Of a DNA stretch of 64,000 nt, positions 1 to 64,000 are shown piece by piece. A model generated the notes under the pieces. It was not told the DNA's origin and did not search any database. It saw only the letters and a program-made list of their open reading frames with translations. The position numbers and the translations under genes are program-made. Numbering within the stretch: position 1 is the first letter of the stretch; every line of letters starts with the position of its first letter. Origin of the DNA: a virus; the IMG/VR virus record IMGVR_UViG_3300041409_000599, positions 16,461 to 80,460 of that record; one strand, 5' to 3'.

Positions 1-1
1 A

Positions 2-412
2 TTCCGCAACGGCGCCGAAGCCAATAGCGAGCCATACAATCGGCTGCGTGCTCTGGTGTGCGCCGTGAGCGGTATCCCGTTCTATTGCCATCACGGCTTT
101 GACTGGCAGACCACCGATATCAGCCTGATCAATCGGCGGTTTGTGCCGGTCGGCGGCGAGCTCACCTGCAGGATGCACGCTTGCGCCGGCTGGAAGCGAG
201 AGGTTGCGCGATTCAAAGCGAATGGACAGATTCCCAGCGATCCGGCAGTACGAAGCGTGCAGCGCCAGTTCGGAGAGTATGCGCTCTGTCTGATCAAAGC
301 CGCGATCGACGCGCCAGAGGATAGCGCAGAAAAGGAAGCGCACTGGAAAGAACTGCGCGGCGTGATGGAGATGTTGTTTCAGCGGCCAGGGCAAGCGGAG
401 GAAGCAGCTTGA
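2..412 (+). CDS. Hypothetical phage protein (5' truncated by window)
   Basis: Frame is open from window start; TTGA overlap with the next gene. Confidence 0.6.
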   Translation, partial: FRNGAEANSEPYNRLRALVCAVSGIPFYCHHGFDWQTTDISLINRRFVPVGGELTCRMHACAGWKREVARFKANGQIPSDPAVRSVQRQFGEYALCLIKAAIDAPEDSAEKEAHWKELRGVMEMLFQRPGQAEEAA

Positions 413-1290
413 CCGCGATGAGCACATCTCGAATCACGCGGCCGGTTCTGCGTTATCACGGAGGCAAGTGGAAACTGGCACCGTGGATCATTTCGCACTT
501 TCCGAAACACCAGATTTACGTTGAGTCTTTTGGTGGCGGCGGGAGTGTGTTGATCTCCAAGGAACGCAGTTACGCGGAAATTTACAACGATCTTGATCTT
601 GAAATCGTTAACCTATTCCGCGTTGTCCGCGACCAGGGACCAAAGCTGATCCGAGCAATCGAACTGACCCCTTACGCGAGGGAAGAATTCAACGCGAGCT
701 TTAGGCCGTCATGCCGGCCGCTGGAGCAGGCGCGGCGCACGGTGCTCCGGAGTTATGCAGGCTTCGGTGGAAACCTGACCAGGATTACTCGCGACCTAAC
801 CCCGCAACGGACCGGCTTCCGCGACTATTCCAAAAAGAATCGGCACGCAATTCCTGCCCAGGACTGGCGCAACTGGCCTGGCGCCCTGCCGAACCTCATT
901 GATCGGCTGCGCGGCGTGATCATTGAAAACCGAGACGCTATCAGGATTATCACGAAGCACGATAGCCCTGAAACCCTCCATTACGTCGATCCCCCTTACG
1001 TCCACACAACTCGACGGTTCGACGGAAACGGCCACCGTGGCCATCGCCATGAATTGACCGACGACCAGCATCGCGAACTGGCAACACTGCTGCACTCCGT
1101 CAAAGGCATGGTCATCATCTCCGGCTATCCCTGCGACCTCTACGACAAAGAACTGTACCCAAATTGGAAGCGCATTGAACGCCAACATTTGGCCGACGGA
1201 GCGCGCAAGCGCACGGAAGTGATCTGGCTAAATCAGAACTGCGTAGACGGTCTGCGCCAAATGTCATTCCCCATGGAGGAAACACAGTGA
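409..1290 (+). CDS. dam: DNA adenine methyltransferase (Dam/D12 class)
   Basis: RYHGGKWKLA, ESFGGGGSV, YNDLD and DPPY motifs. Confidence 0.9.
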   Translation: MTAMSTSRITRPVLRYHGGKWKLAPWIISHFPKHQIYVESFGGGGSVLISKERSYAEIYNDLDLEIVNLFRVVRDQGPKLIRAIELTPYAREEFNASFRPSCRPLEQARRTVLRSYAGFGGNLTRITRDLTPQRTGFRDYSKKNRHAIPAQDWRNWPGALPNLIDRLRGVIIENRDAIRIITKHDSPETLHYVDPPYVHTTRRFDGNGHRGHRHELTDDQHRELATLLHSVKGMVIISGYPCDLYDKELYPNWKRIERQHLADGARKRTEVIWLNQNCVDGLRQMSFPMEETQ

Positions 1291-3056
1291 AACTTTGCTT
1301 CCCCGAAAAAGTCCTCTTGCAGCACTTAATCGCCCTTGGCAAGACTGGCGCCGGCAAATCATCCGCGCTGCGCCACATTGTCGAACACCTGCTGCGCCAC
1401 AAGAAGCGCGTCTGCATTGTCGACATCAAAGGCGACTGGTGGGGATTGAAGTCCTCAGCCGACGGCAAGAGCGCAGGCTTCCCCGTGGTCGCGTTTGGTG
1501 ATTTCCGTGAGCCCAAAGCGCAGGATGTTCCCATCAACGCGCAGTCGGGCAAGCAGGTAGCTGAACTGATTGCCAGCGGCAACCGGCCGTGCATCATCGG
1601 CTTTCGTGGCTGGATGCCCAGCCAGGTCACCGACTTCTGGATTGATTTCGCTTCCACGCTGTTCAACAAGAACGAAGGCGAACTGTTCGTCGTCATCTCC
1701 GAATGCCACAACTATGCGCCCAAGGGCAAGGTGCTGGACCCTAAAGCCGGAAAGGTGCTGCATTGGACGAACCGGCTATTGAGCGAAGGCCGCGGCCTGG
1801 GCATGACGTTCCTGCTCGATTCGCAGCGGCCACAGAAGGTCCACAACGACACGCTGACATCGTGCGAGACGCTGATCGCGATGCGTGTCACCCACGCAGC
1901 CGACCGCAACGCGCTGAAAGACTGGATTGACGGATGCGGCGACAAAGCTACCGGAACCGAAGTACTGAACACTGTCGCCGGGATGGCGCGCGGCGAGGGC
2001 TGGGTATGGTCGCCTGAAATTGGCTTCGGCCCGCAGCGCATCCAGTTCCCGATGTTTGAGACGTTCGATTCCTTCGCGCCGGCACAGCTTCAGAACAAAG
2101 TCAGTGACAGCGGATGGTCGACGGTCGATCTCGAAGTGGTCAAGAGCAAGCTGGCCAAGGTGATTGAGGAAGCGAAGGAGAACGATCCTGCTGCGCTGAA
2201 GGCTGAGGTAGTCCGCTTGAAGCGCGTCGTCATTGAGCAGCAGACCGCGCAAGGTAAGCCGGATCATAGCGAGCAGGCCATTCTGAAGCGGATACAAACG
2301 GCCATCGAAGAACGCGACAAGGATTGGCGCTTTGCCATTGACGTGTTCAAGCGGCAACTCAATAACCGCTATGTTGAAGTGGTCGAGACGATAGGGAAGG
2401 CATTCAAAGACATTTCTTTTCCATGGCCGGCCGATGTCCTGGTCGTATCGCCACCGTCTGCGAAAGTCGGCGGCATAGCAATCCGCACCGATCCCACCAT
2501 GTCGCGTACCCAGGTCGACATCCAAGACCGGAATGGGCGCAGACCGGCGATCACCAACATCGGCTCCAGCAATGGCCACGGCGGTGAATCGCTCAGCGGA
2601 CCGCAGCGCCAGATACTGCAACGTCTGGCCGAGTTTACGGCCTGCGGCCGTTCGTCTGTTCGCCTGTCATGGCTGGCTGCTTCTATGGGGACCACGGTTC
2701 GCGCCCGCGGCTTTGAAGAAAATATGCGCTCGCTAACCAAAGGCGGATTCGTCACAAAGCCTGATGGTGAATCAGTTAGGGCCACAGCAGAGGGGGAAGC
2801 GATAAGTGGTCGCCCCTCGCCACTATCAGGAGAAATCCTGCGCGCCAAGATCACGCAAATGCTCTCCGGTTCACAGGCTGACATCCTCCGCTACCTGATT
2901 GAAAGCCAGAGAGAAGAAGCGATTGAGCACGTAGCGGCTCGTTTCGATACGACCGTGCGCGCCCGCGGATTCGAGGAGAACATCCGTTTCCTGCGCAGCA
3001 ATGACCTGATTGAAACCAACGGCGGCCAGGTCAGAGCGGCAGACTGGATTTTGTAG
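1287..3056 (+). CDS. HerA/FtsK-like (DUF87) ATPase with coiled coil and two tandem C-terminal winged-helix repeats
   Basis: Walker A GKTGAGKS, GRGLG, SQRP; TTVRARGFEEN occurs twice. Confidence 0.8.
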   Translation: MKLCFPEKVLLQHLIALGKTGAGKSSALRHIVEHLLRHKKRVCIVDIKGDWWGLKSSADGKSAGFPVVAFGDFREPKAQDVPINAQSGKQVAELIASGNRPCIIGFRGWMPSQVTDFWIDFASTLFNKNEGELFVVISECHNYAPKGKVLDPKAGKVLHWTNRLLSEGRGLGMTFLLDSQRPQKVHNDTLTSCETLIAMRVTHAADRNALKDWIDGCGDKATGTEVLNTVAGMARGEGWVWSPEIGFGPQRIQFPMFETFDSFAPAQLQNKVSDSGWSTVDLEVVKSKLAKVIEEAKENDPAALKAEVVRLKRVVIEQQTAQGKPDHSEQAILKRIQTAIEERDKDWRFAIDVFKRQLNNRYVEVVETIGKAFKDISFPWPADVLVVSPPSAKVGGIAIRTDPTMSRTQVDIQDRNGRRPAITNIGSSNGHGGESLSGPQRQILQRLAEFTACGRSSVRLSWLAASMGTTVRARGFEENMRSLTKGGFVTKPDGESVRATAEGEAISGRPSPLSGEILRAKITQMLSGSQADILRYLIESQREEAIEHVAARFDTTVRARGFEENIRFLRSNDLIETNGGQVRAADWIL

Positions 3057-3202
3057 AACGGCCATCACGGGGAGATGGCAGAAAGGCACGGTGAAAAATG
3101 TAAGACGAACGACAAACAGCGAAGTATTCATCCACTTCAATTTGGAGCCCGTACTTTGGCGAGTTTCGCGGCCCCACTTTAACCAGCCAACGAGGAGACA
3201 CA

Positions 3203-3520
3203 ATGGAAAGCAGCCAGCCGTCCACCAAAGAACAATTAGCGCAGGTCATCGCGCAGAGCTATTCGTGCGGCATTTTATATAGCGAATTTGTACGTGAAGC
3301 CAAGAAGCGCTTCGTCGCGCACGTACTCAGAGAGAACCGCGGCAACCAAAGCAAGGCCGCCCGCGAACTGGGCATGCATCGCAACACCCTCAGCCGCACC
3401 ATTGCCGAACTGAGACTCAGTCCAGCCGAGTGGGATCCAAACCGCCAGCTCGCCGGCCGCTTTCCGTCAACGCGTTCCGCAACCACACCGGCAGGCAGGC
3501 AGAGAGCGCTCGGAGCGTAA
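3203..3520 (+). CDS. Fis-family HTH protein
   Basis: GNQSKAARELGMHRNTLSR; SD GAGGAG. Confidence 0.85.
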   Translation: MESSQPSTKEQLAQVIAQSYSCGILYSEFVREAKKRFVAHVLRENRGNQSKAARELGMHRNTLSRTIAELRLSPAEWDPNRQLAGRFPSTRSATTPAGRQRALGA

Positions 3521-3529
3521 GGGCGAATT

Positions 3530-3778
3530 ATGGCGACGGTCTATTACGGACAGGTCAATCCGGGAAGGTACGCAGCGGGCTCAACGGCGCACTATGCCGT
3601 GCTGCAGGAAGAACTGTCGCGGCTGAAGGCGGGCGACACGTTCACCGCAACGTTCCCGGGCAAGTACTCGGCCACGTGCGCGCGCAACGCTCTGACGCTT
3701 TACTGCCGCAACAAGCTTTTGTACCAGGTGGAATCACATCAGCGCGGCAACGTGCTGGAGATCAAGAGGACGAAGTAA
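3530..3778 (+). CDS. Hypothetical protein
   Basis: ORF packed in the operon. Confidence 0.6.
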   Translation: MATVYYGQVNPGRYAAGSTAHYAVLQEELSRLKAGDTFTATFPGKYSATCARNALTLYCRNKLLYQVESHQRGNVLEIKRTK

Positions 3779-3781
3779 ACC

Positions 3782-4201
3782 ATGCAGACATTGACCGCTC
3801 GACAGTACAGCGTGTTCGCCTTCATCGCCGATTTCATGATCGAAAAAGGCTACAGCCCAAGCCATGATGAAATCGGCAAAGCACTAGGGTTAAGTTCGCT
3901 CGCCACGGTTCACAAGCACGTAAAAACTCTGTGCGACAAAGGCCATTTAACGCACGATTACAACCGCTCGCGCTCCCTGAAATTGACAGCGCAGGCGGAG
4001 AGTTGGCACCGAAGGCGGAGCGCTGGAAAATCCCATCGATGCGCAAACTGCATAGAAACCGCCCGCGTTCTGGATGAAATCATCACCCAAGCCAGCCCAG
4101 AGGCAATTCGCAGCGCGATCGCCAACGTGAGCACCGGAATAAAAGCTGCACTCAGGGCGCGTGTTGATCCGCAGTTCGCCAAAGAAGCATTTCAGGACTG
4201 A
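3782..4201 (+). CDS. LexA-type DNA-binding domain protein lacking the S24 peptidase domain
   Basis: LTARQ..GYSPSHDEIGKALGLSSLATVHKH..RSL. Confidence 0.85.
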   Translation: MQTLTARQYSVFAFIADFMIEKGYSPSHDEIGKALGLSSLATVHKHVKTLCDKGHLTHDYNRSRSLKLTAQAESWHRRRSAGKSHRCANCIETARVLDEIITQASPEAIRSAIANVSTGIKAALRARVDPQFAKEAFQD

Positions 4202-4211
4202 GAGTGAGCGC

Positions 4212-4517
4212 ATGACCCCCACCGCCAAGATGATCGAAGTTATTCGCCGCATCCCCAAAGGCAAGGTGATGACATACGGCGATGTGGCCTACGTCGCCGG
4301 CTTCCCGCTCTGTGCTCGCGTTGTGGGCGCTGCGCTGAATAAGTCGCCTGATCTTCCCTGGGAGCGCGTGGTCGGCGCTGACGGCAAGATCCTGCGGCCG
4401 GGGATTCTCGGGCAGGAACAGAGGCTGCGCCTGGAACAGCAGGGCGTGGAGTTCATCGGCCTGCGCGTCGACATGAAACGTTTCCGCTGCATGTTCAAGG
4501 AGGTTGCCGGTGCCTGA
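4212..4517 (+). CDS. Alkyltransferase-like (ATL/MGMT-family) protein
   Basis: IPKGKVMTYGDVA, ARVVG; PWERVV replaces the catalytic PCHR. Confidence 0.85.
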   Translation: MTPTAKMIEVIRRIPKGKVMTYGDVAYVAGFPLCARVVGAALNKSPDLPWERVVGADGKILRPGILGQEQRLRLEQQGVEFIGLRVDMKRFRCMFKEVAGA

Positions 4518-4854
4518 AACCGACCAACTTAGTCTGATCGATCCGCTCGCGCCAGCCGAAGAAAAACTCACCGCCTGGGCCCTGATTGAACTATTCGGCC
4601 ACCAGCGCGTTGTCGGCAAAATGACGGTTGACCCGCCTGAGTTTCCCGGCATGGTCCGCGTCGACGTTCCCGATCTGCTGAAAGATAAAAAGGTCGTGCG
4701 CAAAGGATTCACTCGTTATCTTGGCCGCGCTTCCATCTATGGCGTTACGCCGATCGACGAAGAGACCGTGCGCGATCTGCTGCCTTCGGTCGACGGCACG
4801 CCAGCCCGTCCGCTTGGACTCAGGAGCTACAGCAGAAACGAGGAAGACTACTGA
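4510..4854 (+). CDS. Hypothetical phage protein
   Basis: AGGAGG SD; WALIELFGHQR. Confidence 0.7.
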   Translation: MPETDQLSLIDPLAPAEEKLTAWALIELFGHQRVVGKMTVDPPEFPGMVRVDVPDLLKDKKVVRKGFTRYLGRASIYGVTPIDEETVRDLLPSVDGTPARPLGLRSYSRNEEDY

Positions 4855-5381
4855 TGCTTAACCTCTCGCCCAGATTCGCCAAGCGCCGCGACGACCTCTT
4901 CCGATCCCAGCAAGGCCGTGCCCGCGGCAAAACCAGCAGCAAGACCGGCCGCGTCATTCGCCACGGCTACCTGCTCCCCTTCGACAAAAAGCAGTTCACC
5001 GCATGGCTGCTGGACAAATTCGGCGGCGAGAACAACGCCATCCTCTGCCGCTACTGCCGCCGCCCCATCGACGTTTACAACTGCCAGCTTGACCACGGCG
5101 TCCCCATCTCGCGCGCCGGATCTCCGGGCCTGCCAAACATCGATCCCGTATGCGAGCCATGCAACCACGTGAAAGGGAAGCTGACTCCGGATGAATTTGA
5201 TTTCTTCCTGGTGAAGCTGCGCGAACTGGCTGACCACTTCCACAACGGCATTGCCGCCCAGGACATCAGCCATCGACTGGAAAGCTATTCAGCCATGAAA
5301 GCCACGGTCAACCGCGCGCATGCCGGCAGGAAGACAGCAGCGGCGCCGGTGCCAGCGGTCGAAGACGACCCAGACTTCTAA
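4854..5381 (+). CDS. HNH endonuclease
   Basis: CRYC..DHGVPISRAG..N..CEPCNHVK. Confidence 0.85.
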   Translation: MLNLSPRFAKRRDDLFRSQQGRARGKTSSKTGRVIRHGYLLPFDKKQFTAWLLDKFGGENNAILCRYCRRPIDVYNCQLDHGVPISRAGSPGLPNIDPVCEPCNHVKGKLTPDEFDFFLVKLRELADHFHNGIAAQDISHRLESYSAMKATVNRAHAGRKTAAAPVPAVEDDPDF

Positions 5382-5392
5382 AAGGAGAAACA

Positions 5393-5623
5393 ATGTCACA
5401 AACTGAAGCCAGCGATTCCAGCATCACCGACCTATTCACCTATCACAAACCGGACGAGGTCCAGCAGGCACAATACACGCGCGTCAACGCTGCTGCGGCC
5501 GTTCTGTACGAAGCCATCATGAATAGCTGCCCTCCCTGCGCCGACCGCAGCCACGCCCTGCGTTTGGTGCGCGATGCCAAACAGTGGGCCAATACCGCGA
5601 TCGCGCTGAAAGGCAGAATCTGA
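5393..5623 (+). CDS. Acb2/Tad1-like helical hairpin protein (putative nucleotide-signal sponge)
   Basis: FTYHKP..CP..DRSHALRLVRDAKQWANTAIA; strong SD. Confidence 0.7.
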   Translation: MSQTEASDSSITDLFTYHKPDEVQQAQYTRVNAAAAVLYEAIMNSCPPCADRSHALRLVRDAKQWANTAIALKGRI

Positions 5624-5922
5624 ACGAAGCCGCACAACTCGCCCTCGAAGACTTCGAACGCGAATACGAGGGTGTAGTCTGCGCGGCCTGCCAGCAAGAG
5701 AAATGGCCTAGTTCGCCATTTTGTAAGAAGTGCTCCATCAAGCTTCAGCGGGCACACCTGATGCGGGAGCTAGACGGAATATCGCATGGCTACGGCAAGG
5801 ATTTACAGGAATGGACCGAGTATGCGCTTCAGGCCTACTGGCGTCATTACGATACCTGCCGCGATTTCCTGATCGACGTACGCAGACATTTTAATTCGGA
5901 GAAAGAGAGGACAGAAGCATGA
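5620..5922 (+). CDS. Hypothetical Zn-finger protein
   Basis: CAAC..CKKC; start uncertain. Confidence 0.55.
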   Translation: MNEAAQLALEDFEREYEGVVCAACQQEKWPSSPFCKKCSIKLQRAHLMRELDGISHGYGKDLQEWTEYALQAYWRHYDTCRDFLIDVRRHFNSEKERTEA

Positions 5923-6521
5923 CTAGAGCCAACGGCAAAGCGCCGGCGGATCCACGCAATTCATTTTTCCCCGGCAAAAAGCGCCAGGTCACACTGGAGA
6001 ACTGGTCGCCCAAACGGAACACTGAAGGCGAAAGACGCATCCTGTTCAAATTCAAGATGCCCATCACCGGACAGCCCCTTACCGGCTTCCCTGATTTTCT
6101 CAATGAAGGCTTTCACGCTGTGGAAAAGGAACGCTCCGGCGGCGTCTTCACCTCTGACAGCGAGCTCGAGGCCATGGCCATCGAGTACTTTGATACCGCT
6201 GACAGCCCGGAAAAGATCACCCGGGCCGTCGGCGTCACCCTGCAGGGACTGACCCTTCAGCGCGAGAAGGAAGGCGAGAGCTACGTTACCGTCCTGCGCT
6301 ATCACTACACCGTGCCATGGTTCAAAGGGCTGTGGCGCTTCGTTGACACCTACTGGGGCAAGGAACTGTTTTGCGACTTCACCCCCAGCGCGGACTACGT
6401 GCCGGACCAGGACGGCGATCGCACCAAGCAGATGAAGCTGGGCGACAAGAACGAAGACGAAGAAGGCGACGGCATGCCGCACCAGACCAAAGAGCGTGCC
6501 GCGGCAGTGCAAGAGGCGTAA
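5919..6521 (+). CDS. Hypothetical phage protein
   Basis: 200-aa ORF with ATGA coupling. Confidence 0.7.
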   Translation: MTRANGKAPADPRNSFFPGKKRQVTLENWSPKRNTEGERRILFKFKMPITGQPLTGFPDFLNEGFHAVEKERSGGVFTSDSELEAMAIEYFDTADSPEKITRAVGVTLQGLTLQREKEGESYVTVLRYHYTVPWFKGLWRFVDTYWGKELFCDFTPSADYVPDQDGDRTKQMKLGDKNEDEEGDGMPHQTKERAAAVQEA

Positions 6522-6592
6522 AACCGAAAAGGGCTCGGCAGGGAGCCCTGTACGGGAATGAGCGCGACACGGCGGAGAGAGTGGAGGATGCA

Positions 6593-6913
6593 ATGAACAA
6601 CGATTGGAACGCAGGAGAATCACTCAAAATTCACGATAAACGCGGAGGGAATATGGAAGTGAAAGTGTGGAGCGTTGGCGAGGATTCGGAATTGTACGCA
6701 GCTAAATCTGAGCAGGAACTGCGTGCCTATTTAGACGAAACTCTCGGAAAAGAAGATGCTGCGGAAGCGGTCGCTGCTCATTTCGAGGAGTTGACCGACC
6801 TTGATGATGAACGCGAATTCTACTGTGACGGCGAGGTGAAATGGCTTTCGTATCGGCAACTCATAGCGATGAATGACCCTGCCCCAACACAGATAAGCAC
6901 GAGCTACAACTAG
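6593..6913 (+). CDS. Hypothetical acidic protein
   Basis: SD sites before ATG at 6593 and at 6653. Confidence 0.6.
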   Translation: MNNDWNAGESLKIHDKRGGNMEVKVWSVGEDSELYAAKSEQELRAYLDETLGKEDAAEAVAAHFEELTDLDDEREFYCDGEVKWLSYRQLIAMNDPAPTQISTSYN

Positions 6914-6927
6914 GAAAGCGTGAGCCC

Positions 6928-7221
6928 ATGAGCGCGACACAAGAGCGGAGAGAGCGGAAGGGTAAAACTATGCGACTAACTCAGAAAGAAACCTTAGCCA
7001 TGTTCCGCAACGAATGTTATTCGGGCATGGGGATTGTAAACGGTGAGCCGAAGCCAACTGATAGCGAGTGCATTAAGTGGATGGTGCGAGTGCGGCTTCA
7101 CGCTGAAAAGTTGCAGGTCGGGCCGCAGCTACCTTCGTTGGGAATGCTCCCACCGTGGCGAGAGTGGATCAAGCAGCCATTGCCATTAGCAGTCTACGTG
7201 GACAGGAGCAAGAACAGATGA
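6928..7221 (+). CDS. Hypothetical protein
   Basis: ORF in operon. Confidence 0.5.
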   Translation: MSATQERRERKGKTMRLTQKETLAMFRNECYSGMGIVNGEPKPTDSECIKWMVRVRLHAEKLQVGPQLPSLGMLPPWREWIKQPLPLAVYVDRSKNR

Positions 7222-7460
7222 GCAGCGATAGCAGCAAGCCGCGCAACGCAATAAGGAATAGAAAGTGGATTCCGTTCAATCTGGCATTTCCGAAAGAAGG
7301 ATTGCTGGTAAGGGTGCGCCTTAATCCAGAAAACGCGCTCAAGGCAACCCGGCTGGAGCACATGGTAGGCAGATGGCGCGGGAAGATGCTCTACCAGTGC
7401 GGGGAAACCTACAGCTATTACACCTATTTCTCACACTGGAGAAACGAGGAGCGGCCATGA
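7218..7460 (+). CDS. Hypothetical protein
   Basis: ATGA overlaps at both ends. Confidence 0.55.
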   Translation: MSSDSSKPRNAIRNRKWIPFNLAFPKEGLLVRVRLNPENALKATRLEHMVGRWRGKMLYQCGETYSYYTYFSHWRNEERP

Positions 7461-8707
7461 CCGAGAAGCCCAACAGCGTTTGTAAGTGGTGCGAAGAGCC
7501 TGAATCTAATCACCACCACGGAGTGTGCTCTATTCCGGTTCATATGATGTTTGAACCCGTGGCCGAACCCGCAGAGCCGAGTACATCGCCGGATTTAGGC
7601 CCTGTAATCAGTCAGGACGAAGCCTCTGCCAAAGGTAACGCCGCCTATTCGACTACGCTGAAAGTGCTGGAGAAAATAAGAAGCGCAGAGCCTACAGCAG
7701 CGGGGCATGACTGCGCGAAGTCAGGATTCAATCCACTAATCAGCACATGTAGACAATGTCCCGCCCCGCAGCCAGTAATCGCCTGCCCGGGGATAGCCGC
7801 CTGCACCCAGAAAGAGGCTTGCCTGAAGGTCAACAGGTGTTTGATTAATCTGCCGCAGCCAGTAGCCGGAGAGGGGCCGGACGGGAATCTACGAAGGCTT
7901 GCACTAGAAGCATGTGACGGTTTTAATGCTCAGCCGAATCATGGTTCACCTGAGGCCAAGAGGATCATGGATGCGCTGAGAGTAGCAGCCACAGCTCCCG
8001 AGGGAACGCCGAAGCTGGAAGAGGTCGCGGCCCGTCAGTTAAATGCTTTGACTGAATTTGCAGGCTGGTATCCGACTGGCGAACGCCGCATCAAGACGCT
8101 TGCAATTTTAGCCGACATTCTCCGCCCCTTCATCACCCCAGCCTGCGCGCCTCCGGCAGATTTATTAGAAGCATGGCATCACTTACGAGGCCAGATAGAA
8201 GCGGTGCTAGCAGGCAATCCGGTGAAGTGTTTCGATGAAACGATGTCGGCAATGAATATCGCGGTTAGGCGAGCGGCGACCCCAGCCAGCACAGGGGAGG
8301 CGGGAAAGTGGGAAGAGCCATCCGAGTTGAAAATGGAAGCGGCAAAGGCGCACGTCCGGGAGTTCTTTCCTGATAGCGATCCCGATGCGATAGAAGCCTT
8401 GGCGAGAAGCCATATTCAATACGTCGCCTCTGTAAAAGACGAAGTTGCGGAGCAGATTGAAAAGGTGAGCACGGGGGAGGCGAACGGGTGGATTAGCGTT
8501 GAAGAGAGGTTGCCAATAAATCATGATCTAGTTCTGGTTCATAGGGAAACGGGTACGGTAGACGTTGGCTGGCATCACATAACTGCCAAACGTTGGTACT
8601 CGGGCCATACTCGCCCAGACGGTAATTTCACAGAGCAATTCGTGACGCATTGGCAACCACTTCCACCCGCCCCCACCAGCGTACCCCAAGCGGAGCCGCC
8701 GAAATGA
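7457..8707 (+). CDS. Mosaic phage protein with C-terminal DUF551
   Basis: WISVEERLP...VTHWQPLPPAP. Confidence 0.75.
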   Translation: MTEKPNSVCKWCEEPESNHHHGVCSIPVHMMFEPVAEPAEPSTSPDLGPVISQDEASAKGNAAYSTTLKVLEKIRSAEPTAAGHDCAKSGFNPLISTCRQCPAPQPVIACPGIAACTQKEACLKVNRCLINLPQPVAGEGPDGNLRRLALEACDGFNAQPNHGSPEAKRIMDALRVAATAPEGTPKLEEVAARQLNALTEFAGWYPTGERRIKTLAILADILRPFITPACAPPADLLEAWHHLRGQIEAVLAGNPVKCFDETMSAMNIAVRRAATPASTGEAGKWEEPSELKMEAAKAHVREFFPDSDPDAIEALARSHIQYVASVKDEVAEQIEKVSTGEANGWISVEERLPINHDLVLVHRETGTVDVGWHHITAKRWYSGHTRPDGNFTEQFVTHWQPLPPAPTSVPQAEPPK

Positions 8708-8714
8708 GAGCCCC

Positions 8715-9791
8715 TTAGCGCCGTCTGCCCATCCGCGCCGGCTGGCCCTGCGCCTTCACCCGGTCCACTGTTTGGTTGTAGCGAATTAACGCACTCGTCA
8801 AATCACCCTGCTCGGCCAGGGGCGCAACCGCTTCCTTGGCAATCTGCTGCATCGTTTTGATCGTCGGCTCGGGATGGCTCATTGCCAGATACTTAGCCGC
8901 GTCGCGGGCATGGTTGTCTTTGTCGACGATTGCTTCAGCCACGTTCCGCGTCAACAGCTGCTGGTTCGTCAGCTTAACGCGCCTGGTCCGCATCATCTCC
9001 CACAGCAGGTTGGGGCAATCCCAGTTGTGCAGCCCTGGCTGCGGCTTTTCTGACCAGTTGCGGCAAACGATCTTCAGCGTCGGCTCACGGTGCTCAAGGT
9101 TTGACCAGTGCATCATTACGCGGGCGGCAAAGCTTACGTCCATACGATCGCCAGCAAACGGCGAGAACAACTCTATCCCCTGCTCGCAATACAGTTCGTT
9201 GATTGACTTCGCGCGCTCCTGGACCTTGTTCGGTGTTTGCGATTGCTGCATGGTATCAGGGAAGATCGACGGGTCGGCGTAACAGGCCGAGACTTTCCTT
9301 ATGTCGTCCATCTTCTTCAGGTACGGAACGTGCTGCCAGACTTCGAGTCCCGGCATGTAGTACTCGCCGCAGAAGATGATCACGCCATCGTTGTCGACAT
9401 ATGCGCGCTCGAAGGCCGTTGGATTTGTCTTGCCATGGTCAAACCCGGCTTCGCAGCGCCATGTCGGATGCGGCTTGTAGCGCATATCGGTAATTACGAT
9501 TTTGTCCCAGTGGTCGCGCAGAACGCTGGCGAATACCAGTTCACCGCCGCCGGCATCATCCATAATTTCCTGCTCTCTGTCCCAGTCGGCCTGGGATGTG
9601 TAGAGGGCGCGCTGAGTTTTCTTCCACGCCGGGTTGAGGTTGGGGTCGCGCTCAGGGTCTGCTGAGTAGTGCAGCTTGATTACGGGAATGCCGCCCTTCG
9701 TGCGTCTCACGCTCATACCGCGGACGATTTCAACAGGCGTCTGCGGCGTCACTTCGCGGGATTTCCTGAGTGCTTTCTTTACATCCATCAC
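8715..9791 (-). CDS. terL: Terminase large subunit, C-terminal (nuclease) half
   Basis: LHYSADP, WDREQEI, GFDHGKTNPTA, YADPSIF, DKDNHARDAAKY. Confidence 0.85.
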   Translation of the reverse strand: MMDVKKALRKSREVTPQTPVEIVRGMSVRRTKGGIPVIKLHYSADPERDPNLNPAWKKTQRALYTSQADWDREQEIMDDAGGGELVFASVLRDHWDKIVITDMRYKPHPTWRCEAGFDHGKTNPTAFERAYVDNDGVIIFCGEYYMPGLEVWQHVPYLKKMDDIRKVSACYADPSIFPDTMQQSQTPNKVQERAKSINELYCEQGIELFSPFAGDRMDVSFAARVMMHWSNLEHREPTLKIVCRNWSEKPQPGLHNWDCPNLLWEMMRTRRVKLTNQQLLTRNVAEAIVDKDNHARDAAKYLAMSHPEPTIKTMQQIAKEAVAPLAEQGDLTSALIRYNQTVDRVKAQGQPARMGRRR

Positions 9792-10558
9792 AGTGAAATG
9801 TCCCTCTTCGCGTCAGCAAACCAGCCAGGGTTGGCCGAACTGTTGAACACGATCTTTCCTTTGACGGCTGAGATTGATTCGTTGTAGCAATCGCCGGCAT
9901 AGGGCTGGAATGCCGACTCGTCGTTGAACAGTCCCCACGGGTGATAGAACCTGATCTTGCCCTTGCCGCTGGGAATACGCAGGATCTCGGAACCGTTGGC
10001 AAAGGCCAGTATCTCTGCCGCCTGGGTGTCCGCCGGCTTTACCAGTGGGTGAGCCTCTTTCAGCCAGTCCGGCTGATTGCCGTAGAGCACCTTGGCGTAA
10101 TCAACCAGTTCTGTCGCTTTCTCGCCTTCCATGGTTTGGAACAGCACGCGACGTTCCGGGAACTTCATCGCCTGCCACAGAAAGAATGCGACGATGCCCC
10201 ATGACACCATCATGTCGCGGCTCTTCTCCCACCAGTAAACCGGCTCGTCCGGATCCATCAACAGATCGAACATTGGCTGGAAGTAGGGCTTATCGGGGAA
10301 AGGCTCGTAAGGGCTGGGGCGATGTTCTTCTACCCAGTGAGGATTGAATGTTTTGGTGAAATGGCGGGCCCAATGGTAGGGATGGCGCGTAGCGTCGGCG
10401 ACCTTCTCCATCAGCGTTTCAAGCTGCTGGGCCTGTTCGGTGGCTGAGCCTTGGGCCTGGGCTTTAAGACGGCGGGATTGATTGAGTTGGACCTGCGCAA
10501 AGACGCGCAAATCCAACGGCGCCGGGTTCTCCGGCGACCACTGATCTAGTATGCTCAT
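9788..10558 (-). CDS. terL: Terminase large subunit, N-terminal (ATPase) half
   Basis: Walker A-like EKSRDMMVSW, Walker B FNDESAF, motif III SSANPG. Confidence 0.85.
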   Translation of the reverse strand: MSILDQWSPENPAPLDLRVFAQVQLNQSRRLKAQAQGSATEQAQQLETLMEKVADATRHPYHWARHFTKTFNPHWVEEHRPSPYEPFPDKPYFQPMFDLLMDPDEPVYWWEKSRDMMVSWGIVAFFLWQAMKFPERRVLFQTMEGEKATELVDYAKVLYGNQPDWLKEAHPLVKPADTQAAEILAFANGSEILRIPSGKGKIRFYHPWGLFNDESAFQPYAGDCYNESISAVKGKIVFNSSANPGWFADAKRDISL

Positions 10559-10587
10559 TCGACAAATCGCTCAGAATTTGTAACGAA
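10558..10587 (-). promoter_or_regulatory. Hairpin with CTGAGC loop abutting the TerL-N start codon
   Basis: TTCG(TT)ACAAATT-CTGAGC-GATTTGT-CGAA, then ATG. Confidence 0.6.
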
Positions 10588-10610
10588 CGAATCTGCTTTT
10601 AGGGGATACG

Positions 10611-11093
10611 TTAGTTGACGCTGCCCTGGCCGCCGCTCTCAGACTTTGGCCAGTATCCGTGCTCTACAAAGAATTCCTTTTCCGCTTCGCTCTTGCCTTC
10701 CAGTTGTTTCCTGAACTGATCGTGCTCCTGGCCTTTCACCATGAAGCCCTGCATCTCAGCCACTAGGCGCAACGCCGCCACCTGGCCTGTGATATTGCTG
10801 TTCGTTTCTTTGGGCAGCATGTCGGCCAGCTTCAGCGCTCGTTCCGTCACGTCGATCTTGCTGGCCTTGGTGGCAATCTTCCGGGCTGATACCTCAACCA
10901 TCTGCTTCCGCTTTTCCTCGATCGCCTTGGCAATCTCTGGTATCTGCATCAGACGAAACGAGTCGCGTGCCGGATCGGAGAACCCAGCATCGCGCGCCGC
11001 CTGTACGTCATCACCCTTCCACGCCAGCACGTAGGCCATGCGCATTTCCGTCCACTTGAATTTGTTCTTGCCGGTTCTCTTGTGTGACGCCAT
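10611..11093 (-). CDS. terS: Terminase small subunit
   Basis: QAARDAGFS..RLMQIPEIAKAI HTH; lies directly upstream of TerL. Confidence 0.75.
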   Translation of the reverse strand: MASHKRTGKNKFKWTEMRMAYVLAWKGDDVQAARDAGFSDPARDSFRLMQIPEIAKAIEEKRKQMVEVSARKIATKASKIDVTERALKLADMLPKETNSNITGQVAALRLVAEMQGFMVKGQEHDQFRKQLEGKSEAEKEFFVEHGYWPKSESGGQGSVN

Positions 11094-14000
11094 TACCGCT
11101 CCTCAAAGGCATGCAGTGCACCTTCGCGTTCGCCTTCAATGGGATTGCCCCGCATGGTGCTGACGGCCTTCTTCAGCATGATTGGCCGGATAATCGCTTT
11201 CTCTTCCGGCGTGGCCGCGTTGAATACCTTCTTTACGTCTGAGTAGCGATCGAGGCGCGGCAGGTAGAAGCTCAACTCGTCCAGCGCCTGCTTCTTCAGT
11301 TGGGCTTTGCGCTCCTTCTGGCTCAAGTCGCCGGACTCGATGCGCGCGCGCTTGTCGTCCAATTGCTTCTGCAGGTCCGGAGTCAGCGCCATGTTCTCGC
11401 GCAGGAGTTCGTGCATCAGCCGCACCGCGGTCGATTGCGTTTCGGAATTGGGGAAGGTAACGCCAGCCTGGTAGGCCAGCAGGTCGCGGGTCGGAGTCTC
11501 TGACCGTTCTGCCTTTTCTACCTGCTGCGTCGGGCCCAGGGCGCCAGTAATCTTTTTGCCCACATCATGCGCGATCGTTGCCGCCGGCGCATGCCGATCG
11601 TAGATCCTGCTGCCGCTGTAGAAGTCACGATTGAACGCCAACTCCGCCGCTGTCTTCGGCAGGACCGCCGGCGTGAATGTTCCCTGAATCAATTCCTCTG
11701 GCGGCTTGTTGCCTTTTACAATCTCATTCACCAGATACGGCACCGCCGAAGCGCCAGAGCGTACCATGCGCGCCTTGGGGTCGCCCGTAATCTTCTTCAG
11801 CAGTTTGTCCCACATCTCATAGGCCACAAACGTCAGCAGCCCCAGCATGAACAGGTGATCAAACCCGCGCGCCCGGTCCTTCCATGTGCTGTCCGGGCTA
11901 GCCGCTTCCTTCAACATCTGCCCGTAGGATTTCCACACGCCATAGTGGTACCGGCTGAATACCGTCAGCATGTGGCTGTTCATGAATTTCGAAAGACCAT
12001 GCGAGTTGAGCACCCGTGAAGGGATCCGGTAATCAGGGATGTGCTTCGCCGTCTCCGCAGCAGCCTCTTCAAAGGGCATGCCGCCCAGGGCTTTCTCATA
12101 GGTCGCCTGCAGAAAAAAGATATCGTTCGACATCCACGTCATCTTCTGCCCCAGCTTGTACAGCCCTTTCATCATGTCCAGATGGTTGGCGTAGCCGGCC
12201 GCTTTCGCCAGCATGCTCGCCACGTCGGTGTGATGGTCAAGGTAGCCGAGGATTGAATCCACCAGGTGCTTATGCAGTTCGCGCAGGTCCTGGCGATGGC
12301 TCATCATCGGCGCGCCGTGGTCCAGCGCCTGCACAAAGTCGTCGTTCTGCGTTACCACGGCTTTGATTGCCCGAATGCCGGCTTTGAACGAACGCGGATA
12401 CCTGAACACGTTGAAATTGCCGGTGACGCCTCGTTCCACCAGCCAGTGATTGCCGATGTTATAGACGTGCCGCGCGGGATTGAGCACCAGGGACGCTGTC
12501 ATCAGGTTGCCGATCTTTTCCATGGCGCCGGCAGGGTCGGCATGCAGTTCGTCGGCAAAGCGGTCCAGCGTTTCCGCCAGATGCTTTTCAAAATAGTAGC
12601 CATTGAATTGCGGCAGGTTCACCGTGCGCCAGCCGTCCGGAGGCATCTCGCCATGCTCCGGCTTGAAACTCAGGCTCTTGAACTCAGGGTCTTCCTTCAT
12701 CGCATCGAGCGCGTCATTGGCTCGTTCCGCGCGCCGAAGTTGCAGATAGTCCACCACGGTGTTGGCCAGCGCGTTCTTGTAGTAGCGAACGCCGGTGTGC
12801 TCCTCAATCTCTTTAGTTGTGGCCTGCTTCAACGTCCAGCGCTGGCCGTCTTTATCGTTGAACTCATCTCCCACCTGCAAGCCGGGCTTGTCTTTGGCGA
12901 ACTCTGAAGCGCTGCCGTTATCGAACGCCGTCATGGTGTCGCCATTGCGATGGACCACCACGCGCTGGCCGTCTTCGTCTTCCGCGGCAAACATCCGGCG
13001 CCCTTTGAGAGAACTGGCCGCTTTCGATAGCACGTTGCCTTTGCCGGTGCCGCCTTTGCCGCGCATGGCGCGTTCCATCTGGTTGTTCTTGCCCTGGACC
13101 TCGCGATGGATATAACCGTCGTCCTCGCCCATGGGAACGCCGGCCTTGTTCAGCTTGGCGCGCATTTCGGAATTGGCGTCCATCAGCGGCTGTACTACGC
13201 CCTCAAGGTTGGCCTGCTGCCGGGCCGTCAGCGCTTCGCCGCTATCTTCTTTATGGTGGTAGATGGCGGCCTGGTCTTCGGGCGAGGTTGTCGGGCCCAC
13301 GGCCTTCAGCAGCTTGATCACGCGCAGCACGTCGGCATCTGACTGCTTGCCCAGCTGGTAGAGCGTGTCGTCAATATTCTTGGCCGCTTTGTTTAATCCC
13401 GGTTCCAGTACTCGGTCCCAGGTCTTTTCTTTCGCGGCCTTCACCAGATCGGCTACGGCCGATGGAACGTTGAGACGGGCAAAGCCGGATTCACCGCTCT
13501 TGTCCTTGAGCGTCTTCAGTCCGACGGTTACAGTCTTGCCGTCGTCGGTCTTGACCCGGGCAATATTCATTTCCGGGTGGACGTACTGCACTTGACCGCT
13601 GCGGCCATCGGCCAGGGTTACGGTTTCGCCTTTGGCTGGTGCGCCCGGCTGATTGAATAACCCGCTCTGCCCGCTCGCTTCCGAATCGCGAAACAGCGGC
13701 GAGTTGCGTTCCATTTCGCCGGTCTTGGTGCTTATCGATTCTTTTGGCGCGGTAATCTCGCGCGAGAGGTCTTCGCCGTGCTTTTCAGCAACGGCTTCCT
13801 TTTCTGCCGCAACATGAGGTTCCATGCCGGGCAGTGTTGGCTCTTCAGATTTGTTTTTTGGTCTGCGTAGCTCTTCCAGGTCGGAAGGTTTTACTGAGGC
13901 TTGCCGGTCGGCGTTTCCTGCATCTTCTTCTGCATGTCCTGGATGCTCTTGAACTCGTTCAGCACCCTGCCCTTCGCTCCCGGTGACAGCTTTTCGTAGC

Positions 14001-17000
14001 TCGGCTCTGACGGCTTGGTAGGCTCTGCTCTTAACGTCTTCCGGTTTGTGGTATCCACTGGCTAACTCCTTGGCGGACTTTTCCAGAATGTCATTGACCG
14101 GGCCGGTGTGCGAACTCAGTTTATTGTACGCCTCCTCGGCCTGCCCGGCGGCATCGGCAATCTTTCTGTTCTGCTCGGCCTTCAGCTTCTGGCCCTTCAC
14201 CTGGCCCAGCGCGGACGCTTTGTCCTCGGTCGCCACTGATCCAAACACCCTGCGCTCTTTTGCTATCTGCGCTTTGATGTGCGCCGATATCTCCGCTTTC
14301 TCCAGAGCCAGAGAATGGATCTGCTGATTGGCGCCGAACAATCCCCCTTGCTCAATGGTCTTGTTGCCGGAGTTGCCCACGAACCGCGCCAGCTCCGCGA
14401 CCGTCGCATCAGTAACGCTCTTGCCTTGCTTCTCGCGCTTGTCGAGCAGTTTTAGAATCGCTTCCTGCTGCGCCGGATCACTCGTCGCCTGTCCGATGGC
14501 CACGCCGCGGCCTTCGCTCATCTTGCCCGTGGCCACACGCTCAAAGATCGATTGATCGAGTTTAGATAGCGCCAGGCCGTCCGCGGCTTTGGACTCGCCC
14601 AGGGAGATGCCGTGCTTGCTCAGGTCGGCGGGTGAGATGCCGCTCTCGCGGAAGAATTTTGCCGCGTCGACGGCTGTCCCTCTGCCTTCAGCAATGTTCT
14701 GCAGGGCGCCCGTTGCGCGCGCTTCGCCTGCGGTGTCAACATTCAAATGGCGCGCAAGAAGATCATGTGCGCCGTTTTCTTTTGCCAGTTGAACGCGATG
14801 GTGTCCATTGACCACGTAAGTCTTGCCATCGGCGGGATTGTGCCAGATGGAGACCACGCCAGCCAGATCGTCATTCCATTTCTGCCCGGAAAGAAGGTTG
14901 GTTACGCCGTGTTCGTTGGTGTTGAGTTTGTACTGAAATTCTTTTGGCGCGATCGTGAGGTCATCCACGCGGACGCGGCCAGCCTGCCCTTTGGCCGGGA
15001 TGCCTTCAGGCAGTTGATGCTCAATCTCTGATTCGTGGAAGGTCTGGGGAGCTACTTCTTCGGTTCCACCTTGAGTGGCGGCTTCATGTCCGACTTCAGT
15101 AATTCCTCTAAGCTCACCACGGGCACGCTCTCCGGCTGCTTCTCTGGCGGTCTTGTGTTTGTGGAGTTCGGCTTCTGCGGATTTGAGGTCGGTTCCTGTG
15201 CCATAGCTAAAGTCTACTCCTTGGAGCGTGACGGTATTTCCATCTGCATCGGTGACGGTAAACTCGCGGTTCCTGAGGATCGCGCGCGCCTTTTCCAGCC
15301 CGGCTTTCAATTGCTCCGGCGATTCACCGCGATAGAGAAATTCATCACCCTTCTGATGGTAAGCGTCCAGTCCGGCTTCTTTCGCCGCTTCGGCTTTGGC
15401 CACCAGAATAGTGTTGCCTGCCTTGTATCCAAACTTGTCATTGAAGGCTTTCAGCGCGTCGGCGTCCGACATGGCCACCGCCGGCGACGAGGGCGCATCG
15501 TGGAAGGCGCGGCCATTCGGAATTGGCATCTCTGTGTGTGTGCCGTCGCCATTGTCCAGCCGCGACGTGTGCAGTTCCCGCGCCATCTCATGCGGCTTCA
15601 TATCCGCCACGCGCTTGCGCTCGGCCACGTTGGTGCGGCGGTCCGGCTTGTTGCCGTATACCGTACCTTTGCCAGAATCGTAATCGGGAAAGAGCACGAC
15701 TACATTGTGTGGGCCGTACTTTTTCCCTGCGGATCGGCCACCTTCGTGGCGCAACCCGTGATATCCCATCTCCACCAGATTCTGGGAGATGTCGCCGAGC
15801 AGGTCCTGAATTTCGTAAGCCGGGATGCGCTGCGCCGCCGATTCATCCCGTAATTCTGAATAGATGTGCGTGCCCTTGGTGCCTTCAGGAAAGGCAGACA
15901 TGCCCAAGGGGGTGTACTGTTCAATTCGTTTATTGAAGAGCTGGAGAACTTTGTCCGGCAGAGGCTTTTCCAGATCCAGAACTTTTGCGCCTGGTAACTC
16001 GGCTGAGAGCACGTGACGCTGTTCTGTCCTACCCTCGTCAGGTTTTCTGGTTCGCTTGTAACCTTCTGCCACTTTCGGATTATCGGTAAGGTAAAGCCCT
16101 GGACCGTAAATGTTCAATTCACCGGAGAACCCTACCGGATCAGCCTCTTTCAGTTCCGTCAAACCATGGGGCGTGCCGTGATAAAACGTCTTGCCGCCGG
16201 GCAATTCCTCGTGTGTCAATGGTTCATATTTGTAGCCGCCTTCAAGGGGTATGCGTTCTTCTGTCCCATCTCTCTTGCTGACGACAACATGGTCCACAGG
16301 GATCTTGCCGCCCTCCAGATGGCTGCCGCCTTCATATTTGGCAACATGTTCCGGCTTCACGTAGCCCAGAGTGACGTGCGGCTTATACTCGCCGTGGTCG
16401 TCCGGCTTAAACTCGCCGGCGCCCTCAACCGCTGAACGCAAGGCGTTAAGTTCGGGAGATTTCTCCACGTGCACAATGACTGGATGGGCACCTTCCTTGG
16501 TGGCCGGGAATGATCCAGTCTTGCCGACCGTGGCCTCAAACGGCGCTATCTTGGCCGCCGCATCCTTTATATGGGCGATGGCTTCAGGGCTGTCGTCTTT
16601 CAGGCCATAACGCACCGTAACGTGCGGAGTCTTTTCCTTGCCGTTCGGCCCCAGATGCTCTTCCGGGATGGCCGCAACCGCTTCGGTATGCCGCTGGCCC
16701 AGCTCGCTCTTGGGCTCGATATTGACTTGCGTGGACGCATATTCATGCGCTGGCTGGATGTCATTCTCGGTGAATACTTTAGGAGCAGCTACTTCCTGTT
16801 TTGCTCCCTCATTTCCGGTCAGATTTTGGGTAGATTGAGACTCCTGGGGCACACCAGGAGCCTGTGTTTCGCCCAAGTCAGTCTGAACCGGCTGCGGAGT
16901 GGGTGCCTGTGGCTCTTGAGCCGGTGTTGCCTTCGGTGGACGCGAACTGGCTAGGAACTGTCTGACCGGTGCTGCCGGCGTACTTGTGGCTTCAGGTGTC

Positions 17001-18550
17001 CTATTGGCAGCTTCCGGTGAGCTTTTGGCCGGTTGCTGTGAGCTTTCGGTCTTTACTTGCACCTTGGCCGCTTCAGCCGTGGCCTTATCGTGCGCTGCCA
17101 CGCCATCATTAATAAGCTTGGCCGCCAGTGCTTCCGCTGCGTCGGGCGTCTTCGCGATGTGGATCTTGCCATCCACCACGACCTTGCCCTTGTTGTCGGC
17201 AATCCACTGCGTCAGGTTCTGGTGCGCCTCGTCGATAACCTGGTTGCGTTTTCCTTCCGGGACTTTTGCGATCGTCTGCGCCAGATGGTCAACCTGCGCG
17301 CCCGAAAGCTTGTTGCCAAACTCCTCGCCCGGAGTGGGTGGCGGCGGCGCCGGAGGCGGTACCGCTGGCCTTCCTGCAACAACGTTCTTGGCCATCGTCG
17401 CGGAGGCGTTGGCCTTCACCATCGACGCAACCTCAGAAGGCATCGGCCTTGGAGGTGCTTCAGGATTGTGCGGCGTACCGGTTATTTCTCCCGGCCCGGG
17501 TCCAAGTTGGCGTGGCTGGCCGGTTCTTCCAGTTGATGTGTCGCCTTCCGGTGCGGCTTTGTCCTCATAAGAAAATCCTCGCGAGAACTTTCGTCCGAAT
17601 CGCGTATCACCGACTTTGGCCCCAATCGTCACGTCTTCCGGGGTCACGCGGACACCGCCAGATACCCTGTCACCAAAAGCGGAGAACTCTCCTATCCGGG
17701 TTGGACGTGGTCCCGGGCCTTTACCGTAGCCGGACTTCAGCCCGGAAACCACGCCCAGGGCTGACGGCGCAAACATCGACACCGTGCGAATCAGGTCTTC
17801 ATCTTCAGGCGATACATGCCCGTGGACGGCTGCGCCTGCGCCCTCGCTGGCGAGCATGCCTGCGCCGAATCCCAGCGCTGTCTTGGCCGGGGCCATCACA
17901 CCAGATGCCGCTACCAGCGGCAAACTGACATCGCCTACGCCCTTGATGGTTTCAGCAATGCCGCTCATTTCCTGCCGCCGGGCTGCTTCGGGCATCCGTG
18001 TAAGCGGTACGCGCTGGCCGGTACGAGGATTGGTAAAGAACGCGCCGTTGTCCGGTACCTGCTGGCTTTCAGCTTTCTTGATGTCGCTGGCACCGCTGGC
18101 AATCTGCTCCGGGCCAGTCGTAAACGGACGCGCCGGATCATAGATCGGCATATCCGCTTCAGGCACGGCAGAGAGTGGAACGCGCTGGCCAGTCCGAGGA
18201 TTCGTGAAATGGCCGTCCGTTGGTTCCTTCGGTGCACCTGCAACCGGAGCCAGCGGCATACCGGCGGATTCACTGGCGGCAGTCTGTGGACTCTTCGCGC
18301 GCGCCACGGACGCCTGTGTGTCTTTGTCCGGCTGGTTCCAGAGCGTTCCAACCACATCAGAAAACTTTGGCGCAGGACGAGACGCGGCCGGTGCTTTGTA
18401 TCCGGGAGAGCCGGGGCCAAGGGGATTGCCGCCGAGCGCAGTTCCGGTGCTGGGTTTGGCTATCTCGTCTTCGCCGAAGGTGATCGGCTTGGACGACTGG
18501 CCGGACTGATCGATGTCCTGATCGCTAAAAACTACCGGGGAATCGGGCAT
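11093..18550 (-). CDS. Giant polyvalent internal virion/ejection protein (2H phosphoesterase, ART-like, GGDEF-like and ParB-like domains)
   Basis: PHVTV/PHVTL; YHGT..GPGLYLT; NDKFG..KGDEF; VNGHHR; position after other ejection proteins. Confidence 0.85.
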   Translation of the reverse strand: MPDSPVVFSDQDIDQSGQSSKPITFGEDEIAKPSTGTALGGNPLGPGSPGYKAPAASRPAPKFSDVVGTLWNQPDKDTQASVARAKSPQTAASESAGMPLAPVAGAPKEPTDGHFTNPRTGQRVPLSAVPEADMPIYDPARPFTTGPEQIASGASDIKKAESQQVPDNGAFFTNPRTGQRVPLTRMPEAARRQEMSGIAETIKGVGDVSLPLVAASGVMAPAKTALGFGAGMLASEGAGAAVHGHVSPEDEDLIRTVSMFAPSALGVVSGLKSGYGKGPGPRPTRIGEFSAFGDRVSGGVRVTPEDVTIGAKVGDTRFGRKFSRGFSYEDKAAPEGDTSTGRTGQPRQLGPGPGEITGTPHNPEAPPRPMPSEVASMVKANASATMAKNVVAGRPAVPPPAPPPPTPGEEFGNKLSGAQVDHLAQTIAKVPEGKRNQVIDEAHQNLTQWIADNKGKVVVDGKIHIAKTPDAAEALAAKLINDGVAAHDKATAEAAKVQVKTESSQQPAKSSPEAANRTPEATSTPAAPVRQFLASSRPPKATPAQEPQAPTPQPVQTDLGETQAPGVPQESQSTQNLTGNEGAKQEVAAPKVFTENDIQPAHEYASTQVNIEPKSELGQRHTEAVAAIPEEHLGPNGKEKTPHVTVRYGLKDDSPEAIAHIKDAAAKIAPFEATVGKTGSFPATKEGAHPVIVHVEKSPELNALRSAVEGAGEFKPDDHGEYKPHVTLGYVKPEHVAKYEGGSHLEGGKIPVDHVVVSKRDGTEERIPLEGGYKYEPLTHEELPGGKTFYHGTPHGLTELKEADPVGFSGELNIYGPGLYLTDNPKVAEGYKRTRKPDEGRTEQRHVLSAELPGAKVLDLEKPLPDKVLQLFNKRIEQYTPLGMSAFPEGTKGTHIYSELRDESAAQRIPAYEIQDLLGDISQNLVEMGYHGLRHEGGRSAGKKYGPHNVVVLFPDYDSGKGTVYGNKPDRRTNVAERKRVADMKPHEMARELHTSRLDNGDGTHTEMPIPNGRAFHDAPSSPAVAMSDADALKAFNDKFGYKAGNTILVAKAEAAKEAGLDAYHQKGDEFLYRGESPEQLKAGLEKARAILRNREFTVTDADGNTVTLQGVDFSYGTGTDLKSAEAELHKHKTAREAAGERARGELRGITEVGHEAATQGGTEEVAPQTFHESEIEHQLPEGIPAKGQAGRVRVDDLTIAPKEFQYKLNTNEHGVTNLLSGQKWNDDLAGVVSIWHNPADGKTYVVNGHHRVQLAKENGAHDLLARHLNVDTAGEARATGALQNIAEGRGTAVDAAKFFRESGISPADLSKHGISLGESKAADGLALSKLDQSIFERVATGKMSEGRGVAIGQATSDPAQQEAILKLLDKREKQGKSVTDATVAELARFVGNSGNKTIEQGGLFGANQQIHSLALEKAEISAHIKAQIAKERRVFGSVATEDKASALGQVKGQKLKAEQNRKIADAAGQAEEAYNKLSSHTGPVNDILEKSAKELASGYHKPEDVKSRAYQAVRAELRKAVTGSEGQGAERVQEHPGHAEEDAGNADRQASVKPSDLEELRRPKNKSEEPTLPGMEPHVAAEKEAVAEKHGEDLSREITAPKESISTKTGEMERNSPLFRDSEASGQSGLFNQPGAPAKGETVTLADGRSGQVQYVHPEMNIARVKTDDGKTVTVGLKTLKDKSGESGFARLNVPSAVADLVKAAKEKTWDRVLEPGLNKAAKNIDDTLYQLGKQSDADVLRVIKLLKAVGPTTSPEDQAAIYHHKEDSGEALTARQQANLEGVVQPLMDANSEMRAKLNKAGVPMGEDDGYIHREVQGKNNQMERAMRGKGGTGKGNVLSKAASSLKGRRMFAAEDEDGQRVVVHRNGDTMTAFDNGSASEFAKDKPGLQVGDEFNDKDGQRWTLKQATTKEIEEHTGVRYYKNALANTVVDYLQLRRAERANDALDAMKEDPEFKSLSFKPEHGEMPPDGWRTVNLPQFNGYYFEKHLAETLDRFADELHADPAGAMEKIGNLMTASLVLNPARHVYNIGNHWLVERGVTGNFNVFRYPRSFKAGIRAIKAVVTQNDDFVQALDHGAPMMSHRQDLRELHKHLVDSILGYLDHHTDVASMLAKAAGYANHLDMMKGLYKLGQKMTWMSNDIFFLQATYEKALGGMPFEEAAAETAKHIPDYRIPSRVLNSHGLSKFMNSHMLTVFSRYHYGVWKSYGQMLKEAASPDSTWKDRARGFDHLFMLGLLTFVAYEMWDKLLKKITGDPKARMVRSGASAVPYLVNEIVKGNKPPEELIQGTFTPAVLPKTAAELAFNRDFYSGSRIYDRHAPAATIAHDVGKKITGALGPTQQVEKAERSETPTRDLLAYQAGVTFPNSETQSTAVRLMHELLRENMALTPDLQKQLDDKRARIESGDLSQKERKAQLKKQALDELSFYLPRLDRYSDVKKVFNAATPEEKAIIRPIMLKKAVSTMRGNPIEGEREGALHAFEER

Positions 18551-18569
18551 TTGGATTTATGATTGGGGC

Positions 18570-18770
18570 ATGAGAGGACGCGATAATTCAAAAGAGCGCT
18601 ATTGGCAAGCGTCGGTAATGTGTGCGTTGGGATCGCTAGTCTACGCTGTGTTTTTTGGAATCGCGATTGCTAAGCAATTCCCTACTGCCGTGCCAATAAT
18701 TTACGCTCTGATATGTGCATGGTTTCTGTGGCACGCCAAACGTCTATGGGATGGCGATGTAGCTCAATGA
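18570..18770 (+). CDS. Small 2-TM membrane protein (antisense moron)
   Basis: Two hydrophobic helices; TATGAT -10 at 18558-18563 gives a leaderless ATG. Confidence 0.6.
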   Translation: MRGRDNSKERYWQASVMCALGSLVYAVFFGIAIAKQFPTAVPIIYALICAWFLWHAKRLWDGDVAQ

Positions 18771-19102
18771 ACCGCCGCAACTTTCTTCAACTCGCCGCTC
18801 TCGCCGTCGCCGGACAAGCCGCAGAGCGTGTCTTTCCCTTCAGGGTATACAGCATCCCGAAAAATATTGTGGTGGCATCCAACTGGGATCAATTGATCAT
18901 GCCGCCGTCCTCTCTCTACGGCATGCCTTACTATTTCCCGCCCGGCTGCCTTGGTAGTGTCGGCCCGTGGATGGGAATCAGCCGTGCCGAGTTCATCCCC
19001 TTCACAACATTAAAAAAGGACAGCGAAACCGCTGAAGCCGCCAGGACGCTGGCTAAGGCGCTGGACTGCCCTCATACTTACCGCCGGGCAGAATCTTTGT
19101 GA
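18767..19102 (+). CDS. Small protein with twin-arginine-like signal
   Basis: MNRRNFLQLAALAVAG; ATGA coupling. Confidence 0.6.
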   Translation: MNRRNFLQLAALAVAGQAAERVFPFRVYSIPKNIVVASNWDQLIMPPSSLYGMPYYFPPGCLGSVGPWMGISRAEFIPFTTLKKDSETAEAARTLAKALDCPHTYRRAESL

Positions 19103-20411
19103 TCTTTATCTTCTGCCCTTTCACCGTCACGATATCGCCCTTCTGCCGGCCAGTCTGCGTATTCGAGGTCTGACGCTGCGCTGCTTCGCCCTGTAGCTTC
19201 CCGCCTTTGCGGTGAGAGAGAATGTCATCACGCACCTGATCGCGTTCGCCTTGAGCATCAGCCAGTTGCTTGTCGATGCCATTCGTATCCTGCTTGAACA
19301 GCACCGCATCGCGCCGCGCTCCCATCAGCGAATCGATCTTCTTGTCATTCAACTTCGTGCGGTTCTTAAAGTCTCGCTGCTCCGCCGGCGAGAGTCCATT
19401 TAGTTCCTGATTGTTCTCGTCCTTCCCGCCGCTCTTGCGATGCATGTAGTTGAACATCGCCCGCGCGTTCGGATCGCCCAGCAGCGCGCCCTCTTCCGCC
19501 GTCTTCGGCGTGTACGGCACCATCTGCCCGCCCTTGGTCTTCACCATCAATTCCACTTTGCCGGTTGCGGGATTCTTCTGCAGTGACGGCCGCGCGTTCT
19601 GTGCCGGAGTGTTCTGGTCCTCCTGCGCTTTCCGTGTCTCTTCCGCGCGATCGTGCTTTGCTTTTTCCTCCGCCAGTGACGACCGGGCGCTTGCGGTTTC
19701 CTGCTGCGCTGCCGCCGTCTCTCCCCGCGCTGCGCCGATCTGCTGGTCGTACGCCTGCTTGTTGGCCGATTCAAACAGCTTGCGGTTTTCCTCGCCCAGG
19801 TCTTTCTGCTGCTTGATCTGGGTATCGAGGTTTTCCACGTTGCCCTGGCGCTGTGCCTCATCCTGTGAGTAGCGTGAGTTCGTCGCTCCGGGTCCGACGT
19901 TGGCCACCACGCCATGTCCCGACAATCCCGAGCCAAAGTTCGCCAGCGTCCCCGCAATCCTCGCGCCGATACCCATTCGATACTTGGGATCCATCTTCCC
20001 GCCGGCATCACGGATCGGTATCGGCGAGCCAATCTGCGCGCGCTTCTGCATCAGCTCGCCATAGGTCTGCTGCGGCGATGGCGGCGCCGGGGGATACTGC
20101 CGGGTAGTCGAACTGAGATCAAGCGGCGTGCCGCCATTGGGATTCGCGCTGCCCGGAACCGTTGGCGCTGGCGCGCCATCTCCGGAACTGGCAATGCGCT
20201 GGCCCAGGCTTGGACGTGGCTGCTGCTCGGGCTGCGCCGGCGCTTGCGGCGCGGCTGCTGGCTCAGGCTGCTGCGGAGGCTGTGGAATTTCCTGTGCGCG
20301 TTCGCCGGTCGATTCCATCTCGTCGGCGCGCCCCGGCACCTTCACCTTGAAGCCGCCTACATCCTGGTATTTATGCTCGTTTTCTTCTTCTGGTTGCTCA
20401 ATATCAAACAC
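19053..20411 (-). CDS. Putative ejection/internal virion protein
   Basis: Low-complexity and coiled-coil sequence; position. Confidence 0.65.
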   Translation of the reverse strand: MFDIEQPEEENEHKYQDVGGFKVKVPGRADEMESTGERAQEIPQPPQQPEPAAAPQAPAQPEQQPRPSLGQRIASSGDGAPAPTVPGSANPNGGTPLDLSSTTRQYPPAPPSPQQTYGELMQKRAQIGSPIPIRDAGGKMDPKYRMGIGARIAGTLANFGSGLSGHGVVANVGPGATNSRYSQDEAQRQGNVENLDTQIKQQKDLGEENRKLFESANKQAYDQQIGAARGETAAAQQETASARSSLAEEKAKHDRAEETRKAQEDQNTPAQNARPSLQKNPATGKVELMVKTKGGQMVPYTPKTAEEGALLGDPNARAMFNYMHRKSGGKDENNQELNGLSPAEQRDFKNRTKLNDKKIDSLMGARRDAVLFKQDTNGIDKQLADAQGERDQVRDDILSHRKGGKLQGEAAQRQTSNTQTGRQKGDIVTVKGQKIKITKILPGGKYEGSPAP

Positions 20412-20421
20412 AGTTGATCTC

Positions 20422-21375
20422 CTATGCCATTACCCAGATGCCGTCTGCCATGTAGATATGAGAACCGCCAAGCTTCAGCGGGTAAACCACCTGCGCGCCA
20501 ATATCTTCCACCGATGTGACGATGTCGGTATCGCTTTCAGCCAATACAACCTGCCCGGCCAACTCCGGCATGAATCCGTAGCCACCGATGGCCAGCGCCA
20601 CGGTGTGCGTCTCGCTTCCGCGATGCCTGCGCCCACCCTCGGTTGCCATCGCAAACGATCTGGCCACGGTCGACAGCGGAGTCTCAAGCACCGGATTCGG
20701 CGGCGCCGACGTGCTGAGCGCCCACACATAATCGCCTTTGCGGACTTCTTCAATCGGCTTGTCTGAGCCGTCTGCCATGCGGATCATCGAGCCCGCGCAT
20801 GGGCAGAAGCCCGCCGCGGCCGTACCTGCGCCCTGCGCGATCGCCGGAGCCAGCGTGTCCCAGAATCCCGGCGTTCTCGCCGCGCCCGCCGCATTGCCCA
20901 GCGCTCCATTCGCTCCGCTGATCCCAGTGCCATACAAGCTTGCCTGAATCTCTGCCGGTACCTTCGAAGCGTCCACGCCGTACTGCTCCACTGCTGAAAG
21001 ATTTCTCAGGCGTTCGGCATTCGACGTTGCCATCTCATTCACCACGTCACGCTGCCGCGCCCTGCTGTCTTCCCCTGCTGCCGTCGCGTAGCCGGACGTA
21101 TTCTCGCCCGTCCGCATCGACCGCAAGGCCAGATCGCCCTCCAGAGCCGTATGTCCCGCACTTGCTGCTGTATTGGCCAACGTGTTCTGTGTGGTCTGGT
21201 AATCGCCACCCTCGCCGTAGGTCTTGCGGCCAAAGTTCATGAACCGGCCCAGATTGGCCTTGTAATCGCCAATCGACGCATTGGTGTCACTGAGCGATTT
21301 CTGCGCGTTGGCCTGGTCCTGCGATGATTGCTGCGTGCCCTGGTTTACGACCTGCTTTGATTCAGTGCGGCCCAT
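20422..21375 (-). CDS. Putative ejection (pilot) protein with C-terminal Hint domain
   Basis: G/A-rich N-terminus; FCPCAGSMIRMADGSDKPIEEVRKGD..HIYMADGI. Confidence 0.8.
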   Translation of the reverse strand: MGRTESKQVVNQGTQQSSQDQANAQKSLSDTNASIGDYKANLGRFMNFGRKTYGEGGDYQTTQNTLANTAASAGHTALEGDLALRSMRTGENTSGYATAAGEDSRARQRDVVNEMATSNAERLRNLSAVEQYGVDASKVPAEIQASLYGTGISGANGALGNAAGAARTPGFWDTLAPAIAQGAGTAAAGFCPCAGSMIRMADGSDKPIEEVRKGDYVWALSTSAPPNPVLETPLSTVARSFAMATEGGRRHRGSETHTVALAIGGYGFMPELAGQVVLAESDTDIVTSVEDIGAQVVYPLKLGGSHIYMADGIWVMA

Positions 21376-21846
21376 CTAGTCCCCCAACTCGCTGAAATCA
21401 ATTCCCACCGGCGTCAGGCTCTTCCATACCCTGATATGCGGATATCGCTTCAGGAACCGCGTCATGGCCACGGCAAACCGCTGTGGCACCAGTCCCCAGC
21501 CGCTGCGAAATCCGCGCGACTTTGCCCATTGCGCTTCGTGCGTCAACTCCGTGCCCAGCGATTCCATCACCGCTTTCGATCCGGTAATGATCGCCACTTC
21601 GGCCACCACTTCGGTGTACCTGAAGCCGCTGATCACTCCGTCCTCTTCCGCCACGGCCACGCGAATCACCGGCGGACAGTACGGCGCGAACGCCTGGCTG
21701 TCTTCCTCTTCACAGAACAGTTTTGGCCGGTCAACCTTTACGTCAGTGCCAGCAAAGCGCTTTTCCTGCTCATCCCACAATTCCATGATGCGCGGCAAAT
21801 CTTCCGCCACCGCCGGACGCCAGACTATTTCGGTCCGCATCCGCAA
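21376..21846 (-). CDS. GNAT-like phage protein
   Basis: WRPAVAEDLPRI, VAEEDGVISG, AKSRGF. Confidence 0.55.
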   Translation of the reverse strand: MRMRTEIVWRPAVAEDLPRIMELWDEQEKRFAGTDVKVDRPKLFCEEEDSQAFAPYCPPVIRVAVAEEDGVISGFRYTEVVAEVAIITGSKAVMESLGTELTHEAQWAKSRGFRSGWGLVPQRFAVAMTRFLKRYPHIRVWKSLTPVGIDFSELGD

Positions 21847-22181
21847 TCCTTTTCGTCGACGCTCGCCGCCGCTGCCGCCTTGCCCAGATTCTCAGGATGG
21901 TCCGGATGCGCCAGCACCGCCGGATGCTGCGCGTGTCCGCTCTCTAGGCAATGCGCCAGAAACGCCAGTTCGCGCTCACGCATCATGTGGCGTATGTTTT
22001 CAAGCTTCTGGCCGGCATCGTACGGGACAATCCTGACCTTGCCCAAAGGGAAAGGCTTTGCCGGATCCTCCACCGCTGTATGCGTCGGGTGTACGACCGT
22101 TTGCGCGTGCCCGAAATCGTCCCAGAGTTCCACGGTGACGGAATGCGTTTTCGGGTCAAGCGTGTTCTTTTCGTGGATCAT
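21825..22181 (-). CDS. Hypothetical protein
   Basis: ORF coupled to neighbours. Confidence 0.6.
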   Translation of the reverse strand: MIHEKNTLDPKTHSVTVELWDDFGHAQTVVHPTHTAVEDPAKPFPLGKVRIVPYDAGQKLENIRHMMRERELAFLAHCLESGHAQHPAVLAHPDHPENLGKAAAAASVDEKDCGCGPK

Positions 22182-23107
22182 AGCTGTGGCAGCTTCCTTG
22201 ATCCGCTCCCCGGAGCCCCGCCGCCGGCGGTCGTGCCGCCGCCACCAGGTATGCCGCCGGTGCCGTCAGCCTTCACCGTATGCGTGGTCGCGATATAAAA
22301 CAGAGCGTCCGCAATCGTCTTCAGGTATTGCGTTGCCGTGGGGAACGCCTGCATCAGATTCACGGTCGACCACACCACGGCATAGTCGGTGTCCTGCGCC
22401 GCACCCAGGATGATTGCGCCAGCGGTAGAAATCGCGTTGCCCTGGCCGTCAAAGCGGCTGAAGGCGCTGCCGACGCCGCCCGCGCCATAAACGCGAATAT
22501 CATCCGTGCCGCCATCCACTACCGAATCCACCGTCGCATTGTTGGTGCTGTTCAACGGCGACCGCGGCGCGATGGAAGGCGACCGCATAAACCCGCTCTG
22601 CACGCCTACCGGCCCGCAGGTCTGTGCCGACGAAAAAATCTGCCAGTCATTGAAGTTCTGTCCATCGAACGAACTGCGCACCCGGAAAAAGCGGGTCTCG
22701 TTGGGCCGCTGGTCCTGGCCAAAAACATCCGGGGTAATCCCGTAGTCCAGCAGGCTCGAAGAATTATTGAAATTGCTGTCCGTCGCCGATTGCACATTGT
22801 GGAGAATCACCGCGCCGTTGAGGTTCATGCCCTGGGCGAGCTGGGCGCGCATCTGCGCTACCGACTGCGGATTCACGTTCTGCGGGTTGGTGATGATCCA
22901 GCGGAATTTACCGTCAATGCCTATCACGCTCAACGCACACGCCGGCGGCGGCGCTGTCTGCGTCGGCTGCTGGTTCGGATCATCCACGAAGCGCGGAACC
23001 TTGCCGCCACCGTTGACCGCGATGGAGTCCAGATGCTGGTCCAGGGCGATAACAAACTGCTGCTGCTGGCCGGTGAACGCGCCGACATAGCTTCTCAGTC
23101 CGCTCAT
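22178..23107 (-). CDS. Tail-associated structural protein
   Basis: Beta-rich/FN3-like composition; ATGA coupling. Confidence 0.65.
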   Translation of the reverse strand: MSGLRSYVGAFTGQQQQFVIALDQHLDSIAVNGGGKVPRFVDDPNQQPTQTAPPPACALSVIGIDGKFRWIITNPQNVNPQSVAQMRAQLAQGMNLNGAVILHNVQSATDSNFNNSSSLLDYGITPDVFGQDQRPNETRFFRVRSSFDGQNFNDWQIFSSAQTCGPVGVQSGFMRSPSIAPRSPLNSTNNATVDSVVDGGTDDIRVYGAGGVGSAFSRFDGQGNAISTAGAIILGAAQDTDYAVVWSTVNLMQAFPTATQYLKTIADALFYIATTHTVKADGTGGIPGGGGTTAGGGAPGSGSRKLPQL

Positions 23108-25773
23108 CCGTGCCTCGCCGCGGACGTAACACGCGCATAGATAGCAGCCCACTTCAGATCAAACCACACGTCTTTCTGGTTGCCATTGCTCACGCGCAGA
23201 CGGTACTTCTCATAATTCCCGCGCGCGCCGCAGGCGTAGGGAATTCCGGCAATCAGTGGTTTCTTGAGCGCTATCACCTGCCGCCGGTCAGCGCTTGGGC
23301 CGTCCGATGGGTCCTTCGCGCGCATGGCCAGCACTTCCGCGCGATTCACGCCCTGGCCGTCCACGTTGGCCTGTACGCCACCCAGTTGCGATGGCTTCAG
23401 GAACTCTTCCGGGCAGACCGTCTCAAAGACTGAATTGATGGGCATGCCGTTGTCGTTGAACACAAACGGCACGCTCGCGCTCACTACGCCGTCAGGATTC
23501 GATGAACCAAAAAGAATCTGGCTCTGCGTCGTCGCCAGGTCCATGTCCGGAGGCGGATTCACCAGCTTGCGTTCCGCCCGGATACAGACATTCGCCGCAA
23601 TGTCGTCAATCGACCACTTGTAGCATGTGCCGGCTGCAATCTCTTTGCCGATATAAGGCGAGAAGTGGATGGGCCTGCCGAAGTCCGGCGACTCTTCATA
23701 ATTACACTTCAGCACCAGGCTGGGCTCGGTCACGTTCGGCCCGTAAGGAACGCCGACGCGAATCTCGCGCGTCTCGTCGTCGATCATGATCCAGATGGTG
23801 TGCTTCGCCGCCCAGTTTACTTTTGTCCACGTGATGGGAAGTTCCAGGCTGATGAGCAGCGGGTCGCCGCCTTTGTAGATCCACACTCCGGAGCGATGCA
23901 CGTACGCCATGAACGTGGTACAGACATCCACCGCGCGGAAGCCGCATGGCCCGGAGCCGCTCCACTGCTTCACCGGCAGCCAGTCCGCAGGATTGTCAGC
24001 CGACGGGCTCACCAGCCAGCCCGAATCTTCCTTCATGGCATAAGTGTTGGTCTTGTAATCGCGGATGGCCACGCGGTTGAAGCCATTGTCCTGCGCTACC
24101 TGCATGATGCTGGTGTCGCCGTAGATCGACTCGGGATCGTCCAGCAATGAAACATACCAGCCGCTTTTGAGCGTGTCGGCCGCGTAGAACATGCGCTTCA
24201 GGTTGGCCGAGTAGTACACGTCGGCCGCGCTCGGGACCTGAATCTTGCGGAAGTAGGAAGACACGTCATTCAGCGTGAGCTTCAGATAGTCGTCGGTGAA
24301 ATTGAATGTCGCCGAGGTTGTGGTGTTGTCATTGATCAGCGTCGATGTCATCGCAATGCCGTTCACCACTTCCGCCACGGTCACGCCGGCGGCAATCGTC
24401 GAAAGATCAAAGATGCCGTTGGGGAAGTTGGGCGAGATCCAGAAATACGGTCCTGCGCTCGATATCCCATTGCCCGCCGCGGAACTCAACTGGCCCGCCG
24501 GAGTCAGCGCCACAATGCGCGCCGCGGTGCTGGGACTGGGAAAGGTTGGCAGATGGGCCATGTAGAGTTGCAGGCCATCGCCCGGACTCGAAGCCGGGTT
24601 GTAGCTGACGATCGCGGCCTGCGCCACTCCGGTAATGTAGCCATTGCGATTCACGCCCAGCACCAGGGCATAGCGCAAGCCGGAACAGATGTTGCCCACC
24701 GGTACGATGCGCGAGTTATCCACCTGCGGGACAACCGCTCCGGTGGCGGTCGTCGTGACGGTAAGGTTTGCCCCAATGGCGGTGAGACCGCCAAAGGCCT
24801 TGAACGCCGTAGGCAGTGGCGCCGCGTTGCCGTGGGCCACGTCCGCCTCGTAAACGCTGTAGCCTGTCACCGCATTCGCGCCGGCAAGCTGCTGCACCCA
24901 TGTTGGCAGTACCGGCGAGACAACGGTAAAACCGTCATTCAGCGTTGTGTTCAGGAAGATGAAGATGGTCGATAGAGCAGATTCTCCGTTGCCATTCGTA
25001 AGCGTGACTACGATGTAAACGTCGCGGGCGGCGGCGAATGTCCCCGCAGCTCCAACGCGATTCACCGTCGGCGCAGTTTGCAGCAGAAGCTGAAGCGTCT
25101 GCGCCATTACCGGAGTGGTCTCGGTCCAGGTAATCCCGTTGTCAGCGATCGTGCCGCCTTCGGTCACGGGAAAGACAGGTTGCGCGGCGCCACTGGTTCC
25201 AGCCACGGTGCAGCGGTAGATGTGGCTATTGCCGCCCACCGGAGTCGAAGGCGTGACCGTGTCGCCCACCTGGTACACCGTGTTGGCAGACCACGGAACC
25301 CCGGTCGGCTTGGCTGACAGCGGATCAAGGTTGAGTGTCTGAAGATTCAGAACGGCCGGCGCGGCCTGCGTGCTCAGCAGGTCGGTGAAAGCCAGATACG
25401 CCTTCTTGTACGCCGCTGCTGCCTGCAGGCTGAATTGCGGAAGCGTGACCTGGGCGCTGGTGATTGGCACCAGCACCCCACTGCCCACCGGGGATTCCAC
25501 TTTCAGATTGCCGCCCTGGTCGTAGACGAGCGGTATCTGGGTATCGGGATTCCCGCCCAGCTTCAAGGATGCAAGGCCGGTGATCTGCTTCAGGTTGCCG
25601 GTGGAAAAGCCCCAGTCTGAGCGTATGCCGTCGCGCGTGCGGACAGACGTCAGATGGTACTTTACGTTCCGGGCAACCGCAGCCACACCCAGCGGCAGGG
25701 CAGTAGGATCGTCTTGTTCTACAAGGCTTGAGAAGCGAGTGATCGCTTCTTCTTGCCAGTCAGTAAAGTTCAT
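23104..25773 (-). CDS. Tail nozzle/tubular protein B-like with CBM- and Ig-like insertions
   Basis: Size and position after the adaptor; WSANTVYQVGD CBM-like motif. Confidence 0.7.
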   Translation of the reverse strand: MNFTDWQEEAITRFSSLVEQDDPTALPLGVAAVARNVKYHLTSVRTRDGIRSDWGFSTGNLKQITGLASLKLGGNPDTQIPLVYDQGGNLKVESPVGSGVLVPITSAQVTLPQFSLQAAAAYKKAYLAFTDLLSTQAAPAVLNLQTLNLDPLSAKPTGVPWSANTVYQVGDTVTPSTPVGGNSHIYRCTVAGTSGAAQPVFPVTEGGTIADNGITWTETTPVMAQTLQLLLQTAPTVNRVGAAGTFAAARDVYIVVTLTNGNGESALSTIFIFLNTTLNDGFTVVSPVLPTWVQQLAGANAVTGYSVYEADVAHGNAAPLPTAFKAFGGLTAIGANLTVTTTATGAVVPQVDNSRIVPVGNICSGLRYALVLGVNRNGYITGVAQAAIVSYNPASSPGDGLQLYMAHLPTFPSPSTAARIVALTPAGQLSSAAGNGISSAGPYFWISPNFPNGIFDLSTIAAGVTVAEVVNGIAMTSTLINDNTTTSATFNFTDDYLKLTLNDVSSYFRKIQVPSAADVYYSANLKRMFYAADTLKSGWYVSLLDDPESIYGDTSIMQVAQDNGFNRVAIRDYKTNTYAMKEDSGWLVSPSADNPADWLPVKQWSGSGPCGFRAVDVCTTFMAYVHRSGVWIYKGGDPLLISLELPITWTKVNWAAKHTIWIMIDDETREIRVGVPYGPNVTEPSLVLKCNYEESPDFGRPIHFSPYIGKEIAAGTCYKWSIDDIAANVCIRAERKLVNPPPDMDLATTQSQILFGSSNPDGVVSASVPFVFNDNGMPINSVFETVCPEEFLKPSQLGGVQANVDGQGVNRAEVLAMRAKDPSDGPSADRRQVIALKKPLIAGIPYACGARGNYEKYRLRVSNGNQKDVWFDLKWAAIYARVTSAARHG

Positions 25774-25781
25774 CGACTGGG

Positions 25782-26162
25782 TTAGTCTTCTACCCGGCCA
25801 ATAGCCTCAACGTAGGTGTCAATATCGGCGGTAACGCCGCCAGCGTACGCGCCCGCGGCCAACTCGGTGCCGGGTGTCGTGCCGAAGAATTTCAATATCG
25901 GATGCAGGTTGTCGGCGCCCTGGATGATCTCCACGCCGAAACCACCGAAGCCATTGAGCGGATAGACGCGGGTCGGCCCGTCCTTTCCCCACAGCGCCTG
26001 CGCCACGTTCTTGGGGTTGGTGGCGCCATTCAGGTTGAGAACCTCGCCGGTAGCAGAGAGACGCACGGCCTGAACGTAGGCGCCGGAGAGGGTGACCTTG
26101 TAGCGGATAAGCCTCACCCGCCCATCTGTGTAGGAATCATCAATTTGCAATGTATTTGGCAT
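25782..26162 (-). CDS. Virion structural protein
   Basis: SD AAGGAG; composition. Confidence 0.6.
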   Translation of the reverse strand: MPNTLQIDDSYTDGRVRLIRYKVTLSGAYVQAVRLSATGEVLNLNGATNPKNVAQALWGKDGPTRVYPLNGFGGFGVEIIQGADNLHPILKFFGTTPGTELAAGAYAGGVTADIDTYVEAIGRVED

Positions 26163-26209
26163 CTGCTGTGCTCCTTGAAGGATTTTGAAATTGGTTTTAA
26201 GGACTGGTC

Positions 26210-26908
26210 TTACGGACGAGGTAGAGTGAAGCCGCTTCCGGTCTCTCTGCGTGACATTCTGCCCACGCGCCTGTTCTTCGAAAGATTCGCCTTGGTCAGC
26301 GCGATGTTGAGGTCATCGAATGTTTCCTTCTCTTCCTCCTCGTAATCGACGACAAGCTGTCTGCGTCCGCGCGCCTTGGCCACCGCTCGAACCATCAAAT
26401 ATGAGAGAACTGGGTTAGCGGTAATCTCAATCTCGATCGGTGAATTGCCGTCGGTCAGCGGGTCAAAGAGGAAGTCCCCGGTGACTCGCAGATCAAGCGC
26501 GGTCGAAAACCTGCTCACCTGCAGCTTGCGCCGGATCCACGCCCATGCGCTGAGTTGCGGAATTCCGGCAACAATATCCGGCAGCTTGTCCAGCGGCCCG
26601 GAGGCTTCAAGATAATTCGAAGCATCCTGTCCCGGCAGCTTCCACTCCACCATGCGCGGCTGCACCATCAGGGCCAGCACTGCGCCAGGAGCCTGATACA
26701 CGCCAAGATCAGGTATGCCGGCCGCCACCGCAGGCAGCTCAATCGTGACTTGGTCAAAGTTGTGGCCGTTGGCGCGCAGCTTGTTGTAGAGCCGGTCATA
26801 CTGGTTTTGCGCGAAGCCGGTAATGTAGTCCGGATCGCCGTCGCCCGTACCTTCCGGGTCATCCAGCATGAACTGCACGCGGCTGATGATGTCGCTAAGA
26901 AGTGCCAT
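26210..26908 (-). CDS. Head-tail adaptor/tail tubular protein A-like
   Basis: LSDIISRVQFMLDD N-terminal helix; size and position. Confidence 0.65.
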   Translation of the reverse strand: MALLSDIISRVQFMLDDPEGTGDGDPDYITGFAQNQYDRLYNKLRANGHNFDQVTIELPAVAAGIPDLGVYQAPGAVLALMVQPRMVEWKLPGQDASNYLEASGPLDKLPDIVAGIPQLSAWAWIRRKLQVSRFSTALDLRVTGDFLFDPLTDGNSPIEIEITANPVLSYLMVRAVAKARGRRQLVVDYEEEEKETFDDLNIALTKANLSKNRRVGRMSRRETGSGFTLPRP

Positions 26909-27308
26909 TGGCGGTAGCTTCAATTCTCTCGAATCGCGAATATCCTTCGATGGTGTGCTTGCGTTGCTCTGTGGGCGGCAGCTTTAAGAATGGAGAGCCG
27001 GGCAGAGGATCATGAATTGGCACTCCGTCGTGCATCACGAGTGCGTGAAGGATGCCCGGGGCAAGTAAAACGTGAGCCACCGAATAGCCCTTTGGCCACG
27101 GCCCCCAGTTTTGCTCATCGTAGGTCGTACATGTCCACTCATATCCAATCGAAGCAAAGAATTTATGCCAGCGTTGCCGCCACTCTTCCTCGTCTGGAAT
27201 AGCTGGGTCAATGTCAGGTATTTCTTCCAGTTCCAGCACGGACGCAACGCAAGCGCCGAAGCAGTTCCCAGTGGGTACACCGAACGTTGTCTGAAATACG
27301 TTTTTCAT
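26895..27308 (-). CDS. Papain-like (C39-like) small protein
   Basis: GNCFGACVASVL..HALV..HDP putative Cys-His-Asp triad. Confidence 0.55.
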   Translation of the reverse strand: MKNVFQTTFGVPTGNCFGACVASVLELEEIPDIDPAIPDEEEWRQRWHKFFASIGYEWTCTTYDEQNWGPWPKGYSVAHVLLAPGILHALVMHDGVPIHDPLPGSPFLKLPPTEQRKHTIEGYSRFERIEATANGTS

Positions 27309-27311
27309 AAG

Positions 27312-27347
27312 AAAATTAAAAGAGGCGCGGTTTCCGGCCGCGCCTCT
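27312..27347 (-). terminator. Rho-independent terminator
   Basis: AGAGGCGCGG/CCGCGCCTCT stem followed by TTTAATTTT. Confidence 0.75.
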
Positions 27348-27371
27348 CTGTCGTTCACCTGCGAAACGAAG

Positions 27372-28514
27372 TTATTTCTTCGTCTCAGTCTTTCCACCAG
27401 CAGGTTTCTTGGCTTTGCCGCGTTCGGCTTTCTGCTTCTCGCGCTCTTCATAAATTGCTTCGGCTTCGGCGTACTCATCTGAAGTCAGCGCGTCGAACTT
27501 GGCATGTCCCCACTCGATCGCGTAATCCTTAAACGCTTCCAGGGCATTCAGGATGCTGTTGCAGCTCAGGCACTTGTATGCGCCCTTGCGCCGCGGCGTT
27601 CCGCAGGCCTTGCAGTTGTCCTGTTCCAGCCCTTCGTCCGAGCGGTCGCCCGGGTTCCAATCCGGAAGCTTTGCAATCAGCCCTTCGGACAGCAGCACTT
27701 CTGAGATCAGCATGTGCTTGGGCGTGACCAGAAACTTTCCTTTGCCGCCGGGCAGGTTGTAATCCCGGTAAGCCCGCCGATACTTGTCCAGATAAATGCG
27801 GTTGCGCACCTGCCGCGCTTCCTCAATCAACTCGGACAGCTTGCGTTTGATCGGCACGGCAATCATCGCCGCTTCTTCCTGGTCTTCCGCGTTAAAGACC
27901 ACGCCCGGAACTTCGCGTGTCTGCACGCGGCCAATCGGATCGTAGACCTCAACTTCGCCCATCTTGTCAGGATGGCCATCCCCTTCGTAGACAATCACGC
28001 CGCCGCCATCGTTGTGCTGATCGGAAAACTCGCGCACAAACTGCGCCGCCAGGGTGATTGGCAGAATCTCCATAAACTTCTGCGTTCCGTCCTCGTTGTA
28101 TTCCCAGTCCATGCGATAGCCACGAATGTGGTGGTACGCGAAGGGCATTCCGGGATGGCAGGCCGGAATCTGGATGCCGCGCAGCAGCCTGATACCGGAG
28201 GGAAACATTAGGTCCCAGGGATGCAGATTGATGACCGTGGCCGCTTTCGCCGGCGTTGACCGCATGCGCGCGCGCAAATCGTTCAGGCTGTTTTGTGACT
28301 TGTCGTCCAGACGGTTGGCGCTCTTGCGCTGCTCGGCTGTCTTCGCGCTGATCAATGCATCCAGCATCGGATTGGCCTTGGCAAACTCTTCCGCCGCCTT
28401 CGATGTCTGCTGCGCCGCGGGTGACAGACGCACCGCGCCACCCTGATAGGGAATCACGCGATCGGTGGAGGGCAGTGGACCGCCCGGCATAGGTAATGAT
28501 GTTTCTTCAGACAT
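27372..28514 (-). CDS. Hypothetical protein with C-terminal Zn ribbon
   Basis: CKAC..CLSC; SD AAGGAG. Confidence 0.7.
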   Translation of the reverse strand: MSEETSLPMPGGPLPSTDRVIPYQGGAVRLSPAAQQTSKAAEEFAKANPMLDALISAKTAEQRKSANRLDDKSQNSLNDLRARMRSTPAKAATVINLHPWDLMFPSGIRLLRGIQIPACHPGMPFAYHHIRGYRMDWEYNEDGTQKFMEILPITLAAQFVREFSDQHNDGGGVIVYEGDGHPDKMGEVEVYDPIGRVQTREVPGVVFNAEDQEEAAMIAVPIKRKLSELIEEARQVRNRIYLDKYRRAYRDYNLPGGKGKFLVTPKHMLISEVLLSEGLIAKLPDWNPGDRSDEGLEQDNCKACGTPRRKGAYKCLSCNSILNALEAFKDYAIEWGHAKFDALTSDEYAEAEAIYEEREKQKAERGKAKKPAGGKTETKK

Positions 28515-28525
28515 AGGTTCTCCTT

Positions 28526-28583
28526 GCCGCGCTCAGGCGGCGTTCGTGGTTATAGGTTTTCCATTGCCCGGCGCTTAGACCGG
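28526..28583 (-). promoter_or_regulatory. Tandem CTAAGC/CTGAGC-loop hairpins before the RBS
   Basis: CCGGT-CTAAGC-GCCGG, then GCCGC-CTGAGC-GCGGC-AAGGAG. Confidence 0.6.
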
Positions 28584-28651
28584 ATTGTGGATTTGGGTGC
28601 TCGAATTTTTACAGGTGGTTAAAAATTTTACGGGGTGTAAATAATTTCGCG

Positions 28652-29425
28652 TCAGTTTCCGTAATTGCCCTTGAGTCCCGCCTGGTCGGCTAATTGCTGC
28701 CTGATTCTTCCGGCGCCCAGACTCAACCGATTACGCAGGTTCCCCAGCGGACCATCCTTCATCAGGTTCTCGATCATGTTCCTGCGATTGGCCTTCTTCT
28801 TCTGTAACGCCAGTTCGCGCCGCTGCAACAGCATCAGCACACGTTGCTTTGCGCTGGCCGGCCGCTCGTCGATCTGCTTCATGTCAAAGCGAATCGCTTC
28901 AGCAATCTGCGCTTCTGTCAGCATGTAAGGCGTAGGCCCGGCGCAGTACTCGTAATCGCCGTGCTGTGGATACGGACCCAGAACGCTCTCGCCTTTGAAC
29001 CTGTAGTTTTCCCATTCGGAAGGTGAGCCATAGGTGTGCGAAGCTTTCCATTTCTCCAGCACGAAACCCTCGTAGCCGTACACAGGGATTTCCTTCAGAC
29101 CCAGCGTCACGCTGCGCGGCCTGACCGCAAGGCGCGATTGCAGGAACTCGGTTATTTCCTCAACGCACTTCTTTTCCTGCACCATCTCGCGCATCTCGCC
29201 GATGCCCAGGCCTGAGATGTCATCGAGCGAGGCGTCTTCTGGCCATTCGTTCCACTCGCCCGACGCGATGGTATAGCGGTCCTGCGCCAGAATCAGCCGG
29301 TACAGCGGTTCGCCGTATTGATTGGTCCCACCCACAATCAGGATCTTCCGCAGCAGCTTGGGCGGGATGGCGATCGAGGGATGCAGGTCGCGGCGTTTCA
29401 GCCTGCCGGTCTTCACCTGCTTCAT
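28652..29425 (-). CDS. Hypothetical phage protein
   Basis: 257-aa ORF in operon. Confidence 0.7.
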   Translation of the reverse strand: MKQVKTGRLKRRDLHPSIAIPPKLLRKILIVGGTNQYGEPLYRLILAQDRYTIASGEWNEWPEDASLDDISGLGIGEMREMVQEKKCVEEITEFLQSRLAVRPRSVTLGLKEIPVYGYEGFVLEKWKASHTYGSPSEWENYRFKGESVLGPYPQHGDYEYCAGPTPYMLTEAQIAEAIRFDMKQIDERPASAKQRVLMLLQRRELALQKKKANRRNMIENLMKDGPLGNLRNRLSLGAGRIRQQLADQAGLKGNYGN

Positions 29426-29863
29426 TTAGCCGACCACCACGCGAATGTCTTCTTCGCGGATTTGCGCCACCTGATGGCCGCCAATCTCGATCTGCATAGC
29501 CGAGTACTTGGTATAGACCACGTAGTTTCCGACTTTCACTTCCAGCGGCACCCGCAGGCCGTTTTCAATGTAGCCGCTGCCAACGGCAATCACGATGCCG
29601 CATGTCTGTTCCGCCCGCGCCTCTTCCGGAATGATGATGGAGGAATAGTGCTCGCTCGGCGGCAATGGCAACACCAGTATCTTGTCGCCCAGGGGACGCG
29701 CTTTAATTGCCACCAGGTCGTCAGCGACATTGAGCGCTTCTGTGACCAGATGCGCGGCCCGGACCATCACGGGAAGGTTGGCGTCGGTGACCTCGTCCTG
29801 TTTCCTCGCGCTCAGGCGATTGTCGGTGACTTTCAAAATAGAATCGGTTTTGGTCATTGACAT
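29426..29863 (-). CDS. groES: Co-chaperonin GroES homolog
   Basis: RPLGDKILV, IIIP, GIVIAVGSG, PLEVKVG, KYS, IREEDI. Confidence 0.9.
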   Translation of the reverse strand: MSMTKTDSILKVTDNRLSARKQDEVTDANLPVMVRAAHLVTEALNVADDLVAIKARPLGDKILVLPLPPSEHYSSIIIPEEARAEQTCGIVIAVGSGYIENGLRVPLEVKVGNYVVYTKYSAMQIEIGGHQVAQIREEDIRVVVG

Positions 29864-30252
29864 TACTGCTTCCTTCCTTTCACGTCTTCGGTCATGAGCA
29901 TGGTTCCCAACATAAATACTGACGCAAAGACCTTGCCGTCGTATCCCACCAGATTGACCTGGTTGGGCAGCACTTGCAGGTTCTGCATGATTGGCTTTTT
30001 GTTGACGGTGATGGTGGGCATATCAGGATCGGGGCTCACCGGAGTTCCCGGCGCCGCTTCCTCAATCGTGCCCAGTTGTTCATACGCCATGATGGCGATA
30101 GGGTGCATCACCAGGCTGGCGCATTTCTCGTTGCTGGCAATCCACTTCACCGTATCAACGCGCATAAAGCGCTGCGCCATCGCGAATTGCTTTCTCAGTT
30201 CCGCATCGCTTGCGTTCTCAAGGGTAGGGGCATTCTGTTTGCGGTTCGTCAT
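29863..30252 (-). CDS. Hypothetical protein
   Basis: ORF coupled to neighbours. Confidence 0.6.
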   Translation of the reverse strand: MTNRKQNAPTLENASDAELRKQFAMAQRFMRVDTVKWIASNEKCASLVMHPIAIMAYEQLGTIEEAAPGTPVSPDPDMPTITVNKKPIMQNLQVLPNQVNLVGYDGKVFASVFMLGTMLMTEDVKGRKQ

Positions 30253-30716
30253 GCGTTCTGCACCGCCTTCAGGTAATCGCTGATCGTGATTCCAGTGTTG
30301 AGAACAACTTGTACGCAGCGATCATCCCAGAGTTCGATCATGCCGAAGTCCTTGGTGCAGGTGATATCGAGAACGGCACCAAAATGCTTATCGCACCAGA
30401 CCTGAATAAAAGACCTGGCGTTCATCGTTTCATTCCAACGCTTGAGCCATTCCTTGTGTTCGCTCTCAATACGTTCCAGTTCTGCGGGTGCACTAACTGC
30501 ACCTTCGGCGAGCTTCTTATAGAGCCATGGCTGCGTTGGCTCCGGAGGGCAATACACTCTTGCCGTGAAAATCTTTACCGTCTTGCCTTCAGCCAGCCAT
30601 CCCTTCACTCGTTCCACCATCGGCATGATTGGTTCGCCGATGTGCTCCGGGCCTTTCCATCCCGCGTAATGCGCCAGCGTGCCGTCTAGGTCTACGCCGA
30701 TCCAACCGTTGTGCAT
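30249..30716 (-). CDS. HAD-superfamily (PNK phosphatase-like) protein
   Basis: IGVDLDGTL, FTAR, WDDR. Confidence 0.8.
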   Translation of the reverse strand: MHNGWIGVDLDGTLAHYAGWKGPEHIGEPIMPMVERVKGWLAEGKTVKIFTARVYCPPEPTQPWLYKKLAEGAVSAPAELERIESEHKEWLKRWNETMNARSFIQVWCDKHFGAVLDITCTKDFGMIELWDDRCVQVVLNTGITISDYLKAVQNA

Positions 30717-30768
30717 CTTTCCTCCAGAATTTCAGGGCCCACCAATGCGGCAGACCCTGACAGGTTTT

Positions 30769-30807
30769 AGCTAATTGCTAATTGCTTCCTTGCTAATTGC
30801 TTAATTG
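30769..30807. repeat. Short GCTAATT tandem repeats (similar motif at ~48695-48717)
   Basis: gctaattgctaattgcttccttgctaattgcttaattg. Confidence 0.5.
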
Positions 30808-32081
30808 TTCGTCGGTACTTTTCCGCCGGTGATCGCAGCCTGCGCCATCGGATTGTTCACGTACCACTGCTCGGCGCAGACCCAGTACATGACTTCCTGC
30901 ACGGTCGGCGTGCCGGTCGTCGGATCCACCAGTTGGAAGATCATCTGATTGCCGCGGTTCTTGAACCAGAATTGGCCCTGTCCCCACTTGATGGTGTTCC
31001 ATGCTTCTTTGAGCAGCAGGTCCCAGCGCGTCTGGTCGGCGTGCTGGTTGATGTAAATCTTCCTGCCATTCAGGGTGAAGTCGGCAAACAGCGGATCGTA
31101 CGTGCCCGCCTTTCCGCCATCCAGGGGCACATAGCTGTCACCGAAGGCCATCTCTTCCACCGCCTGCAACTGTGACGGATGCGTGTGGTAGAACTGGTTT
31201 TTCAGGCCCTTCTTGCCCAGCCGCTGAATGATCTGGTTCTGCAAGATGCGGAACACAGGCTTGGTCACCTGCGCCGTATTCGACAGATTCAGACCGTTCG
31301 CCACCACGTAAGGCAATGCGCGGCTGATGCCGTACAGGTTGCCCGCCGTCGAGGTGCTGACGAAGACCGGGATGCCGTTCACAAACTGCGGTCCGCCCGG
31401 AGTTGCGCCGCCAACGATGATCAAATCGCCGGCCACCGTGCCCGGAGGAATCGCGTCCACTTGGAACTGCTGTGTGCCGCCCAGCGCCTTGAAGACGTTC
31501 TGGATGGTGCAGCTTCCACGCAGCACGTACGCCGGTGACATGACCTGAACGGTCTGCTGTTCCTGTCCCAGATGCGCGCCGCGGCCATCGATTGTGCTCG
31601 TGGTGGTCGAACGCAGGTTGATGAAGTTCGCGCCGGTGGTCGAATCCACCGAGCCGATCGAACCGTCACCAGGCGTCTGCAACCAGATATCGCGGCAGCG
31701 GATTGCCTCTTCCACGATGTCCGAGATGGTGTCGGTCACCGCGTTGTCCGTGGCAACGCCATCGCCTTCGCCCACCAGTTGCGCCAGTTGGCTGTACTGG
31801 ATAGGCAGGGTCCACGCGACGGGAGTGAGCAACATCTGGTCGTACTTGTTGCCAACGCCGTTAGGCAGCGAGCCCTGGTCAAGGCCGATCTGTTGCGGGT
31901 TGGAAGCGATTGCGGTCTTCAGGCGCGCGCGGAACGAGCGCAGAGACACGCGGGTTGCTTTGCCGGCGCCGTTGCCGAGCAGGCGGGCCAGTTCACCATC
32001 GGTATCAACGGTGTTGGCAATGTTGGGGGCAAAGGCTTCCAGTTGCAACGGGAGAGCCTGTACTGCTGTTAGAGGCGGCAT
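30801..32081 (-). CDS. Major capsid protein
   Basis: 426 aa, downstream of scaffold; GIP..YGISR and NNPMAQAAITG C-terminus. Confidence 0.8.
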   Translation of the reverse strand: MPPLTAVQALPLQLEAFAPNIANTVDTDGELARLLGNGAGKATRVSLRSFRARLKTAIASNPQQIGLDQGSLPNGVGNKYDQMLLTPVAWTLPIQYSQLAQLVGEGDGVATDNAVTDTISDIVEEAIRCRDIWLQTPGDGSIGSVDSTTGANFINLRSTTTSTIDGRGAHLGQEQQTVQVMSPAYVLRGSCTIQNVFKALGGTQQFQVDAIPPGTVAGDLIIVGGATPGGPQFVNGIPVFVSTSTAGNLYGISRALPYVVANGLNLSNTAQVTKPVFRILQNQIIQRLGKKGLKNQFYHTHPSQLQAVEEMAFGDSYVPLDGGKAGTYDPLFADFTLNGRKIYINQHADQTRWDLLLKEAWNTIKWGQGQFWFKNRGNQMIFQLVDPTTGTPTVQEVMYWVCAEQWYVNNPMAQAAITGGKVPTNN

Positions 32082-32105
32082 GAAACTTGTCTCCTGGGAA
32101 AGCGC

Positions 32106-33665
32106 TTACTTCCGTGCCGCGAACGCTCCGCTCCGCTTCATCTGCTCTTTGATCAAGTGCTCGCGCGGCATCTCTTCGTTCGGGTGCGCCGCGGCCCATT
32201 CGGTGCGTATCTGGGCAATCAGCGCATTCGGATCGGTTACAGGTGCCGGTTGTGCGGGTGTCGTAGAGCGAGTCTTCGGGTCGGTGTTCGAGGCGGCGGT
32301 TTGTGTGGTGCGCGTTTCCTGCCGGGTTTCCTGACGGGTGAGCGTGCCGCCCTTGGCTTCGCGGATAACTTGCGCCGCGATCGGGCCAAGGATCTGGTTC
32401 GTCCACTTCAGCAGATGCGCGAGATGTTCTTTCTCCCGCGTCTCGCCTGGTGCACGACTGAGGATCGAATCAAGAGCAGGTTGGTAATAATCCAGCTCTG
32501 CCAGCTTCTGATCAACAAGCTGGCCGATTTTCACCATTGCGGCGTTTTGCTCGAACTCCGTAAGTCCGGCGGTTTTGAATTTGGGTTGCAACTGGGCAAC
32601 GATGGAGTCTTCAGCTTTCTTCTCCGCGCGCTCAATCGACTGCGTATTTACTTCGGTCCTGCGCTTGATGTCGGCCTGCTGGTCGGATTTTTCTTTCTCC
32701 GACACGGCTTGCTCGCGCTGCTTGAGTGAATCCGCGAATGGCTTCAGTTCTTCCGGGACTTCCCCTAACGCCGGGGAGGACGGCGCGTTTACCTCCTCAA
32801 GGATGTCCAGGGCGGCTAAGAGCCGTTCGTTCTGGGTTGACTCAGCTTTGGCCCTCAGCACAGAGAGCCGGTTATCGAAAATGTGATTGAAGGTGTTCAG
32901 TAACGCGGGATGAAACTTGTATTGGCCCTTCTCGTCGAGGACCGGCTGGCCCTTGTCGTCGGTGTACATGGCCATCTGCGTCCACTTGTCCAGAAACTTT
33001 CCCGCGCCTTCTTTGGTCGTGGCGCCAAGGAACAGGTTGTCGGTGGACTGCCACGTCGCAGCGCCTTGTGCCATCACCTTCGCGGTTTCAACATCGGGAA
33101 CAATCTGCCGGATCTCGCGGTTCTCCGCGTCTCTCCGCAGTGCGCCAAAGACCTGGCCCTTGAGTTCAGGGTTATCGTCAAAGAACTTTTTGGTGGCCGG
33201 GTCAGCCTCGATCGCTTTGGCGAATTCCTGCGGTCCCAGACTTGTGCCATCGTCCAGTTCAGGGACTTCTGCGGCTGCGGCCGCTGCTGCCTGTTGTTCT
33301 TCCGGTGTCGGAGCGTTGGGAGCGGTCGGGTCTTGCTGCTCTGCCGCGGCGGCTGCTTCGGCAATCTGTTCCGCCGTCTGCGTTGCCGGCACTTCTGCCG
33401 GGACCTCAGCAGGCACTTCGGCTGGTGCTGCGCTGCCATTGCCTTCTTCCAGTGGCACGGAAGCCTTAGCTTCGTCCCATCCCGCGCGTAGCTTGTCCTG
33501 GATCGACAGTTCGCCAGAGGGATTACTTGCTGGCGTTGACGCTGGTGTAGAAACTGGCGTAGGCGTAGCTGATGGAGTAGGCGCAGAACTCGCTGGCGCT
33601 GCCGGTGCGGGAGTGCTCGGAGCTGATGGGGCCGCTGGTGCGGACGGTGTGATGACTTCAGACAT
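32106..33665 (-). CDS. Capsid scaffolding protein
   Basis: P/A-rich N-terminus, helical acidic body, lies between portal and capsid. Confidence 0.7.
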   Translation of the reverse strand: MSEVITPSAPAAPSAPSTPAPAAPASSAPTPSATPTPVSTPASTPASNPSGELSIQDKLRAGWDEAKASVPLEEGNGSAAPAEVPAEVPAEVPATQTAEQIAEAAAAAEQQDPTAPNAPTPEEQQAAAAAAAEVPELDDGTSLGPQEFAKAIEADPATKKFFDDNPELKGQVFGALRRDAENREIRQIVPDVETAKVMAQGAATWQSTDNLFLGATTKEGAGKFLDKWTQMAMYTDDKGQPVLDEKGQYKFHPALLNTFNHIFDNRLSVLRAKAESTQNERLLAALDILEEVNAPSSPALGEVPEELKPFADSLKQREQAVSEKEKSDQQADIKRRTEVNTQSIERAEKKAEDSIVAQLQPKFKTAGLTEFEQNAAMVKIGQLVDQKLAELDYYQPALDSILSRAPGETREKEHLAHLLKWTNQILGPIAAQVIREAKGGTLTRQETRQETRTTQTAASNTDPKTRSTTPAQPAPVTDPNALIAQIRTEWAAAHPNEEMPREHLIKEQMKRSGAFAARK

Positions 33666-33683
33666 GACGATTCGTTTCCTTCC

Positions 33684-33743
33684 TCGGCGCTCAGGCCGAT
33701 TTGGCGGTGAAATAGAAAGGCCCAGCCGCTTAGGGCTGAGCCT
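33684..33743 (-). promoter_or_regulatory. Tandem CTAAGC/CTGAGC-loop hairpins (first may be a terminator) before the scaffold RBS
   Basis: AGGCTCAGCC-CTAAGC-GGCTGGGCCT-TTCTATTTC; TCGGC-CTGAGC-GCCGA-GGAAGG. Confidence 0.65.
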
Positions 33744-33771
33744 CGATTACTGAATTCGGTAATTTGGTAAA

Positions 33772-34224
33772 TTAGTCGCCGTCGGTCGCGGGCGGCTTCT
33801 GCTCTTCCACCACTGGCGGATCGCCGGCAGCGTCAAGCTGCTCGGTCACGTCGGGCTCGGCATTGTGCTCTGCCACATGCTTGTCGAACTCCGGCCTTGG
33901 CTTCGCAATCAACCGGCCGCTGTCATCCTGCTTCTTCTGTTCAAAGGGATGGTCATTCGCTGGATGGTCCACTGGCAGCGCCAGGTGCTCTTCGCTCAGC
34001 CGCTTCCAGCAATTCAAGCTGTACTGCGGCAGCGCCGGATTCGTCTCTTTCTTCGAATCGTCGCTCATGTGCGGAACGCCAAACTCGGTTTTGAGCGCAT
34101 CGGTCTTGGGGTCAAAGTAGGCGACGTCCAGAACTTCAGGGTTGAGGTTGTTAACTCCGACCACCAGCGCAGCAAACACGACGCTGGCACGGTCGATATA
34201 AAGCACGACTGATCCTTTATTCAT
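33772..34224 (-). CDS. Hypothetical protein
   Basis: SD AAGGAG before MNKGSVV. Confidence 0.65.
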   Translation of the reverse strand: MNKGSVVLYIDRASVVFAALVVGVNNLNPEVLDVAYFDPKTDALKTEFGVPHMSDDSKKETNPALPQYSLNCWKRLSEEHLALPVDHPANDHPFEQKKQDDSGRLIAKPRPEFDKHVAEHNAEPDVTEQLDAAGDPPVVEEQKPPATDGD

Positions 34225-34234
34225 AAATTTCTCC

Positions 34235-36628
34235 TTATGCCATCGCTGGCTGCGGTTGAGGTTGTCCTTGCGGCGGCGGCATTGCTCCCGGAGGCATTCC
34301 ACCCGGTGCGACCATCTGCGCCTCTGCCATCTTTTCTTTTGCAAACTGAACGCACAACTTATAGAACGCCACCAGATTGTCTACGGCTGGCTGGTTGCCT
34401 TCGAGCTTGTCCCAGTGTTCCTGCGCCCACGCCGGAATGATCTTCTGCCAGGCGTCCAGATCGTCGAGATACTTCTGCGGCATGACTGAAGGCAGAAGGA
34501 ACGGCTCTCCCGTCTCTGGATCCGGCATCCCGGTATCGATCGGCCCGGAACTTACAAGCTGCGCTATCACGCGCAGAGACTTGGACCGCATCGCCGCTCC
34601 CGGAGCTATCAGCCCCGGAACGCCCATGTACCGGATAAACGTGTCGATGTTCTTGGGCTCGGCTGAGAACCAGTCCAGCAGCATCGAATCTTTCTGCGTA
34701 ATCAGGTTCTCGAACCAGTCTTTGATTTCCGAGTATGTCATCGGGAAACCCTGGTCGGCTTCCGGCTCGGCGTGTACTGAGCCCTTCATCTGGTCCAGAT
34801 GGACATACTCGTTCCGCGCTTCTTTGGTTTCATCGGTGACCACCTGAAACCAGTCTTCCGTCATGTTCTCTGCGGCGCAGGCAACGCCATTCTCGGCCGC
34901 TTCCGCGTGCTCGGTCTGCAGTCCTTTCCACATCAGGCCCAGCTTGTTCTTGGCGGTCGACAACTGCTGTCCTTGGCCGGTCGCAGTCTGAATGTTCGGA
35001 TCGCCATTGCCGCCGAACAACTGCGGCGGCGTTCCCACCAGCAGCTCCATATCGTGCTTCAGGCTTTCCACGTACTGGAAAATCGCGTGGTCGATCTCCG
35101 TCTTGACCTGGAAGATTGCGTGCTGGATATCCGCCATCTGATGTGCCGCCCTGAGCGCAATGCCATTCAAGACGCCTGGCCGCAGCACCTTGTTGTTCAT
35201 GGCCTGCGTATCGATCATTCCCTCATTGGCCAGCAGGAACCCGGCGCACAGCCGATCAAAGTACTCGTCTATCTTCGAATAGGCATCATTGATGCGTTCC
35301 TGAATCGGGACCGCAGGGTCACCCGCGGGCGCCGGATACAGGCCATAGCCTTTGGTTTCAGTGCCGCACCAGGTAAGTTCCTTGGTCAGTTTGGCTGGCT
35401 TGATGAACAGCGGCATCTCGCCGATCCATGCTAGCATGCAGCCCTTGGGAAAAAGCTCTTGCAGCCGCTCGCAGGTAGGCCGGTCGTCCATCTCCGCAAA
35501 CGCCGTTACCTGAAACCATGTGCGATTGTAGGTAAGCTTCTCGTTTGAAGTAGTCCGCAGCCCGGAACCAGCACCCGCCGGCGAACTCAGCATGTCGCGC
35601 TGCTGACGGTCCATCGTCTCGCCCGACGCGCCCGATGTCATTCCCGCTTCTAGCTTGTCCCAAAGCTTTGGGAAGATTGTCCGCGCCCAGCCCAGGGTTA
35701 CATCGTCGGCAACATTGACCAGCGGAGAATCGTCAATCGTCGCCGCGTCCGGGTCGGCGTCAACGTTCATGGCGCCGTAGACCGTCTGGATCACCATGCC
35801 GTTCGCAACATCGTCTTTCTGTTGCGCAATCGGGATAGTGTCTACATGGTCTTCGTGGTAATTCTCCTGGCCCAGAGGCTGGCCGCACTGCGGGCATGCC
35901 AGCCCTTGCGGGTTCTGTACGATCTCATTCTCCGGCGTGGTGGCGCCGCAGTTGTAGCAGACAAACCGCGCCGGCAGCACGTCAGTGCGCGTAAGCTGCC
36001 AGACCGTTTCTTTGTGCGTTCCCGTGCGATCGGCATCCACCACGTAGCGGTTGAACTTGAAATAGCAGCCGCCGGTGAACAGCTCCATCAGTTCCTGGCC
36101 GACCATCGTGTCGGCCTTGTTCGCCCGCTCGATGATGGTTTCCACCCGGGATCCTGCTTTTGCCGTTTCGCGGTCGGATTCGTCGTCGGCATTGGCCGGC
36201 ATGAACCGCACCTTGGGAACCGAGAGCAGCGCAGAGCGGTAGGCCTTCTCTACCATCTGGTAGAAGTTATGCGGACGCCGGTCCATCGAGCGGTCTTCGC
36301 TGTCTTTGTTCTGGGAGCCGGCGAAGTTGTAATACTCGTCAAAGGCGTCGAACTGGTTCAGCGTTCCCGGCCACACCCCGGTGTAGTGGTTGCCTTTTAG
36401 CATCTCCTTGTTCTTGAGGACCTTGGCGCGGATGGCGCGCAGCTTCGGCTGCCAGCGGTCGCGGATGCGGTTGGAGAGCTCAATCAGTTTGGTCGCATCG
36501 CCCGGCTGCATGCCTTTATAAAGGGCATTGTCCTGGCCGGTGGAATTAGAGGGCGCGTCTTTGCTGGGTTCTTGGCTGGCCGGTGTGGGTGACTGCGGCT
36601 GCCGGAGATTAAAGCTCGAGGTTGCCAT
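34235..36628 (-). CDS. Portal protein (with Zn-finger insertion)
   Basis: 797 aa; PIQERIN, TATG motif; Q/P-rich tail; CYNC..CPQC. Confidence 0.8.
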   Translation of the reverse strand: MATSSFNLRQPQSPTPASQEPSKDAPSNSTGQDNALYKGMQPGDATKLIELSNRIRDRWQPKLRAIRAKVLKNKEMLKGNHYTGVWPGTLNQFDAFDEYYNFAGSQNKDSEDRSMDRRPHNFYQMVEKAYRSALLSVPKVRFMPANADDESDRETAKAGSRVETIIERANKADTMVGQELMELFTGGCYFKFNRYVVDADRTGTHKETVWQLTRTDVLPARFVCYNCGATTPENEIVQNPQGLACPQCGQPLGQENYHEDHVDTIPIAQQKDDVANGMVIQTVYGAMNVDADPDAATIDDSPLVNVADDVTLGWARTIFPKLWDKLEAGMTSGASGETMDRQQRDMLSSPAGAGSGLRTTSNEKLTYNRTWFQVTAFAEMDDRPTCERLQELFPKGCMLAWIGEMPLFIKPAKLTKELTWCGTETKGYGLYPAPAGDPAVPIQERINDAYSKIDEYFDRLCAGFLLANEGMIDTQAMNNKVLRPGVLNGIALRAAHQMADIQHAIFQVKTEIDHAIFQYVESLKHDMELLVGTPPQLFGGNGDPNIQTATGQGQQLSTAKNKLGLMWKGLQTEHAEAAENGVACAAENMTEDWFQVVTDETKEARNEYVHLDQMKGSVHAEPEADQGFPMTYSEIKDWFENLITQKDSMLLDWFSAEPKNIDTFIRYMGVPGLIAPGAAMRSKSLRVIAQLVSSGPIDTGMPDPETGEPFLLPSVMPQKYLDDLDAWQKIIPAWAQEHWDKLEGNQPAVDNLVAFYKLCVQFAKEKMAEAQMVAPGGMPPGAMPPPQGQPQPQPAMA

Positions 36629-36767
36629 TATTTATTTGGGCCAGTAGGTTCGAGGAGCGTCAATCAGGTTCTGGACTGAGTCGATCAAGCAATTATCGGC
36701 AGGGCTATTGCCGTCAGCTTTCGCGTAATCCAAGTTCTGTTGCGCGGATTCAAGCAATCCATTGATT

Positions 36768-37187
36768 TCAGTATTTGCCGATGACCTGTCCGCGTGCCGT
36801 TTCAAAAATCTGCTGTACCGGATGCGCCGCTCGCGCTGCCTGCACCTGCTCTGACTGGCCTTCCTGCGCGAGCACATCCGCAAGCTGTGACGGCCGGTGC
36901 CGCTTCGTCCATGCAATCCGATCTTTGCGCCGCTGCTCTTCGTTCCGTATTTCCTGCTCGAATACCTGCTCCGGCGTCAGCGGGACTTCCGGCTCCGGCT
37001 TCACTTCCGGGATGGTGTCGAACACCTGCACTCCGAAGTTGGCCTTGTAAATCAGGTCATGCATGCGCCGGGTTTCGCGCTCGAGATCCGCGATGCGCTT
37101 GTCCCGCTGACCGAGCTGGGTATTCTTCTCGCGCAGCATGTCGTCGAATCGGGCTGCGGAGGTCCAGGGCCAGCGCAATGGCAACAC
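36768..37187 (-). CDS. Hypothetical coiled-coil protein
   Basis: GAGGA SD before GTG. Confidence 0.55.
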   Translation of the reverse strand: MLPLRWPWTSAARFDDMLREKNTQLGQRDKRIADLERETRRMHDLIYKANFGVQVFDTIPEVKPEPEVPLTPEQVFEQEIRNEEQRRKDRIAWTKRHRPSQLADVLAQEGQSEQVQAARAAHPVQQIFETARGQVIGKY

Positions 37188-37552
37188 TATTCGTCCTCTG
37201 TCACGTTCACGTTCGTTACGCCGGCCGCCTTGGATCTTGCCTTCAGATAGGTGGTAGCCGCAGAGGGCGCGGTTGCGCCGCCGATATTCTGGGCGGGCCA
37301 TCCCAATATTGGCCCCTGGTTATTCCCCTGCCCCACGGAATTGCCAAGGTCGATCTGCGGGGCTGGAGGACTGCCAGGAACACCCACAACGTATTGCTGG
37401 GTGAAGTTATCGTTGGGCAACAGGTACTGCAAGCCGACCGCTGCGGCAGCTTCGTCTTCACGCACCCGCACCCGCCGCGCCGGGATGGTTGAGACAATCG
37501 CCACCATGGCGCCGCCGCTACCGTTAAGAGCAATCTGTCGCTGTGCCGGCAT
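37187..37552 (-). CDS. Small virion-like beta protein
   Basis: ORF coupled to neighbours. Confidence 0.6.
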   Translation of the reverse strand: MPAQRQIALNGSGGAMVAIVSTIPARRVRVREDEAAAAVGLQYLLPNDNFTQQYVVGVPGSPPAPQIDLGNSVGQGNNQGPILGWPAQNIGGATAPSAATTYLKARSKAAGVTNVNVTEDE

Positions 37553-37839
37553 TAGTTTGCCTCCAGAAACTTTTCCAGGTCATCTGCCCAGATGCAGTGG
37601 ACTTCCGTTCCCGCCAGTCTTTCGTCGGGATGGTCGGCAGGATGCGAGCGATGGTTGCAACACATCACTTCCTTAAGTCCGCCCATCAGTTGGTTGAATT
37701 TCGCCTCGCCCAGCTTCGCCCGGACTTCCTCTGAGTCAAAGGCCAGGTGGAAGGCATCGCTGCCCTTGCTGGCCACGAACTCCAGTCCCAGCGCCAGCGA
37801 ACGCGGAAAGCGGGACTCAAGGTATGGGTGATGAGCCAT
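37552..37839 (-). CDS. Hypothetical protein
   Basis: ORF coupled to neighbours. Confidence 0.6.
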   Translation of the reverse strand: MAHHPYLESRFPRSLALGLEFVASKGSDAFHLAFDSEEVRAKLGEAKFNQLMGGLKEVMCCNHRSHPADHPDERLAGTEVHCIWADDLEKFLEAN

Positions 37840-38021
37840 TATTTCCCTCTGTCCGCCAGGCGCTGGCCGAAGCTGCGCCGCGGCTTCTGTTTGCTTGCGC
37901 GCTCCGGCAGGTCCTTGCCCTTGCTGGCCGCGTTGTATTCGTCCACGTCCACGCCCTGGTCTTCCATCTTGTCGCGATTGGCATTGAAGAATCGGCGCTG
38001 ACTGTCAGATTTGTAAGGCAT
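37839..38021 (-). CDS. Small phage protein (MPYKS..QRRF type)
   Basis: MPYKSDSQRRFF..KGKDLPER. Confidence 0.65.
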   Translation of the reverse strand: MPYKSDSQRRFFNANRDKMEDQGVDVDEYNAASKGKDLPERASKQKPRRSFGQRLADRGK

Positions 38022-38092
38022 ATCGACCGCTCTCTTTGGCTTTCGGTTGACGCCCTCTTTCTGCAAGGGCTGTGATGATTCAGCCGTCAGGC

Positions 38093-38500
38093 TCACTTCG
38101 TTGTCACCAGAAACTCTACGAACTGCGGATTGTCCTGAATGAAGGCCAGCAGTTCGCCGGATCCCCAGTAAATTCCCGCGTGTCCGTCTTCGCCGTCGTC
38201 TTTGTCGCCTGAGTTGTTCCACTTCTGGTCTTGCTTGAAGCTGCCGTCACAAGCCAGCGCGTGCATGATTTCATGCAGCAAAGCCTTTGCCAGTTCCCGC
38301 CCTTGAATGTCCTTGCGAACATCCACGCGCTTGAAGGCGCAGAAGGTCACCGCGTCGTTCGTCGCATCGGCATCCACTACTCCGACATACCTGATGGTCC
38401 AGGCTTCCCCGTGTTTGGTGAATCCGTGCGGAAGGGTATCCACGGATCGCGCCCAGACACTCAGGAAAGCCAGGACTACCAGGCCGGCGACAACGCGCAT
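38093..38500 (-). CDS. Secreted HEXXH metallopeptidase-like protein
   Basis: Signal peptide; LLHEIMHAL. Confidence 0.65.
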   Translation of the reverse strand: MRVVAGLVVLAFLSVWARSVDTLPHGFTKHGEAWTIRYVGVVDADATNDAVTFCAFKRVDVRKDIQGRELAKALLHEIMHALACDGSFKQDQKWNNSGDKDDGEDGHAGIYWGSGELLAFIQDNPQFVEFLVTTK

Positions 38501-38503
38501 CTT

Positions 38504-39055
38504 CTAGAACCTCAGCACCAAACCGGCCGCGGCCCGGATGTTGCTCTCCGACCCGTGGAAGGCTTCGGTGTAGATGTAATCGACCTGCGGAAGCCGTATA
38601 GCCACGCGCTTACTCACCCCGATATCCAAGCCACCGCCCAGGGCATAGGCAAAACTGGAATCAGCCAGCGCTGTCAGATGAAAGCCTTTAAGCTTCTGCA
38701 CTTCGTAGGCGCCACCCACCAGCGCGTGTGCAAACACCCGGCTCTGCTTGAACCGCCCGGACAACTCCGGCCCGCCCATAAAGAGGAATTGGTTCTGTGT
38801 GGCGTTGTGGGAGAAGTTCAGGTCGCTGGCCAATCCGAACCAGCGATTAACGTTAACTGACAGTTCAGCCACGCCTCCAGGGATGTTGGCGCCGCTCTCC
38901 AATGCGCCCAGCGCGCCCTTGAAGCTGTGCGGCAGAGCGCCGTTGTGGGTAACGCTTGCGCCCAGGAAAACGTCGGCGCGGTTATCCTGCGCCACGGCGC
39001 TGCCGGCGATCATCAGGATCATGGCGATCATGCATACGAATACGGTCTTCTTCAT
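38504..39055 (-). CDS. Outer-membrane beta-barrel protein (Lom/Ail/OmpA-like)
   Basis: Signal peptide, alternating beta strands, GGGLD, C-terminal LVLRF. Confidence 0.85.
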   Translation of the reverse strand: MKKTVFVCMIAMILMIAGSAVAQDNRADVFLGASVTHNGALPHSFKGALGALESGANIPGGVAELSVNVNRWFGLASDLNFSHNATQNQFLFMGGPELSGRFKQSRVFAHALVGGAYEVQKLKGFHLTALADSSFAYALGGGLDIGVSKRVAIRLPQVDYIYTEAFHGSESNIRAAAGLVLRF

Positions 39056-39133
39056 CGTGTTTTCTCCTTAGAAATAAGTTGGCCCCTCATCACAAGGGGC
39101 CATGGAAATTTCACTTCGGGTTACGAGATGCCG

Positions 39134-39493
39134 TTAGCCGACAGCGTTCGCCGTCGCGTCCGGTTGATCAGCAGCCTGGCCAACAGTATTGGCTGCGGCC
39201 GGCAAGCTGGGCTGGGGCGCTGGCGGGAACAACTGTCCCGCTACTTCGTCGATCGTCGCGCTGACCACCGGACGGAATAGATTGATCATGTCCGAAGTCC
39301 TCTGGTCTCCAACCACGCCAAAACCTGCGGCTGTTCCCAGAGCTGCGGCATTGAACAGTTCCTGCGCCGCGGCTTTCTTGGTCTGGCCGGTCTTCTTACC
39401 AAACAGCGTTTCAAGGCTGCGCATGAAGAACGGCAGAAGCTTCAGTCCAACTCCGACTGAGGTAACGATTGTTTGCTGCGATTGCTGAGACAT
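39134..39493 (-). CDS. Hypothetical protein (lysis-module membrane-associated?)
   Basis: SD present; amphipathic helices. Confidence 0.55.
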   Translation of the reverse strand: MSQQSQQTIVTSVGVGLKLLPFFMRSLETLFGKKTGQTKKAAAQELFNAAALGTAAGFGVVGDQRTSDMINLFRPVVSATIDEVAGQLFPPAPQPSLPAAANTVGQAADQPDATANAVG

Positions 39494-39525
39494 ATCCTGT
39501 GAATCTCCTTCTTGAATTGGTGGAA

Positions 39526-39834
39526 CTAAACTTTTGGGCTTTCCGCGACTCCGGCCGCGTGAACCTCATCCTTGGTGGGAGCGCGCAGGACCGCGAACGC
39601 GCCGACAATCAAATTCGATCCCTGCTCTTTCTGTCCGCAGCAGGTCAGCAGGACGCCACCGGCAAGGATAAGCACCATCCATACCGTGATAGAAACGCGG
39701 TTGACGGCATCGACCAACGGAGCGAGAAACGCCTGCTGTCTCAGCCGCAGGCCAAAGAAAAGCAGGAAGATGATCGTCAGGAAAACGCCCCAGATCACGT
39801 TGTGCAGCGCATTGATAGCTTGTACAAAGTTCAT
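39526..39834 (-). CDS. Small membrane protein, holin candidate
   Basis: 2-3 TM helices near the endolysin. Confidence 0.5.
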   Translation of the reverse strand: MNFVQAINALHNVIWGVFLTIIFLLFFGLRLRQQAFLAPLVDAVNRVSITVWMVLILAGGVLLTCCGQKEQGSNLIVGAFAVLRAPTKDEVHAAGVAESPKV

Positions 39835-40355
39835 CCTTCAATCCTCTCTTCCTTCGCGCAACCAAGCCCCAAGATGAAATCCTTCTGACTTTGCAGGGCT
39901 AGGCCAAAATGCTCTGCTTCCATGAGCGCGTTCTCAGGCGTCCATCCGTTCACCAGAACTCGATAAGCCGCCACCATGCAGCCAGTGCGTCCTTGCCCTT
40001 GCTCGCAATGGATGAAGACTGGCTCACGCGCCGCCTGCATGATCGACTGCAATTCCATTACGTCCTTATTGGACGGCGCTGTGTTGTCGATTATCGGAAT
40101 GTTGAACGCCACGCTTCCAACCGCCCGAACAACCGCATCCTGTGAGCGTTCGGCGCATAGATTGACTGCGGTCGTAATTCCCATCGCTCTGAGCCCGCTC
40201 AGGTGCTTAGCGTCTGGCCAGGAGCCACGATAGAGCTTTCCGGGGTCCACTTCCGCGATATACCAATGGATCGGGTAAAGAGGTCTGCCGGCTAGTTTTT
40301 CCAGCCGCCCGAATTCAGCAGCTATTGCGCTCTCAGCCTTACCCAGCAGCGTCAT
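39831..40355 (-). CDS. Protein-tyrosine/dual-specificity phosphatase
   Basis: LYRGSWP; HCEQGQGRTG (CX5R). Confidence 0.9.
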   Translation of the reverse strand: MTLLGKAESAIAAEFGRLEKLAGRPLYPIHWYIAEVDPGKLYRGSWPDAKHLSGLRAMGITTAVNLCAERSQDAVVRAVGSVAFNIPIIDNTAPSNKDVMELQSIMQAAREPVFIHCEQGQGRTGCMVAAYRVLVNGWTPENALMEAEHFGLALQSQKDFILGLGCAKEERIEG

Positions 40356-40912
40356 TGCTTGATCTCCAGCGCGGGATGCAGTTCAACTCCGTTGGGTGCA
40401 ACCCCTTTTTGCCCATGAATCTTGTCGAAGAACAGAACCCCGCTGGCCTTCACGCGCACCGGATTTGCCAGAGTCTTAAATGTCGGCGATGCTTTGCCGT
40501 CCAGCGAATCGATGAACGCGCGGAGTTGCGTGAGCGCTTCCTTGTAGTTCCCCGGTGCACATAAGGGGTCAGGAATCTCCATGATCATGGTTTGCTTCGG
40601 CTTGCCGGGTGTGCTCAATACAACGTGGTAATCGCCGTCGCCGGAGTTGGTGCTCTTGTTAAAAGCCTCATGCTTGTAGCCGATGATGTCGGCTACGACC
40701 TCATAGACCTGCTTCTCTGAGTCCTGCCGCGGCAGGGTGTTGCCAATCTTTACCGGCGGCTTCAGCTTCCGCATCTCGCCAACCGTGGCCGATACCGGCT
40801 TCATGTGGATCTCGACCGTCGCCTTGTCGCGCAGGTCTTTCACGTCGGTACGTTCCACTCCACATTGCGCGAAGGCAGCGCCGCTAAGCGCCAGCAGTAG
40901 AAGTATTCTCAT
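40352..40912 (-). CDS. Secreted OB-fold-like protein
   Basis: Signal peptide; DGDYHVVL, MEIP, FFD..HGQ, ELHP. Confidence 0.6.
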   Translation of the reverse strand: MRILLLLALSGAAFAQCGVERTDVKDLRDKATVEIHMKPVSATVGEMRKLKPPVKIGNTLPRQDSEKQVYEVVADIIGYKHEAFNKSTNSGDGDYHVVLSTPGKPKQTMIMEIPDPLCAPGNYKEALTQLRAFIDSLDGKASPTFKTLANPVRVKASGVLFFDKIHGQKGVAPNGVELHPALEIKQ

Positions 40913-41337
40913 TGCGTGTAACTCTCCATCTTGGCCAGCACTTCGTCGGGATACGCCGCATTGCCGCCGCCATTCCATGCCAGCAGCCCCTTGCGCACAT
41001 CGCCGCCGTGGGCATCCAGCTTGGCTTTCAGGTGTCTGCATCCCCAGTCCAGGCCCGTATCTGGATCACAGAGGCTTGCCATCTTCGCGTTGAATCCCAT
41101 CTCTCGCGCTGACTGACCCATGAGCTGCATCAGTCCCCATGAGATTGAGCGCGCAACTGTTTCTGTTTGTCCCAGGGCAAGAGGTTCGACGTACCGCTTT
41201 TGAAACGCAGGCTCATAGCGGATGGCCCATGGCGCCCAGTTCGATTCCTGCTCAACTACCGCACAGACAAGAGCGCCATTAAGATCATGAAGGCGCGCAA
41301 AGTATCGGGCTTTGTCTTTCAGATCGTCTATGGTCAT
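40909..41337 (-). CDS. Lytic transglycosylase (SLT) endolysin
   Basis: VEQES, SWGLMQ, AWNGG. Confidence 0.85.
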   Translation of the reverse strand: MTIDDLKDKARYFARLHDLNGALVCAVVEQESNWAPWAIRYEPAFQKRYVEPLALGQTETVARSISWGLMQLMGQSAREMGFNAKMASLCDPDTGLDWGCRHLKAKLDAHGGDVRKGLLAWNGGGNAAYPDEVLAKMESYTQ

Positions 41338-41420
41338 TCTGGAATCACCGCAGGGACAAGCTTTGTCAGTTTCATCGCCAGCCAGGTCGCCCAATCAAGC
41401 GACTGCTGAAACGTCATGAT

Positions 41421-41960
41421 TTAAATGGAGCTCCCGGATGGATTTTCACCACCGACCTCTTGCTTCAATGGCAAGTGCTCTGCCGGAGCTGCGGGAGCGT
41501 TAAACGGCCACATTCCTGTGGCCTCTGCCGTACACATCGTCCGCGCCGATTGCGATGTACTTACGAAACTGGCTCCCCGCTGACCATTCAAGGCCACTTC
41601 AGCGCTAGCAACCGAAGGCGGGGAATAACGCCACAGCTTGTAATTAGCTAGTGGCAAACTGTTTTCTTGCGTCAATGGCTCGGTCGCAACCGCCGACGTG
41701 CCAAACTGCGGATTGTCCGGATCGATGAACTGAAGGTTGGGAATACCAGCGTCCCGCAGCTTCCCAATCGCCTTGTTGAGGGACTTCTCACTTAATGCCT
41801 GCAGCACGATCACCCGCGGGATGCCGATGGCGCTGCATCCGAAATTCCTGAAGTAGACGCCGGCCATATGGAACACGGCATGGTTCGCCTGGACAATCTG
41901 CTGCTCGACCGGCAATTCATTGCGTACGAAAATGTAGATTGTGCGCTCGTCAATGTTCAT
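41421..41960 (-). CDS. Peptidyl-tRNA hydrolase 2 (Pth2/PTRHD1)-fold protein; C-terminal ~70 codons overlap tRNA-like RNAs
   Basis: IYIFVRNEL..VQANHA..VIVLQALSEKSL..FIDPD..TSAVATEP..YKLW. Confidence 0.65.
   Translation of the reverse strand: MNIDERTIYIFVRNELPVEQQIVQANHAVFHMAGVYFRNFGCSAIGIPRVIVLQALSEKSLNKAIGKLRDAGIPNLQFIDPDNPQFGTSAVATEPLTQENSLPLANYKLWRYSPPSVASAEVALNGQRGASFVSTSQSARTMCTAEATGMWPFNAPAAPAEHLPLKQEVGGENPSGSSI
41426..41498 (-). tRNA. Atypical tRNA-Gln(TTG)-like gene with encoded CCA
   Basis: GCTCCCG/CGGGAGC-T-CCA; D stem GCTC/GAGC; anticodon arm CTTGC-CATTGAA-GCAAG; T arm GGTGG-TGAAAAT-CCATC; non-canonical C8, A33 and T-loop. Confidence 0.75.
41570..41624 (-). ncRNA. D-armless tRNA-like element ending in CCA
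   Basis: TCCCCGC/GCGGGGA-G-CCA; one arm CTTCGG/CTGAAG; T-like arm TGGCC-TTGAAT-GGTCA. Confidence 0.5.
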
Positions 41961-42148
41961 GCCGTGCCCACCTTCGCTCCAAAACTTACCCAGGCGTTGA
42001 TGATCGTGTGCACCACTTCAATCCCGCAGTACGCCTCGTCCAGTTCGTCGTCAAAGATGTCCATCCCGGTCATGAAGTACGCTCTTCCTTCGGAGTTCTG
42101 ACACAACTCGTCGCGCCACTTCATAGAAGGAACACCCCGCGAAACCAC
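41957..42148 (-). CDS. Hypothetical protein
   Basis: ATGA overlap with the Pth2-like gene. Confidence 0.4.
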   Translation of the reverse strand: MVSRGVPSMKWRDELCQNSEGRAYFMTGMDIFDDELDEAYCGIEVVHTIINAWVSFGAKVGTA

Positions 42149-42167
42149 AGCATGAACACCAGGCCAG

Positions 42168-42440
42168 TCATGTAAGCGAATCCAGCCGGTCGCTATATTG
42201 CTTTACCAGTGGCTGTAGCCCCCATTTGGAAATGTTCCGCTTTGCGCCCATGAAGTACTTGCGCTTACATTCCGACCACAACCTGTAAACTGCGTCGAAG
42301 TCTTTATTTCCGTTGAACATTGCTTCCATAAATGGAGCATCAATCGGATGGCTGTAGATCACGGGCTCTCGCTCCGGGCGGAAAGTCGTAAGCCGGTCAA
42401 TCATGGTCTGGATGTGTTCCCGTTTGAGCGTTGTGGTCAT
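42168..42440 (-). CDS. Hypothetical protein
   Basis: ORF in operon. Confidence 0.5.
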   Translation of the reverse strand: MTTTLKREHIQTMIDRLTTFRPEREPVIYSHPIDAPFMEAMFNGNKDFDAVYRLWSECKRKYFMGAKRNISKWGLQPLVKQYSDRLDSLT

Positions 42441-42446
42441 AACCCT

Positions 42447-42695
42447 TTAAAGTCGCGGGATCTCCAGAAAATGTTGACGATCAAACTCTCTGCACTCCGG
42501 CAGTGGCTTGATCCTGATGTGTACTTTTTCGCAGTTGTAGCCGCCGTATTTAGCGGCACGGCAGGGCTTGCCAAAACCGTCCACCTCAATACAGTGAGGC
42601 GGCACAAAGTGAACTTGCGATTGCTGTTTCACAGCCGCGCTGCCATCCATCGCCAGCAATGACAGCGCAGCCATGACTCTCAGGAGCTTCATCAC
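42447..42695 (-). CDS. Small Cys-rich secreted protein
   Basis: Signal peptide and 4 Cys. Confidence 0.5.
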   Translation of the reverse strand: MMKLLRVMAALSLLAMDGSAAVKQQSQVHFVPPHCIEVDGFGKPCRAAKYGGYNCEKVHIRIKPLPECREFDRQHFLEIPRL

Positions 42696-42705
42696 AGTGA
42701 GTCGC

Positions 42706-44460
42706 TTAGTTGACGATTCTTAAGGTCGCTCCCTGCAACGTACTGCCGGCGCCATCGGTGCCCGTGGTATGGACCAGTTCGATTGTCAGGTGGGCCGGCA
42801 GGGCCAGATTAAGCGAGCCAACGCCAGCCACTAAGCTGCTCGATCCAGTAGATGGGTTAGCGCCCGCCGCCACTTGACTGACGGCCGCCCATCCAGTTCC
42901 CGGCGTGATGGTTCCGCCAGTGGCCGAAGTAGAGGCTACGGTTGTGGTTAACTGCTGGCAGAAGTGGAAGTTTGCCGCGGCCGCTAACGCTGTGGCTTCG
43001 GTAATTCTGATGGAACTGAGCTGCACCGGAGTTCCCGCTGTAACGTTCGATCCTTCCGCATCCCACCATACCTGTATTTGATCAACCGTATCGGCGGTGG
43101 TCGAGGTCTTAACGATCAACCCGCAGACCTCAATCGTTCGCCCGAGATAGTTCATGAAGTTGGATGGGAGCGGAATACTCCCTTCGACTTCGCCGATGGT
43201 CGTCTGTGCCGCCGCTGTAACTGGAAACACGATGTGCATCGCCTGTACTCCCGGGATGCCAATGCGATTTCCTGGCACATACGCATAGGTGGCGTGTGCC
43301 TCTTCGTTGGGATTGTGCTGCAGCGCCGATACCGACCCGATCTCAGGGGCCAGAGTGCTGGTAACTACCGGGAAGCCGGTAAACTGCGCTCCGCCTTTAG
43401 AGAACAGTCCAGCCGCACCGGTAGTCGATGCCGCCTGCCCGTAAAGGGTATTAGCGATCGCGCAAGCCGGAGTTGTGGTTTCCAGAGTGGTTAGAGTGCA
43501 GACACCAGCCGAAACTGGAGCCGCCAGCAATACCGTGGGTTGAGTCAGCAACGGCAGCGAGAACGCTTGCGCATAGGATCCGGCGCTTACTGAAAGATAC
43601 GGCTTCCACCCCACTACGTTGTCAGCGCGTGATGCGGGAGCGCCGATGTCAATCGCCTTGCTGGCTACTGAGGTAAAACTGGCGTCAGCCGAGCACGGAG
43701 ATTCGTTGCCGTTGATGTCTACCAGGGTAATGCAGCCATGGACCGTGCCACCCCATGAGGCCGAGCCCACCACCGTTGCATCGGAGCAGAACGTGTGCGT
43801 GGTATCGCAAGCTGCTTGTGCAGTCAGTGTAGTAGGAGCTGCAAGCAGGGTGGTGGTCGAAGGCATAGTGTTCCAGTCCTGTTCCGCTCCCCGGCGCGTG
43901 TCTTTGATGGTCACGCTGGAAAATGGCAGCGCAGCGCTGATCATGGCGTCAGTGCCAGACCAGAACGGGTCCACCATCACCGATCCGCCTCCCATAGCGA
44001 GTGCATCTTGGATGGCTTCCTGCAGTCCGAAAGTTCCGGAACCTACCAGCGCTCCGGCGCCATGGGCATTCGCCAGCGTAGCAGTAAAGCTGCACCCTGC
44101 GGCCGAGTTGACTACCGCGGTCGGTGTCACTGTCTCCGAGGTAGCATCGCTGATAGTCAACGGCACACCGACCGCAATTGGGCTGAATGTCCGCCCGTTG
44201 ACTGCGGTAAATGTGCAGGGGGTCTGGGTAAAGTTGCTGGCCGTGCTACCCGGATAGCCGACCTGGACTGTTTGGGCGCCCGACGCCACACTGCCGTAGA
44301 CCACCAGTTGCCACTTGCTGTAATCGCTGGCATCGAAGAACGCCTTAGGCGTGTTCGGAAAGTTCTGGGCCGCTGCCGGCGGCGCTGTGCTGATCACCAT
44401 CAAACAGATCATCAGCATCGCCACCAGCGAACGGACGAATGCGAATCCATGCTTTGTCAT
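42706..44460 (-). CDS. Tail fiber/decoration-like protein with Sec signal peptide
   Basis: T/A/G-rich; SGTFGLQEAI; signal ..PAAA|Q. Confidence 0.65.
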   Translation of the reverse strand: MTKHGFAFVRSLVAMLMICLMVISTAPPAAAQNFPNTPKAFFDASDYSKWQLVVYGSVASGAQTVQVGYPGSTASNFTQTPCTFTAVNGRTFSPIAVGVPLTISDATSETVTPTAVVNSAAGCSFTATLANAHGAGALVGSGTFGLQEAIQDALAMGGGSVMVDPFWSGTDAMISAALPFSSVTIKDTRRGAEQDWNTMPSTTTLLAAPTTLTAQAACDTTHTFCSDATVVGSASWGGTVHGCITLVDINGNESPCSADASFTSVASKAIDIGAPASRADNVVGWKPYLSVSAGSYAQAFSLPLLTQPTVLLAAPVSAGVCTLTTLETTTPACAIANTLYGQAASTTGAAGLFSKGGAQFTGFPVVTSTLAPEIGSVSALQHNPNEEAHATYAYVPGNRIGIPGVQAMHIVFPVTAAAQTTIGEVEGSIPLPSNFMNYLGRTIEVCGLIVKTSTTADTVDQIQVWWDAEGSNVTAGTPVQLSSIRITEATALAAAANFHFCQQLTTTVASTSATGGTITPGTGWAAVSQVAAGANPSTGSSSLVAGVGSLNLALPAHLTIELVHTTGTDGAGSTLQGATLRIVN

Positions 44461-44518
44461 GTCGTTTAAGCTCCTGAGTTTTAAAGTTGGTTCTGAGAGA
44501 TTGGTCTGGGTCTACGGA

Positions 44519-44722
44519 TTACGACCCGTTCTTGCTCATCACGGCGTCATAATGCCGCTGGATCTCGGGTTTGCGTTCCACCAGGTCGTCAAAGCAGAGA
44601 TTGGCTTTCACTCTGGTATGTTCCGCCCGGTCAAGCCGCTGCGTGGCGCGATGCAGAAACCACGTGCCTATGGCAATGGCGATGGTCAAAAGTGCCTGGA
44701 TAAACATCCCGAGCAGGTTCAA
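44519..44722 (-). CDS. Small 1-TM protein
   Basis: AGGAG SD; N-terminal TM helix. Confidence 0.55.
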   Translation of the reverse strand: MNLLGMFIQALLTIAIAIGTWFLHRATQRLDRAEHTRVKANLCFDDLVERKPEIQRHYDAVMSKNGS

Positions 44723-44815
44723 GGTTGTGGGCTCCTGGTGTGCTGAGTCTGCGGCAAAAGCTTCGTCCGGGAAACTACTTGGCTTCTACCTCGAAACTGG
44801 TAGAATTCGGGCGCT

Positions 44816-45232
44816 ATGAAAAGAACGTCTTTAGCGCAATTGCTGATTTTGCTGCAAGCCGTCACCCTCATCGGTTTAGGTATTTCGCTTGTAGGTCCAC
44901 TCACGTCGGCAGCCAGCCAGTTCTTAAGTCCGCTCTTTATCATTGAAAGCAAAGGAAGCGGTGTAGCCTCTGCCGTCTTCTTTAGCTCTTTGCCGCAAGC
45001 CATACTGCGCTGCCTGATTGCAGTTGCCGCGCTCTGGTGGCTCTCAGAACAGAAGCGCATCGTCGCCGCAGGGGAAGGCGAAACTCTGCCGCGATTGAGC
45101 CTGAGAGCCAAACTCATTGTCTGCGCTGTCTTCGCGGTTGCTGTGTCGATTGGCATATTCCTTATTCCGAGGACCGTGGCGGCCCCGCCCGTCGTCTTTG
45201 AAGAGAGGGACATTCAGAGTTCTCCCAAATGA
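44816..45232 (+). CDS. 3-TM membrane protein (antisense moron)
   Basis: Hydrophobic helices; extended -10 TGGTAGAAT just upstream. Confidence 0.6.
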   Translation: MKRTSLAQLLILLQAVTLIGLGISLVGPLTSAASQFLSPLFIIESKGSGVASAVFFSSLPQAILRCLIAVAALWWLSEQKRIVAAGEGETLPRLSLRAKLIVCAVFAVAVSIGIFLIPRTVAAPPVVFEERDIQSSPK

Positions 45233-45262
45233 ACGGCTCTCCCGCACTCTGGCCTTGCAGGG

Positions 45263-45271
45263 TGCTATAAT
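45263..45271 (+). promoter_or_regulatory. Extended -10 promoter element for the methyltransferase
   Basis: TGCTATAAT. Confidence 0.55.
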
Positions 45272-45305
45272 TTCGCCTTCTGTGCATTACCGGCCCGATG
45301 CGGAA

Positions 45306-46256
45306 ATGAGTAGCCGTGTCGGGCCCCTACCCAAAGGAAAAGCCGCGTTGATCTGTGCATTCTGCAATTCATCCGCCCATGAGTCTCATTCCGTCCGCGA
45401 AATGATGTTTGGACTCCGTGAGCGGTTCACCTATATTGAATGCTCTGGCTGCGGGGCGCTGACTCTAGCCAACCCACCGCACGATCTCTCTCCCTATTAC
45501 CCGAAGGACTATTACAGCTTTACCCTGCAAGGCGGCTTTTCCGCTAAAGCAAAATCCGTGATTCGCCACGCGATAGTCCGCGCCGGGCTGCGCTCCACTA
45601 TGGGATTCCTGTTTCCCGAAGTGACCCGTAACCTCATCAACACCCTCAAGCTGAGTCCAGAGATGCGGATTCTTGATGTGGGCGGCGGCAATGGCCAGCA
45701 GGTTAAAGACTTGATTACCGCTGGTTTCGCCGGCGCTCTTTGTATTGATCCGTTTACGTCTCAGGAAAGCGCCTACTGCCAGAAGAAATCCCTTGCCGAA
45801 GTGACCGGCCAATGGGATCGCATCATGTTTCACCATTCCCTTGAGCACATCGAAGATCAGATTGGCACCCTGGCCGAAGTGAAAAGAAAACTCGCTCCCG
45901 GTGGCCTCTGTCTGATTCGTATTCCCGTGGCTCGCTGGGCATGGCGACATTACGGCGTCAACTGGGTCCAACTAGATGCGCCGAGGCACATGGTCATTCA
46001 CACGCCCGATAGCATGATAAAAGCCGCCGAAATAGCAGGCTTGGAAGTTGCCACGATTAAAAATGATTCGTGGGCTTTCCAATTTTGGGGAAGCGAACTA
46101 TACCGCAAGGACATCCCATTAGCTGAAGGACGCCCACATCTCTCAAGGTATTTTGACGCTGCCGATATGAAGCGATTCGATGCAAAGGCCAAATCTCTCA
46201 ATGATTCAGGACAAGGCGATCAGGCTGCTTTCATTCTCACCGCGCAAGGCATTTAA
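45306..46256 (+). CDS. Class I SAM-dependent methyltransferase (surface-glycan-cluster type)
   Basis: CAFC..CSGC; ILDVGGGNG; HSLEHI; DAPRH. Confidence 0.85.
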   Translation: MSSRVGPLPKGKAALICAFCNSSAHESHSVREMMFGLRERFTYIECSGCGALTLANPPHDLSPYYPKDYYSFTLQGGFSAKAKSVIRHAIVRAGLRSTMGFLFPEVTRNLINTLKLSPEMRILDVGGGNGQQVKDLITAGFAGALCIDPFTSQESAYCQKKSLAEVTGQWDRIMFHHSLEHIEDQIGTLAEVKRKLAPGGLCLIRIPVARWAWRHYGVNWVQLDAPRHMVIHTPDSMIKAAEIAGLEVATIKNDSWAFQFWGSELYRKDIPLAEGRPHLSRYFDAADMKRFDAKAKSLNDSGQGDQAAFILTAQGI

Positions 46257-48669
46257 CTACCACTATATCGCTGGCCACCCAAGCTGCCGCAGCGGGTGTA
46301 GTGTTGAAATTACCAATGACTGCTGTTGATACGCTTCCGCCAGTTTGTTTACAGCGATTGACGGTAACCGACGTGGTTGTCTGATCTTCGCAGTCACAAT
46401 TCCACCCATTAAACGATGTCGGCAGTCCAATTGTTCCACTGTTCGCTGTGCCGCCGGTTCCTACGTTGATGGCAAAAGACGCTGAGCCATTACTGCCGAC
46501 GATCGACGCTCCCGTGCCGAAGCCAGCAGAGATGGTTGGGGCCGTATCTGAAATTAAAAGATGACCAGTTGCCCGAGGGCGATAGGTGGTTGCGTCCACA
46601 AAGAAAGTGAACACATCTGACCACGCAAGCCCCGCACTCCCAAGAGGAACAGTGCCGTTAGTTGCGGGCAGGAAACCCGACGCTGCCGCAATTGTAAGAG
46701 CTCCTCCGTTGTTAGAATCCAGCTTAACGCAATTGTTGCTTGCATCAGAGTATGAGTAATTGTTTTGGGCCTGCGGGAAGATAACGCAATTTTTAGTATT
46801 GGCCCCTATTGTTACATCTTGAACCGTGTGTCCGTTGATGTTATTGCCAATCAGAATGAATTGAGTTAACTGAGTGGCCGCGCCCACTGGGAAGGCTGTA
46901 CAAAGCCCCCTTGCTCCAACGCTAGTTCCAAGCAGTGTATTTCCCGTAAGCAGATGTCCGAAGCCATCGTTTAGATTCACATCGCAGGTTGTATTGGTTT
47001 CAAAATCGGAATTGGTTACATGAAGTTGGGTGTTAACGGCCCCCGCTGCAACATTGATGCCGTTGTTGGAGTCCGCAGCCGTTGATGCGACCATGTCTAT
47101 TCCGCGAGACGTTGCTCCAGAAATATTCCAGCCGTCTGCCGTGCCGGGATTAAATGAAGCATTATTGCCACCGCACAGGTCAGCGGTTGATTGCAGGAAG
47201 TGAATCTGGCTGTTTACCCCAGAACTTACTCCGTCTTTTAGAACGTAGCAGTGGCTTCCTGATTGATCAACATGCACATTCAGGAAGTTAATCATGAAGG
47301 CATTATCTTTGATGACAAAGCCTGAGCCTTTGGGCTGATTACATTGAATATTCTCAAAACTGAGAGCGCGAACCTGCGTTGATCCGCTTCCGCCGTTAAT
47401 ATCTACGCAGTCGCCCGCCGTAGCCCCGCCCACGGTCTTGTTGCCAATCATGGCAAAGTCGCGGAACGTTACGCCTTCAACGGATGTACCACCGCCAAGC
47501 GAAATGACAAAGAAACTGTTGCCAGTTGAGGTATTCGTTAACGAAGAGCCAGCAACTATGGTCGCGTTTGTTCCGGGATCGGAAGGGCCGCCCATTCCCT
47601 GACCTTCAATGACTACAGGCTTTTGAATCGTGACTGGCCATCCTGCCGCACTGCAATTGCCCGATTGAATAACAATCACGCCGCCGAATGCGGGCAAATC
47701 GTTATAGGCTTCCTGCACGCCGCACGTGGTAGAACCAATTACGTAATTGCAGGCATATCGAATGCCGCCGATATTCTTGGGGCAAGCCGCCGTGAATGCT
47801 CCTGTTACCGTCACAACTCCGCTGAATGTTCCGCTGCCCGCCGTAAACCCAAAACTCCCCAGACTCAGCGGCCCGGCAATACTCTGTGCCGCGTTCCCCG
47901 GAGGCGTTGCCATCAGTGGACTCGGCCAGATTACCCCACCAAAACTTACCGGCCAGCCCGTCGACACGTTTACGCTTCCATTCGTCCCGCCAAAGAATCG
48001 CGCCTGGCTGATCGGGTACCCGGCAATCTTTGATCCGCCGGCGTTCACCATGTTGATGGTGTAGTACGTGGTCGAAGGGATCATCTCATCCGTGAATCGG
48101 ATGGAGCATGTGCTGGTGTTGGTAACAGGAAGTGCCGCGCCCACGGCGAGCGCCGCGGTTTGCTGATAATTTGCGCCAAAGCCGGTGAGCGACGATTGCC
48201 GCGTCTCCGTCCCGGTCGTTGCCGATATGTAAACCCGCCAGCCCGTAGCGTTCGGAGGCTGAATCGCCGGAGGCGTAGCGATCAACGTTCCTGGACTGGC
48301 CAGCGTGATCGACGCTTCTGGCGACGGCAGTGATTCGCCCGTACCGTCAAAGATCGTGTACTTCACAAAGTACGTGCCAGCCGCCAGCGTTCCGGAACCA
48401 AGATTCACGCTGAGTACCGGCGCCACCAGCGGATCGGGTTCGCCCGTAATCGCGCCCGCGCTCGAGGTGTAGCAGTTCACGCCCGAGGCCACGACCTGCG
48501 CCGAGCCAGAAACGTACGCCACCTGGTTCAGCGTGAACGTCAGCGTGCCATTGACGACGCCGCCCGACGAGGCAGTTTGAATGTTTCCGGTGATAGATCC
48601 CGCGTGGGCCTGGATCGCGCACACCAGTGCAATGACTGCGGTAAGCAGCTTTCGAAGAGAGGTTTTCAT
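46237..48669 (-). CDS. Tailspike with pectin-lyase-like beta-helix and Sec signal peptide
   Basis: GVQEAYNDL..GGVIVI..IEGQG, then N/G-rich helix rungs; signal ..AHA|G. Confidence 0.75.
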   Translation of the reverse strand: MKTSLRKLLTAVIALVCAIQAHAGSITGNIQTASSGGVVNGTLTFTLNQVAYVSGSAQVVASGVNCYTSSAGAITGEPDPLVAPVLSVNLGSGTLAAGTYFVKYTIFDGTGESLPSPEASITLASPGTLIATPPAIQPPNATGWRVYISATTGTETRQSSLTGFGANYQQTAALAVGAALPVTNTSTCSIRFTDEMIPSTTYYTINMVNAGGSKIAGYPISQARFFGGTNGSVNVSTGWPVSFGGVIWPSPLMATPPGNAAQSIAGPLSLGSFGFTAGSGTFSGVVTVTGAFTAACPKNIGGIRYACNYVIGSTTCGVQEAYNDLPAFGGVIVIQSGNCSAAGWPVTIQKPVVIEGQGMGGPSDPGTNATIVAGSSLTNTSTGNSFFVISLGGGTSVEGVTFRDFAMIGNKTVGGATAGDCVDINGGSGSTQVRALSFENIQCNQPKGSGFVIKDNAFMINFLNVHVDQSGSHCYVLKDGVSSGVNSQIHFLQSTADLCGGNNASFNPGTADGWNISGATSRGIDMVASTAADSNNGINVAAGAVNTQLHVTNSDFETNTTCDVNLNDGFGHLLTGNTLLGTSVGARGLCTAFPVGAATQLTQFILIGNNINGHTVQDVTIGANTKNCVIFPQAQNNYSYSDASNNCVKLDSNNGGALTIAAASGFLPATNGTVPLGSAGLAWSDVFTFFVDATTYRPRATGHLLISDTAPTISAGFGTGASIVGSNGSASFAINVGTGGTANSGTIGLPTSFNGWNCDCEDQTTTSVTVNRCKQTGGSVSTAVIGNFNTTPAAAAWVASDIVVVKCLAR

Positions 48670-48715
48670 TTAGATGTTTTTGGCTGATTGCCAAGTGCTA
48701 ACTGCTAATTGCTTC

Positions 48716-48895
48716 CTATGGCGCGGTGTTGAAATTCGTGACCACGTAGCGAATCTGCTCTCGCGGGATGAGTCCCACGCTGTTGCCCTGGCCGTCAAGG
48801 ATCTCCAGCCAAAATTGCGCATCGCTAAGCGTTAATACTGCCGCAGCGAAGTCCTTGTTGCTGCCATCGATAAAGACCACCGTGACTGAGTTCAC
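48716..48895 (-). CDS. Hypothetical 59-aa protein
   Basis: GTGA-coupled ORF below the ORF-track threshold. Confidence 0.5.
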   Translation of the reverse strand: MNSVTVVFIDGSNKDFAAAVLTLSDAQFWLEILDGQGNSVGLIPREQIRYVVTNFNTAP

Positions 48896-49182
48896 GCCGA
48901 CGCCGTCGCAGCCTCAAGCTGTTGAAGTTGCTCTGCCATGTGATACGCCGGGTCCCACACAAACTTAAATACCGGACAGCCGTTCTTCATCAGTTCCGCT
49001 ATGCGGTACTTGTGGCCGGGGTTCTTCTGGTCGAAGTCTTCGACAAACGTTTCCAGAATGTTGTCGACGCCAGCGGGACTGAAGCGCATGCCGCGATCCG
49101 GCACCACGCGCCGGCGCGCAATCACACGCCTGTTATCGCGGTCCATCACTTCGATTTCCACGCGCTTGGCTAGTTTCTTCAT
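48892..49182 (-). CDS. Hypothetical protein
   Basis: ORF in operon. Confidence 0.6.
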   Translation of the reverse strand: MKKLAKRVEIEVMDRDNRRVIARRRVVPDRGMRFSPAGVDNILETFVEDFDQKNPGHKYRIAELMKNGCPVFKFVWDPAYHMAEQLQQLEAATASA

Positions 49183-49186
49183 AGGC

Positions 49187-49218
49187 AAAACAAAAAGCCC
49201 GGCTCATGCTCCGGGCTT
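49187..49218 (-). terminator. Terminator-like hairpin
   Basis: AAGCCCGG/CCGGGCTT followed by TTTGTTTT. Confidence 0.6.
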
Positions 49219-49260
49219 CCTGGCTCCAGCACTCCTACAGACCTCACGGCAATAATTAAC

Positions 49261-49289
49261 TTGACTAACCAAACTATTTGGGCTATTCT
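49261..49289 (+). promoter_or_regulatory. Transposase promoter (leaderless)
   Basis: TTGACT-17-TATTCT, with ATG 6 nt later. Confidence 0.7.
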
Positions 49290-49295
49290 GCTTAC

Positions 49296-50300
49296 ATGAA
49301 ACGCAAGTTACAGCAACCAAAGACCTTGCAGGACGCTATCAAATACTTCAGCGATGAAAGAATCTGCATTGATGCCGTCGCTAATATGCGCTGGCCTGAT
49401 GGTAAACCAGCCTGTCCAGCTTGCGGACATACTGAGCACTACTGGCTTGACACTCAGAAGCGCTGGAAGTGCCGTGAGTGCTCAAAGCAGTTCTCGGTTA
49501 AGGTTGGCACCATCTTTGAGGATTCGCCGCTCTCTCTAACCAAGTGGCTCCCTGCACTCTGGATGCTAGTTAACTGCAAAAATGGAATCAGCAGCTACGA
49601 ACTCGGTAAAGACCTTGGGGTGTCTCAGAAGTCCTCTTGGTTCATGTTGCACCGCCTGAGACTAGCCCTGAAAAACGGCTTCACTTCTAAACTCGGAAGC
49701 GAAGGTGGCCCTGTTGAAGCTGATGAAACTTTTGTCGGCCCTGATCCGCGCCGTATGCACAAATCCCGCAGAGCAAGAATTCTCGCCATCGCTGGCAATG
49801 ACCGCAGCAAGAATAACCGCGCTCCCGGAAAAACTATCGTCATGGGAATGCTTGACCGCAACATGCGTCAGGTTCGAGCTATGGTCATCCCCGATGTGAA
49901 GCGCGTCACTCTGCAAGAGAAGATTCTCGACAACGTGCAAGGTGGCGCACACATGATTACCGACGATTTTCCGAGCTACAAATATGCGCTTGCTGAGAAC
50001 TTCACCCATGACGTTATCGATCACGTTAAGGGCTACGTCGATGGGCAAGTGCATACCAACGGAATTGAAAATTTCTGGTCGCTCCTGAAACGTGGACTAC
50101 GTGGAACCTATGTTGCGGTTGAGCCGTTTCACCTTGACCGCTACGTCGATGAGCAAGTATTCCGCTTCAACAATCGCGCAACCAAAGACCGCAACATGAC
50201 AGATGCCGACCGCTTTCAACAGGCACTATCTCAGGTTGCCGGGAAGCGTCTCACGTTCGCTGAATTAACCGGCAAGACCGGCGATGCGACGTGTTTCTAA
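49296..50300 (+). CDS. IS1595-family (ISXO2-like) transposase
   Basis: RWPDG.CP.CG Zn ribbon; VEADETF; TDD; HTNGIENFWSLLKR. Confidence 0.95.
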   Translation: MKRKLQQPKTLQDAIKYFSDERICIDAVANMRWPDGKPACPACGHTEHYWLDTQKRWKCRECSKQFSVKVGTIFEDSPLSLTKWLPALWMLVNCKNGISSYELGKDLGVSQKSSWFMLHRLRLALKNGFTSKLGSEGGPVEADETFVGPDPRRMHKSRRARILAIAGNDRSKNNRAPGKTIVMGMLDRNMRQVRAMVIPDVKRVTLQEKILDNVQGGAHMITDDFPSYKYALAENFTHDVIDHVKGYVDGQVHTNGIENFWSLLKRGLRGTYVAVEPFHLDRYVDEQVFRFNNRATKDRNMTDADRFQQALSQVAGKRLTFAELTGKTGDATCF

Positions 50301-50470
50301 TCCTTATCGTTTGAAGCGCGGGAAGCGCCCGAAGTCTTAGGGCGCTTTTTCTTTTCTGCTTTTTCTGCGTCCAGCTTGGCCTTGATCTCGGAATGCGGAA
50401 CCTGGACAACGTGCCGCAGAGCATTCTCAAAGTTCTGGTATTCAGCGGTCGTTTTTGGGTTGGACTTCAT
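50297..50470 (-). CDS. Small IS1595-associated protein (57 aa)
   Basis: EYQNFENALRHVVQVPHSEIK; convergent with the transposase. Confidence 0.55.
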   Translation of the reverse strand: MKSNPKTTAEYQNFENALRHVVQVPHSEIKAKLDAEKAEKKKRPKTSGASRASNDKD

Positions 50471-50814
50471 TTCTCCGGGTCCTCGCCTTCCAATTCTTTC
50501 ACTCGCTGCCTGAGTGCATCCCGCGTCTTAGTGACCCGCCTAATGTCCTCAGAAAGCTTCTTTACATTGTCGGCGCTGAGTCTTTGAAATAGCCCTTCGG
50601 CGAGAATCTTCCATCCACTACCGACGATTGGTGTGCCGGTAAAAAACTGAATCTTTGAAGGACTCAGTAGAGCCTCATGTAGTGTTTCGGCAAGTCCAGC
50701 AAGCTCGGCAGCGGTCGCTTCCAGCGCGGCGAGTTCCTTTTTCGTGTTAGTGTAGTCAGCTCGCGCCTTGCCTGCGATTGCGTGCATGTCTTGATCGGTC
50801 ATAGTAATCCACAT
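50467..50814 (-). CDS. Passenger coiled-coil protein
   Basis: ORF coupled to neighbours. Confidence 0.55.
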   Translation of the reverse strand: MWITMTDQDMHAIAGKARADYTNTKKELAALEATAAELAGLAETLHEALLSPSKIQFFTGTPIVGSGWKILAEGLFQRLSADNVKKLSEDIRRVTKTRDALRQRVKELEGEDPEK

Positions 50815-51623
50815 TATAGACCGCGAAGATCGCTTGGGCGGAATGGCGTGAAATGCTTCTTGAATTTCTCTTCGTCCCAGACCACGCTCCAGGCAGGAAT
50901 TACTTGGCGCATGATGTGAGCTAAGTAACTGGCTTTTTTGCCGTGCTTCACAATGTTCTCTCGATTCACGGCCCATGCAACGATGTCAGCGGCCTGAATG
51001 CCGGGGACATCCCTCATATCGACGGCGGCAACTTCTTTCACTCTCTGCCAGATGTTCCACTCGCCCGTTCTATCGGCGCGATCCTTTTCGGCATTCCACT
51101 TGTCCTCAAATGGCTGCTTAAAGTATTCGTTCCGATCAAAGAAGTAGCTGATCGTGTCAGCCATCGGGTCAACTACATCTGGATAACAACCCTTTACCTT
51201 TTTGGGATAGTCACCTAGCCACCACATCAAGACAGCTTCCGAGCAAAACTGATTGCACAACTCAATCGGCTCCGGTATTAGGTAGCTCTGTGCCTTCAGC
51301 TTGTGGTACGCCCTCATGTCAATGGCGCAATAGAACATCTTGAAACGCAATTTGTCCAAGCGTGACATATGGATAAGGCATTTGTTCGACAGGCCAAATG
51401 CGCTGTTATCATCCCACCCAAGTTTTCTGTCGAAGCCCTTTGTCTGGTGAGCTATTTCCCGCATGTGCACATACTTTGCCTTCGGCGTGTGGCCGTCTAA
51501 AATCTTGGCCCACTCCGTTTCAAAGTCCTGCCACGTCTGCTCTGTGGCCGCAACAGCAGCGAGAGTCAGGTAGTCGTTTTCCAGTTTGCCGCTACTGTCC
51601 AAATATGCACGAAGGGCGATCAA
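50814..51623 (-). CDS. DUF3800-like (RNase H-fold) passenger protein
   Basis: AYLDSSG, VHMRE, FFDR, GIQAADIVAW; TTG start after SD (ORF open to 51746). Confidence 0.7.
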   Translation of the reverse strand: MIALRAYLDSSGKLENDYLTLAAVAATEQTWQDFETEWAKILDGHTPKAKYVHMREIAHQTKGFDRKLGWDDNSAFGLSNKCLIHMSRLDKLRFKMFYCAIDMRAYHKLKAQSYLIPEPIELCNQFCSEAVLMWWLGDYPKKVKGCYPDVVDPMADTISYFFDRNEYFKQPFEDKWNAEKDRADRTGEWNIWQRVKEVAAVDMRDVPGIQAADIVAWAVNRENIVKHGKKASYLAHIMRQVIPAWSVVWDEEKFKKHFTPFRPSDLRGL

Positions 51624-51830
51624 GATTTCCCCTTGACCAAGATTGACACGGCTGCTGCAACGGCCAATGATGGACTTAGCGGGTGCTCTCCCTGATGCGA
51701 TGTGTTGTCTGGGTTCCCGCTCAAGCGGGATTGTAAGGGCTGTCATTTTGGTTAGTCAAGTTAATTATTGCCGACCTCACTTCCTGTAGGGATATTTTTC
51801 TGATCCGCGTTGATCCGCGGCAAGAAGTTT

Positions 51831-52040
51831 CTACAAACCCTTTTTCAGCGCCTGCAGCCGCTTCGCCCGCAATTCCTGTTGCTCCGGCGAATGCAGCGTT
51901 TCCTGCTCGCTGCGCTCAATCACCTTGGCCAGCAGTTCCGCCGGCATGGTCATCAACACCGTGAGCACGCGGCCAAAGCCAATACCGATCTCGCGTTTGT
52001 CCAGCTTCTTACCCACAATCGCCATACCCGGAGAGCTCAT
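51831..52040 (-). CDS. Hypothetical protein
   Basis: ORF coupled to neighbours. Confidence 0.5.
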   Translation of the reverse strand: MSSPGMAIVGKKLDKREIGIGFGRVLTVLMTMPAELLAKVIERSEQETLHSPEQQELRAKRLQALKKGL

Positions 52041-52201
52041 CTCTGCGGCCCCATCTGCGGCGCCAGTGTGACCTCGCGTTGCGCAGGCCGCTGCCGTTCA
52101 GGTTTGTACCCTGGGCGCCGGCGCTCTTCTTCCCTGGCCGGACAGTAGCCGCGGTCGTGCACGTGGCCGCATTTCGGGCACGGCCGGAAGTTACGCGCCA
52201 C
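52037..52201 (-). CDS. Small Zn-finger protein (54 aa)
   Basis: MARNFRPCPKCGHVH..YC. Confidence 0.45.
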   Translation of the reverse strand: MARNFRPCPKCGHVHDRGYCPAREEERRRPGYKPERQRPAQREVTLAPQMGPQR

Positions 52202-52583
52202 CTGTCCGCTCCATGGCCCGTTTCATCTCCGGTGGAACGTAATTCGTGATCGCCGCGCAAGCGTTCTCTACACCGCGGATGCAGCGTGTCTTGGTGCGCT
52301 TCGGGCTGGTGATGGTGACGCCGTTCCAGAGCTTCTTGTGATTCAATCCAATCGCCTGATCCGGCCCGATGCCGCCACCCGTAACGATGTCCCGAGGATC
52401 AGGCGTGAACTTCAGCCGGACGTCGCGGGCGTGATTCATAAAATCTGCCATGTTCATGTTGCGGAGCTCGCGCGCGTACTCTCTGGGCAGGCGCCAGCTT
52501 TCTTTGAATTGTTTATTGGGCAGGTAGACGCCAACTGTATCGCGTCCGCTGTATTGGGTTGGAGTAGAGACAGGTATGTTCAT
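52191..52583 (-). CDS. Hypothetical protein
   Basis: 130-aa ORF. Confidence 0.55.
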   Translation of the reverse strand: MNIPVSTPTQYSGRDTVGVYLPNKQFKESWRLPREYARELRNMNMADFMNHARDVRLKFTPDPRDIVTGGGIGPDQAIGLNHKKLWNGVTITSPKRTKTRCIRGVENACAAITNYVPPEMKRAMERTGGA

Positions 52584-52731
52584 TGAGTGGGGCAGGTGCG
52601 CCGTTTGGCCCCGGCACTGTAGGCTTTCTTGCTGCGTACGAACCCGCCTCGCGACGGGTCACATACGTTACTTCCCAGAGAAGGAGAGATAGATTGTCAG
52701 CTTTGTGCTGCTGTGACTGTACGCAGATGAG

Positions 52732-52926
52732 TCACGGAGTTGCAAAATGTTGTTGGGCTTTGGTTGGCCTTCGGTTGCGCTTTCTGTCCCGCTGGACGAT
52801 CTGCTCCACGGCGTGGCCCAGGCCAAATTCGCCGGCCAGGTTGATGAGGTAAAGCTTGGTTTCGGCGTCAACTTTGCAGTTCAGGTTGACGCGCTCGCTT
52901 TCGCCTTTGCGATAGCGGTCAGCCAT
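52732..52926 (-). CDS. Putative ribbon-helix-helix protein
   Basis: RVNLNCKVDAET.. strand-helix-helix pattern. Confidence 0.5.
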   Translation of the reverse strand: MADRYRKGESERVNLNCKVDAETKLYLINLAGEFGLGHAVEQIVQRDRKRNRRPTKAQQHFATP

Positions 52927-53149
52927 GCGACCCCAGCCCGGTAACTATTCCGCAGCGGCGCAAGAAGTCATCATCGATCGCATCCACCAGCGTTTGCATC
53001 TTGTCGACCTGTATCCACGGATGCCGCGTATTCCTGTCGATCAGGGCAATCGTGCCGGCGGCAAGTTGAGAATTAACGATGATCGGGATGCCGTGAATAT
53101 CAGTGCTTCTTCCCCGCGGCCAGCCCGGAATGATCTCGCGTGCCTTCAC
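52919..53149 (-). CDS. Hypothetical protein
   Basis: ORF in operon. Confidence 0.45.
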   Translation of the reverse strand: MKAREIIPGWPRGRSTDIHGIPIIVNSQLAAGTIALIDRNTRHPWIQVDKMQTLVDAIDDDFLRRCGIVTGLGSHG

Positions 53150-53329
53150 TCAGAATTCTTTCTTGGCCGTCAAAATGATGGTGGCTGGCTCGTCAGCTAC
53201 AGTCGTTGCTGTGTGTATGAAGCGATCACCCGTCGTTAAGCACACCTGCACATCCGTGTAGCCATCAGCGATAAGCTTCCGAGCTTCGCCAGTTGCTGCA
53301 ACAAATCGTTTCAAGGTCTCGTTTTCCAT
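53150..53329 (-). CDS. Hypothetical protein
   Basis: Strong SD before MENETL. Confidence 0.5.
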   Translation of the reverse strand: MENETLKRFVAATGEARKLIADGYTDVQVCLTTGDRFIHTATTVADEPATIILTAKKEF

Positions 53330-53729
53330 TAACTTCCTCCCCTTTACCTTCATCGTCTTTGTGCTGAATCAGCCATTGCTGCGCTTCTGCCATGGTCCGC
53401 AGATCGTCACGGCCGGCAAAGTTATAAGCCAGCGCATCGGTCGCGCCGGGAAAGAACCGCTTGAACAGCCGCGCTTTCTGCTCTGCCGTCGCTTCCTTGA
53501 ATTCCAACTCAAAGTCCACGCGTCCCGGCCGCACCAGCGCTGGATCCAGTAACTCAGGGTGGTTCGTCGTCATGAACACAATCGAGCCATCTTTCGCCAT
53601 GAAGCCATCCAGGGAATTGAGCAGGCCGGTCAGCGTCAGCCCTTTGTGTCCGTCTTTTTCGGGATGGCGTTTATGCGCAGCCAGCGCCGCGTCAGATGCG
53701 CCAGCAGTTGCGGCATCATACGCACCCAT
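53265..53729 (-). pseudogene. C-terminal fragment of a BCS1-like AAA ATPase
   Basis: GLLNSLDG, MTTNHPELLDPALVRPGRVD; no Walker A or B. Confidence 0.7.
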
Positions 53730-54078
53730 CCGCTTGGTTTCTCGGATCAATGTCGCGCGGATCGGCTTCGAGCTTCCGCAGCTTTTCACAGGCTTCTGTA
53801 AAAGCTCTGTTGTAGCCGATGCGCCAGTCTTTAACCGCAGCCCATAGTGCTTCCAGGGCATCACACCGTTCAATCGACATCGTGGCGCAGTGCCAGCGAT
53901 CTTTGATTACTTGAGCTATTTCGGGTGGGACGCTGGCTTCGCCGGGCAGGTTAAGATCACCCAGACCGAGAAAATGAACCGATTCAGGCGGGATCTCGAT
54001 GTCGCCCATGCGATCAACGATTTGCTGCTGGGCTTTGCGGAAAGTTTCAGGCGTGAGTTTCGCGGTGGACGGGTCCAT
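53716..54078 (-). CDS. Hypothetical protein
   Basis: SD GGAGGAG. Confidence 0.6.
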   Translation of the reverse strand: MDPSTAKLTPETFRKAQQQIVDRMGDIEIPPESVHFLGLGDLNLPGEASVPPEIAQVIKDRWHCATMSIERCDALEALWAAVKDWRIGYNRAFTEACEKLRKLEADPRDIDPRNQADGCV

Positions 54079-54250
54079 GATCTCCCTCCCTGAGAGTCCT
54101 GGGTATGCACCTGCGCCGTCCGGTTACATCGTCGGGGAAACTACCCGATTTCTGCCTTGAGTTGTGGGGTTCTGTGCCGAATATACCAGCTACTCTGGAA
54201 GGGAAGTCAAGAAATAAATAAGCAGGGAATCAATCTCTAAGGCCTGCGGC

Positions 54251-54682
54251 TCAGATTTTAAACTTTTCGTTGGGCCAGCTCGCCAGGCCAACCAGGTTGG
54301 AAGGGCTCTGCTCTTTCACCGCGGGATCGAAAGTTGGCTCTTTGAATTTTGGCTTCTTGATGCTCTGCCCGTTCGCGGTAATTGACTGGTTAATGCTCTT
54401 TTCTTTATCGACACCCAGTTTGGCTTCGCCTTCGATCACAGCCCGGATGATCACAGATCGCGGCTGCGGGCTGCCTTGCATCTTCAGGAATTCCTCTATC
54501 GCCTGCCAGGGTTTAAGGTTCCTGAATCTCCCCTTAAGCCCCATCGACGACTCGCCCGCCTTCACCGCCAGCAGCCCCTGCTCCGTCGCCCGCCAAATAG
54601 CCAACTCCTGCTCCAGCCGTTCAATCTGCTGGCGCACGAATGCCAAATCCGGCGGTGACTTTGCTTCTGCCATTGCACTCAT
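54251..54682 (-). CDS. Coiled-coil plus putative winged-helix protein
   Basis: QAIEEFLKMQGSPQPRSVIIRAV..SINQSI. Confidence 0.55.
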   Translation of the reverse strand: MSAMAEAKSPPDLAFVRQQIERLEQELAIWRATEQGLLAVKAGESSMGLKGRFRNLKPWQAIEEFLKMQGSPQPRSVIIRAVIEGEAKLGVDKEKSINQSITANGQSIKKPKFKEPTFDPAVKEQSPSNLVGLASWPNEKFKI

Positions 54683-55062
54683 AGAACCGCGTCCACCGCC
54701 TCCAGAAGCTCCGGCACGCGCAGGATATAGATGTTCTCAATGCGGGCCCGGCAGTCAACAAACGCCTCGATGATCGTGGTGGCGGCGGTTGACAGCGCTG
54801 ATTCTTCTAATGCGTTGGAACGCAAAAGATTATCACAGTCGGCGCGAAGCGTAAACGCCGCTTCATGCAGGGCAATGATGTGCGCGTCAGCCTCATCCAG
54901 ATTGTCCCGGTCAATGAACTCTATTTCCGATTCGGCAAAGGGAAGAAAAGCCTTGTCGCACTTCTCCCGGATGGCCCGAACCTCTGCCTGAGGGTCCCCG
55001 TTTACCTTGATGGTTTCCAGTCTTTGAATAAGAACAACCAGCGAATTGTCTCGATCTTGCAT
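54679..55062 (-). CDS. Hypothetical helical protein
   Basis: ATGA coupling to the next gene. Confidence 0.6.
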   Translation of the reverse strand: MQDRDNSLVVLIQRLETIKVNGDPQAEVRAIREKCDKAFLPFAESEIEFIDRDNLDEADAHIIALHEAAFTLRADCDNLLRSNALEESALSTAATTIIEAFVDCRARIENIYILRVPELLEAVDAVL

Positions 55063-55106
55063 TTGCTTTCATCCTGTGGCGCGCGAATTAGCTCTTCACC
55101 CTTTTT

Positions 55107-55865
55107 CTACCTGGACGCAATCGCGACTCTGCCGGCCGCTTGCTGCGTTTGCTCAAACTCATCCAATACCTGCTCCTTCTGTTCCGCTGTGGCCTTCTCA
55201 AAGACCGGCGCAGGCATCAACAGAACCCCGGTCCACCACAACAGCATTATTAGATACGCAATCATCCCCGCGTGTTTTGCGGCTTCCGTAAGTTCCGCCG
55301 GTACCTTATGGCCACGGACAAAGACCGCGAATATAGACACCGTGAAGTACAGAACGAAACCTAGGCAGATCGATGCGGCCCGTGTTTGCCGGCGGAATAC
55401 CTTCAGCGTTCTCCAGAAAATCAGGATTACCGAAAACGCCACCCACAAAGCCCCGGACATCCACTGCTCCGCTGTCATCAGTGCGCGGGTGATGTTGCCG
55501 CCGCGGGAAGCGTAGAACACCCCGGCCGCCGTTAAGGCCGCGGCCATGCCGGTCCCCATGAAAATAAGCAGCCTGGCCGTCACCCATGCCGGCAGGGCGC
55601 CACGTGGGCCCAGAAGCTTGCCGCTCAACTCGCCGGCAGTCATCGCCGCGCAGATCCCACCAAAGAAAATCAGCATGTAGTACGTGATGACGTAAGTAAC
55701 GCTGAAGTGGGTCACGTAGACGATTAAAGACGCTGCCGCCGCGAACGCCTGAAAGAAAACATACCCATACAGACGTGGATATGATTCATAGATGCGGCGA
55801 AGGTTGAGGACGGAGCAGAGAGCGAGATTCGCCGCGATAATAGCTAATTCGAAAAGTATGGTCAC
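55107..55865 (-). CDS. Seven-TM membrane protein
   Basis: About 7 hydrophobic helices and a short cytoplasmic tail. Confidence 0.75.
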   Translation of the reverse strand: MTILFELAIIAANLALCSVLNLRRIYESYPRLYGYVFFQAFAAAASLIVYVTHFSVTYVITYYMLIFFGGICAAMTAGELSGKLLGPRGALPAWVTARLLIFMGTGMAAALTAAGVFYASRGGNITRALMTAEQWMSGALWVAFSVILIFWRTLKVFRRQTRAASICLGFVLYFTVSIFAVFVRGHKVPAELTEAAKHAGMIAYLIMLLWWTGVLLMPAPVFEKATAEQKEQVLDEFEQTQQAAGRVAIASR

Positions 55866-55944
55866 AGGGCTGTACCTCTATTTCTGAGGAAATTGCGAGG
55901 TGGCAGCCCGGATTCTATAGTCTGGTGCGATACACAGAGAAAAC

Positions 55945-56127
55945 TTATTTTTGCAGTGCGGTTGGCGGATTTCCAGGACAGAGCGGCGGACACGGCGGAA
56001 TGCAGCAGTCCAGCGCCGGCGGTGCGATCACGGCCTGCTCGATTGGCTGGTCCCCTGAAGCGCTTACCGTCGCGCAGAATCCCATGGTTAAGACCATGAT
56101 CGAGATCATACGAATAATGGTTTTCAT
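55945..56127 (-). CDS. Small secreted Pro/Cys-rich peptide precursor
   Basis: GGAG SD; signal ..VSA|S; DCCIPPCPPLCPGNPP. Confidence 0.7.
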   Translation of the reverse strand: MKTIIRMISIMVLTMGFCATVSASGDQPIEQAVIAPPALDCCIPPCPPLCPGNPPTALQK

Positions 56128-56333
56128 TTGATTCTCCAGAGCCGATACGGCGGCTATGGGTTGAATTTATCATGGTGAAGTTCATTTCGTTCGCCTTTAT
56201 TTTGGGAGTTGTATTTTTCAAAACTACAAACTTCAACTAGCAAATGCTGGGTTCCCACTTCGGGCCTACTTGCACTTCACTTTCTAAGTCGTCTCGCTTT
56301 CTCTTGACCGTTTCTAGCTTAACTTTATGCTGC

Positions 56334-57104
56334 TTAGCCTATTACCTGCTGGCGCCAAAGCTTTTCTAGCTGCTCCATGTCCCATCCCGATACGTGCTTG
56401 ATGCCGTGATACTTCAAAGCCTCTTCTACAGAAGAGTGCGGGATTCTGCCGGACATAGAATGACCGTTTACCACCGCCATGACCGCCCTTATTGCTGTGG
56501 CAACCCTTGTGCGCGATACGTCTTCATTCCGGTTTGCTACCATCTCTCTGCGGAATCTGCGTTCGCTCTCGTAGCGGGTGAGATGGTCGCGGCGCACCGC
56601 AATATTGTGGATGACACTAAGCTGCGCCTCTGTGGTGGTCTCAACAATTATTGGAACGCGATAGCACTTAACACAATCCGAGTCTTCGCTGTATTCCAGC
56701 ATGCCCCAGCCCCGCGGTACTTCATCAATGCCGATGGATAGTCCCCTAGGAAAAGCAAGATACGCCAGATTGGTAGGGATTGGCCGCGCCCATTTCTTGT
56801 CGCCGCGAAAGTCTGACCGGGACGTTTTCACTTCCACCAGCACCGTCATCAGCTTCTGCATTCCGGCGGCAAGCCGGTACCACGCCTGATACTCGGTGTG
56901 CCTGTAGTTCGGCCTGCGCTTGAGTAATTTCAGGGCAATCAATTCCGTTTGAGTCGGTACGACCACGCCCGCGACATCAGCCACCCACGCATCGCCGATT
57001 GTAACCTCGGTTTCAATCGGCTTGCAGCCTCGTTCGTCAAGGTATCTGACGGCAGCCGCGGTGACTGCTTTAGTGATTCCCGTCTTGTTGCGGTCGTCAA
57101 TCAT
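56334..57104 (-). CDS. MmcB-like PD-(D/E)XK nuclease
   Basis: VADV..VEVKTSRSDFRGDKKW..GWG. Confidence 0.75.
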   Translation of the reverse strand: MIDDRNKTGITKAVTAAAVRYLDERGCKPIETEVTIGDAWVADVAGVVVPTQTELIALKLLKRRPNYRHTEYQAWYRLAAGMQKLMTVLVEVKTSRSDFRGDKKWARPIPTNLAYLAFPRGLSIGIDEVPRGWGMLEYSEDSDCVKCYRVPIIVETTTEAQLSVIHNIAVRRDHLTRYESERRFRREMVANRNEDVSRTRVATAIRAVMAVVNGHSMSGRIPHSSVEEALKYHGIKHVSGWDMEQLEKLWRQQVIG

Positions 57105-57314
57105 GGTGCGGTAGGGTTCCCTCCAGCCAAATGAATGGCTGGTTTTGTCGTGTGAAGTCGTAGCAGATGATCACTATTGCGCGAAGCAGATACTTTTGAC
57201 GAAGCCCTGCGAGCGTCCTGTTTTGGTTCCGAATGGTTCCAAAAGGAAGCACCTGACACGGTGCACCTAGGCGAGTAAGTTATTCTGTTTCAATATGACG
57301 TGGTTCAAGGAAGC

Positions 57315-57364
57315 CAGCCCTGAAAAGGCTGGCGTCGGCGGTTCGATTCCGTCCCTGGCCACCA
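57315..57364 (+). other. attR: 3' half of tRNA-Phe(GAA)
   Basis: CAGCC-CTGAAAA-GGCTG..GGCGGTTCGATTCCGTCCCTGGCCACCA; the 5' acceptor strand and D arm are absent. Confidence 0.85.
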
Positions 57365-57585
57365 TATTTCAACATCTTACACGTCATCAAAAACCGGCTT
57401 GGGTACATGTTGGGCACAAACTTTTCTAGCTCTCTAAAGGTCGCCCGGCATATACCGCGATGAATTCCCACAGTTCGAATCCTGGCCTACCTCCGACTTC
57501 ATCTTTGATCTGCCGGAACTCTGGTCCGTTGGCGACGTAACGAGGATGAGGAAGAAAATTAGCAGCGAGAGAAAAAAAGGGGAGT

Positions 57586-58203
57586 TTAGAACACGGAATT
57601 CTGTTTTTCTTTCTTCTGTTTGACGTATGCGCTGAAGCCTTCAAGCTCGTACCCTAGCGATATCTGGCCGGTCTCGCTATTTAAAGCCTGTACTTCCAGA
57701 GCAATAATTTTGATGTGATCAGGAAGGATGGCCGACTCTCCTGACTCCCATGCTGACATAATCGTGCGGTCGCTTTTGACCAGTGACATGGTGAAGTCCT
57801 GAGGGTCTGTCCAGATGCTTCCCTCCACAAGATTGTTAAAGGATTGCGGTTTGCCGTATTTTGCCGTTACAGCAGCCTTTACCGCTTGATATTTTTCCAT
57901 CAACTGATCGCCGTTCTTATTAGTCTTAATGTGATCCGTATACGCCACGAGTTTAACGAGACCATTCTGCGGCGAGAACATTAGGAGATATTCGGAAAAA
58001 TCTGGGTGTGGCGTGGGAGCGATTGAAAGAAACATGACGTCGCCATCAACGTGTCTAATCGCTTTTTGTCCGACTTTGGCAATGACCTGTTCCTTTGTCA
58101 TCCCGGCTTCAAATCCGAATGGGCCGGCTGCGCACGGAAGGGCGAAAGCAATTAAAACTGTAAACAGAAACACTCCGCGTGTTACTGGTGTCTGTCGTTT
58201 CAT
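57586..58203 (-). CDS. Secreted hypothetical protein
   Basis: Signal peptide; GPFGFEAGMTKEQV. Confidence 0.7.
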   Translation of the reverse strand: MKRQTPVTRGVFLFTVLIAFALPCAAGPFGFEAGMTKEQVIAKVGQKAIRHVDGDVMFLSIAPTPHPDFSEYLLMFSPQNGLVKLVAYTDHIKTNKNGDQLMEKYQAVKAAVTAKYGKPQSFNNLVEGSIWTDPQDFTMSLVKSDRTIMSAWESGESAILPDHIKIIALEVQALNSETGQISLGYELEGFSAYVKQKKEKQNSVF

Positions 58204-58462
58204 GGTTCCTTACCTTCCTTACTGGCGTCTGTAGCCACAAACATTTCGTCCGGCCATTCTGCCCGGCCTATTATACTAACTAACAAAGAGCAATTTTTTA
58301 GGAGCGGCAACTCTGAATCCCGGCAAGCGTAAACCAGCCCCCAAAGCTGCCGACCCAGGATGCTACGCTTCTAGATTCCGGAACTTCCACACAATGCCCT
58401 ACCGTAGGGCTAGAAGAAGCAAATGGTCCTGCAGAACCTTGGTTTGTCGATGCACTCGTTAT

Positions 58463-58651
58463 CTAAGTTCTCCTTCGGAACACACCTTTTCGTCTCCACC
58501 AGTTGTAAAACGCAACCAACAAAATAGCAGCAATAACGATCGATATGGTTTCAGCAAGTCCCCGCACGTATTCAATGGCAATAACAGCTGTGATTAGAAT
58601 CACCCACTCGACAATTTTCCAACGGTCTAACACGTTCCAAAACTGAGCCAT
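58463..58651 (-). CDS. Small 2-TM protein
   Basis: Hydrophobic ORF. Confidence 0.45.
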   Translation of the reverse strand: MAQFWNVLDRWKIVEWVILITAVIAIEYVRGLAETISIVIAAILLVAFYNWWRRKGVFRRRT

Positions 58652-58801
58652 TTAGAAGCCTCACCATTCGCGGATCATGAAATCCTAGCCTGCTTGCATC
58701 CCTTGAACAGCATTCGCTAACGCTCGGATCTCACGCCCGGCGTTTGCTGCTACTTCAAACGGCGCACATCATCCAAAGGGCCGTCAAAAAAGAGCACCGA
58801 C

Positions 58802-60010
58802 TTACTTAGGTGAAGGAGGCGTTTGTGCCGGCGTTGCCGTGCCGGGATTTGGAGATGCCGCGCCTGGCGCAGCCGGGCTCATAGGAGCGCCCGGCCTAAG
58901 TCCCCTGGGAGATAAGGGATCCGACGCTTGAGGGTTCCGCAGCGCTGGCCCGCCTTTGCCGCTCGTCGGTCCAAAAAACTGCTCATTCAAGTCAGGATGG
59001 ATGCCCCCGGTCACGGACTTAATGGCAGCCTCCATATTCTTCTGATGGAGATCGCGGACAATCTCGTCTTTGACATATTCAATTGGGATGCTATCGCGGC
59101 TGCGAAGTTTATAGATATTCAATCCGGACAGCTCGGCCTCAAGTTTGGTTACCTCACCGGGTCTTAGCGCGAGTAGATCTTTTTCAATGCCAGCAGGAAG
59201 GCTGCCTCTGCGCTTCATGCCAAGATCGGTCTTTGGAGGAGTGGGGAGAGACAGGGTTTTATAGACTTCGTCCTGAAGCTTTTGCGTTTCTTCACCCCGG
59301 GCGGCCCGCTCGCGAATGTCATTGGCCAACTGGCGAAACTTTTTTTCATACTCAGCGCGCGCCGCTGGCGTACGGCTGGGATTGATTGAAGGCATGATGA
59401 TGCGTTCGACTTTGAAGGAATCATATTTAGAGAGGTTTTCCTTATAGTAAGCCTCAATCTCATCCTGCGATGGGTTACTGTATTTTTCTTCAAGGAAATG
59501 GCGATATGAGTCCGCCAGCGCGCGGGTGCGCGCGATCCTAAGCAACTCCTGGAAGCGCGGATCGTTCTCGGCACCGGCTTTTTCGCCCGCGGCGGCCAGG
59601 GCCAGCAACTGCGAGTAACTCTCCGCAAAATTCCGCATGGCAGCAGGATTATTTATCTGGGAGGTTAAGCTCATCCCGGAAAGCATGGCATTGAATTGTT
59701 CCTTGGTGATTACGGTCTGGCAGGCATCGTCTTTCGGCAGAGCGTCTTTAGCAGAGGTGTCCTTGGCAGAGGTTTCCTTAGCAGGACCAGTTTTCGCAAC
59801 GGCAGCGTTCTTTGGGCAAACGCCATGGACTACAACCACAGGCTCATTTGGAGCAACCTTATCGGGATCAAATGACTGTTGTTGCGCCAGCGGAGGCGCG
59901 GAAGGCTGGACGGCAGGCGATTGAGAAGGCGCTTGTACCGGAGGAGCGCCCGACGTCTGGGCAAAGGCACATGCTCCGGCCAGCAGAGAAGTTATAAAAA
60001 TTCGGACCAT
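58802..60010 (-). CDS. PpiC/SurA-like peptidyl-prolyl isomerase/chaperone (host)
   Basis: Signal peptide; EIEAYYKEN; ARGE; LRPGEVT. Confidence 0.75.
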   Translation of the reverse strand: MVRIFITSLLAGACAFAQTSGAPPVQAPSQSPAVQPSAPPLAQQQSFDPDKVAPNEPVVVVHGVCPKNAAVAKTGPAKETSAKDTSAKDALPKDDACQTVITKEQFNAMLSGMSLTSQINNPAAMRNFAESYSQLLALAAAGEKAGAENDPRFQELLRIARTRALADSYRHFLEEKYSNPSQDEIEAYYKENLSKYDSFKVERIIMPSINPSRTPAARAEYEKKFRQLANDIRERAARGEETQKLQDEVYKTLSLPTPPKTDLGMKRRGSLPAGIEKDLLALRPGEVTKLEAELSGLNIYKLRSRDSIPIEYVKDEIVRDLHQKNMEAAIKSVTGGIHPDLNEQFFGPTSGKGGPALRNPQASDPLSPRGLRPGAPMSPAAPGAASPNPGTATPAQTPPSPK

Positions 60011-60256
60011 GGATGACGAGACCTTCCTCAACGATCGTGAAAAGAAATTTGGGGGAGATGCGCTATCCTAACACACGTTCTTTCTTGGGAGAGGCCTGCC
60101 TTCGCATGGGCCGAGTTTTAAGGCGATCACCTGATACGCCAGCACCACGATGAAGGCGCGGCAGCATCGGAGCTGACGTAAACGCGGAATTTCCATTGAA
60201 CCGACCGGCAAAAATGGTACAAACATCATGACAACCTGGAGGCCAATGATTCCGCC

Positions 60257-60832
60257 ATGAAACCTTTATTCTTACGTGCTATTTTACCCGCTCTATTGCT
60301 TTGCCAACTGGCAGCCGCCCAGCAGAACGTGCGCACGATATTCCTGGTTCGACACGCGGAGAAGGTTTCCGCCGCTCCGGACGCGCAGCTGAGCCCTGAA
60401 GGACTGAAGCGAGCGGAGTGCCTGGCGACGACGCTGAAAGATGCCGGCATTAAACAGATATACGTCACAGATGCCGCGCGTACGCAGCAAACAGCGGCCC
60501 CCCTGGCCAAAGCGTTAAAAATCAAGCCCACAATTCTTCCCATGAAGGATTCCAACGGCCTGATCAAGAACCTGGTGTATACGGGCGGCGGAAACATCCT
60601 GGTGGTGGGGCACAGTGAAACGGTGCCTTTTGTGATCGCGCGCATACAGGGCGGGACAGTGGCGCCGATCGGCGAAAATGAGTATGACCGAATGTTTGTA
60701 GTGACAATTGCGGAAGCCGCCGGGATGCCGGCAACCACGCTGCACTATTGCAGCGCCGGTACTTCTGCGAAGGCCACGCCAACACCTGCGCACACGCCGG
60801 TCAAGGGTGTTACGCCGAAGAAGAAACCTTGA
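60257..60832 (+). CDS. Histidine phosphatase/phosphoglycerate mutase family protein (secreted)
   Basis: LVRHAEK; RTQQTA; VVGHS. Confidence 0.85.
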   Translation: MKPLFLRAILPALLLCQLAAAQQNVRTIFLVRHAEKVSAAPDAQLSPEGLKRAECLATTLKDAGIKQIYVTDAARTQQTAAPLAKALKIKPTILPMKDSNGLIKNLVYTGGGNILVVGHSETVPFVIARIQGGTVAPIGENEYDRMFVVTIAEAAGMPATTLHYCSAGTSAKATPTPAHTPVKGVTPKKKP

Positions 60833-61321
60833 TCCTGATGGATGCAACGTCAAAGTGTTGCTTCGCTGTTTAAGAATACAGCGGTTGATTGAATTTGCGG
60901 TAAACAAACGGCGGGCCAGTTTTTGCTGACCGGCCATTCTTCTTTCCGCATCCCCTGGACTGAGGGATGCGGACTTTCTGGTTAAAGAAGACCGCCGAGT
61001 ATTTGCGCTCGACAACCTCTCTTACCTTACTTGACTCGGATCACCACCCCGCTGCATTTCCGCGAAAACCAGGCTTACTCTGCGCCAATGATGCAGCAGT
61101 GTTTGAGGGTGTCACTTTGCCTTCCTTGTCCCGGCAGCCCTGGCTTCCGAGATCTTTCATCTGACGTTCAAGAAGGCATCATCCATTCGTTGTTGCACTG
61201 CCGCAGCATGGAGCAAATCCGGAAGTGCCGCACAGTCAATCAATCGAGTGCGTTGGCTCTTTGTAAATATATCTTTCTACGATTCAATGTCTTTGGAAAT
61301 TTCCTTCGTGGGGCGCATAAA

Positions 61322-61353
61322 AGCGGGCCACTGATGCGTGGCCCGCTGATTTT
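61322..61353. terminator. Terminator-like hairpin
   Basis: AGCGGGCCAC/GTGGCCCGCT flanked by A and T runs. Confidence 0.55.
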
Positions 61354-61439
61354 GCAAGACAACAATCGCCACTCGACGGCGACTGCCAATTTTTAGGAAC
61401 AAACTGCCGAGGCGCGGTTTGCACTTCGGCAGTTCGCTG

Positions 61440-63998
61440 TTATTTAGCGGTCAGGTTCACGGTTACTCGGTTATTGAGCGTATCAGTGCCACCCGGCCCG
61501 AATGTAACCGTGCCGGTGCTGCTGAAGGCGCCTGCAGTCGGTGCATTCGTGGTTTCCACAATCGTCATAGTCTGTGGCGGCTTGGCGCCTTTCGCCGTTG
61601 AGCCACCCAGGCTAGGAGTCGTGAAGGTGAGCGTAGCCCCCGCCGGAATAGCCCCAGGAGCGGCACAACTTACCTGCACGTTATTTACGAAACAGGTGGG
61701 AACACCGCCATTGTTTATTGCCACCGTGAAGTTACTGATGTTTAGAGTGGCGGAGTTAGTGACAGTAAAGACCACATTTTGGGCAGTCGTAGTTGAGACA
61801 TTGCTGACCACCCATGTGATGTTATTCGGAGCCCCGTGATTCGGAGTCGGGCTTTGTGGAGTTCCGGTAACCGAAATAGGCGCTGAAGCCGACTGCGTGA
61901 TCGGTGCAGGCGGCGTTGTCGTCACGCTCGCGCTGTTATTCGCGAAGGCAGTGCCAGCGGCATCCGTACCGCTAACGACCACGGTGTTCAGGATGGCCTG
62001 GCTCTGCATCTGGACGATGACGTTGGCGGTAACCACGGCTCCTGGAGCCATGCTGCCGATATTGCAGGCTATGCTGATAACGCCCGCTCCACCGGCCGTG
62101 CAGACTCCCTGGCCGGGCTGACCAAGCACGATGTTCGCTTGCGGCAGCCCCGTGACCGTACCCGAAGTGCTGGTTGCTGTGGGACCAGCCTGGGTATATG
62201 TCAAGGTAGTTGGCGAAGGGACATCAAGGATTGAGAATGTGCCATTGAATGAAGCATCGGTAACGCCGGCGATGGTCATCGACTGCCCGATTTTCAATCC
62301 ATGAGCGCTGGCCGTGGTAATCGTAACCACACCCTTCGCGCCATTTCGCGACGCGCCATTTGCGGCGATGCTTGCCGGTATCGTCGTTAACGTGTGCGAG
62401 AAGGACACGCTCTGGACCGGGAACTGCGAGGTGTTGGTGATCTTGAGTCCGTAATTGATTTGCACCGGTGTGGAGGTCACTGAAGTGGGACCGGTAATCC
62501 CAATGGTTACTACGGGCAGATTTGCTGCTGACGGCGTGACAGGGTTAGATGGCGCCGACTCTGGACCCGCACCCGCGCTGTCGGTTGCATGCACCGTAAA
62601 GGTGTACGAAGTGCCGTTGGTGAGGCCTCCAAATACCAGATTACCTGTGTTCGATGTAGCCGGAGGAGGAGGAACCGTGATCGTGATTCCCGAGGGAGTA
62701 GCGGTCACCGTATAGCTGGTAATCGGTGCTCCGAGAGGGGCTGGCGACACTGTCCAAGTGACGGATGCTTGCGTGTCTCCAGCGACGGCCGTCACGTTTG
62801 TGGGTGCGGCGGGAACAGCGACGCCTGGAGGCGTTACGGAATTGCTTGGCGCCGAAGCTAAGCTGGGCCCGCTGGCATTATTGGCCGTGACAGTGAAAGT
62901 GTAAGCCGTGCCGTTGGTCAACCCGGCTATAAGGGTTGATGTCGCAGGGAAGTTCGATGGGGCAACCGGATTAACGGTCACGGGTGGTACGCCCGGGCCG
63001 GGTCCGGCGGAGATGGTAGTAACGGTGTATTGGTTCACCGGCTGCCCGGATTGCGCCGGGCTCCAGCTCACCGTGGCCTGTGCATTTCCCGCAACAGCTA
63101 CTACGTTTAGGGGGGCGCCAGGGACTGCCGCCGCCGGTGCGCCCGCTGAAGAACATGCGCCGACTGCTGTCGAAGGCTGACAACTTTGCCAAATGCGGCC
63201 TTGGCCAACGCCGACGCCGGCCGTTAAATCGTCACCGGTGTACACCGTAAAATTGGCAGGATCTGTACCATCCACCACGGCCGTCGCGACGTTCGCAAGC
63301 GGCGTAGGCAGCTGAGCCGGGTTGATGTACGTCAGGGTATAAGTCTGACCGGCCGGGCCGGCATTCACGTTCGCCGCCCAGGCTACGTTCGACGTCTGGG
63401 CAAAGAAGAGATTATTGCCGTTGGTAGCCGGATAAAATTGATCGCCATAAACGCTGGTTACGGCGCCTATAGGAGCCAGAGCGGGCGTGACCGTGCCGTT
63501 CGCGGTGGTGCACGCTGGATTTGGCGGAACTAAACAGGTTGTGTCCGCCTTGGCGATAACAAATGGCTGGGTGCCATCGGCGCCCCAGAGGTCATGTCCG
63601 AGGAATGCCAAACCCAGGGTAGTTGCATTGTCCGGGGTTGTTGCCACCTGCTGAATGAATTGAGAGCAGGTACCGAAGCCAGTTGTGGTGGCTGTGGCCG
63701 GGCTGTTGAAGCGCAGGATCGAGCCATGCGTGGCGAAGCCCACATAGATGTTTCCGTCCGGACCAAGCGTGAGTGCCGAAGGCTTGGCTTTACCACCAGG
63801 CAGGGGGCAGCCGGTTTGGCCGCCACCGAATCTGGCGCCAGTCGGGGATCCTCCCATGGCGAATACGCTATTGAAATCAAGCAGACCCTGTCCACCGTCC
63901 TGGGTGGGATCAAAGCCTATGCGGAATATTCCCTCAGACGCTGTTTGCTCATCGGCGAAATACAGGAAGGTCCTATTGGGATTGCTAGGATCATGGGG
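61440..63998 (-). CDS. Large extracellular FN3/beta-propeller/DUF11-like protein (5' end outside window)
   Basis: Two FN3 repeats (PGAPLNV..GLTNGTAYTFTV); frame open to the window end. Confidence 0.8.
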   Translation of the reverse strand, partial: PHDPSNPNRTFLYFADEQTASEGIFRIGFDPTQDGGQGLLDFNSVFAMGGSPTGARFGGGQTGCPLPGGKAKPSALTLGPDGNIYVGFATHGSILRFNSPATATTTGFGTCSQFIQQVATTPDNATTLGLAFLGHDLWGADGTQPFVIAKADTTCLVPPNPACTTANGTVTPALAPIGAVTSVYGDQFYPATNGNNLFFAQTSNVAWAANVNAGPAGQTYTLTYINPAQLPTPLANVATAVVDGTDPANFTVYTGDDLTAGVGVGQGRIWQSCQPSTAVGACSSAGAPAAAVPGAPLNVVAVAGNAQATVSWSPAQSGQPVNQYTVTTISAGPGPGVPPVTVNPVAPSNFPATSTLIAGLTNGTAYTFTVTANNASGPSLASAPSNSVTPPGVAVPAAPTNVTAVAGDTQASVTWTVSPAPLGAPITSYTVTATPSGITITVPPPPATSNTGNLVFGGLTNGTSYTFTVHATDSAGAGPESAPSNPVTPSAANLPVVTIGITGPTSVTSTPVQINYGLKITNTSQFPVQSVSFSHTLTTIPASIAANGASRNGAKGVVTITTASAHGLKIGQSMTIAGVTDASFNGTFSILDVPSPTTLTYTQAGPTATSTSGTVTGLPQANIVLGQPGQGVCTAGGAGVISIACNIGSMAPGAVVTANVIVQMQSQAILNTVVVSGTDAAGTAFANNSASVTTTPPAPITQSASAPISVTGTPQSPTPNHGAPNNITWVVSNVSTTTAQNVVFTVTNSATLNISNFTVAINNGGVPTCFVNNVQVSCAAPGAIPAGATLTFTTPSLGGSTAKGAKPPQTMTIVETTNAPTAGAFSSTGTVTFGPGGTDTLNNRVTVNLTAK

Positions 63999-64000
63999 AA

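What the first reader, a model, noticed from the sequence alone, without database searches (positions are those of the whole stretch)
54251..56127. Secreted Pro/Cys peptide + 7TM protein + two coupled cytoplasmic proteins: candidate phage peptide-signalling (lysis-lysogeny) system
Seen: a co-oriented cassette of a 60-aa precursor (Sec signal, mature tail DCCIPPCPPLCPGNPP), a 7TM protein with no kinase domain, a 127-aa helical protein and a translationally coupled coiled-coil/wHTH protein. It lies near attR, directly upstream of the AT-rich intergenic gap that heads the long minus-strand transcript. No CI-type repressor is visible in this window. Known: arbitrium and Agr systems pair a small exported peptide gene with its receptor. 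Inference: this is an unrelated ligand-receptor-regulator architecture in a diderm phage.
Basis: inference. Interest (0 to 1): 0.8.

Follow-up and report, generated by a model that had tools for sequence, protein, structure and literature searches.

The report
Prophage peptide, 7TM protein, regulator cassette
A four-gene operon at the end of a soil Acidobacteria prophage encodes a tiny exported cysteine/proline peptide, a GPCR-shaped membrane protein and two cytoplasmic proteins. The peptide and membrane-protein pair recurs across a large undescribed family and probably forms a peptide-sensing module, but no role in the phage's lysis-lysogeny choice is shown.

Summary
On the minus strand lie a 60-aa Sec-type precursor, a 252-aa seven-helix protein, a 127-aa helical protein and a 143-aa coiled-coil plus winged-helix protein. 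The last two genes overlap in ATGA. The cassette sits 1.2 kb inside attR of a 69.9-kb prophage.

Every relative I could inspect carries the peptide: five further four-gene cassettes, and at least 17 of 27 (about 22 by eye) more distant Terriglobia loci, against 0.65 in shuffles.

The 7TM protein belongs to a large family with no Pfam model (1,916 representative clusters). Its predicted fold is GPCR/rhodopsin-like, N-out/C-in, with the cytoplasmic face the more conserved.

The phage-type cassettes form one clade nested among chromosomal pairs. They sit beside att in at least three or four related prophages and share a conserved promoter-like leader.

My best reading is a prophage-borne peptide, membrane sensor and winged-helix module. 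Binding, export and output are all inferred.

The lysis-lysogeny role is not supported. The "no repressor" argument is a window artefact, and the module is mostly chromosomal.

This scan had already noted the chromosomal peptide/7TM pair on other Acidobacteria DNA. The prophage version with two soluble partners is what is new here.

The parts
56128..56203 (-). Conserved promoter-like leader of the cassette. It contains the motif AAAATAAAGGCG (about 56203-56192), an extended -10-like TG-n-TAAATT (56172-56164), a small hairpin GCCG/CGGC (56154-56141) and the SD GGAG (56137-56134).
   Evidence: The blocks are invariant in all five phage-type cassettes, although their proteins share only about 25% identity. 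The motif is absent from the chromosomal pairs. This is the AT-rich gap, 42.7% GC. Promoter function is inferred.
55945..56127 (-). 60-aa peptide precursor. It has a Sec-type signal (predicted cleavage VSA|SG) and a 37-aa Pro-rich tail with the Cys framework CC-x3-C-x3-C.
   Evidence: ORF and sequence. Homologous precursors lie upstream of every phage-type 7TM gene. Composition. Cleavage and disulfides are inferred.
55107..55865 (-). 252-aa seven-helix membrane protein, N-out/C-in, with a GPCR/rhodopsin-like predicted fold and no enzymatic domain.
   Evidence: AF2 pLDDT 80.7. VIA Z 15.1 over 212 aligned residues at rmsd 4.3 to a designed GPCR-like fold, with only 7TM receptors and rhodopsins below it. 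K+R count is 12 in inside loops against 4 outside. Family of 1,916 representative clusters without a Pfam model.
54679..55062 (-). 127-aa acidic helical cytoplasmic protein.
   Evidence: Orthologues at 61-65% identity occupy the same position in L004, L005 and L006. Proteins of the same size occupy it in L002, L034 and L039. The Atlas model gives only generic helical-bundle neighbours. No family hit.
54251..54682 (-). 143-aa protein with an N-terminal long helix (13-41) and a C-terminal winged-helix domain (54-139). Its start overlaps the 127-aa stop in ATGA.
   Evidence: AF2 pLDDT 74.1. VIA Z 8.6 to the histone H5 globular domain (72 aligned, rmsd 2.3), followed by Fur, MarR, forkhead and RNAP-delta winged helices. 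The C-terminal motif G-x-x-x-W-P/S is conserved in all six cassettes.
57315..57369 (.). attR core (context). A 55-bp exact direct repeat of record positions 3964-4018, made of the 3' half of a tRNA-Phe(GAA)-like sequence.
   Evidence: The integrase beside the left copy is confirmed.

Best explanation
The cassette is an autonomous accessory operon carried at the att-proximal end of a family of temperate Terriglobia (Acidobacteriota) phages. It derives from a widespread chromosomal module of that class: a small exported Pro-rich, disulfide-looped peptide plus a GPCR-fold 7TM protein.

Proposed mechanism:
1. The precursor is exported by Sec and cleaved after VSA (inferred).
2. Its four cysteines form two disulfides in the periplasm (inferred).
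3. The peptide contacts the variable periplasmic face of the 7TM protein (inferred).
4. The state of the 7TM protein is passed through its highly conserved cytoplasmic loops and juxtamembrane tail to the two translationally coupled cytoplasmic proteins (inferred).
5. The winged-helix protein provides a nucleic-acid-binding, probably transcriptional, output (fold shown by prediction only).

It is not resolved whether the peptide acts between cells or only within the producer's periplasm, as CpxP or MgrB do on their sensors. The controlled genes are unknown.
For: Linkage:
- A peptide gene lies directly upstream of the 7TM gene in the window, L002, L004, L005, L006, L034 and L039.
- A strict detector (signal-like N-terminus, at least 3 Pro, and C-x2-8-C in the tail) finds one beside 17 of 27 Terriglobia homologues. 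Shuffled loci give 0.65 of 27, and only 7 hits occur elsewhere in these loci.
- Some loci carry 2-3 tandem peptide genes (L016, L035).

Receptor-like nature of the 7TM protein:
- Confident 7-helix model. All top fold matches are 7TM receptors or rhodopsins.
- Atlas structural neighbours include 7TM sensor modules fused to GGDEF/EAL, PAS, histidine-kinase and AraC outputs.
- Family-wide, the nearly invariant residues are only F32, E79, G169 and W211, so there is no catalytic set.
- One relative (P0095) is a STAND NTPase, an extra TM helix and the 7TM core. This fits N-out topology and wiring to a signalling ATPase.
- In the phage-type subfamily the cytoplasmic half is more conserved than the periplasmic half: 0.74 against 0.64, p=0.0015. 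ICL3 and inner TM6 reach about 0.95.

Output: the 143-aa protein has a winged-helix fold, and ATGA coupling of the two cytoplasmic genes is kept in all cassettes.

Autonomy and phage carriage:
- The leader is conserved.
- The cassette lies beside att in the window prophage, in the left-flank element, in a related Angelobacter prophage at tRNA-His and at the tRNA-like end of viral contig L039.
- The phage-type 7TM proteins form one clade (100/95) nested among chromosomal ones.
Against: - No step of the mechanism is shown experimentally.
- In a diderm, a Sec-exported peptide reaches only the periplasm, and no outer-membrane export route is linked.
- There is no recognisable output enzyme, and no contact between the 7TM protein and the 127/143-aa proteins has been shown.
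- GPCR-like Z scores are in the range that helical bundles can reach by arrangement alone (note).
- The winged-helix match is moderate (Z 8.6) and could serve protein or RNA binding.
- The invariant upstream DNA motif is shared by cassettes whose winged-helix recognition helices differ. It is therefore more likely a promoter element than that protein's operator.
- The peptides are about as conserved as the receptor and show no pherotype-like hypervariability, though only four close pairs are available.
Confidence: 0.45

Rival explanations
1. Arbitrium-like phage communication. Lysogens or infected cells release the peptide. Other cells carrying the phage sense it through the 7TM protein, and the winged-helix protein biases the lysis-lysogeny or induction decision.
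For: It is the phage-borne clade of a peptide/receptor-like module with a putative DNA-binding output. It lies beside att in several related temperate phages. It has its own conserved regulatory leader. An XRE gene is divergent from the peptide gene in L002 and L006.
Against: Most family members are chromosomal and unrelated to phage. A separate candidate regulator sits beside the integrase. In L039 the cassette converges on its neighbours. Outer-membrane passage of a 37-aa peptide is unexplained. No operator is shared with the phage's early regions: the motif occurs only at the cassette.
Confidence: 0.13
2. Lysogenic-conversion envelope function. The periplasmic peptide and the inner-membrane 7TM protein act as a structural pair that blocks DNA entry or envelope damage by superinfecting phages (superinfection exclusion or defence). 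The two cytoplasmic proteins act as regulators or effectors.
For: The att-proximal position and own-promoter layout are typical of prophage morons. The products are in the envelope. One relative is fused to a STAND NTPase, a class common in conflict systems. A genome can hold many paralogues.
Against: A conserved syntenic chromosomal copy beside rpsA in five genomes argues for a housekeeping role of the parent family. The phage-type clade is only moderately divergent.
Confidence: 0.15
3. Peptide toxin or bacteriocin with a polytopic immunity protein. The exported peptide harms cells lacking the cassette and the 7TM protein protects the producer, giving lysogens a competitive edge.
For: The gene order of a small exported peptide followed by a multi-TM protein is the classic bacteriocin-immunity layout. 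There are tandem peptide genes (L016, L035) and peptide-less or tandem 7TM genes (L018-L020) that resemble orphan immunity genes.
Against: The mature peptide is anionic (-2), 27% proline and not amphipathic. It has a Sec signal rather than a double-glycine leader, and there is no linked ABC or TolC exporter for crossing the outer membrane. The 7TM cytoplasmic face is conserved more than the exposed face. The coupled winged-helix protein has no place in this model.
Confidence: 0.1
4. The peptide is a substrate or cargo of the 7TM protein (processing, anchoring or sorting, as for exosortase or rhombosortase substrates or for AgrB/AgrD) rather than its ligand.
For: The peptide and the polytopic protein are strictly linked.
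Against: No conserved Cys, His, Arg, Ser or Asp set exists in the 7TM family: only F32, E79, G169 and W211. The peptides have an ordinary cleavable Sec signal and no C-terminal sorting helix.
Confidence: 0.07

Closest known systems
Chromosomal 'small exported Pro-rich peptide + orphan 7TM protein' pairs of Acidobacteriota
   Same: Homologous 7TM protein (HMM E down to 1e-30 and beyond). The same adjacent signal-peptide gene with a Pro/Cys-loop tail. A translationally coupled downstream partner.
   Different: The phage-type clade has a 4-Cys peptide (CC-C-C) instead of a single C-x4-8-C loop. It has two soluble partners (helical protein plus coiled-coil/winged-helix protein) instead of a 1-TM helical partner or a C-terminal extension. 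It has its own conserved leader and sits in prophages beside att.
Arbitrium (AimP-AimR-AimX) and other phage RRNPP communication systems
   Same: A phage-borne gene for a small Sec-exported pro-peptide lies next to its presumed receptor and a regulator, in a temperate phage.
   Different: The receptor here would be a membrane 7TM protein, not a cytoplasmic TPR/HTH RRNPP protein. There is no sequence relation, the host is a diderm, and the peptide is long, disulfide-bearing and not obviously imported. A preprint states that all known phage-encoded QS systems use an intracellular receptor (10.1101/2021.07.15.452460, abstract seen).
Agr (AgrD-AgrB-AgrC-AgrA) peptide quorum sensing of Firmicutes
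   Same: A small peptide gene, a polytopic membrane protein and a DNA-binding regulator in one operon. The peptide is cyclised through cysteine.
   Different: There is no histidine-kinase or response-regulator domain, no AgrB-type peptidase and no thiolactone chemistry implied. A Sec signal replaces an amphipathic leader.
Peptide pheromone with 7TM receptor in eukaryotes (yeast alpha-factor/Ste2, peptide GPCRs)
   Same: It works like this in outline: a secreted, processed peptide, sometimes from multi-copy precursors, and a seven-helix N-out/C-in receptor without enzymatic domain. The predicted fold matches GPCR-like bundles best.
   Different: There is no sequence homology and no G proteins. 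The similarity rests on a predicted fold only.
Small envelope modulators of bacterial sensors (CpxP-CpxA, MgrB-PhoQ)
   Same: A small periplasmic or membrane polypeptide, with cysteines in MgrB, is encoded near the membrane sensor on which it acts within the same cell.
   Different: Those sensors are histidine kinases, and the modulators are unrelated in sequence and size.

Membership tests
Arbitrium / RRNPP phage communication | Cytoplasmic receptor with TPR repeats and an N-terminal HTH (AimR, Rap, PlcR type) | tested here: not met
   No TPR or RRNPP Pfam or NCBIfam hit in any of the four proteins. The candidate receptor is a 7TM membrane protein.
Arbitrium / RRNPP phage communication | Small Sec-exported pro-peptide gene adjacent to the receptor gene | tested here: met
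   A 60-aa precursor with a Sec-type signal lies 79 nt upstream of the 7TM gene, and this is conserved in relatives. Processing to a short mature peptide and re-import were not testable.
Agr-type quorum sensing | Sensor histidine kinase (HisKA/HATPase_c) and LytTR response regulator | tested here: not met
   No such domains at E<0.1. The 7TM protein ends 35 residues after TM7.
Agr-type quorum sensing | AgrB-type membrane peptidase with catalytic His/Cys | tested here: not met
   Across 100-145 family members the only nearly invariant residues are F32, E79, G169 and W211.
Described 7TM receptor families (Pfam 7tm_1-type GPCRs, microbial rhodopsins, 7TMR-DISM) | Sequence match to the family model | tested here: not met
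   0 of 100 members match any such Pfam family. There is no PDB sequence match. No retinal-binding Lys is conserved in TM7.
Described 7TM receptor families (Pfam 7tm_1-type GPCRs, microbial rhodopsins, 7TMR-DISM) | Seven-helix N-out/C-in bundle of GPCR/rhodopsin arrangement | tested here: inconclusive
   The top 50 fold matches are all GPCR-like or rhodopsin. The best is Z 15.1, rmsd 4.3, 212 aligned, and Foldseek E is no better than 9e-3. Z is near the level helical bundles can reach by arrangement alone. Topology is supported by the K+R count of 12 inside against 4 outside and by the extra TM helix in fusion P0095.
Winged-helix (wHTH) DNA-binding proteins, incl. HARE-HTH / linker-histone type | Three-helix bundle plus beta-hairpin wing | tested here: met
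   The model of residues 54-139 aligns to the histone H5 globular domain at Z 8.6 (72 residues, rmsd 2.3). It also aligns to Fur, MarR, forkhead and RNAP delta. This is a predicted fold only. No Pfam model matches, and DNA binding was not testable.
CI/Cro (XRE) phage repressors | HTH_3/HTH_31 domain in a cassette protein | tested here: not met
   None occurs in the four window proteins. An XRE gene is divergent from the paralogous cassettes in L002 and L006 only.
Spanins (Rz1-type o-spanin: small Pro-rich Cys-bearing lipoprotein) | Lipobox [LVI][ASTVI][GAS]C at the end of the signal peptide | tested here: not met
   The window signal has ..TMGFCATVSA|S with F at position -1 of the only Cys. 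L006 has no Cys in its signal. The conserved AxA cleavage motif is present instead.
Class II bacteriocin / microcin with immunity protein | Double-glycine leader with a dedicated ABC exporter | tested here: not met
   The leader is a Sec-type signal, and there is no transporter gene in or beside the cassette in any locus. Immunity function was not testable.
Known anti-phage defence systems (PADLOC-DB 2.0) | Match of any cassette protein to a defence-system model | tested here: not met
   No hit at E<0.1 for the four proteins.

The most novel reading that the evidence does not exclude
This would be the first phage-encoded cell-cell communication system outside the RRNPP type, and the first in a diderm host. 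A disulfide-knotted Pro-rich peptide released by lysogens is read at the inner membrane by a GPCR-fold 7TM receptor without kinase. The receptor relays through a helical adaptor to a coiled-coil/winged-helix regulator, which sets lysis-lysogeny, induction or superinfection behaviour. The phage would have captured the module from a host-wide, undescribed family of bacterial peptide/7TM signalling pairs.
Probability: 0.13. Interest if true: 0.9.

Novelty: categorically new. Interest (0 to 1): 0.7.

Why it matters
If the peptide/7TM pair is a ligand-receptor system, Acidobacteria, a dominant and poorly understood soil phylum, would use a signalling architecture not described in bacteria. It would consist of a secreted disulfide-looped mini-peptide read by a GPCR-shaped protein with no kinase, cyclase or other enzymatic output.

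The prophage version gives the family a tractable handle. It is a compact four-gene operon with its own promoter and a putative DNA-binding output, carried by temperate phages beside their attachment site. Peptide, receptor and read-out can therefore be tested together, and a phage phenotype (induction, lysogenisation, exclusion) can be scored.

It would also widen the known range of phage-borne communication or lysogenic-conversion modules beyond the cytoplasmic RRNPP receptors of Firmicute phages. Even if the function proves to be exclusion or immunity, the 7TM family remains a large gap in annotation: 1,916 clusters at 50% identity and no Pfam model.

Tried and rejected
- **Peptide-7TM complex.** Complex prediction with mature peptide residues 24-60 and the 7TM protein, both as alignments, returned 'no answer' (ipSAE 0.01, controls not run). 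This is neither for nor against binding.
- **Neighbourhoods of the closest homologues.** The neighbourhoods of P0002, P0003, P0007 and P0008 could not be fetched, so no real peptide-receptor covariation test was possible (only four close pairs).
- **Expression.** No RNA holder was listed for the cassette, and read laying was not used.
- **Other phage collections.** Viral-contig scans with the 7TM alignment and the 127-aa alignment found nothing beyond the own record. tblastn against 50,697 deposited phage genomes gave no match.
- **Family libraries.** Pfam, PHROGs, NCBIfam and PADLOC gave no family for any of the four proteins. The only trace was a sub-threshold DUF7358 hit (E 0.011). A Pfam scan of 100 family members gave nothing, as did PDB sequence searches with the 143-aa and 7TM profiles.
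- **Partner homology.** hhalign of the 127- and 143-aa families against the 1-TM partner family of chromosomal loci showed no relation. The C-terminal extension of P0121 is not a detectable fusion of any partner.
- **Operators.** No inverted-repeat operator lies in either gap. The motif AATAAAGGCG occurs only at the cassette within the window.
- **Promoter and terminator scan.** The consensus scan was no better than shuffles.
- **Literature.** Three searches found no description of the module.
- **Ideas considered and dropped.** O-spanin: no lipobox. Exosortase or AgrB-like processing enzyme: no catalytic residues conserved. Metal (Cu/Hg) handling through cysteines: the 7TM cysteines C17 and C167 are not conserved in paralogues. 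Bowman-Birk-like protease-inhibitor loop: only a resemblance recalled from memory, not testable here.
Full report
**1. What is in the sequence**

The cassette is on the minus strand. Its genes are:
- a 60-aa ORF at 56127..55945
- a 252-aa ORF at 55865..55107 (GTG start, AGAGG about 9 nt upstream)
- a 127-aa ORF at 55062..54679
- a 143-aa ORF at 54682..54251, whose ATG overlaps the stop of the 127-aa ORF (ATGA)

The small ORF has a Sec-type N-terminus: MKTIIRM, a hydrophobic core, then VSA|SG. Its 37-residue tail has 10 Pro, 4 Cys and net charge -2, ending in ..DCCIPPCPPLCPGNPPTALQK. None of the four proteins matches Pfam, PHROGs, NCBIfam or PADLOC.

**2. Where it sits**

The window is bases 16461-80460 of an 80,460-bp IMG/VR record. 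A 55-bp exact direct repeat lies at record positions 3964-4018 and at window 57315-57369. It consists of the anticodon arm, T arm and acceptor 3' strand of a tRNA-Phe(GAA)-like sequence. A tyrosine integrase lies beside the left copy. The prophage is therefore about 69.9 kb, and the cassette starts 1.2 kb inside attR. Only a PD-(D/E)XK/MmcB-like gene (56334-57104) lies between them.

Neither repeat copy is an intact tRNA. The locus therefore looks like an array of integrated elements.

A LexA/MarR-type wHTH gene lies beside the integrase, outside the window (record 5492-5761).

The gap below the cassette (54079-54250) is 52.9% GC and so not AT-rich. The AT-rich gap is the one above the peptide gene (56128-56333, 42.7% GC).

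**3. The cassette is conserved as a unit**

A second, very divergent copy lies in the left flank of the same record (L002). It has a peptide ending ..FCCGNPPPCPGMPMCPVN, a 7TM protein (26% identity, E 5e-13), a 141-aa protein and a 129-aa protein with the same ATGA overlap. It also has a divergent XRE gene.

The database of 5.8 billion proteins holds only nine close 7TM homologues. Every one whose DNA I could obtain has the full cassette:
- L004: a Candidatus Angelobacter MAG (Terriglobia)
- L005 and L006: soil metagenome contigs

A search with the 143-aa family found a further cassette of the L002 type on a 67.7-kb viral contig (L039). It lies next to a tRNA-like contig end and a Dam methylase. 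A sixth, chromosomal version is L034 in the Angelobacter genome.

The Angelobacter cassette starts 160 nt after an intact tRNA-His. It is followed by homologues of the window phage's large structural proteins. It is therefore again the att-proximal end of a related prophage.

**4. The core is a peptide/7TM pair of a large family**

A profile search of 1.84 billion representative proteins gave 1,916 hits at E<=1e-3 and 803 at E<=1e-10. Almost all are about 250-aa stand-alone proteins, and the Atlas assigns their clusters to Acidobacteriota. None of 100 members matches a Pfam family.

In 151 genomes of the class, 17 carry homologues, and the Angelobacter genome carries seven. In the 27 loci fetched, a strict detector finds a signal-peptide ORF with a Pro-rich tail and C-x2-8-C next to the 7TM gene in 17. 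Shuffled loci give 0.65. Five more loci have Cys-less or otherwise deviant Pro-rich peptides visible by eye.

Typical mature peptides are very short, for example DGGPIPCPPGRKCK or DGGGGPVPLCYPSPCRIK, and follow an AxA cleavage motif. Some loci have two or three tandem peptide genes (L035, L016), or peptide genes downstream of the 7TM gene (L011, L013, L015, L016).

The partner downstream of the 7TM gene varies. It can be a translationally coupled 1-TM helical protein, a C-terminal extension, or the helical plus winged-helix pair.

**5. What the proteins look like**

*The 7TM protein.* The AF2 model (pLDDT 80.7) has seven membrane helices and a C-terminal helix. Foldseek and VIA-align return only GPCRs, GPCR-like designs, the LYCHOS 7TM domain and microbial rhodopsins. 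The best match is Z 15.1, rmsd 4.3, 212 aligned residues. That is suggestive but close to what helical bundles can reach by arrangement alone.

The positive-inside count (12 against 4 K+R) gives N-out/C-in. The fusion protein P0095 has a STAND NTPase, one extra TM helix and then the 7TM core, which needs the same topology. It also shows the core wired to a signalling ATPase. Atlas structural neighbours include 7TM sensor modules of GGDEF/EAL, PAS, histidine-kinase and AraC proteins.

Family-wide, only F32, E79, G169 and W211 are nearly invariant. This argues against an enzyme. Within the phage-type subfamily the cytoplasmic half is more conserved than the periplasmic half (0.74 against 0.64, p=0.0015). 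ICL2, ICL3 with inner TM6 (0.95) and the juxtamembrane tail stand out. That is what a receptor with a fixed intracellular partner and a changing outer face would show.

*The 143-aa protein.* It models as a long helix plus a winged helix. The best match is Z 8.6 to the histone H5 globular domain, followed by Fur, MarR, forkhead and RNAP delta.

*The 127-aa protein.* It is only a generic helical bundle.

**6. Regulation and origin**

Upstream of the peptide gene, all five phage-type cassettes share invariant non-coding blocks, although their proteins are only about 25% identical. The blocks are:
- AAAATAAAGGCG
- an extended -10-like TG-n-TAnAnT
- a GCCGC/GCGGC hairpin
- the SD TGGAG

These appear. 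The first motif is absent from the chromosomal pairs and occurs nowhere else in the window. The cassette is thus its own transcription unit.

In L039 the cassette converges on the following genes, so it does not generally head a long phage transcript.

A maximum-likelihood tree puts all 4-Cys phage-type 7TM proteins in one clade (100/95). The chromosomal L027 and the four-gene chromosomal L034 are successive outgroups (97/91). The phages therefore took the module from the host lineage.

**7. Interpretation**

*Shown:* a real, conserved operon; strict peptide-7TM linkage; a receptor-shaped, non-enzymatic 7TM protein; a winged-helix fold in the last protein; prophage carriage beside att; an own conserved leader.

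*Inferred:* signal cleavage, disulfides, peptide binding to the outer face, relay to the 127- and 143-aa proteins, and transcriptional output.

I rate the generic peptide-sensing module at 0.45. Within or beside it I rate:
- arbitrium-like control of lysis-lysogeny: 0.13
- superinfection exclusion or defence: 0.15
- toxin-immunity: 0.10
- peptide as substrate of the 7TM protein: 0.07

The main weaknesses are the outer-membrane barrier for a Sec-exported peptide, the lack of any shown contact, and the moderate fold scores.

**8. Relation to the known and to this scan**

No component is homologous to arbitrium, Agr, RRNPP, GPCR or rhodopsin families, spanins, bacteriocin systems or catalogued defence systems (see the membership tests). 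Three literature searches found no description.

This scan had already noted the chromosomal peptide/7TM pair in other Acidobacteria genomes, and the left-flank copy of this record. I re-derived those features independently here.

New in this finding are the phage-borne clade, its 4-Cys peptide, the helical plus winged-helix partner pair, the conserved leader and the att-proximal position in several related prophages.

**9. Limits**

- The single complex prediction gave no answer.
- No RNA data were listed.

Noticed in passing
L002/L003 (record positions 860-3283, 13 kb before the window) and window 58216-58272: A second, divergent peptide/7TM/141-aa/129-aa cassette with a divergent XRE gene lies just outside attL. 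Neither att copy is an intact tRNA. A 56-bp, 96% identical remnant of the 3' end of the 129-aa gene lies in the right host flank (23 aa, E 3e-10). The tRNA-Phe locus looks like an array of successive integrations and decay.
   Followed up: partly
window 53265-53873 (-) and 53716-54078 (-): This ORF carries only the C-terminal part of a BCS1-like AAA ATPase: profile positions 71-130 of AAA plus the lid, and positions 304-405 of 430 in phrog_7485, with weak IetA hits in PADLOC. No Walker A region is present. It overlaps a 120-aa ORF of no family. It is either truncated or a split gene.
   Followed up: no
window 56334-57104 (-): A 256-aa protein lies between attR and the cassette, with weak MmcB-like (PD-(D/E)XK) and phrog_631/2776/5429 matches. 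In related elements this slot holds a Dam methylase (L039) or an XRE gene plus a 110-aa gene (L002).
   Followed up: no
L003 5492-5761 (+), beside integrase L003 4071-5360 (-): An 89-aa LexA_DNA_bind/MarR-type wHTH protein is divergent from the integrase. It is a candidate phage regulator that the 64-kb window does not include.
   Followed up: partly
protein P0095 (634 aa): A natural fusion of an nSTAND1 NTPase (E 4.6e-72), one extra TM helix and the 7TM core of this family. It is the only fused output domain seen among the 150 best representatives.
   Followed up: partly
L016, L035, L028: Peptide genes are multiplied. L016 has three tandem genes with identical tails (..SDGGPIPCPPGRKCK) downstream of the 7TM gene. 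L035 has two tandem genes. L028 has one precursor with repeated EQGDPPIPPGHVVA units and no Cys.
   Followed up: no
L021, L023, L024, L025, L031: One subfamily of the peptide/7TM pair (tail ..P-x-C-P/A-P-x-D-P-N-A-C-G) keeps a fixed chromosomal position next to rpsA on the opposite strand in five genomes. This indicates a vertically inherited copy.
   Followed up: no
window 409-1290 (+) and L039 184-1068 (+): The window phage's D12-class Dam methylase is 56% identical to the methylase that sits directly beside the cassette in viral contig L039. The two phages share modules in different positions.
   Followed up: no
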